DNA of 32,000 nt from Bacillota bacterium. Its GTDB lineage: Bacteria; Bacillota; Desulfotomaculia; Desulfotomaculales; Desulfallaceae. Location of the stretch: contig JAEXOR010000011.1 of NCBI GenBank assembly GCA_023439185.1, positions 233,168 to 265,167 of the forward strand, given 5' to 3'. Under the pieces are notes generated by a model, which did no database searches, was not told the DNA's origin, and saw nothing but the letters and a program-made list of their open reading frames with translations. Position numbers and translations under genes: made by a program. This document shows positions 1 through 32,000 of the stretch, in pieces; the first letter of the stretch is position 1, and each line of letters begins with the position of its first letter.

Positions 1-201
1 GCTCCCTGGGGCGTGAAGGAGGTTGGCGAAGGCGCCACTACGCCGACCCTTGGTTGCATCTCCAACGCCATCTACGACGCCATAGGGATCCAAATAACCA
101 GCCTGCCCATTTCCTACGAGAAAATATGGCGCGCCATCAAAGAAAAGAAAGAACAAGACAACGCCGCATCCTGCGGCTGCAGCTGCTGCGGTTGTGAATA
201 G
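1..201 (+). CDS. 3' end (partial, continues off left edge) of a xanthine dehydrogenase/aldehyde oxidase-family molybdopterin-binding large subunit with a Cys-rich C-terminal tail
   Basis: Frame 1 is open from base 1 (APWGVKEVGEGATTPTLGCISNAIYDAIGIQITSLPISYEKIWRAIKEKK...). This block aligns by eye with the C-termini of the two other large-subunit ORFs in the window (PFGAKEAG(Q/E)GP...A(V/I).NA(L/I)GVR...P(V/I)TPE(K/R)ILKAL). The protein ends ...AASCGCSCCGCE*. Confidence 0.7.
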   Translation, partial: APWGVKEVGEGATTPTLGCISNAIYDAIGIQITSLPISYEKIWRAIKEKKEQDNAASCGCSCCGCE

Positions 202-211
202 AAATACCACA

Positions 212-233
212 GGGGGGCGTTAATTCGCCCCCC
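212..233. terminator. GC-rich hairpin between convergent genes, a candidate bidirectional intrinsic terminator
   Basis: GGGGGGCG (212-219), loop ttaatt, CGCCCCCC (226-233). It lies 11 nt after the stop of the + strand CDS and 17 nt after the end of the minus-strand DUF1858 gene. The flanking T/A tracts are only weak. Confidence 0.55.
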
Positions 234-249
234 TGAAATTTAATCCGGT

Positions 250-450
250 TCAATTAAATCTTACCTCATTTATTTTTTCAATTAATTGCTCCAAATCAAT
301 GCCATATTTTTTAGATACCTGTTCCACGGTTTCAAAAAGTGATTCACAACAAATACAAACATTGAAACGATGGTCGTACGCCTTAAATATCCGGATTGTT
401 TCCGGATATTTTTCAGCCAGCTCGAGAATGGTCATATCCTTGGTCAACAT
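250..450 (-). CDS. DUF1858-type small redox/disulfide domain protein (hybrid-cluster-protein-associated family)
   Basis: 66 aa. The pattern ..TKDMTI.E...KYPET..IF..........CICCES...T.E......GIDL..L...N is typical of DUF1858 proteins. Confidence 0.6.
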   Translation of the reverse strand: MLTKDMTILELAEKYPETIRIFKAYDHRFNVCICCESLFETVEQVSKKYGIDLEQLIEKINEVRFN

Positions 451-476
451 TTAATTGGCACCTTCTAAAACAATTT

Positions 477-551
477 TGGTGGGCCATGCAGGACTCGAAC
501 CTGCAACCTGACGATTAAGAGTCGCCTGCTCTACCATTGAGCCAATGGCCC
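477..551 (-). tRNA. tRNA-Lys (anticodon CUU), CCA encoded
   Basis: The reverse complement reads GGGCCATTGGCTCAATGGTAGAGCAGGCGACTCTTAATCGTCAGGTTGCAGGTTCGAGTCCTGCATGGCCCACCA. It has a 7-bp acceptor stem GGGCCAT/ATGGCCC, a D arm GCTC..GAGC, an anticodon stem GGCGA/TCGTC with loop CTCTTAA, and a T arm GCAGG-TTCGAGT-CCTGC. Confidence 0.92.
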
Positions 552-568
552 TTGTATAAAAGATAAAG

Positions 569-644
569 TGGCTGGGGCGGCTGGATTCGAACCAACGAAA
601 TGCCGAAGTCAGAGTCCGGTGCCTTACCGCTTGGCTACGCCCCA
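569..644 (-). tRNA. tRNA-Gln (anticodon CUG), CCA encoded
   Basis: The reverse complement reads TGGGGCGTAGCCAAGCGGTAAGGCACCGGACTCTGACTTCGGCATTTCGTTGGTTCGAATCCAGCCGCCCCAGCCA. It has an acceptor stem TGGGGCG/CGCCCCA (the U1-A72 pair is typical of bacterial tRNA-Gln), an anticodon stem CCGGA/TTCGG with loop CTCTGAC, and a T loop GTTCGAATC. Confidence 0.9.
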
Positions 645-681
645 GTGTTGGTGCAAACTTATCCCTTTACCTCACTCAAAT

Positions 682-711
682 ATATTAGCATAACTTAATT
701 AAGTAGATCAA
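682..711 (-). promoter_or_regulatory. Candidate sigma70-type promoter for the tRNA-Gln/tRNA-Lys pair
   Basis: On the minus strand: TTGATC (711-706), an 18-nt spacer, then TAATAT (687-682), about 38 nt upstream of the tRNA-Gln 5' end. The call rests on a pattern match in an AT-rich region. Confidence 0.3.
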
Positions 712-769
712 ATAAATATTATTTATCCGGATTATCTCTACGATAAAGACGATCTATATCTATGGACTA

Positions 770-1729
770 TTACTTCAAAAGCAACGCCTTATCTCCGGGC
801 AGGGTCACGTATATACTGCTTCCCGGCTTCCAGTCGGGGTCAGCGCGGCTTAAAATATCGGCCTGGATGATACTTCCCCGGACACTTATAAAATAGGCGC
901 TCAGCGCTCCCAAGTACTGTTTTTGCACTATCTTACCGGGCCACTGACCGGAAACTTCCGAAACATCGACATCCTCCGGACGGATAAGCACAACATTACC
1001 GCGGCTGTCTTCAATTATATTGACTTTACCGATAAAATCAGCAACGAAACGGTTCCTGGGCTGCAGATAGATCTCCCGTGGCGAACCAACCTGAGAGACA
1101 GCTCCCTGCTCCATAACTACTATTTGATCCGAAATACTGAGGGCCTCTTCCTGGTCGTGGGTCACATATATTGTTGTAATGCCCGTGCTGGATTGCAAAT
1201 CCTTGATTTCTTTTCTCATTTTCACCCGCAGCTTGGCGTCAAGGCTGCTTAAGGGCTCATCCATCAACAAGACCTTGGGATTGATAACCAATGCCCTGGC
1301 CAGGGCCACCCTCTGCTGCTCCCCGCCGCTCAGCGCAATGATTTCTTTTTGGGCATCACTCTGCAGGCCCACCATTTCAAGCATTTTCTCCCCCAGCATC
1401 ATTCTTTCTCTCTTGGCGACGCCCTTGAATTTCAACCCGTAAGTAACGTTGTTGATCACGTTCAGGTGCGGAAAAAGGGCGTAATTTTGAAAAACTGTGG
1501 CCGTCGGCCTTCTATGCGGCGGAATGCCGGTAATATCCACCCCTTCAAGCAGAATGCGACCGGCAGTGGGCTTGACGAAGCCGCCAATCAGGTTCAGGGT
1601 TGTTGTTTTGCCGCATCCGCTAGGCCCCAATATGGAAACCAATTGACCCCTTTCAATATCCAGGGTCATATCTCTGACGGCATCAAACAGGCCAAATTTT
1701 TTAGTCAGATTGGATAGCTGCAGATACAT
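770..1729 (-). CDS. ABC transporter ATP-binding protein (FbpC/PotA-like importer ATPase)
   Basis: Walker A GPSGCGKTT, Q-loop, signature LSGGEQQRVALARAL, Walker B LLMDEPLSSLD, H-loop YVTHDQ, and a C-terminal regulatory/TOBE-like extension. It is the last gene of the minus-strand operon. Confidence 0.9.
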   Translation of the reverse strand: MYLQLSNLTKKFGLFDAVRDMTLDIERGQLVSILGPSGCGKTTTLNLIGGFVKPTAGRILLEGVDITGIPPHRRPTATVFQNYALFPHLNVINNVTYGLKFKGVAKRERMMLGEKMLEMVGLQSDAQKEIIALSGGEQQRVALARALVINPKVLLMDEPLSSLDAKLRVKMRKEIKDLQSSTGITTIYVTHDQEEALSISDQIVVMEQGAVSQVGSPREIYLQPRNRFVADFIGKVNIIEDSRGNVVLIRPEDVDVSEVSGQWPGKIVQKQYLGALSAYFISVRGSIIQADILSRADPDWKPGSSIYVTLPGDKALLLK

Positions 1730-1738
1730 GAAGACCTC

Positions 1739-3457
1739 CTATAATGGCCGACTGCGGCCGCGCCGCAGCAAAAGCCAGGTGAAACCCAGGTTGACGGCCA
1801 GGACAATGATAATAATCATGTTGGCCATTACCGCGCCCAAACCGATGTCGCCCTTTTTGATGGCGTCGAACATTTCCACGGTGGCCAGCTTCGAGCCCGG
1901 AGTGACCAGGAATATCACCGCCCCGATGGTGGTCATCGTGGTAGTGAACGTATTGATGAAACTCAATATAAACGCCGGCTTCAGGGCGGGCAGCATAATG
2001 TCTTTAAAAACCCGGAGCTCCCCGGCTCCGAGATCCCGGGCGCCGTTTTCAACCTGGGGATTGAGCTGGCTTAAAACCGCCGTTCCCGCCTTGGTCCCGA
2101 TGGGCAGCTGACGGTAGATGCAATTCACAATTACAATAAAAGCCGTGCCGGTAAGGGCCAGCGGATAATCATGGAATGCCAGCACATAACCGATGCCCAG
2201 GAACGGACCCGGGATCATAAAGGGCAGCGTGGCCACAAAGTCCAGCACCTGATAACCGGCAATTTTTTTTCTTTCCAAAATATAGGACAGCAAAATGCCG
2301 ATGATGCTGCCCGCCACCCCGGCCAGCACAGCATATTGCAGGCTGCGGACAATGCTGACGAATTTTCCGGTTGTCAAGGCGTGAATATGTTTCAGGCTGA
2401 AAGAAAAGTCCACTCCCCACGTTTTGACAAAAGCGCCGGCCAGAATGGTTCCATATTGCAACAGCACAATGAGCACAAAGGACCAGGTTAAAACAGTAAA
2501 AATCATGTTTATCCAGCCCGGCAGCATAAACTGCCCGTATTCCGCACCGCCCGGTTTGCTTGTAAAGGCTTGGGAATTTGAGAGCAGCCGGCGGTAAAGG
2601 ATAAAGACAAAAATTGCCGGTAAAAGCAGCAGTATGCTCATTGCCGAAGCCCTGGGCAAATTATACAGACCGATCACGTTTAGATACGCCTCGGTGGCTA
2701 AAACACTGTAACCGCCGCCGATAATGATCGGGGTGCCGAAGTCGGCCAGCGACCTGATAAATGTTATTAACGCCGCTGCTATAATGCCCGGTTTAACCAG
2801 GGGAATAATAACGCCCGTCAGGGTTTGCCAACTGCCAGCGCCCAGATCAAGGGACGCCTGCTCCAGGTTTTTATCTAAACCCCGCAGCACACCGATCATC
2901 AATAAAGCGGCCAGGGAGATAAAACCAAGGGTCTGCATCAATACAATGCCGTGCCAGCCATAAGGGTTTAATGACAAGCCCAGCAGCTTGTAGGTGATAA
3001 TGCCTCTTTTGCCAAAAAGCATAATATAAGCCAGCGAGGTAACAAAGGGCGGCGAGATCATTGTCAGCAGCAGCACGGAGAAAACAATTTTTTTCCCTTT
3101 GTTGTGCAAATGAGTAATAAACAGCGCAATGACCAGTCCCCAGGCTACGGTTAAAACGGTAGTCAGACCAGCCACAAACAGGCTGTTGATCAGCAGTTTG
3201 CGATTGTTCGTAAACAGGTCGTGATAATAACTGAAATTCAACGACCCGTTGCTGTAAACGCTTGATATAAGCACGGCAACAACAGGCCATAAAATAAAAA
3301 TCCCCACGCTGGCCACAATGATCAGGTAGATTACAAAACTGCCTAAATCATGGAAAAGGGTATCTCCTGGAGATACCCTGCCGTTAACGCTACTTGTTGC
3401 CGTACTTTTGCTCCCATTTCGCCACAATGGAATCCCTCTCCCTGCCGGCAATCTCAA
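1739..3457 (-). CDS. Fused two-domain ABC importer permease (FbpB/ThiP-like)
   Basis: The protein is very hydrophobic and carries two EAA-type loops (EQASLDLGAGSWQTLTGVIIPLVKPG and ENGARDLGAGELRVFKDIMLPALKPA). The annotated ATG overlaps the upstream binding-protein gene by 68 nt. The true start is probably an internal TTG/ATG nearer 3390-3430, so the start is uncertain. Confidence 0.85.
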   Translation of the reverse strand: MRLPAGRGIPLWRNGSKSTATSSVNGRVSPGDTLFHDLGSFVIYLIIVASVGIFILWPVVAVLISSVYSNGSLNFSYYHDLFTNNRKLLINSLFVAGLTTVLTVAWGLVIALFITHLHNKGKKIVFSVLLLTMISPPFVTSLAYIMLFGKRGIITYKLLGLSLNPYGWHGIVLMQTLGFISLAALLMIGVLRGLDKNLEQASLDLGAGSWQTLTGVIIPLVKPGIIAAALITFIRSLADFGTPIIIGGGYSVLATEAYLNVIGLYNLPRASAMSILLLLPAIFVFILYRRLLSNSQAFTSKPGGAEYGQFMLPGWINMIFTVLTWSFVLIVLLQYGTILAGAFVKTWGVDFSFSLKHIHALTTGKFVSIVRSLQYAVLAGVAGSIIGILLSYILERKKIAGYQVLDFVATLPFMIPGPFLGIGYVLAFHDYPLALTGTAFIVIVNCIYRQLPIGTKAGTAVLSQLNPQVENGARDLGAGELRVFKDIMLPALKPAFILSFINTFTTTMTTIGAVIFLVTPGSKLATVEMFDAIKKGDIGLGAVMANMIIIIVLAVNLGFTWLLLRRGRSRPL

Positions 3458-4436
3458 AGTCGATGTCTTGCAGCCTGGCGTTCTCTATTCCCTTAAGCAC
3501 CTCCGGAGGCGCCACGCCCTCCCGCACCGGCACCCGCGGGCAATTATCCCTAAGTACTTCCTGGCCGTGTTCGGAGAGACACCAGTCCACAAAAGCCTTG
3601 GCTCCGGCCAAATTTTCAGCGCCTTTCAAAATGGCCACCGGAGAAGGCCACCAGGGCGTTCCGTCGGCGGGAAACACCGACACGATCGGATATCCTTCGG
3701 CTTTAAGCTCCTCCCCGGTATCGGGAGCCAATCCCACCAGCACTTCCCCCAGAGCGGCTTTTTGCGGTGGTTCGCTGCCCCTTTTGGCGTAATAGGGAAT
3801 GTTTTTATCCAATTCGTCAATGAAGGCCCACCCGGCTTCTTCACCCATGGCCTGCAGCAAACCGCTGAGTATGGTGTACGAAGTGCCTGAAATGGAGGGG
3901 TTGGACATCAATACCTCGCCTGCAAATTCCGGTTTGACCAAGTCGGCCCATGCCCGGGGAATCTCGATTCCCTTCTCCTTGCATACCTGCTCGTTAACGA
4001 TCAAGCTGACTGTGACCAGTGAAACGCCCGTCCAGCAGCCGTCTTGATCCTTATATTGTTCCGGTATGGCTGCGGCTTCACCGGATATGTACGGCTCCAG
4101 CAGTCCGTCCGCCTTGGCGGCGATAAAACTGTCCACGCCCCCGCCGAACCACACATCGCCCAGAGGTTTCCCCTTTTCGGCTCTGATCCTGGCCAGCACT
4201 TCCCCGGAAGACATGTCCAGATATTCAATCTTGATGCCCGTATCCTTTTCAAACTCGGCAAAAATTTGGTCCAACCCGCCGTAGGCGGTAAATAATTGCA
4301 ATGTGGTGCCGCTCAAACTTGCACCGGCTTCGCCGGCACCGTCTTTTTCGCTGGCGTTTTGCCCGGCCGCTCCGCAGCCCGCAAGCAGCACCGAGCACAC
4401 CAATACCAGCAGCAACATGATAATTCTCTTTTTCAC
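3390..4436 (-). CDS. ABC transporter substrate-binding lipoprotein (iron(III)/thiamine/polyamine-type, family 1 solute-binding protein)
   Basis: Signal peptide with lipobox MKKRIIMLLLVLVCSVLLAGC, a Gly/Ala/Glu-rich linker, then a periplasmic-binding-protein-like sequence. The GTG start overlaps the stop of the upstream PHP gene (GTGA at 4433-4436). Confidence 0.8.
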   Translation of the reverse strand: MKKRIIMLLLVLVCSVLLAGCGAAGQNASEKDGAGEAGASLSGTTLQLFTAYGGLDQIFAEFEKDTGIKIEYLDMSSGEVLARIRAEKGKPLGDVWFGGGVDSFIAAKADGLLEPYISGEAAAIPEQYKDQDGCWTGVSLVTVSLIVNEQVCKEKGIEIPRAWADLVKPEFAGEVLMSNPSISGTSYTILSGLLQAMGEEAGWAFIDELDKNIPYYAKRGSEPPQKAALGEVLVGLAPDTGEELKAEGYPIVSVFPADGTPWWPSPVAILKGAENLAGAKAFVDWCLSEHGQEVLRDNCPRVPVREGVAPPEVLKGIENARLQDIDFEIAGRERDSIVAKWEQKYGNK

Positions 4437-5062
4437 AATCTAACCTCCTGATACACATTTTTACGTTGGTCAAACATCACAGGCAGTACTTCCCCCGCCT
4501 TGATAGCATTAATAAAATCCCGGCTGTCTCCAATCCCGGCCGGGAATTTGGTCGCGTAACACCCCAGCCTGTCCGTCCGGTGCGCGTCACTGCCGCCCAG
4601 GCAGGGGATATGCAACGCTGTCCCCAAAGCATGCGCTTTGCTGTTTTGCTCCCAGGGAGTATTTCCGTTAAATGATTCAATACCGTTTAGCCCTTTAATA
4701 TCCAATAACCCGTCTCCCATGCCGCGCCCGTTGTCCCGGTACGGGTGCGCGCAGACGACGGCGCCACCCTTTGCGTTTACCAGGTCGACCAACTCCTGGG
4801 CGTGCATCTGTCGATCCGGAACCTCCTCCAAGCCAAAAACGAGCAAATCTCCCTCCAATGAAAGCAATTCCATCCCCACAATTACTAAAAATTGTTCCCT
4901 TTTCTCCATCTCCTTTGCTAAAGAAGCTATACCGTTGCTTTCGTGATCAGTAATACAAATACCAGACAGGCCGATGGATTTTGCCCTGGCAACGGCATCC
5001 CTTAAATTTATTCTGCTGCACGGGGAATACCCGGCAGTATGTACATGGATATCAATAATCAA
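4433..5062 (-). CDS. PHP-domain metal-dependent phosphoesterase
   Basis: N-terminal IIDIHVHT motif, ITDHES, CAHPYR and GGSDAH His/Asp metal-ligand motifs characteristic of the PHP family. TTG start preceded by GGGGTGGA. It is the first gene of the ABC operon. Confidence 0.8.
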   Translation of the reverse strand: MIIDIHVHTAGYSPCSRINLRDAVARAKSIGLSGICITDHESNGIASLAKEMEKREQFLVIVGMELLSLEGDLLVFGLEEVPDRQMHAQELVDLVNAKGGAVVCAHPYRDNGRGMGDGLLDIKGLNGIESFNGNTPWEQNSKAHALGTALHIPCLGGSDAHRTDRLGCYATKFPAGIGDSRDFINAIKAGEVLPVMFDQRKNVYQEVRL

Positions 5063-5088
5063 AAATCCACCCCATTCCTGCTTTTATC

Positions 5089-5117
5089 ATTTTAAATCAA
5101 GCGTATTTATAGTTCAA
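5089..5117 (-). promoter_or_regulatory. Candidate sigma70 promoter of the PHP-ABC operon
   Basis: On the minus strand: TTGAAC (5117-5112), a 17-nt spacer, then TAAAAT (5094-5089), about 27 nt upstream of the TTG start at 5062. Confidence 0.5.
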
Positions 5118-5188
5118 ATAAGAGTTATTTATTAAATATGGCATATTTATAAACAAAACTTGGGTTGTTTGGCTTGTTTTACCGAAAC

Positions 5189-5221
5189 GGATTACGGGAC
5201 GCAGTCTGCGTCCCGTAATCC
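5189..5221. repeat. Perfect 16-bp-arm palindrome in a divergent intergenic region
   Basis: GGATTACGGGACGCAG t CTGCGTCCCGTAATCC. The arms are exactly complementary. There is no adjacent T-tract on either strand. Confidence 0.9.
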
Positions 5222-5328
5222 ATATGATTCTGATTGTGCGTTATTCCTCGATATCTCCGAGGCTACCGCCCAAAGAGCGGGCTTGCCTTTTTGACGGTTA
5301 TAGCTTGGAAATATCTCGGAGGAAATTA

Positions 5329-5357
5329 TTGACGTAATACAAGCTTGATAATATGAT
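5329..5357 (+). promoter_or_regulatory. Candidate sigma70 promoter of the first YeiH-like transporter gene
   Basis: TTGACG (5329-5334), a 17-nt spacer, then TATGAT (5352-5357), 44 nt upstream of the GTG start at 5401. Confidence 0.5.
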
Positions 5358-5400
5358 TAAAATAAATTTTCCGGGGATTTAGTACTTTAGGAGCATTGCC

Positions 5401-6525
5401 GTGCTGTTAAAGATTTTTTCGGCATCCATAAGACTGGTACCGGGCATGATGGTCATGTTTTCCATTGCCCTTCTGGCCAGAGGCGGAACCGACCTGGGCC
5501 TGCCCTGGTGGCCGGGCCTGGAGGTTATTTTTGCCTCAAAGCCCGTGACCAGCAAAATACTGATCGATATTTTGCATTTAAACTATGTCCTCATCTCCAT
5601 TTTAACGGGCATGCTGCTGCGCAACTTATTTGGCCTGCCCGGTTTTATTGTCCCCGGGGTAAGAACCTCCCGGCTGTTTATTAAAATCGGCGTCATCCTG
5701 CTGGGTTCCCTGTACAGCATCGTGGAACTGGCCCGCTTGGGCACAACAGCCTTTTTAATTGTTATTTTTTTCATCACCGTTACCCTGGCTTTAACCCTGT
5801 ACCTGGGCCAGAGGCTGGGCATGAGTCCGGCGGCGGCCTCGGTGCTGGCGGCAGGCACGGCCATTTGCGGGGTTTCGGCCATTGTAGCCACCGCTCCCGC
5901 CGTGCGGGCCAAAACCTCCGATGTGGTTTACTCCATCGCCACCATTCTCACCGTAGGCCTGATTTTTCTGTTCGCCTTTCCCGCCATTGGCGCTATTCTT
6001 GGCTTAAGCCCCCATCAATTCGGGGTCTGGGCGGGCACCGGAATTTTAAACTCGGGGCAGGTGCTGGCCGCCGCCCTGGCTTACGATCACGGCACTTTGG
6101 AGCATGCCTCCGTCAGCTTGAAAACCGGTGAGGTATTCAATTTGACCAGAATCATATTCCTGCCCTTTGTGGTGCTGTTCCTGTCGGTTTACAACAGCCG
6201 CCGGGAAATGGACGATATCTACAATATCAATACCGGCATCTGGAGTAAATTCCCTTTATTTGTCCTTGGGTTTCTGGTGGTGGTTTTAATGACCTCCTTC
6301 GGCCTGCTGGGGGAGACCAATCCGCCCTCAGCCGAGCTTACCTTGATCCGCAATCTGTACAGTTGGTTTTTTTCCATCGGGCTGGCGGGTTTAGGCATGC
6401 AAATATCCTTTAGTGAATTGCGTAAAGCGGGAGGCAGCCCACTACTGGTGGGCACCCTGGCCGCCCTGGTCAAGGCCGTCGGGGCGTTGATTCTGGTACT
6501 CCTGTTTATTTCGGAGCATCCATAG
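5401..6525 (+). CDS. YeiH/UPF0324 (putative sulfate exporter, PSE) family membrane transporter
   Basis: 374 aa with about 10-11 hydrophobic segments. The central motif AAGTAICGVSAIVATAPAVRAK is characteristic of the family and shared with the paralog at 10735-12225. Confidence 0.6.
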   Translation: MLLKIFSASIRLVPGMMVMFSIALLARGGTDLGLPWWPGLEVIFASKPVTSKILIDILHLNYVLISILTGMLLRNLFGLPGFIVPGVRTSRLFIKIGVILLGSLYSIVELARLGTTAFLIVIFFITVTLALTLYLGQRLGMSPAAASVLAAGTAICGVSAIVATAPAVRAKTSDVVYSIATILTVGLIFLFAFPAIGAILGLSPHQFGVWAGTGILNSGQVLAAALAYDHGTLEHASVSLKTGEVFNLTRIIFLPFVVLFLSVYNSRREMDDIYNINTGIWSKFPLFVLGFLVVVLMTSFGLLGETNPPSAELTLIRNLYSWFFSIGLAGLGMQISFSELRKAGGSPLLVGTLAALVKAVGALILVLLFISEHP

Positions 6526-6576
6526 GCATGGCGCCGGATAGCGGGTGTGTTTTAGAAAAACGGAGGGAGATTTTAG

Positions 6577-6696
6577 ATGACCGAAAAAAATAATCATGAG
6601 CAGTTAAACCTGTTATCCGCCTCGGAACGGTTGGAGGATTATGCCGCCCTGGCCATATCCGCCCTGATCCTCATTTTGGTGCTGGCACTGGTCTAA
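6577..6696 (+). CDS. 39-aa tail-anchored micro-protein (not in the supplied ORF track)
   Basis: ATG at 6577 preceded by GGAGGGA. Translation: MTEKNNHEQLNLLSASERLEDYAALAISALILILVLALV*. It has an acidic N-terminal half and one C-terminal TM segment. It lies 51 nt downstream of the transporter gene on the same strand. Confidence 0.45.
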   Translation: MTEKNNHEQLNLLSASERLEDYAALAISALILILVLALV

Positions 6697-6704
6697 CCCG
6701 CTGT

Positions 6705-8144
6705 TCACCGGATAAACACGATGGTGCCGGCGTATGAACCATTGGCTCCATATACCGGCTTCAATTCACAGTGCACATCGCCGCAGGACAGACCGGCCCT
6801 GGTTAAGGACGGCGAACCGATATTGCTTTCAATTAAATTGGCCAGCTCGGCATTTACCTCGTTGATATTCATTTCATTGGTCATGTGGCCCAGATAATAA
6901 ACGGCCATCATGTTAAAGACCATAATTTTGTTCTCCCGATCCACGAATATGACCCCTTCCTGCAGCAGCTCCACAATGCCGCCCAGGGCATAACCGCGCA
7001 GCTTCTCCTTTTCCCGGCTGGGACTGATTACCACCATGGAGCCCAGCATTTTGCCGTTTTTCACAATGGGAAAGCTGACGATTTCCAATAAATCGCCGGT
7101 CTTTTTAAGCATTATCCTGTCCGGGCCGTCAATGGGGCCGATAATTTCCTTCAGCCTGGTTTCGTTAAATACTATTCTTTTTTCGGCAAAGATTTCATAA
7201 ATTATGCCATTGGCAAACACGACTTTGCCAAACTGATTTGCGATAATAATGCCTTCCTTTAAATTATTGAAAATATTAAAATCGATATTATCGAAGTAAG
7301 AGTTGATACTGTTTAACTGCAGCAATTCGATGATAAACTGGTAAATCAAAAAATACAGCATAAACAAAAGAAACATAATGGTGATAATGCGGTAGGTGTC
7401 AAAATTGTGGTCCTGATCGAAGAAAAACACTTGGCAGGGAAAGTCGTCCAAACTGACTTGACTGACCAGGTACATAGAACCCTGGGCCTTAATGGATTCC
7501 CGCTCCGGATTAAAATGGTTTAAAGCCTCCCGGTCGAAGGGCCAGACCATGAAATGTCCGGCACGGCCCGCTACCCCCACCTTCAGCTTATCCGTTGAGT
7601 ATTTAAGCAAAAAATTATTCTGAAAATCACTGGTATTATATTCAATAATCAAATAACCCGGCCCTGCGGAACCGCCCGTTATGGGAGCCGCCAGACCCAA
7701 CCCGGCCACCCGGCCGTTTTTAATAATCTCATATCCCGACCGGTCCGGGACAGCCGGGAGAGGCTTCTGCATACCGACTTCCTTGCCGCTCAGGGAATTT
7801 AAAATCTCTCCCCGGTAATTCAGCAGGTAAATTTCCTCAATGGCGGGGCTTCGGGCGGCAATGTCCCGGAGCAGGGCCCGGCGCTCCGGTTCGTCAACGC
7901 GGCCCAGGGATTTGGCGGCGTCTTCGGTGGCATACTGCAGCCCGTGCAGATAGACATTGAGCTCGTTTAATACGATCTGTCTGACGTTGTCTTCGTTTTT
8001 GTCAATGATCCCCTTGACAAAACGGAACTCCAAGATAAAAAACAAAATGATTAAGGTTAAAAGCGCGATAATGGCATAATAAACCAAAATCCTTTTTTTA
8101 GCCTCGTTTTTACCCACCGCCAAGCCCCGCCCCCTGCATTTCAT
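6705..8144 (-). CDS. Membrane sensor-like protein: two TM segments flanking an extracytoplasmic domain, then two PAS-like modules and no recognisable output domain
   Basis: TM1 ILVYYAIIALLTLIILFFILEF, an extracytoplasmic region of about 220 aa, then TM2 IITIMFLLFMLYFLIYQFIIELL. Two PAS-like cores follow (LKEGIIIANQFGKVVFANG... and LQEGVIFVDRENKIMVFNMM...). No H-box, HATPase, GGDEF, HD or HTH motif is visible. It starts 9 nt after the response-regulator gene. Confidence 0.6.
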   Translation of the reverse strand: MKCRGRGLAVGKNEAKKRILVYYAIIALLTLIILFFILEFRFVKGIIDKNEDNVRQIVLNELNVYLHGLQYATEDAAKSLGRVDEPERRALLRDIAARSPAIEEIYLLNYRGEILNSLSGKEVGMQKPLPAVPDRSGYEIIKNGRVAGLGLAAPITGGSAGPGYLIIEYNTSDFQNNFLLKYSTDKLKVGVAGRAGHFMVWPFDREALNHFNPERESIKAQGSMYLVSQVSLDDFPCQVFFFDQDHNFDTYRIITIMFLLFMLYFLIYQFIIELLQLNSINSYFDNIDFNIFNNLKEGIIIANQFGKVVFANGIIYEIFAEKRIVFNETRLKEIIGPIDGPDRIMLKKTGDLLEIVSFPIVKNGKMLGSMVVISPSREKEKLRGYALGGIVELLQEGVIFVDRENKIMVFNMMAVYYLGHMTNEMNINEVNAELANLIESNIGSPSLTRAGLSCGDVHCELKPVYGANGSYAGTIVFIR

Positions 8145-8152
8145 TCATGCCG

Positions 8153-8776
8153 TCATTCGATCAAGCCCTTTTTTACGGCCGTGGTTAAAGCCTTTTCAAT
8201 GGAATCCGCGCCCAATTTGGTACAAATCCCCCTGATCCTCCGGCGCAGCGTGGATACACTCATGAACAACGCCACCGCCACTGTCTTTTGGGTTTCCCCC
8301 CGGGCCAGCATTTGTAAAATTTTTTGCTCCACCTCAGTTAAACCCGTTCCCGACAGGTTCATCAGCATTTCCACATTTAATCCCGGATACAGGTAGCGGC
8401 CGTCCCTCATGGTAATGGTAACGGCAGACTTTATTTCATCAAAGGAGGCATATTTGGGAATAAAACCATGGACGCCGCTCTCAATGGCCTTTTTGATAAA
8501 AAGGGCGTCGTCGTAAGTGGTTAAGGCAATAAACTTTACCCGGGGGATTTTTTGCTCGATCTCCCGGCACAGGTCCAGCCCGTCCCCGTCGGGCAGCTTA
8601 ATGTCCAGCAGGATAATGTCTATATCCTCCCGCAGGTTCTCCAGAGCTTCCCGGCAGGAGCCGGCCTCGGCCGCCACCGTCATGTACTCTTCCCTTTCTA
8701 TTAACCTGCGCAGGCCTTCCCGCAAAATGTTGTGATCATCCACCAGCATAATTTTGATTTCACTCATTTTTCTCAT
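8153..8776 (-). CDS. NarL/FixJ (LuxR-type HTH) family response regulator
   Basis: Receiver domain (IMLVDDH..., ILLDIKLPDGDG, phospho-acceptor Asp context) plus a C-terminal LuxR HTH (LTEVEQKILQMLARGETQKTVAVALFMSVSTLRRRIRGICTKLG). The start is either ATG 8776 or ATG 8767, both overlapping the kinase stop codon. Confidence 0.88.
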   Translation of the reverse strand: MRKMSEIKIMLVDDHNILREGLRRLIEREEYMTVAAEAGSCREALENLREDIDIILLDIKLPDGDGLDLCREIEQKIPRVKFIALTTYDDALFIKKAIESGVHGFIPKYASFDEIKSAVTITMRDGRYLYPGLNVEMLMNLSGTGLTEVEQKILQMLARGETQKTVAVALFMSVSTLRRRIRGICTKLGADSIEKALTTAVKKGLIE

Positions 8777-10373
8777 CTTCCACCGCCAAAGGTACGGTCA
8801 GGATGATGGAGAAACCGGACTCGCCGCTGTCGTATACCAGATCGCTGCCGATTAAGCCGGCCCGCTCCTTCATCCCCCACAATCCTGTTCCCGCCGCGAA
8901 ATTGTCCGGCGCGTCGCCGTTGTCCACAACCTCAACCTTTAAAATATCATCCTCTTCCATGAAGTAAATATCCACCTCGCTGGCATTGCTGTGCCTGCCG
9001 ACATTGACCAGGGCCTCCTGGATAATCCGGTAGATAATAATTTCGGTCCGCCGGTCCACATGAAGATTCTTGTTCTGATAGAACAGATAAACCTTGACGT
9101 CATGCATTTGTTCAAAATTGTGCGCATACGACTCCAGCGCGGACACCAGACCAACCTTGTCAATCAGATAGGGGTGAATGTCATTCATGATGCTGCGCAT
9201 ATCCATGGCCGCAGCCTGGCAGTGGCCCCGCAGCCGGACCAGGTCTTTATAGACCTGGCCGGGCATTTTTTCCTCGGCGGAACGCATTGTGTAATCCAGG
9301 GCATGGATAATGGGCGACATGCTTCTGCCAATCCAATCGTGAATCTCAATGGAGATCTTCTTGCGCTCCGACTCAATGGCGTCAAACAAATAACGTTTGT
9401 CCTTTGAAATCTCCGCGGAATATGCGATCATGGCGGCTCCCGTTAATTTGCCAAAGTAATACAAAGGAAAATAATCCGCGCTGATTAATGTTTTCGGTCC
9501 CCCGCTGCAGTAAGCCGTTTGATTGTTGGATATTTTTTCTTCTTTTAGAAGGACGTCAAACAAGAATTTGGTCAGGGTCAGCAGGGGCGGGTGCAAGGCC
9601 GTCATGTCGTTTAGCGGCTGGTTAATCATTTCCGCCGCGGGTATCTGCAGCAGTTTTTCAGCCGCCTGATTCACCTTGGTAATCTTGCCTCGCCGATCAA
9701 TAATCAACACGGCTGTTCTGGTCAATTCAATAATGGTGTCTGAACGGCCATATTTGATTAGCATCGGCAGAATTAATTTGCGGGTGCCCACAATCAATAA
9801 TACCAGACCCAGCAGGAACAAAAGGGTAGCAGCAATATTGACAATGTTTTCCCTGAACACAATATTTGACGTATCCCGCTTTAAAATATCATGGCGGGCC
9901 GACTGGATTTGGCTTGAGGTTTCCTGCAAACGGGCGGCCAATTCCTCATGCTGCTCCAAGTATATAATGAGATCGGCTGAGGCGTCCAATTTTTTGGCTT
10001 GTGCCACTTTATCCTTGACAAAGGTAATATATTCCCGGGTTAGATTGATTAATCCCGCCAGTTTTTCCTTTTCTTCCCCGGTTAAGGCCCCGTTATAAAG
10101 GCTCATTTCCTCCCTGGTAACGGTTGTGGCATATTCGTTGAATTTTTCCAGATACCCGTCGTCTGAACGGATGATATAGGCGTGGCCGTTGGAAATTAGC
10201 CGGGCAATATTTACGGATAGACTGCCGCTGTCGGCTAAAAATTCGTAGCCCGTTGAAATCTTTTTGATTTTTGGCGGTATCGTAATGGAATTGAATAAAT
10301 GCAGTAACGGTATGGCCAATAAGATAGCTATAAACAATAGATACCATCTGCGCAGATAGCTGCTTTTACCCAT
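8760..10373 (-). CDS. Membrane sensor histidine kinase, HisKA_3 (NarX/DegS-like) class
   Basis: Two TM segments flank an extracytoplasmic helical domain of about 150 aa. These are followed by a PAS-like module (AVLIIDRRGKITKVNQAAEKLL), the H-box ISIEIHDWIGRSMSP, and an HATPase with N box (EALVNVGRHSNAS) and G boxes (DNGDA, GTGLWGMKERA). Confidence 0.88.
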   Translation of the reverse strand: MGKSSYLRRWYLLFIAILLAIPLLHLFNSITIPPKIKKISTGYEFLADSGSLSVNIARLISNGHAYIIRSDDGYLEKFNEYATTVTREEMSLYNGALTGEEKEKLAGLINLTREYITFVKDKVAQAKKLDASADLIIYLEQHEELAARLQETSSQIQSARHDILKRDTSNIVFRENIVNIAATLLFLLGLVLLIVGTRKLILPMLIKYGRSDTIIELTRTAVLIIDRRGKITKVNQAAEKLLQIPAAEMINQPLNDMTALHPPLLTLTKFLFDVLLKEEKISNNQTAYCSGGPKTLISADYFPLYYFGKLTGAAMIAYSAEISKDKRYLFDAIESERKKISIEIHDWIGRSMSPIIHALDYTMRSAEEKMPGQVYKDLVRLRGHCQAAAMDMRSIMNDIHPYLIDKVGLVSALESYAHNFEQMHDVKVYLFYQNKNLHVDRRTEIIIYRIIQEALVNVGRHSNASEVDIYFMEEDDILKVEVVDNGDAPDNFAAGTGLWGMKERAGLIGSDLVYDSGESGFSIILTVPLAVEDEKNE

Positions 10374-10438
10374 AAGACCACCCTTCTCCGCTTCTAAAAT
10401 TTCGACGCGGCCACCTGTTTCCCTTTGTCATAAAAACT

Positions 10439-10481
10439 AATAAACACCGGGTATATTGTTTGGAAGAACCCGGTGTTTATT
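10439..10481 (-). terminator. Hairpin with T-tract between the micro-ORF and the kinase gene, a candidate intrinsic terminator or attenuator
   Basis: Perfect 14-bp arms AATAAACACCGGGT (10439-10452) and ACCCGGTGTTTATT (10468-10481) with a 15-nt loop. On the minus strand the hairpin is followed by AGTTTTTAT. Confidence 0.5.
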
Positions 10482-10516
10482 ATGACCCAATTGCTTGTTA
10501 TCCATGGAGCGCCAAT

Positions 10517-10678
10517 TTATTTAAATATGATCACGAATAGGATCAGCAAGCCAATCCCCAGGGCCAGAGAAGTTTTAATCAGTTTCAACTCAATGGGCAA
10601 TAAATCAAACCACTCGTCTTCCATCGCCTCAGCCGGAGTGGGAGTCTGCCGGGCTTGTACCGTTTCCAATTCAGCCAT
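10517..10678 (-). CDS. 53-aa tail-anchored micro-protein (not in the supplied ORF track)
   Basis: ATG at 10678 preceded by AAAGGAGGTAAAATCC. Translation: MAELETVQARQTPTPAEAMEDEWFDLLPIELKLIKTSLALGIGLLILFVIIFK*. It has an acidic N-terminal region and one C-terminal TM segment. It lies 56 nt downstream of the second YeiH-like gene on the same strand. Confidence 0.55.
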   Translation of the reverse strand: MAELETVQARQTPTPAEAMEDEWFDLLPIELKLIKTSLALGIGLLILFVIIFK

Positions 10679-10734
10679 GGATTTTACCTCCTTTTAGTCT
10701 TTTTAGCGGGTTACTTGCCTGTTTCAGTGCGTTT

Positions 10735-12225
10735 TTACGCCAGGGGCGGCATAATGCCGTTGTAGAATACCCAGGAGATAAACAGGCCCACCCAGAGAAT
10801 AAAACCGAACAAGGCTACGGCATAAACGGTAACAATGCGGCCCATTCCTTCCTGCCACAGCTTGCGCACATTGGTAATCAAACCAATAGAGAAGAAACAC
10901 AGGCCAAAGAAAATATTCCTCAGGGCGTTGGCTTGCGCTGAACCGGTATCCGCCGCCTTGACGGTATCCGGGTTGTTCAGGCCAAGCAGCAGAATGATCA
11001 CGAAGGTCAACACAAAACCAATGATAAATTTGGGGAAACGATCCCAAATTTCGCTGGCCTTCACTTCCGACTTCTGCCCCGCCACCGCGCAGGCAGCCCT
11101 TTTGTTCTTGTCGCCAATGCCGAACATGCACCAGATCACAGCCAGAATAAAAGCCCAAACGCCGATAAAGATGTCAATAAATACCTTGGTGGTGGTGGCC
11201 GCCATCAAAATCCAGCCCTCCTGCCAGCTCACGCCCATCTCCTTGAGGGCTTTGGCCCGGATTAACGAATCGGTAATGGCGCCGCTGGCGATGGCGCCGC
11301 CGTCGCTTTTAACGGCCAGCCCCATCCAGGCCCCCGCCACCATGGGCTCCTTATAGAGAATTAGCTGGGCCAGCCAGGGCAGGAACAACAATTCCATGGC
11401 CACAAAGACGATGATTACCGCGGACAAAATAACCGGCACCACCGGACGGGCGCGGATGGCGGCGCCGGTGGCAATGGCGGCCGAAACACCGCAAATGGAA
11501 ATACCCGAAGCCAGCGGGGCGGCCCACTCCGGTGTAAATTTAAAGTACCTGCGGGCAATGAAATAAACAACCGCCCAATAAATCAGATAAGCTTCCACCA
11601 CGGCGCACAGGCCCCGGATAATCACGGTGGAGGCCAGCCCCATGGCGCCCAGGGTTTTAACGGCAATGGCGGCGCCCAGTACAACAATACCGGTTTTAAT
11701 AAACCATTCGGGCTTGGCCGCCTCCTTCAGAAAATTAGCGGTACCCAGAAAGAAGTTACCGATGATTAGACCGATAATCATGGCGAAGATATAGCCCATA
11801 TCGCCCAATCCCATGGCCCAGGGAATATTATAGCTGGCCAGCTTGTCAGGGGTGGCGGAAATATAGGCATATTTACCCAGGATAATGCAAGTATAGGTAA
11901 TGACGAAGATGACGGTGAAACCCGCCATATACCTTTTTACATTGGCGCCCATTACGGCGGAGCCGATGGTGGTGCAAACCAATAAAAACAGGAAGGTTAA
12001 TATCAGTGACGAAAAGCCGGACAACCCCTCAAAGTTGCTCGATATCGGGGCGATGGATTTGGAGATATCCATCCAGGTGCTGTCCTTGACCACCCAGCCC
12101 AGCAGGTCCAGGCCGAAAATAGGTCCCAGTCCCAGGGCAAAGATAAACAGCCCCAGCCACGCCGCCCACCAGTCTTCATCTTTATGCATGGGTTTTCTTG
12201 CGTAAGTGTTGTTTTCACTAACCAT
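10735..12225 (-). CDS. Long YeiH/UPF0324-like membrane transporter (paralog of 5401-6525)
   Basis: 496 aa and highly hydrophobic. The motif ASGISICGVSAAIATGAAIRAR matches the AICGVSA...A.RA motif of the first paralog. The RBS AAAGGAGGGTATGGG precedes the ATG. Confidence 0.55.
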   Translation of the reverse strand: MVSENNTYARKPMHKDEDWWAAWLGLFIFALGLGPIFGLDLLGWVVKDSTWMDISKSIAPISSNFEGLSGFSSLILTFLFLLVCTTIGSAVMGANVKRYMAGFTVIFVITYTCIILGKYAYISATPDKLASYNIPWAMGLGDMGYIFAMIIGLIIGNFFLGTANFLKEAAKPEWFIKTGIVVLGAAIAVKTLGAMGLASTVIIRGLCAVVEAYLIYWAVVYFIARRYFKFTPEWAAPLASGISICGVSAAIATGAAIRARPVVPVILSAVIIVFVAMELLFLPWLAQLILYKEPMVAGAWMGLAVKSDGGAIASGAITDSLIRAKALKEMGVSWQEGWILMAATTTKVFIDIFIGVWAFILAVIWCMFGIGDKNKRAACAVAGQKSEVKASEIWDRFPKFIIGFVLTFVIILLLGLNNPDTVKAADTGSAQANALRNIFFGLCFFSIGLITNVRKLWQEGMGRIVTVYAVALFGFILWVGLFISWVFYNGIMPPLA

Positions 12226-12638
12226 CCCATACCCTCCTTTACTCAGCTTTTGGCATGAAAATTTGGCTTGATATAAAAAACAGCCGCCATTTCTTTGATC
12301 AGTCAGCTATAGACATCACCTCCAGGAAACAAAGCATTTTTTGAACTATCAGCCGGATGGGTAAATAAAAATTATGCCAGGCATAAGCAAGGTTAATGAC
12401 TGCTTAAAAAAAAATTAAACCAATCCATATAATTAATCAATTCCGCCGGCACGGTTTGAATGTTTATTACGATGTTGTGGCATAGTTTCGTCACGGGATT
12501 GAACATTTTGGTTCATCATTTTGACGCATATGAACGGCAGGCCCAGTCCGGCGCTTGCCATGTTTTAACCGCATCTGTAGAATTAAACCAACAAGAAAAA
12601 TGTGATGGTAAATTTTAATTTGATTACAGGAGTACTAT

Positions 12639-13124
12639 ATGGAAGGCCAAATCTTGTTTATTACCGACGGTTCAGCCTCCGCCGGCCAGGCCGGGGAAAT
12701 GGCAATCGGCCTGGCCAATCTGTGGCGGGTATCCTTGCGGGCGGTTTACATCCTTGATGAAGGCTGGAGAGACATCCTTGGCGATGAATGGATAAGCACC
12801 CCCGCAGCCAGGGCCGGGTTCTACCGCTGGCTGGAAGGCGGCTTAACCGGGCATGCCCATGATATATTGCAGAAGTTTGCCCAAAGGGCTGCGGAAAGCG
12901 GGGTTTGGGTGACAACGGACATTATCGTGGGTAAAGCGGAAAAGACCATTGCCGTACTGGCCGAATCAGCAACGCCCCTTTTACTGGTATTGCCCAACCC
13001 AAACGCCACGCTCCCCCCGGCGGAGGGCGGTTTTCAGTTCAACATTCGCTCTCTGACGCAAAAAATAAAATGCCCGGTGCTGATTGGTCCCAATCCGCCA
13101 CGGACAAATTCAACTGGTCTGTAA
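12639..13124 (+). CDS. Universal stress protein (UspA)-like alpha/beta domain protein
   Basis: 161 aa, with ILFITDGSASAGQAGEMAI...L.AVYILD at the N-terminus and G....I...A......LLVL near the C-terminus. This fits a Usp/adenine-nucleotide alpha-hydrolase-like fold. The RBS AGGAG precedes the ATG. Confidence 0.55.
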   Translation: MEGQILFITDGSASAGQAGEMAIGLANLWRVSLRAVYILDEGWRDILGDEWISTPAARAGFYRWLEGGLTGHAHDILQKFAQRAAESGVWVTTDIIVGKAEKTIAVLAESATPLLLVLPNPNATLPPAEGGFQFNIRSLTQKIKCPVLIGPNPPRTNSTGL

Positions 13125-13155
13125 TTCCGGGGGATTTTTTTTATACTCGTTCATA

Positions 13156-13184
13156 TTGACATTTTTCGATTTGACGCTTACAAT
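13156..13184 (+). promoter_or_regulatory. Strong sigma70-type promoter of the ars-hgc operon
   Basis: TTGACA (13156-13161), a 17-nt spacer, then TACAAT (13179-13184), 36 nt upstream of the arsR ATG. It is flanked by the direct repeats TTTTTCGATTTGA (13162-13174) and TTTTTAGATTTGA (13198-13210). Confidence 0.6.
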
Positions 13185-13219
13185 ACTCATATCGAAGTTT
13201 TTAGATTTGAGGTGCCGGA

Positions 13220-13552
13220 ATGGATTATTATTCTGAACATGCGAAAGTGTTCAAGGCGTTGGGCGATCCCAAAAGAGCCATGATTGTGGATATGCTCTCC
13301 TGCGGTGAACTTTGCGCCTGCATGATTTTAGAGAAATTCAAGATGTCCCAATCCACGTTGTCCCACCACATGAAGACCCTGTGCGAATGTGGGCTTGTTA
13401 AAGGCAGAAATGAAGGCAAATGGACTCACTATTCGCTGGATGCGGAAACAATCAGCAAAACAAAGCAGTTTTTGCACACCATTACCACCGACAAGGAAGA
13501 CTGCATCTGCAAGGTAAATGCGGACTGCTGTAAAGGAAGTGAATCAGAATGA
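13220..13552 (+). CDS. arsR: ArsR/SmtB-family metalloregulatory repressor
   Basis: Winged-HTH with the metal(loid)-site motif LSCGELCACMILEKF followed by SQSTLSHHMKTLCECGLV. The C-terminus is Cys-rich (DCICKVNADCCKG). The stop overlaps the hgcA start (ATGA at 13549-13552). Confidence 0.9.
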   Translation: MDYYSEHAKVFKALGDPKRAMIVDMLSCGELCACMILEKFKMSQSTLSHHMKTLCECGLVKGRNEGKWTHYSLDAETISKTKQFLHTITTDKEDCICKVNADCCKGSESE

Positions 13553-14607
13553 GTGAAGAAAAATCCTGCTGTTGTTCGGCTGATACCTGTTGCGCCGTGG
13601 AACCCATTAGGGGAGAAATCCGGGCTTTGCAACACGACGTTACTGCGGTGTCAACGAATATAAATTTTAAGGACACGCTTGGAACCTGGAAAGCACGCTG
13701 GGGCATAGGCAGGATGAATTACAAGATTAATCCCGGGCTTTATGCCGTCGGCAATCCCGATCATACGTCCCCGGTGCTGGTCAGCGCAAACTACAAACTG
13801 ACCTTCGATGCTTTAAGAAAAGAGCTTTCCGGGCTGCATTGCTGGATTCTGATCCTCGATACAAAGGGCATCAACGTCTGGTGCGCCGCCGGCAAAGGCA
13901 CCTTCGGAACTGATGAACTGGTGGGCCGCATATTAAAGACAGGACTGTCCGGGCTTGTATCGCACAGGAAATTGATTTTGCCGCAACTTAGCGCCCCAGG
14001 CGTGAGCGCCCATGAAGTAACCAGGCAAACCGGCTTTGCAGTGGTTTACGGCCCAGTAAGAGCCCGTGATATAAAGGCTTTCCTTGAGTCAGATCTCACG
14101 GCTACAGAAGAAATGCGCTCCGTTAAATTTACATTGCGGGACAGGTTGGTTCTCACGCCTGTGGAACTGGTGCCGGCCGCAAAGGCTTCATTAATGGTTT
14201 TCGGAGTATTGTTCCTCATCAACCTTTTTGCCGCCAGACCTTTCGGGCTCGCGGATTTAATTGTTTATGCGGGCGCCGTGGTAACGGGAACCGTTGTTAC
14301 CCCCGCCCTCCTGCCCTATATTCCCGGCCGGGCCTTCGCCTGGAAGGGCTGGCTGCTGGGACTGTGCTGGACAGCATGGTTTATTTGGTTCAACGGCTGG
14401 TTTGTTTCGGAATTCCTGCTTCTGGCCATAGGCTATTTGCTGGTTCTGCCGTCATTGTCGGCCTTTCTGGCCATGAATTTCACAGGCTCGTCAACGTACA
14501 CTTCCTTTTCCGGTGTGATCAAGGAAATGAAAACAGCGGTGCCGTTGATTGCTCTTTCCTCCGTCGTGGGAATCGTGCTGGTTTTAACGGCAACCCTGTC
14601 GACTTAA
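13549..14607 (+). CDS. hgcA: HgcA, the corrinoid protein of the mercury-methylation pair (N-terminal corrinoid-binding domain plus C-terminal TM domain)
   Basis: Contains the diagnostic cap-helix motif GINVWCAAGKGTFG (family consensus N(V/I)WCA(A/G)GK) in a CFeSP-like domain. About 5 C-terminal TM helices follow (LMVFGVLFLINLF..., LIVYAGAVVTGTVV..., WLLGLCWTAWFIWF..., LLLAIGYLLVLPSL..., LIALSSVVGIVLVL). There is an unusual N-terminal SCCCSADTCC stretch. Confidence 0.9.
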   Translation: MSEEKSCCCSADTCCAVEPIRGEIRALQHDVTAVSTNINFKDTLGTWKARWGIGRMNYKINPGLYAVGNPDHTSPVLVSANYKLTFDALRKELSGLHCWILILDTKGINVWCAAGKGTFGTDELVGRILKTGLSGLVSHRKLILPQLSAPGVSAHEVTRQTGFAVVYGPVRARDIKAFLESDLTATEEMRSVKFTLRDRLVLTPVELVPAAKASLMVFGVLFLINLFAARPFGLADLIVYAGAVVTGTVVTPALLPYIPGRAFAWKGWLLGLCWTAWFIWFNGWFVSEFLLLAIGYLLVLPSLSAFLAMNFTGSSTYTSFSGVIKEMKTAVPLIALSSVVGIVLVLTATLST

Positions 14608-14621
14608 ACAAGGAGGGCATT

Positions 14622-14912
14622 ATGAAACACAGGTATCTGAAAAATGTCGCGACACTTGGTCTGGCGGCTGAAAAATGTGTGGGCTGCGGAAGATGCGTAC
14701 AGGTTTGTCCCCATGGAGTGTTCGGCGTGGAAGATAAACGGGCGCGGATAAAAGACAAAGACAGGTGTATGGAGTGCGGCGCTTGTTTGATAAACTGCCC
14801 CGCCAACGCCATCTCTGTCGATACCGGGGTCGGATGCGCCTCCGCCGTGATCTGGGGCTGGCTTACCGGAAGCGAACCGAGCTGTGATTGTTCAGACAGC
14901 GGATGCTGTTAA
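14622..14912 (+). CDS. hgcB: HgcB, the 2x[4Fe-4S] ferredoxin partner of HgcA
   Basis: The true start is the ATG at 14622 after AAGGAGGG; the 182-aa track ORF is an upstream extension overlapping hgcA. Two CxxCxxCxxxCP motifs (CVGCGRCVQVCP and CMECGACLINCP) include the diagnostic C(M/I)ECGA. It also has the conserved internal GVGCA Cys and the C-terminal vicinal Cys pair (..SGCC*). Confidence 0.9.
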   Translation: MKHRYLKNVATLGLAAEKCVGCGRCVQVCPHGVFGVEDKRARIKDKDRCMECGACLINCPANAISVDTGVGCASAVIWGWLTGSEPSCDCSDSGCC

Positions 14913-14927
14913 AAAGGTGGTGTGTTT

Positions 14928-15989
14928 ATGAGCAAAGTGAAAAATACAGGTATTAGTTTTTTTGAAAAGTACCTGACCCTATGGGTTGCCCTGTGCATGG
15001 TTGCCGGTATTCTGATCGGAAAATTCCTGCCTGCAATTCCTGATTTTTTAGGTAAATTTGAGTATGCGCAAGTGTCCATTCCCATCGCCATTTTAATCTG
15101 GTTAATGATCTATCCCATGATGATGAAGGTGGACTTCGCCAGCATTAAAAACGTGGGTAAAAACCCTGAAGGCTTATATGTTACATGGGTGACCAACTGG
15201 CTAATCAAGCCCTTTACCATGTTCGGCATCGCGTGGCTTTTCTTCCATGTGGTATTCAAGGCGTTTATTCCCGCGGAGCTAGCCAGGGATTATTTAGCCG
15301 GGGCTATTTTACTTGGCGCAGCGCCTTGTACGGCAATGGTGTTTGTATGGAGCCATCTGACCAAGGGAAGGCCCGCTTATACAGTGGTACAGGTTGCCAC
15401 AAACGACCTCATTATTCTCGTAGCCTTTACGCCAATCGTCGCCTTTTTGCTTGGCGTGGGCGGCATATCCATCCCGTGGGATACGCTTATCCTGTCTGTG
15501 GTGCTATTCGTTGTCATACCATTATCAGCCGGTATCGCCACAAGAATCTGGATGATCAAAAACAAAGGTGTGGAATATTTCGAACAGCGGTTTATTCCCA
15601 AGTTTAATAACATTACAATTATAGGCTTGCTGCTCACGTTGATTATCATTTTCTCCTTCCAGGGAGAAGTGATATTGAGCAATCCCCAACATATCCTGTT
15701 GATTGCCATACCGCTGATTCTGCAGACACTCCTGGTCTTTTTCATAGCCTATACCGCCTGCAAACTGCTCAAGCTACCGCATGACATAGCGGCTCCGGCC
15801 GGCATGATTGGCGCGTCCAACTTCTTTGAGCTTGCCGTGGCGGTGGCCATTTCCCTGTTTGGCACGACATCGCCTGTGGCGCTGGCGACCATTGTGGGAG
15901 TGCTTGTCGAGGTGCCTGTTATGTTAACGCTGGTACGTATCGCCAACAATACACGTCATTGGTTCAGGGAGGAAAAACAGCATGGATAA
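14928..15989 (+). CDS. acr3: ACR3-family arsenite efflux permease
   Basis: The N-terminus ISFFEKYLTLWVALCMVAGILIGKF and the LGAAPCTAMVFVW motif (conserved Cys/Pro) are typical of Acr3/ArsB(ACR3), with about 10 TM segments. I prefer the ATG at 14928 (after AAGGTGGTG) over the GTG at 14922. Confidence 0.9.
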   Translation: MSKVKNTGISFFEKYLTLWVALCMVAGILIGKFLPAIPDFLGKFEYAQVSIPIAILIWLMIYPMMMKVDFASIKNVGKNPEGLYVTWVTNWLIKPFTMFGIAWLFFHVVFKAFIPAELARDYLAGAILLGAAPCTAMVFVWSHLTKGRPAYTVVQVATNDLIILVAFTPIVAFLLGVGGISIPWDTLILSVVLFVVIPLSAGIATRIWMIKNKGVEYFEQRFIPKFNNITIIGLLLTLIIIFSFQGEVILSNPQHILLIAIPLILQTLLVFFIAYTACKLLKLPHDIAAPAGMIGASNFFELAVAVAISLFGTTSPVALATIVGVLVEVPVMLTLVRIANNTRHWFREEKQHG

Positions 15990-23622: not shown

Positions 23623-24681
23623 GTGGTTTGTTTGAATACGAGGACAAAAACAGCCATCCTGTTTGCCGTGTTGGCGGCAGTATGCTACGGGGTGAGTTTC
23701 CCGCTGTCAAAGATATTATTAAATGAACTCCCGCCTGCGTTTATGGCGGCTTTGCTTTACCTGGGCGCGGGTTTCGGTATGGCTGCGGTCACCTTATCGC
23801 GGAAATTAAAGCATAACGAATTAATGGAAGCGCAGATAACCAAAAAGGAGTTCCCGTATGTTTCGGGCATGATTGCCTTGGATATCGCCGCGCCAATACT
23901 GCTCATGTTCGGGCTTTCCATGACAACACCGGCGAACGCGTCGTTATTGAATAACTTTGAAGTTGCGGCAACGTCGTTAATTGCTATGTTTGTGTTCAAA
24001 GAGGCTATCGGCAAGCGGATGTGGACCGCAATAGCGCTGATAACTGTTTCAACCGTTATTCTGTCCTTTGAAGACATCAGTAGTCTCTCCTTTTCCATCG
24101 GTTCCTTGTTGATTATTCTTGCCTGCCTGTGCTGGGGGCTTGAGAATAACTGCACCAGAATGCTCTCTCTAAAAGACCCGCTGCAAATTGTGGTCATCAA
24201 AGGGCTCGGTTCCGGAGCCGGCTCGTTCATTATCGCCTTGGCCGCCCGGGAGTTGCGCTTCAACGCCTTGTATATCATTTTTGCCCTTGCGCTTGGTTTT
24301 TTCGCGTATGGTTTAAGCATTTACTTTTATATCAGCGCGCAAAGGGAGCTTGGCGCCGCACGTACCAGCGCATATTACGCCATCGCCCCTTTTATCGGCG
24401 TCGGCTTGTCCTTTATTGTTTATAGCCAGCCGATAACAGTCTCTTTTATCGCCGCTTTTGCCATTATGATTTTCGGGGCATATTTCGCAACTGCTGAGAG
24501 GCATACGCATCAACATACTCATGAGACCATTGAGCACGCTCACCGGCATACGCATAGCGACGGACACCATAATCACAAGCACGATTTCCCCGTCAAAGAA
24601 CACAGTCATCTGCATGTACATGAACCTATGGTCCATGTACACTTTCACATGCCGGATACACATCACGCGCATACACATTGA
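23623..24681 (+). CDS. EamA/DMT-superfamily transporter with a His-rich C-terminal tail
   Basis: About 10 TM segments in two EamA-like halves. The last 61 residues contain 23 His (ERHTHQHTHETIEHAHRHTHSDGHHNHKHDFPVKEHSHLHVHEPMVHVHFHMPDTHHAHTH). The start may be TTG 23632 (GGGAG 8 nt upstream) rather than GTG 23623. Confidence 0.8.
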   Translation: MVCLNTRTKTAILFAVLAAVCYGVSFPLSKILLNELPPAFMAALLYLGAGFGMAAVTLSRKLKHNELMEAQITKKEFPYVSGMIALDIAAPILLMFGLSMTTPANASLLNNFEVAATSLIAMFVFKEAIGKRMWTAIALITVSTVILSFEDISSLSFSIGSLLIILACLCWGLENNCTRMLSLKDPLQIVVIKGLGSGAGSFIIALAARELRFNALYIIFALALGFFAYGLSIYFYISAQRELGAARTSAYYAIAPFIGVGLSFIVYSQPITVSFIAAFAIMIFGAYFATAERHTHQHTHETIEHAHRHTHSDGHHNHKHDFPVKEHSHLHVHEPMVHVHFHMPDTHHAHTH

Positions 24682-24697
24682 TGACCCTACCCTGATT

Positions 24698-24753
24698 TGA
24701 TGGACACGTTAAATGGCTGGTTCAATAAAACCAGCCATTTAACGTGTCCATCA
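24698..24753. repeat. Perfect 25-bp-arm inverted repeat (hairpin) between the DMT gene and the IS3 remnant
   Basis: TGATGGACACGTTAAATGGCTGGTT caataa AACCAGCCATTTAACGTGTCCATCA. It begins 17 nt after the DMT stop, and its last base is the first base of the OrfA-remnant ATG. The outer ends are 5'-TG...CA-3'. Confidence 0.9.
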
Positions 24754-24957
24754 TGAAACAATACGACAAACAATTTAAAGAACAAGCCATAAAACCGGTC
24801 CTGGAACTGGAGCGTCCGGTGAAGCCGGTGGCCGATGAACCGGGGCATCCACGAAACACTATGTACAATGGCTCAGCCAATACAAAAAGCATCACGAACA
24901 CGCATTTCCCGGCAACAGCAAACTACGTCCCTATGACGCCGCTCTGGAACGTGTTCC
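24753..24957 (+). pseudogene. IS3-family transposase OrfA (HTH) remnant, frameshifted and 3'-truncated
   Basis: MKQYDKQFKEQAIKPVLELERPVKPVADEPGHPRNTMYN continues, after a 1-nt frame change at about 24869 (AATGG where AATTGG would be expected), as WLSQYKKHHEHAFPGNSKLRPYDAALERV. This is the typical IS3 OrfA N-terminal pattern (..Y...FK..AV.L.......V...LGI...TLYNW...Y......AFPG.G.L). Similarity ends at the orphan CRISPR repeat, and there is no OrfB. Confidence 0.7.
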
Positions 24958-24994
24958 TTTTCAATTCCCCAAAGGGAATTATTTTTGTTTTGAA
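24958..24994 (-). CRISPR. Orphan CRISPR repeat (3 mismatches to the array consensus) attached to the second leader copy
   Basis: TTTTCAATTCCCCAAAGGGAATTATTTTTGTTTTGAA versus the consensus GTTTCAATTCCCCAAGGGGAATTATTTTTGTTTTGAC. Confidence 0.85.
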
Positions 24995-25234
24995 AGCGGG
25001 GATGTTCAAACCTTGTGCAACAAGGGCTCTCGAAGTGGCTTTTGAGCAACTTCGAGAAATTGCCGCATTTTGATAAATGCCAGGATTTTATCAAGCAACG
25101 CTAACTATATCATCTAGCATTTACCACCTCTACAGTTCGCCATCCACAAGGCTTTCCTGCATATTAACTTTAAAAAATACTTTTCGAGCATCTCCCGGGT
25201 TTTCTGCACACCAAAAGTGCTCGATGTCTGAAAA
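24995..25234 (-). repeat. Second copy of the CRISPR leader (duplicate of 27788-28029)
   Basis: By manual alignment there are about 25 differences over ~240 nt, with a 49-nt identical core (25091-25139 = 27884-27932). It has the same orientation and the same junction to a repeat. Confidence 0.85.
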
Positions 25235-25258
25235 CTTTACCATTGATGACCTTTGTTA

Positions 25259-25534
25259 TTAAATTATATAGATACCGTCACCAAAGGGATCAAACCCGCC
25301 CAACCGTTCAACTTTCCCGGTGCAAAGCTTGCATTGGCGGTAAAAAATTACACTATCCAGATTCCTCTTAATTATTTTCTCCAGCTTACATTTTAATATC
25401 AGGTAATCTTCCCTGCGCAAACGGCACTCAAAAACACTATATTGCACCCGCACCCCATAGTCTTTAAGAATTTTATGAACCAGATTTCTGCGAAGGTCAT
25501 CGCTGATGTCGTACGTGATTACTATATTTTCCAT
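25259..25534 (-). CDS. cas2: Cas2
   Basis: 91 aa. I.TYDIS.D..R..V.K.L..YG.RVQYSVFEC.L is the classic Cas2 N-terminal beta-alpha-beta pattern. The start overlaps the cas4-cas1 stop by 1 nt. Confidence 0.9.
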   Translation of the reverse strand: MENIVITYDISDDLRRNLVHKILKDYGVRVQYSVFECRLRREDYLILKCKLEKIIKRNLDSVIFYRQCKLCTGKVERLGGFDPFGDGIYII

Positions 25535-27168
25535 TAACGCACCATAACAGATATATACTTATCCAACTCACCCTGCAATACTTTCCCCCAAAAACGGGCC
25601 TGCAGCTCAAAGATACGGAGGTAAGAAAGCCGGTAATCAAATACAGGGTGTGTTATTTCCTGCCGCCTTCGTTCTTCATAACACTTATAGAATTTTTTAC
25701 GTCCCTGGTCTTTTAAGAAACAACCGCCCAAACCATATGAAAAATCTTCTTTCCCTATACTCCCGCGATTTATGGCTGAAAGCACCGCGGAATCAGCCAC
25801 CACCGGACGGAACTCTTCCATAAGATCCAGTGCCAGAGCGGGCCTCCCATAAACTGGTTGATGCAAAAACCCTATGTACGGATCAAGTCCGGTTACCTGA
25901 ATTGCTGAATGCATATCCTTGGCAAGTAATGTATAGGCAAAGCTTAACAACGCATTGACCGGATCTCTGGGCGGCCTGCGGTTGCGGTGGTTAAATTGAA
26001 AATTACATTCAGTTTTGAGCAGCATTGAGAAAGCGCGAAAATACTCTCTGGCGGCCATCCCCTCAACGCCGAGCAATTGCTCCAAGCTACCGGCATTGTT
26101 TGCCGCCACAATGCTCAGTCCAATACTGCGTATGGATGATTCTATTAATTTGACCTGTAATTTGCGGTTGTAACGTAAAAGTAAAGCACGCATGTTGGAT
26201 AGTTTTCCGGTCACAAAACATCTGGCCAAAGCAATGCGCTTATCTTGATCAAAGTAACAATTGAATTGCGCCAGACGAACAAGACAGTTACGGGATGCCG
26301 GCGGCTGCACAATGCCCCGGTAATTTCCGTTAATCGTCAGGTAAACCACATCAATGCCGTAGTCCAGCAGGGTTTTCATGGCCGGGGTTGATAGGTTTAC
26401 GCCGCCTACCAGCACCACCTGATCTATGTTGCATAAAGGTAATTCAGTCAACACCCGGTCTTCCTTTTCCACTACCAGGCGCAAACCCTTCTTTTTTACT
26501 CTGGAACCCGGTTCATCCACATATAGAATCCGGCCCAGGTTTATCGCGGGCACGGGGCGTGAAGGCTTTTTCCCGCTGCCTTGTAAAAAGTTTGTTTCCA
26601 TAGGCAGGCAACGTGATTCAAGAGCACAACCGTTACAGCGACCATCCGCTGCCGGTGGCGGTATAATGCCGGATTCAATAATATCCAGCGCTTTTCTAAC
26701 TGTATTCTCGACAAGTACCCGCAAGTCTTCCTGAAAGTAAACTTCCCGGCGGCTACGTGAGCCCGCATAGTAAATGTATCCTTTTTCACTGCAACAACTT
26801 AATTTTTCTTCCAGCATCATAGCCTGAGCGCAAAGCTGCACGTCATCGCTCAAGCTTTCTTTCATGGTGCCTTTTTTATATTCCACAGGGTAATAATAAC
26901 CGTCCCGTTCTTCAAGACAATCAACAACACCTATAAGCTTGAGGTGCTCCGAAGTTATTTCTATGGAACGCGCTTGTTTAATTGAATCCCTTGTGACGCT
27001 TCCGCGGCGCTCCCGTTTTTCTTCCTGGAGTCTACCTTCAAGCAGATGGGCATTGCTGTCTTCGGCTCCTTCAATAACCCGGTAATAAAAATTTCGCGGA
27101 CAATATAGAATTTCCGCAACAGCAGAAACAGGGAGGTATATTGGTTCTTTTTGCGACTCTGCTTCCAT
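25534..27168 (-). CDS. cas1: Cas4-Cas1 fusion protein
   Basis: The N-terminal Cas4 domain has YCPRNFYY (first Cys), the RecB-type D..E.K motif (VDCLEE...PVEYKKG) and the C-terminal Cys triad CNGCALESRC. A full Cas1 follows (LYVDEPGSRVKKKG..L.V, ...NALLSFAYTLL..., EEFRPVVADSAVL). Confidence 0.9.
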   Translation of the reverse strand: MEAESQKEPIYLPVSAVAEILYCPRNFYYRVIEGAEDSNAHLLEGRLQEEKRERRGSVTRDSIKQARSIEITSEHLKLIGVVDCLEERDGYYYPVEYKKGTMKESLSDDVQLCAQAMMLEEKLSCCSEKGYIYYAGSRSRREVYFQEDLRVLVENTVRKALDIIESGIIPPPAADGRCNGCALESRCLPMETNFLQGSGKKPSRPVPAINLGRILYVDEPGSRVKKKGLRLVVEKEDRVLTELPLCNIDQVVLVGGVNLSTPAMKTLLDYGIDVVYLTINGNYRGIVQPPASRNCLVRLAQFNCYFDQDKRIALARCFVTGKLSNMRALLLRYNRKLQVKLIESSIRSIGLSIVAANNAGSLEQLLGVEGMAAREYFRAFSMLLKTECNFQFNHRNRRPPRDPVNALLSFAYTLLAKDMHSAIQVTGLDPYIGFLHQPVYGRPALALDLMEEFRPVVADSAVLSAINRGSIGKEDFSYGLGGCFLKDQGRKKFYKCYEERRRQEITHPVFDYRLSYLRIFELQARFWGKVLQGELDKYISVMVR

Positions 27169-27287
27169 GGTTATCCTCCTTTTCTTTTACTGGGAAGAAT
27201 AACCATTGGGCCAATGGTGTATACCTTTTTCTTTTTTAATCGACCTATTATATAAAATGCCGCCCTATATTAAGGAAGCCTCTCGAA

Positions 27288-27787
27288 AACGCAATTCCCA
27301 AAAGGAAATTATTTTTGTTTTGCCATGCAATTCCACAGCACAAGGAACAAACGTCTGCCGGAAGTATTTCAATTCCTCAAGGGGAATTATTTTTGTTTTG
27401 ACATAGCCAAGAAACTCACACCTGGCACGCGTGTCATGGTACAGTTTCAATTCCCCAAGGGGAATTATTTTTGTTTTGACAGGTAGGTAAGCGTAAGTGG
27501 ACTGACCCAAAGAAATATCCGTTTCAATTCCCCAAGGGGAATTATTTTTGTTTTGACTGTCGGGAGCGTTGTTGGCCACCTCTATTCCATGATGGAGTTT
27601 CAATTCCCCAAGGGGAATTATTTTTGTTTTGACTTCGATTAAAAAGAATGTCCAGAGGCTCCATATTATTGTTTCAATTCCCCAAGGGGAATTATTTTTG
27701 TTTTGACGTGTGGTAAAAACTGCCGTTGCTGCCGTGAAGAGATATGCGGTGTTTCAATTCCCCAAGGGGAATTATTTTTGTTTTGAC
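27288..27787 (-). CRISPR. CRISPR array: 7 repeats of 37 nt and 6 spacers (41, 41, 40, 39, 37, 43 nt)
   Basis: Repeats are at 27288, 27366, 27444, 27521, 27597, 27671 and 27751. Five are identical (GTTTCAATTCCCCAAGGGGAATTATTTTTGTTTTGAC on the + strand). The repeat at 27366 has 2 mismatches and the one at 27288 is strongly degenerate. On the minus strand the repeat is GTCAAAACAAAAATAATTCCCCTTGGGGAATTGAAAC. Its 3' end is ATTGAAAC, a typical 8-nt crRNA handle, and it contains a 7-bp stem AATTCCC/GGGAATT. Together with the degenerate repeat lying distal to the leader, this sets transcription on the minus strand. Confidence 0.95.
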
Positions 27788-28029
27788 AGCGGGGATGTTC
27801 AAGCCTTGTGCAACAAGGGCTCCCAAAGCAGTTTTCGAGCACCTTCGACAAATTGCTATATTTTTACAAATAACAGGATTTGGTCAAGCAACGCTAACTA
27901 TATCATCTAGCATTTACCACCTCTACAGTTCGTCATCCACAAGGCTTTCCCTGTATATTAACTTTCAAAAATACTCTTCGAGCATCTCCCGGGTTTTTTG
28001 CACACCAAAAGTGCTCGATGTCTGACAAT
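27788..28029 (-). promoter_or_regulatory. CRISPR leader with a candidate extended -10 promoter
   Basis: Non-coding and AT-rich, it abuts the intact first repeat at 27751-27787. It contains the palindrome CCTTGTgcaACAAGG next to the repeat. On the minus strand there is a TGaTATAGT element (27905-27897) inside the 49-nt core conserved in both leader copies. Confidence 0.7.
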
Positions 28030-28078
28030 TTTAAAAACCTCTTGCCTTGATCCAAGTTTGGTTTCTGATTACAGCGAC

Positions 28079-29728
28079 TTATTCAACAATCACGCATTCA
28101 CCTATAACATAGGGGTTTTCATGCTGCTCATTAATTGAGCGCCTATCAATCATAGCCACAGTTATAGTATCCAGACGGTTATCCATATGTGCCTGACATA
28201 CGTAAGTAACAAAGTACTGCAAAAGTGTAGTGCCTCCGGTAAGGTTAACGTATAAATGATGAAACGGCAGTCCTTCAATATATTCTTTGGCCTGATTGAA
28301 TATCCGGGATAATTCATTAAACCCGCTAAATGGGTCACCCACCTCTACTACACAAACTTCCCCGGTATACCCGGCTTTATTTAATATTGTGTCTAAATAG
28401 TTCTTTTTTACTTCATCTGAGGTTATAACAAGCAACTGATCCGGTTTTACATGGTGCAGGGCGGTATACAATAACCCAGGTGATTTACCTAGCGGGGTTA
28501 TCATAGTTATGGTTGAGCCGGTCTGTTGCAGGTCTGTCACAGGCACAGACAAGCCCTTTTCTTTATTAAAGATTTCTTTTAATATGGCAAAACACTCCAG
28601 CGTTTCGCTCATAACTTTGTGAGACGACCTGACGCTTTCTTTACTCCACCCTGTGTGAATCACATCATTACGTAGCCCACTTAATTGTGACCATAATTTT
28701 CCTATAGTTGTATCTCGATCAGACTTGAGTTTATGCGCTATGGTTTCCCGTATATCCCGTTGAAAAACACCGATACACTGGTCATTACTACTTATAACAT
28801 AAGAAATTATCAATTCACGCATCATCGATAAGGCCTGAGGGGCATAGTTATGTTCTACGTACCAGCGGACCATATCCAAATGACTGACTAAATTTAGAGG
28901 ATCGGACTTATCGTTAGTTTCAGAAAAAGCGGAAAACTTACTAATTATGTTTTCAATCAAGAGGCCAAAAGGAACCGCCCACTCTCTGACGTCCCTGTCC
29001 AGCAGTTCACGTTGTTCTGAATAACCGGTGTAATATTTTAATTTACCGGTTTCTGCTATTACCTCAAATGGCCGATTGGTAAATAGGGCCCGGGAAACAT
29101 TTTCAATAATAGTACCAAACCTGTTAAGCTCTCTTCGCGCCGGACCTTGCTCTTCTTTGGCTTTCCGCTGGGCATCTGCCAGAAGGGCGCTTATTTCCTG
29201 AGCACTGCCGTGTTTAACAAAAGAATTAACACCAATAATCCAATCCAACAGCGAACAAAAACCGGTTAAATCAAATACCGGACTTTCATTTTGGTCATTT
29301 TTGGCTTCATATGCCCCGTAATACAATGCCTTGATATTAACGTTTTTAACAAATTTTAGATAAGCAATACTTAAAAAACTAATCAGCGGTAGTGAACGGA
29401 AGCTATATGTTATATCAAACACCATGCTGTCGCCTTCGTCAATCTCGCGTACCAGAATGTTAAAAATATCCCATAGCTCAATAGTGCTTTTACCGTCCGG
29501 TATATCAACGGGGATTGGCTCAGTGTGATTCCGGTTAATTAATTCTTCCCTTAAGCTGTTCCAATGCTTGGCTGTTGCTTCCTTTGTTTTAACTACCATT
29601 ATTTTCTTGGGTCTGGTCAACTCTGCGGCCATAACCGGAAAGTAACGGGTATGCACTTTTTTTTCGCCGAGTACATAATAAGTTTCCTTATAATCATTTA
29701 TTCCAATAAAGGTTACAAGTTTGGGCAT
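28079..29728 (-). CDS. CRISPR ancillary protein: Csx1/Csx2 (TM1812, DxTHG-family) CARF-like N-domain, HEPN motif and an additional C-terminal CARF domain
   Basis: The N-terminus MPKLVTFIGINDYKETYY...ELWDIF...VFDITYSFRSLP matches the TM1812/DxTHG family, with the motif degenerated (DITYSFRS where DxTHGFRS is expected). R-N-D-V-I-H (aa 353-358, nt 28655-28672) fits the HEPN Rx4H motif. Residues ~405-549 (ITPLGKSPGLLYTAL...PDQLLVITSDE...VNLTGGTTLLQY) match a classic CARF Rossmann-like pattern. Confidence 0.75.
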   Translation of the reverse strand: MPKLVTFIGINDYKETYYVLGEKKVHTRYFPVMAAELTRPKKIMVVKTKEATAKHWNSLREELINRNHTEPIPVDIPDGKSTIELWDIFNILVREIDEGDSMVFDITYSFRSLPLISFLSIAYLKFVKNVNIKALYYGAYEAKNDQNESPVFDLTGFCSLLDWIIGVNSFVKHGSAQEISALLADAQRKAKEEQGPARRELNRFGTIIENVSRALFTNRPFEVIAETGKLKYYTGYSEQRELLDRDVREWAVPFGLLIENIISKFSAFSETNDKSDPLNLVSHLDMVRWYVEHNYAPQALSMMRELIISYVISSNDQCIGVFQRDIRETIAHKLKSDRDTTIGKLWSQLSGLRNDVIHTGWSKESVRSSHKVMSETLECFAILKEIFNKEKGLSVPVTDLQQTGSTITMITPLGKSPGLLYTALHHVKPDQLLVITSDEVKKNYLDTILNKAGYTGEVCVVEVGDPFSGFNELSRIFNQAKEYIEGLPFHHLYVNLTGGTTLLQYFVTYVCQAHMDNRLDTITVAMIDRRSINEQHENPYVIGECVIVE

Positions 29729-29785
29729 AATGTCATCCTTTCATGGAACACAAAAATAGCGGCATGCGCTTATATTGGTCGGGAC

Positions 29786-30601
29786 TTATCTGATCAATAA
29801 CCTGCTTTGCCCCATACCCATTGTGGTTTTGTAGCCTATGCCAGCGTAAAATGCAAACTCCGCCAGCATATGCGCTGCTCGGGCCATGATATCTTCATTA
29901 TGATGCTTGATGCCGTAACCGCATTGGCCAACAAAACCAACCTGTTTATAGTGGCTGAAATGCATTATTTTAGTGATTATTCTGCAATCACTCGGGAAAA
30001 GGTTTTCGGCAATGAAACATAAAAAGTTATCCCCCAGATGCACGGGTGAATAATAATTCCACTTTTGCAGCAAGTTGGCGAATACTTTATGCGGGTCCGG
30101 CAGGGGATAGTTCATGCCCTGGCTTCTGAATGTCGTAGGCGAGTAAAATTGCAGGCTGAGCTTGTTCCTGATGTTTTCCTCCGACACGTAATAATCATAA
30201 ATATCCGTAAAGGAGGAACTGTCGGCCCAGGGATGGCGCTTTTGATCAAAGGTAAAACCGCAGACCCGCATTTCAGTTCCGGCCAGATTTATATCATACG
30301 GCAATGCCGGCGCCCAAATGTTTTGCATCCAAAGCGAAAGGGCGGACGACAAGGAGGTTACTCTAAAAGAGTACTCTTCACCGGGGAACAGCCTCCAGCG
30401 GTTTTCCTCAAAGGCTGTTTTTCCCCAAAGGGGCGATATGGTAAATGGCTTTAGGGAAGCCGGCTTGTGCAATTCATCCGCCAGCGCGGGATCCAAATCC
30501 CGTACCTTATCCAGGAAAAAAGCATGCAGCACCTGACCCAAAGCGGGAGGAACCAATACCTCTTGCTTTACTTGTAGAAATATGACACAACTGGCCAGCA
30601 A
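29786..30601 (-). CDS. cas6: Cas6 crRNA endoribonuclease
   Basis: LKPFTISPL motif and the C-terminal glycine-rich loop GIGYKTTMGMGQ (GxGx5GxG). The preferred start is TTG 30601 after GGAGGA, right behind the csm5 stop; the 295-aa track ORF is an upstream extension overlapping csm5. Confidence 0.85.
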   Translation of the reverse strand: MLASCVIFLQVKQEVLVPPALGQVLHAFFLDKVRDLDPALADELHKPASLKPFTISPLWGKTAFEENRWRLFPGEEYSFRVTSLSSALSLWMQNIWAPALPYDINLAGTEMRVCGFTFDQKRHPWADSSSFTDIYDYYVSEENIRNKLSLQFYSPTTFRSQGMNYPLPDPHKVFANLLQKWNYYSPVHLGDNFLCFIAENLFPSDCRIITKIMHFSHYKQVGFVGQCGYGIKHHNEDIMARAAHMLAEFAFYAGIGYKTTMGMGQSRLLIR

Positions 30602-30620
30602 TAGAAATTCCTCCGGTTTT

Positions 30621-31811
30621 TTAATTGATATAAAGATCTGTCCACCCCAAGGGCCAGCGGGGAACATCTCCATCCATCACTGCCCGGCGCGATTTGGGGA
30701 AAACAAATTGGCCCCGGGGTTCGAAAAGGGCATCCCTGACCGAACGCCGCAGCTCAGGAGGCAGCAGCATCAGCAAACTGGTTCCGGATAAACCCGCCCC
30801 CCAACCCATACGCATTCCGGCAGCTTTTTGATCATAGAAATTTCTCATTTCCATTGCGCCGGGTCCGGAAACCGCGGCCCAGTATTCCCTTTCAAAACGC
30901 CAAATATCATGCGCAAAACTATGCACCAAATTAAATAGTTCTTCCAGGGTATTAAAGGGCAGTATTCCTTTGGTCTGTTGAGAAAAGTCTCGCATAATAT
31001 TTTCATCCAAAGTAACGCTGAACTGCAACTCGGCGCCGGGTAAGATTATTTCCACATAAATGGGAGTTTTCAAGTAGATATCCCGCTCTCCGGTAAGACT
31101 TAGAACTTGCACTTCCACGAGGGGCAGAGCGTCTTTATCCATCGGCGTGGTGTCGGAAACCTTCAATACCCGCATATAGTCTTTTTGCTGACCGGTGGCT
31201 CCTCGTTTTGCATAACCACCCGGTACCGGCAAGTCAAAATGCTGCAGCAGTTCCGTTTCAATTTTATTGGCCATGCTGCTTTTGACTTTGTCTTTAAACC
31301 ATGGTTTTGAGCGCAGCCTGTCGTCAGTATTGTTGAATTCCCGGAGTTTCTGCTCAATTGAATTAACAAAATACTGTTGAAAGTCCCGTGGGCTTTCCGC
31401 CTGCATCCTTTTTAAAAGGTTATATAATACAGCGGTTCTAATGGCGCCTTTAATAGATGAACCGGGGATGAAGGGACAACCGAAAACATCCCGCATAAAT
31501 GGCCGCATCCGCAGCGGGGTACGGCTTAACCTTGTATTACAATGGTAATCCGAGCTTTGCCGCAAAAAGCGTTCATTCAGTAATTGCCGGGAGCGCAAAA
31601 ATTCCTCCAGGTTGAAACGGCGGCCCTGCCGGCCTATCTCCAGAGACAGCTCATCCAGCTTGTTTTTATCCAACATGGCACGCCCCAGCTTGGCCTCGCC
31701 TACCACATAACAACGCCCGTTGAAAACCATCTGCTCCAGAGGGGTGAGTGCCTGGGTTTTACCGCCTATATGTACCGGACTGATTGTTTTTAGCACTATT
31801 CTTTCCCGCAT
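30621..31811 (-). CDS. csm5: Type III RAMP protein, Csm5-like
   Basis: LKTISPVHIGG near the N-terminus, the RAMP motif PFIPGSSIKGAIRTAV and the C-terminal G-rich loop RMGWGAGLSG. The preferred start is ATG 31811 after GGAGGTGA, overlapping the upstream stop as TAATG; the 420-aa track ORF is an extension. Confidence 0.75.
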   Translation of the reverse strand: MRERIVLKTISPVHIGGKTQALTPLEQMVFNGRCYVVGEAKLGRAMLDKNKLDELSLEIGRQGRRFNLEEFLRSRQLLNERFLRQSSDYHCNTRLSRTPLRMRPFMRDVFGCPFIPGSSIKGAIRTAVLYNLLKRMQAESPRDFQQYFVNSIEQKLREFNNTDDRLRSKPWFKDKVKSSMANKIETELLQHFDLPVPGGYAKRGATGQQKDYMRVLKVSDTTPMDKDALPLVEVQVLSLTGERDIYLKTPIYVEIILPGAELQFSVTLDENIMRDFSQQTKGILPFNTLEELFNLVHSFAHDIWRFEREYWAAVSGPGAMEMRNFYDQKAAGMRMGWGAGLSGTSLLMLLPPELRRSVRDALFEPRGQFVFPKSRRAVMDGDVPRWPLGWTDLYIN

Positions 31812-32000
31812 TACCGGTTCACCTCCACCGGCACGGACATGGCATAACCGTACCTGTAAAGCGGATGCGTCCCGCGATCCCAATTGGCGGGTGTTACGTC
31901 AGCCATGCATCCCGCGGGCAAATACGGCAGCACCGAACCCTCGGCAAACATTTTGCATGACTTTCTTCGCACCTGCCGAATTGTTTCCGGTGAGGCGGCC
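31811..32000 (-). CDS. 3' end (partial, continues off right edge) of the upstream gene of the type III operon; identity not determinable from 62 residues
   Basis: An open frame runs from the window edge to the TAA at 31813-31811 (...GSVLPYLPAGCMADVTPANWDRGTHPLYRYGYAMSVPVEVNR*) and is translationally coupled to csm5. Its position corresponds to csm4 in type III-A operons, but no motif is visible. Confidence 0.45.
   Translation of the reverse strand, partial: AASPETIRQVRRKSCKMFAEGSVLPYLPAGCMADVTPANWDRGTHPLYRYGYAMSVPVEVNR

What the first reader, a model, noticed from the sequence alone, without database searches (positions are those of the whole stretch)
28079..29728. Triple-domain CARF(DxTHG-degenerate)-HEPN-CARF protein between cas6 and the CRISPR leader
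Seen in sequence:
- Residues 1-~395 look like a complete Csx1/Csx2 (TM1812/DxTHG) protein with an RNDVIH HEPN motif. Its signature DxTHGFRS motif reads DITYSFRS.
- Residues ~405-549 form a second, canonical-looking CARF module (TPLGKSPGLL...VITSDE...NLTGGTT).

Established knowledge: CARF domains sense cyclic oligoadenylates made by Cas10, HEPN domains are the RNase effectors, and stand-alone CARF proteins can act as ring nucleases.

Inference: this is either a dual-sensor effector or an effector fused to its own off-switch (a ring-nuclease-like CARF). Signal sensing may have been transferred from the degenerate N-terminal site to the C-terminal one. I do not recognise this arrangement as a standard described architecture.
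Basis: partly seen in the sequence, partly recalled or inferred. Interest (0 to 1): 0.75.

Follow-up and report, generated by a model that had tools for sequence, protein, structure and literature searches.

The report
Csx1 RNase with extra C-terminal CARF
This gene encodes a type III CRISPR "alarm-activated" RNase (Csx1) carrying a second signal-binding domain at its tail, an architecture already catalogued but never tested, whose tail domain most likely damps or switches off the alarm signal.

Summary
ORF 28079-29728 (minus strand, 549 aa) is CARF / helical HEPN (RNDVIH) / flexible linker / second CARF. It lies between cas6 and the CRISPR leader.

The architecture is not new. PADLOC holds three full-length models named "CARF2--CARF_HEPN_CARF"; the best matches at E = 1.9e-168 over residues 1-549. 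The C-terminal module occurs in about 400 clusters at 50% identity and at least 57 species. No biochemical study was found in the searchable literature.

The N-terminal site is not degenerate. G->S is common, and D105, T107 and R111 (the cA4-contacting Arg) are kept. Only the pocket His is Tyr, which also occurs in two-domain relatives.

The C-terminal domain is a distinct CARF clade: G-x-S-x-G, N-x-TGGT[TS] with no Lys, and a D-R-R...EQ...P lid. It also exists as a stand-alone ~145-aa gene next to csx1 or cas10, and fused to CYTH-CARF-HD proteins. Known ring nucleases show the same mobility. The closest structure for the whole protein is the self-limiting Csx1-Crn2 fusion.

Best reading: a cOA-activated RNase with a built-in signal attenuator (ring nuclease or sponge). 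This is inferred, not shown. It is a new member of a known, uncharacterised kind, of moderate interest.

The parts
28079..29728 (-). csx1-type gene encoding the 549-aa CARF-HEPN-CARF protein (stop codon 28079-28081)
   Evidence: ORF list. PADLOC CARF2--CARF_HEPN_CARF at E 1.9e-168, full length. TIGR02221 at 126.5 bits.
29210..29728 (-). N-terminal CARF domain (aa 1-173). This is the presumed activating cOA sensor. Motif I is F-I-G9-I-N.
   Evidence: AF2 secondary structure. A profile of the family matches Csx1-Crn2 8y6z at E 4.9e-27. Foldseek gives 8y7g at 2.8e-17.
29393..29416 (-). Motif II of the N-terminal CARF, D105-I-T-Y108-S-F-R111-S (the DxTHGFRS variant)
   Evidence: It aligns to D126-L-T-H129-G-L-R132 of Marinitoga Csx1-Crn2. 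R132 contacts cA4. H129W abolishes activation.
28565..29200 (-). Helical HTH + HEPN region (aa 177-388)
   Evidence: All-helical in the AF2 model. Aligned to the HTH/HEPN region of 8y6z.
28655..28672 (-). HEPN catalytic motif R353-N-D-V-I-H358
   Evidence: R353, N354 and H358 are invariant in 17 three-domain homologues. They align to the RN..AH motif of 8y6z.
28514..28564 (-). Flexible linker (aa 389-405)
   Evidence: pLDDT is below 50 for residues 390-394 and 396-403. The length is variable in the alignment.
28082..28513 (-). C-terminal CARF module (aa 406-549). Motif I is G414-K-S416-P-G418. Then T436-S437 and D465-P. Motif II is N495-L-T-G-G-T500-T501. The lid is D528-R-R530...E534-Q535...P539...G543-E.
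   Evidence: AF2 gives pLDDT 93.3. All Foldseek hits are CARF domains. The PDB profile hit is Can2 8bao at 1.9e-6. Conservation was measured across 163 sequences.
27788..28078 (-). CRISPR leader, directly downstream of the gene's stop codon
   Evidence: Sequence. Its orientation follows from the degenerate distal repeats and the ATTGAAAC repeat end.
27288..27787 (-). CRISPR array: 7 repeats of 37 nt (GTCAAAACAAAAATAATTCCCCTTGGGGAATTGAAAC) and 6 spacers of 37-43 nt. The last two repeats are degenerate.
   Evidence: No matches are expected by chance.
29786..30673 (-). cas6
   Evidence: Pfam CRISPR_Cas6 at 1.4e-21; TIGR01877 at 69 bits.
30621..31883 (-). csm5 (type III RAMP). The rest of the type III operon, including cas10, lies beyond the window end.
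   Evidence: TIGR01899 at 100.2 bits.
25534..27168 (-). cas4-cas1 fusion
   Evidence: NF049935 Cas4g/Cas1g at 628.7 bits.
25259..25534 (-). cas2 (91 aa)
   Evidence: ORF. It clearly resembles the Cas2 of the D. acetoxidans locus.

Best explanation
The gene encodes a Csx1-family (TM1812/DxTHG, 'CARF2') ancillary RNase of a type III CRISPR system, carrying a built-in regulator of its own signal.

Proposed mechanism:
1. Cas10 makes cyclic oligoadenylate, probably cA4, when the complex meets target RNA.
2. cOA binds the dimeric N-terminal CARF site (G9, T107, R111).
3. Binding switches on the HEPN RNase (R353/N354/H358).
4. The C-terminal CARF module hangs on a 14-residue flexible linker and pairs with a second copy to form another cOA pocket. 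The pocket is built from G414/S416, TGGT500-T501 and the D528-R-R530...Q535...P539 lid.
5. This second site captures cOA and degrades it (ring nuclease) or holds it (sponge). That would set an activation threshold and end the response, as the Crn2 domain does in Csx1-Crn2.

Shown: the architecture, the folds, the family membership, the conservation of both sites, the autonomy and mobility of the module, and its linkage to type III loci.

Inferred: cOA binding by the module, its attenuating role, catalysis versus sequestration, and the identity of the cOA species.

The confidence of 0.55 refers to the attenuator role. The identity of the protein as a Csx1 of the catalogued CARF-HEPN-CARF class is near certain (about 0.95).
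For: Identity. PADLOC CARF2--CARF_HEPN_CARF matches at E 1.9e-168 over the full length. TIGR02221 scores above its cut-off. The family profile matches Csx1-Crn2 8y6z at 4.9e-27. The best fold match for the whole protein is the self-limiting Csx1-Crn2 fusion, 8y7g at 2.8e-17.

The module is a CARF domain with an intact ligand site.
- Every top Foldseek hit is a CARF domain: Can2, TtCsm6, Cam1, Cad1 and Crn1.
- Near-invariant residues sit at the canonical cOA-contact elements. These are motif I after beta1, motif II after beta4 and the loop after beta5, as defined for TtCsm6/Crn1 in PMC10897365.
- Counts across 163 sequences: G414 163/163, S/T416 153, G498 and G499 163, T500 160, D528 162, R530 161, Q535 162, P539 161.

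The module is autonomous and mobile, like known ring nucleases.
- It exists as stand-alone ~141-160-aa proteins that start at beta1.
- L005 has csx1, a 6-nt gap, the module, then cas10.
- L011 and L012 have csx1 followed by the module; L014 has the module followed by csx1.
- L007 has the module inside a csm operon, next to a Cas_APE2256 CARF effector.
- It is also fused to the CYTH-CARF-HD effector class (PDLC01929 at 5.9e-153).

The same C-terminal slot of CARF2 Csx1 holds known or predicted ring nucleases in sister architectures. PADLOC has models for CARF_HEPN_CSX3, _CSX16 and _CSX20. Reviews note fusions to Crn2, Crn3, Csx16, Csx20 and Unk01 (PMC8284326).

Context. Orthologues sit directly beside cmr operons with no other CARF or ring-nuclease gene seen. 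Cas10 lies within 10 kb of most fused genes, and 23 of 27 neighbouring Cas10 ORFs carry GGDD. The recurrent small ORFs in 32 such loci are Cmr5, Csm2, Csm3, Cas2 or unknown, and none is a known ring nuclease.
Against: No assay exists for any member, so cOA binding and cleavage by the module are both unproven.

The motif-II Lys is absent. It is essential in Crn1 and TtCsm6 (the TtCsm6 K137A variant loses cA4 binding and cleavage), and it is present as GGTK in Can2 and Card1. In this family the position is always Thr or Ser (150 T, 13 S of 163). The chemistry would therefore have to differ, for example by using R530.

The nearest sequence relatives of the module are CARF4 sensors (Can2/Card1), which lack intrinsic ring-nuclease activity (PMC12409355).

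Many stand-alone copies in Abditibacteriota are not near CRISPR genes. The family is therefore not exclusively a type III regulator.

The absence of other ring nucleases in these loci was not rigorously established, because 77 singleton ORFs were not resolved.

cas10 of this particular locus lies outside the window.
Confidence: 0.55

Rival explanations
1. Dual-sensor effector. The C-terminal CARF is a second allosteric input rather than an attenuator. Binding there would be required for, or would potentiate, HEPN activation. It might do so by driving dimer-of-dimer or filament assembly, or by sensing a different cOA species.
For: - The module's closest sequence relatives are sensor CARFs of Can2/Card1.
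- It lacks the motif-II Lys of CARF ring nucleases.
- In Csx1-Crn2 the C-terminal domain is also needed for tetramer formation and for full RNase activity (PMC11317161).
- cOA-driven stacking of CARF dimers is known for Csx15 and Cat1 (PMC13148439).
Against: - A pure sensor is not expected to exist as a free-standing 145-aa protein with no effector domain beside csx1 or cas10.
- The slot it occupies in CARF2 Csx1 is otherwise filled by ring nucleases.
- The N-terminal site is fully maintained, so a second activating sensor is not obviously needed.
Confidence: 0.2
2. Sensor hand-over. The N-terminal CARF site is degenerate in this protein, and activation now runs through the C-terminal CARF.
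For: - Y108 replaces the pocket His that equals H129 of Csx1-Crn2, where H129W abolishes cA4 activation.
- The query also differs from its nearest relatives in motif I (G-I-N instead of G-T-G).
- His at this position is less frequent in three-domain proteins (42/91) than in two-domain proteins (18/24). Fisher p = 0.02, with unequal sampling and no phylogenetic correction.
Against: - D105, T107 and R111 (the cA4-inserting Arg) are each >=96% conserved in three-domain proteins, and motif-I G9 is 80/91 (88%); all four are present here.
- The nearest three-domain relatives keep His.
- Tyr at this position occurs in two-domain proteins, whose only sensor is this site (P0096, P0109, P0117).
- The C-terminal module is joined by a disordered linker. 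That makes a poor lever for allosteric control of HEPN.
Confidence: 0.07
3. Ligand-independent structural domain. The C-terminal CARF only mediates oligomerisation or stability and no longer binds nucleotides.
For: The Crn2 domain of Csx1-Crn2 has such a structural role in addition to catalysis. The module lacks the canonical Lys.
Against: The most strongly conserved residues are small and polar. They are located at the canonical CARF ligand loops, not on a hydrophobic interface. Stand-alone copies keep them all.
Confidence: 0.05

Closest known systems
Csx1-Crn2 self-limiting ribonuclease (Marinitoga; PDB 8y6z/8y7g; PMC7293037, PMC11317161)
   Same: The CARF-HTH-HEPN body comes from the same Csx1 subfamily (profile E 4.9e-27; best Foldseek hit). 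Motif II is of the same D-x-T-H-G-x-R type. Both carry an extra cOA-binding domain at the C-terminus, after HEPN.
   Different: There the C-terminal domain is Crn2 (DUF1874, a His-dependent ring nuclease of viral origin). Here it is a CARF Rossmann domain with no similarity to Crn2. Its activity is untested.
Catalogued class 'CARF2--CARF_HEPN_CARF' (PADLOC-DB models PDLC01838/01839/01840; I take the names to come from the 2020 CARF census of Makarova et al., which I could not read)
   Same: Full-length match at E 1.9e-168 covering all 518 profile positions. This protein is a member.
   Different: Nothing structural differs. The class has only a bioinformatic label, and I found no functional study.
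CARF ring nucleases: Crn1 (Sso2081, Sis0455, Sis0811) and the TtCsm6 CARF domain
   Same: Same fold (TtCsm6 TM 0.71; Sso2081 at E 1e-4). Motif I G-x-S resembles G58-T59-S60. A conserved loop after beta5 sits where the TtCsm6 mobile lid is.
   Different: Lys in motif II (T-x-G-x-K) is replaced by an invariant Thr/Ser. There was no sequence-level hit to CARF7/Crn1 models. The module has its own D-R-R...EQ...P signature.
Can2/Card1/Can1 CARF domains (CARF4)
   Same: These are the best sequence-level relatives of the module (8bao at 1.9e-6, Card1 at 4.6e-3; Pfam CARF_Card1). They share the N-x-TGGT core of motif II.
   Different: Those proteins have GGTK and a PD-(D/E)xK nuclease, and they act as sensors. 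Here there is no nuclease domain after the CARF, and Lys is absent.
Csm6-2 (CARF-HEPN-CARF-HEPN; PMC11229360)
   Same: It contains two CARF domains in one chain around a HEPN domain.
   Different: Csm6-2 is a ~795-aa pseudo-dimer with a second HEPN, and its two CARFs form one cA6 site. The protein here has no second HEPN, and its second CARF is on a flexible tether.
Csx15, Csx16, Csx20, Crn3/Csx3 and Crn4/Unk01 (small extrinsic regulators, also found fused to Csx1)
   Same: Small type III-linked proteins found either alone or fused to the C-terminus of effectors. Csx15 shows that such a protein can be a sponge rather than an enzyme.
   Different: The module matches none of their models. It is a canonical six-stranded CARF rather than those folds.

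Membership tests
Csx1 (TM1812/DxTHG type; TIGR02221; 'CARF2') | Whole-protein score above the curated family cut-off | tested here: met
   TIGR02221 scores 126.5 bits against a cut-off of 76.25. PADLOC Csx1 models match at 1e-71 to 1e-97.
Csx1 (TM1812/DxTHG type; TIGR02221; 'CARF2') | N-terminal CARF with motif II D-x-T-H-G-x-R | tested here: inconclusive
   The motif is D-I-T-Y-S-F-R. D, T and R are kept, H is Tyr, and G is Ser (a common variant). The TIGR02549 DxTHG model scores 20.5 against a cut-off of 21.
Csx1 (TM1812/DxTHG type; TIGR02221; 'CARF2') | HEPN domain with an R-x4-6-H motif | tested here: met
   RNDVIH at 353-358 is invariant in homologues and aligns to the catalytic motif of 8y6z.
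Csx1 (TM1812/DxTHG type; TIGR02221; 'CARF2') | Encoded in or beside a type III CRISPR locus | tested here: met
   csm5 and cas6 are upstream, and the CRISPR array and cas4-cas1-cas2 are downstream. Orthologues sit next to cmr1-6. cas10 of this locus is outside the window.
Csx1 (TM1812/DxTHG type; TIGR02221; 'CARF2') | cA4-activated RNase activity | not testable with these tools
   Needs biochemistry.
PADLOC class CARF2--CARF_HEPN_CARF | End-to-end match to the three-domain profile | tested here: met
   PDLC01839 matches at E 1.9e-168, residues 1-549 against profile positions 1-518 of 518. PDLC01840 and PDLC01838 also match over the full length.
CARF domain superfamily (C-terminal module) | Rossmann-like beta-alpha fold matching solved CARF domains | tested here: met
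   The model has pLDDT 93.3. Foldseek gives Can2 at 6e-7, TtCsm6 at TM 0.71, and also Cad1, Cam1 and Crn1. Pfam CARF_Card1 scores above its cut-off.
CARF domain superfamily (C-terminal module) | Conserved motif I (after beta1) and motif II (after beta4) at the ligand site | tested here: met
   G414-x-S416-x-G418 and N495-x-T-G-G-T-T501 are near-invariant in 163 sequences.
CARF domain superfamily (C-terminal module) | Homodimer forming a cOA pocket; cOA binding | not testable with these tools
   Only single-chain prediction was available.
Crn1-type CARF ring nuclease (CARF7/Crf7) | Motif I G-[ST]-S | tested here: inconclusive
   The Ser is present (S/T in 153/163). The preceding residue is variable (L, M, T, A, N, or K here), not Ser/Thr.
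Crn1-type CARF ring nuclease (CARF7/Crf7) | Motif II T-x-G-x-K with an essential Lys | tested here: not met
   The position is Thr (150) or Ser (13) in 163/163 sequences, never Lys or Arg. The requirement for Lys comes from PMC10897365.
Crn1-type CARF ring nuclease (CARF7/Crf7) | Sequence membership in CARF7/Crn1 models | tested here: not met
   No CARF7/Crn1 model appears among the 25 best of 26 PADLOC hits to the module at E<=10. The best hits outside its own class are CARF4 and CARF1.
Crn1-type CARF ring nuclease (CARF7/Crf7) | Metal-independent cleavage of cA4 to A2>P | not testable with these tools
   Needs an HPLC or LC-MS assay.
Csx1-Crn2 fusion | C-terminal DUF1874/Crn2 domain with a catalytic His | tested here: not met
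   The profile match to 8y6z ends at chain residue 442, before the Crn2 domain (445-563). The C-terminal module is a CARF.
Csm6-2 | CARF-HEPN-CARF-HEPN in one ~795-aa chain | tested here: not met
   The protein ends after the second CARF at residue 549, with no second HEPN.

The most novel reading that the evidence does not exclude
The C-terminal module defines an unnamed family of type III signal attenuators, which would be a ninth ring-nuclease or sponge family beside Crn1-5, Csx15, Csx16 and Csx20. It is a canonical CARF that has replaced the motif-II Lys with Thr, and it uses a family-specific D-R-R...E-Q...P lid. It works either as a free ~145-aa protein beside csx1 or cas10, or fused to Csx1 and CYTH-CARF-HD effectors. 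It also has an orphan branch in Abditibacteriota, in one case next to rtcB. Surveys that searched only with models of the known families, and capped ring-nuclease length at 250 aa, would have missed it.
Probability: 0.4. Interest if true: 0.6.

Novelty: new member of a known kind. Interest (0 to 1): 0.4.

Why it matters
How type III CRISPR systems switch off their toxic cOA alarm decides whether an infected cell recovers or dies. Eight families of dedicated off-switch proteins were recognised by 2026. About a third of Csx1 loci encode a known one, which leaves many without an explanation.

If this CARF module degrades or sequesters cOA, it would account for the off-switch in a widespread set of loci: at least 57 species across many phyla. 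It would also show that a CARF site can do this without the canonical Lys, and it would add another self-limiting RNase design next to Csx1-Crn2. For this particular window the value is modest. The gene is a typical member of an already catalogued class, and the idea of a dead N-terminal sensor is not supported.

Tried and rejected
- **The CARF census could not be read.** Makarova et al. 2020 (PMC7498327 / 10.1093/nar/gkaa635) is not held. What its authors said about the CARF_HEPN_CARF class is therefore inferred from PADLOC model names and from reviews.
- **The source genome context was not recovered.** Only a 2.9-kb contig came back for the exact protein, and the genome scan did not contain the source species. 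cas10 of this locus was not seen, so orthologous loci were used instead.
- **The test for mutual exclusion with known ring nucleases was inconclusive.** I bundled 144 small ORFs from 32 loci into one PADLOC scan. The output lists only the 25 commonest families, all core Cmr/Csm subunits. Clustering plus a scan of 10 representatives found no known ring nuclease, but 77 singletons stay unresolved.
- **Rejected: Csx15/16/20/Csx3/Crn1 identity for the module.** There were no model hits.
- **Rejected: Csm6-2.** There is no second HEPN.
- **Rejected: G->S in DxTHG as a sign of decay.** It is common in two-domain Csx1.
- **Corrected: my first His-conservation comparison mixed redundant and non-redundant sets.** I repeated it at 50% non-redundancy. 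The difference remains but is weak (p = 0.02), and the two sets were sampled differently.
Full report

Yes. The window has an ATG-initiated ORF at 28079..29728 on the minus strand, encoding 549 aa.

The family assignments are significant:
- NCBIfam TIGR02221 (TM1812-family CRISPR protein) scores 126.5 bits against a cut-off of 76.25.
- The short DxTHG domain model just misses, at 20.5 against 21.
- Pfam sees a Card1-type CARF at residues 428-508, above its cut-off.

An AlphaFold2 model built on 17 homologues is confident, with mean pLDDT 86.3. It shows four segments: an alpha/beta domain at 1-173, an all-helical region at 177-388, a disordered linker at 390-403 and a second alpha/beta domain at 406-548.

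The context is as stated. On the minus strand the order is:
- csm5 (30621-31883)
- cas6 (29786-30673)
- this gene
- a 291-nt leader (27788-28078)
- seven 37-nt repeats (27288-27787)
- a cas4-cas1 fusion (25534-27168)
- cas2 (25259-25534)

The repeat ends in the canonical ATTGAAAC. The two repeats farthest from the gene are degenerate, which fixes the leader next to the gene's stop codon. cas10 lies beyond the window edge.

**2. What is the body of the protein?**

It is a Csx1 of the TM1812/DxTHG ("CARF2") type. A profile of the family matches the solved Marinitoga Csx1-Crn2 protein over residues 4-399 at E 4.9e-27. That protein is also the best structural match for the full model (8y7g, E 2.8e-17), followed by S. 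islandicus Csx1. The HEPN residues R353, N354 and H358 are invariant in the three-domain homologues.

**3. Is the architecture new?**

No. PADLOC-DB contains three separate full-length models named "CARF2--CARF_HEPN_CARF". The best one matches this protein at E 1.9e-168, from residue 1 to 549, over all 518 profile positions. The same library has sister models in which the third domain is Csx3, Csx16, Csx20 or an unknown domain.

An exhaustive search with the C-terminal module alone found 401 cluster representatives at 50% identity, 268 of them at E <= 1e-10. Most are 500-700-aa proteins with the module at the C-terminus. A deliberately narrow pattern scan of one genome per species found it in 57 species. 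These span Bacillota, Riflebacteria/Ozemobacteraceae, Binatia, Abditibacteriota, Chloroflexota, Planctomycetota, Myxococcota and Thermoplasmatales. The nearest named relatives (44-56% identity) are from Desulfolucanica, Desulfofarcimen, Desulfotomaculum and Desulfallas.

I found no paper in the searchable library that characterises such a protein. The only "CARF-HEPN-CARF" text hit is Csm6-2, which is CARF-HEPN-CARF-HEPN and a different thing. The CARF census that presumably defined the class is not held.

**4. Is the N-terminal sensor degenerate?**

Not in any strong sense.
- In the Csx1-Crn2/cA4 structure, motif II is described as TxGxR, with the Arg inserted into the cA4 ring; mutating it kills activity (PMC11317161).
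- The alignment maps D126-L-T128-H129-G130-L-R132 of that protein onto D105-I-T107-Y108-S109-F-R111 here. T and R are therefore kept.
- In 91 three-domain proteins made non-redundant at 50% identity, D105 is 87/91, T107 is 88/91 and R111 is 89/91.
- Gly->Ser is common in ordinary two-domain Csx1.

The His->Tyr change deserves respect. H129W, designed as a pocket-blocking mutation, abolished cA4 activation of M. piezophila Csx1-Crn2 (PMC7293037). But the closest three-domain relatives of the query keep His. Tyr also occurs in two-domain proteins that have no other sensor (P0096, P0109, P0117).

There is a weak statistical hint that this pocket position is freer in three-domain proteins: His in 42/91 against 18/24, Fisher p = 0.02. 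The two sets were sampled differently and phylogeny is not controlled. I read this, at most, as tuning of the affinity of the activating site. That would fit Csx1-Crn2, whose CARF site binds cA4 far more weakly than its Crn2 site.

**5. What is the C-terminal module?**

It is a bona fide but distinct CARF. Modelled alone it gives pLDDT 93.3 and pTM 0.88, with a beta-alpha-beta Rossmann-like topology. All top Foldseek hits are CARF domains: Can2 8bao at 6e-7, TtCsm6 at TM 0.71, EiCsm6, Cam1, Cad1, and Crn1/Sso2081 at 1e-4. At sequence level it is nearest to Can2 and Card1 (1.9e-6 and 4.6e-3). In PADLOC, outside its own three models, it is nearest to CARF4 and CARF1 at about 1e-5 to 1e-6. It gives no hit to Crn1/CARF7, Csx15, Csx16, Csx20 or Csx3.

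Across 163 diverse copies the following are near-invariant:
- G414 (163/163), S/T416 (153) and G418 (163)
- S437 (158)
- N495 (156), T497 (150), G498 and G499 (163 each), T500 (160) and T/S501 (163)
- D528 (162), R530 (161), Q535 (162) and P539 (161)

In the model these fall on the loop after beta1 (motif I), the loop after beta4 (motif II) and the segment after beta5. These are the three elements that bind and cleave cA4 in TtCsm6 and Crn1 (PMC10897365).

The striking difference is in motif II. The Lys (K137 in TtCsm6) is essential there for binding, and Can2 and Card1 have it as GGTK. In this family the position is never Lys or Arg.

**6. How does the module behave in genomes?**

It behaves as an autonomous part that is moved between effectors.
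- Free-standing 141-160-aa proteins begin with Met followed directly by beta1 and keep every motif. They hit no Pfam or NCBIfam family. In PADLOC they match only the tail of the CARF_HEPN_CARF models.
- In L005 the order is csx1 (a 419-aa CARF-HEPN), a 6-nt gap, the module, then cas10.
- In Syntrophomonas (L011, L012), csx1 is followed by the module. In L014 the order is reversed.
- In L007 the module sits inside a csm operon, just before a Cas_APE2256 CARF protein.
- Three proteins of about 1,020-1,070 aa carry it behind a CYTH-CARF-HD effector (PDLC01929 at 5.9e-153).

Fused genes usually have cas10 within 10 kb, and 23 of 27 such Cas10 ORFs show GGDD. The four without it include two cut by contig ends and two short ORFs. 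In D. acetoxidans and D. thermosapovorans the gene directly precedes cmr1-6, with no other CARF or ring-nuclease gene in view.

Occurring alone, split or fused at the C-terminus of cOA-activated effectors is the argument used for Crn2, Crn3, Csx16, Csx20 and Unk01/Crn4, several of which have since been confirmed.

**7. Most likely mechanism**

Cas10-made cOA, most likely cA4 given the Csx1 subfamily, binds the N-terminal CARF dimer and activates HEPN. The tethered C-terminal CARFs pair up, either within a dimer or between dimers as Crn2 does, to form a second pocket. That pocket removes cOA by cleavage or sequestration. This would set a threshold and limit the duration of RNase activity.

I put about 0.55 on this attenuator role. 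Within that, I do not choose between enzyme and sponge. The missing Lys and the Csx15 precedent (some members are sponges) keep both open. The invariant S416, D528 and R530 could supply an alternative catalytic set.

The rivals are a second activating sensor or assembly domain (0.2), hand-over of sensing from a dead N-terminal site (0.07) and a purely structural domain (0.05).

**8. Comparison with known systems, and novelty**

Functionally the closest known system is Csx1-Crn2, but membership fails because the third domain is not DUF1874. The module is not a Crn1 member either: the motif-II Lys was tested and is not met, and there are no model hits. It is not Csm6-2.

The protein is a member of Csx1 (CARF2) and of the catalogued CARF_HEPN_CARF class. 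The finding is therefore a new member of a known but uncharacterised kind.

The more novel reading is that the module is an unrecognised attenuator family. This remains open at a probability of about 0.4.

**9. Side observations**

- A second, roughly 90% identical copy of the leader, with a single degenerate repeat, lies just downstream of cas2.
- Stand-alone copies of the module in Abditibacteriota are not CRISPR-linked. In A. utsteinense one is divergent from rtcB.

Noticed in passing
window 24958-25258 (minus strand): A second copy of the CRISPR leader lies immediately downstream of cas2. About 245 nt align at roughly 90% identity to leader 27788-28078. It is followed by a single degenerate repeat (24958-24994, 3 mismatches). 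The adaptation genes cas4-cas1-cas2 are therefore flanked by two leaders, and one of them heads an array of just one repeat.
   Followed up: partly
L045 8252-10426 (Abditibacterium utsteinense); also L036, L039, L042-L047, L049, L051-L054, L059: Stand-alone ~144-153-aa copies of the C-terminal CARF module in Abditibacteriota have no Cas10 or Csx1 within 10 kb. In L045 the gene is divergent from an RtcB RNA-ligase gene (Pfam RtcB at 6.4e-80). This is an orphan, non-CRISPR branch of the family. It recalls orphan Csx15 and the CARF sensor of RtcR.
   Followed up: partly
P0158, P0242, P0253 (proteins): Three proteins of about 1,020-1,070 aa combine a CYTH-like N-terminus, a CARF7-type CARF and an HD domain (PADLOC CARF7--CARF_CYTH_HD at E 5.9e-153) with the same C-terminal CARF module. 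An unrelated effector class therefore carries the same add-on.
   Followed up: partly
L056 2140-3729 (Myxococcota MAG) and L064 433-4211 (Planctomycetota MAG): In L056 the module is at the N-terminus of a 529-aa ORF near cas10, and the rest of that ORF was not identified. In L064 a 1,194-aa ORF carries a Csx1-like part and a partial module, and it overlaps a second module ORF. This may be a frameshift or a larger fusion.
   Followed up: no
L002 4012-6334 and L004 1380-3857: In the Desulfofarcimen and Desulfallas loci, two tandem WYL-WCX regulator genes lie just upstream of the csx1(CARF-HEPN-CARF)-cmr operon. They may be transcriptional regulators of the system.
   Followed up: no
window 16395-22447 (minus strand): Outside the CRISPR region there are two sets of molybdopterin-dependent dehydrogenase subunits (FAD-binding, 2Fe-2S and MoCo-binding domains) and an IclR regulator gene (22487-23284). 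The 298-aa MoCoBD_2-only ORF at 20511-21407 looks like a truncated large subunit.
   Followed up: no
window 27288-27787: The spacers are long (37-43 nt). The terminal two repeats carry point changes: GGGG->GAGG with a final C->T in the sixth repeat, and heavier decay in the seventh. This is a small array of 6 spacers for a locus that has its own cas4-cas1-cas2.
   Followed up: no
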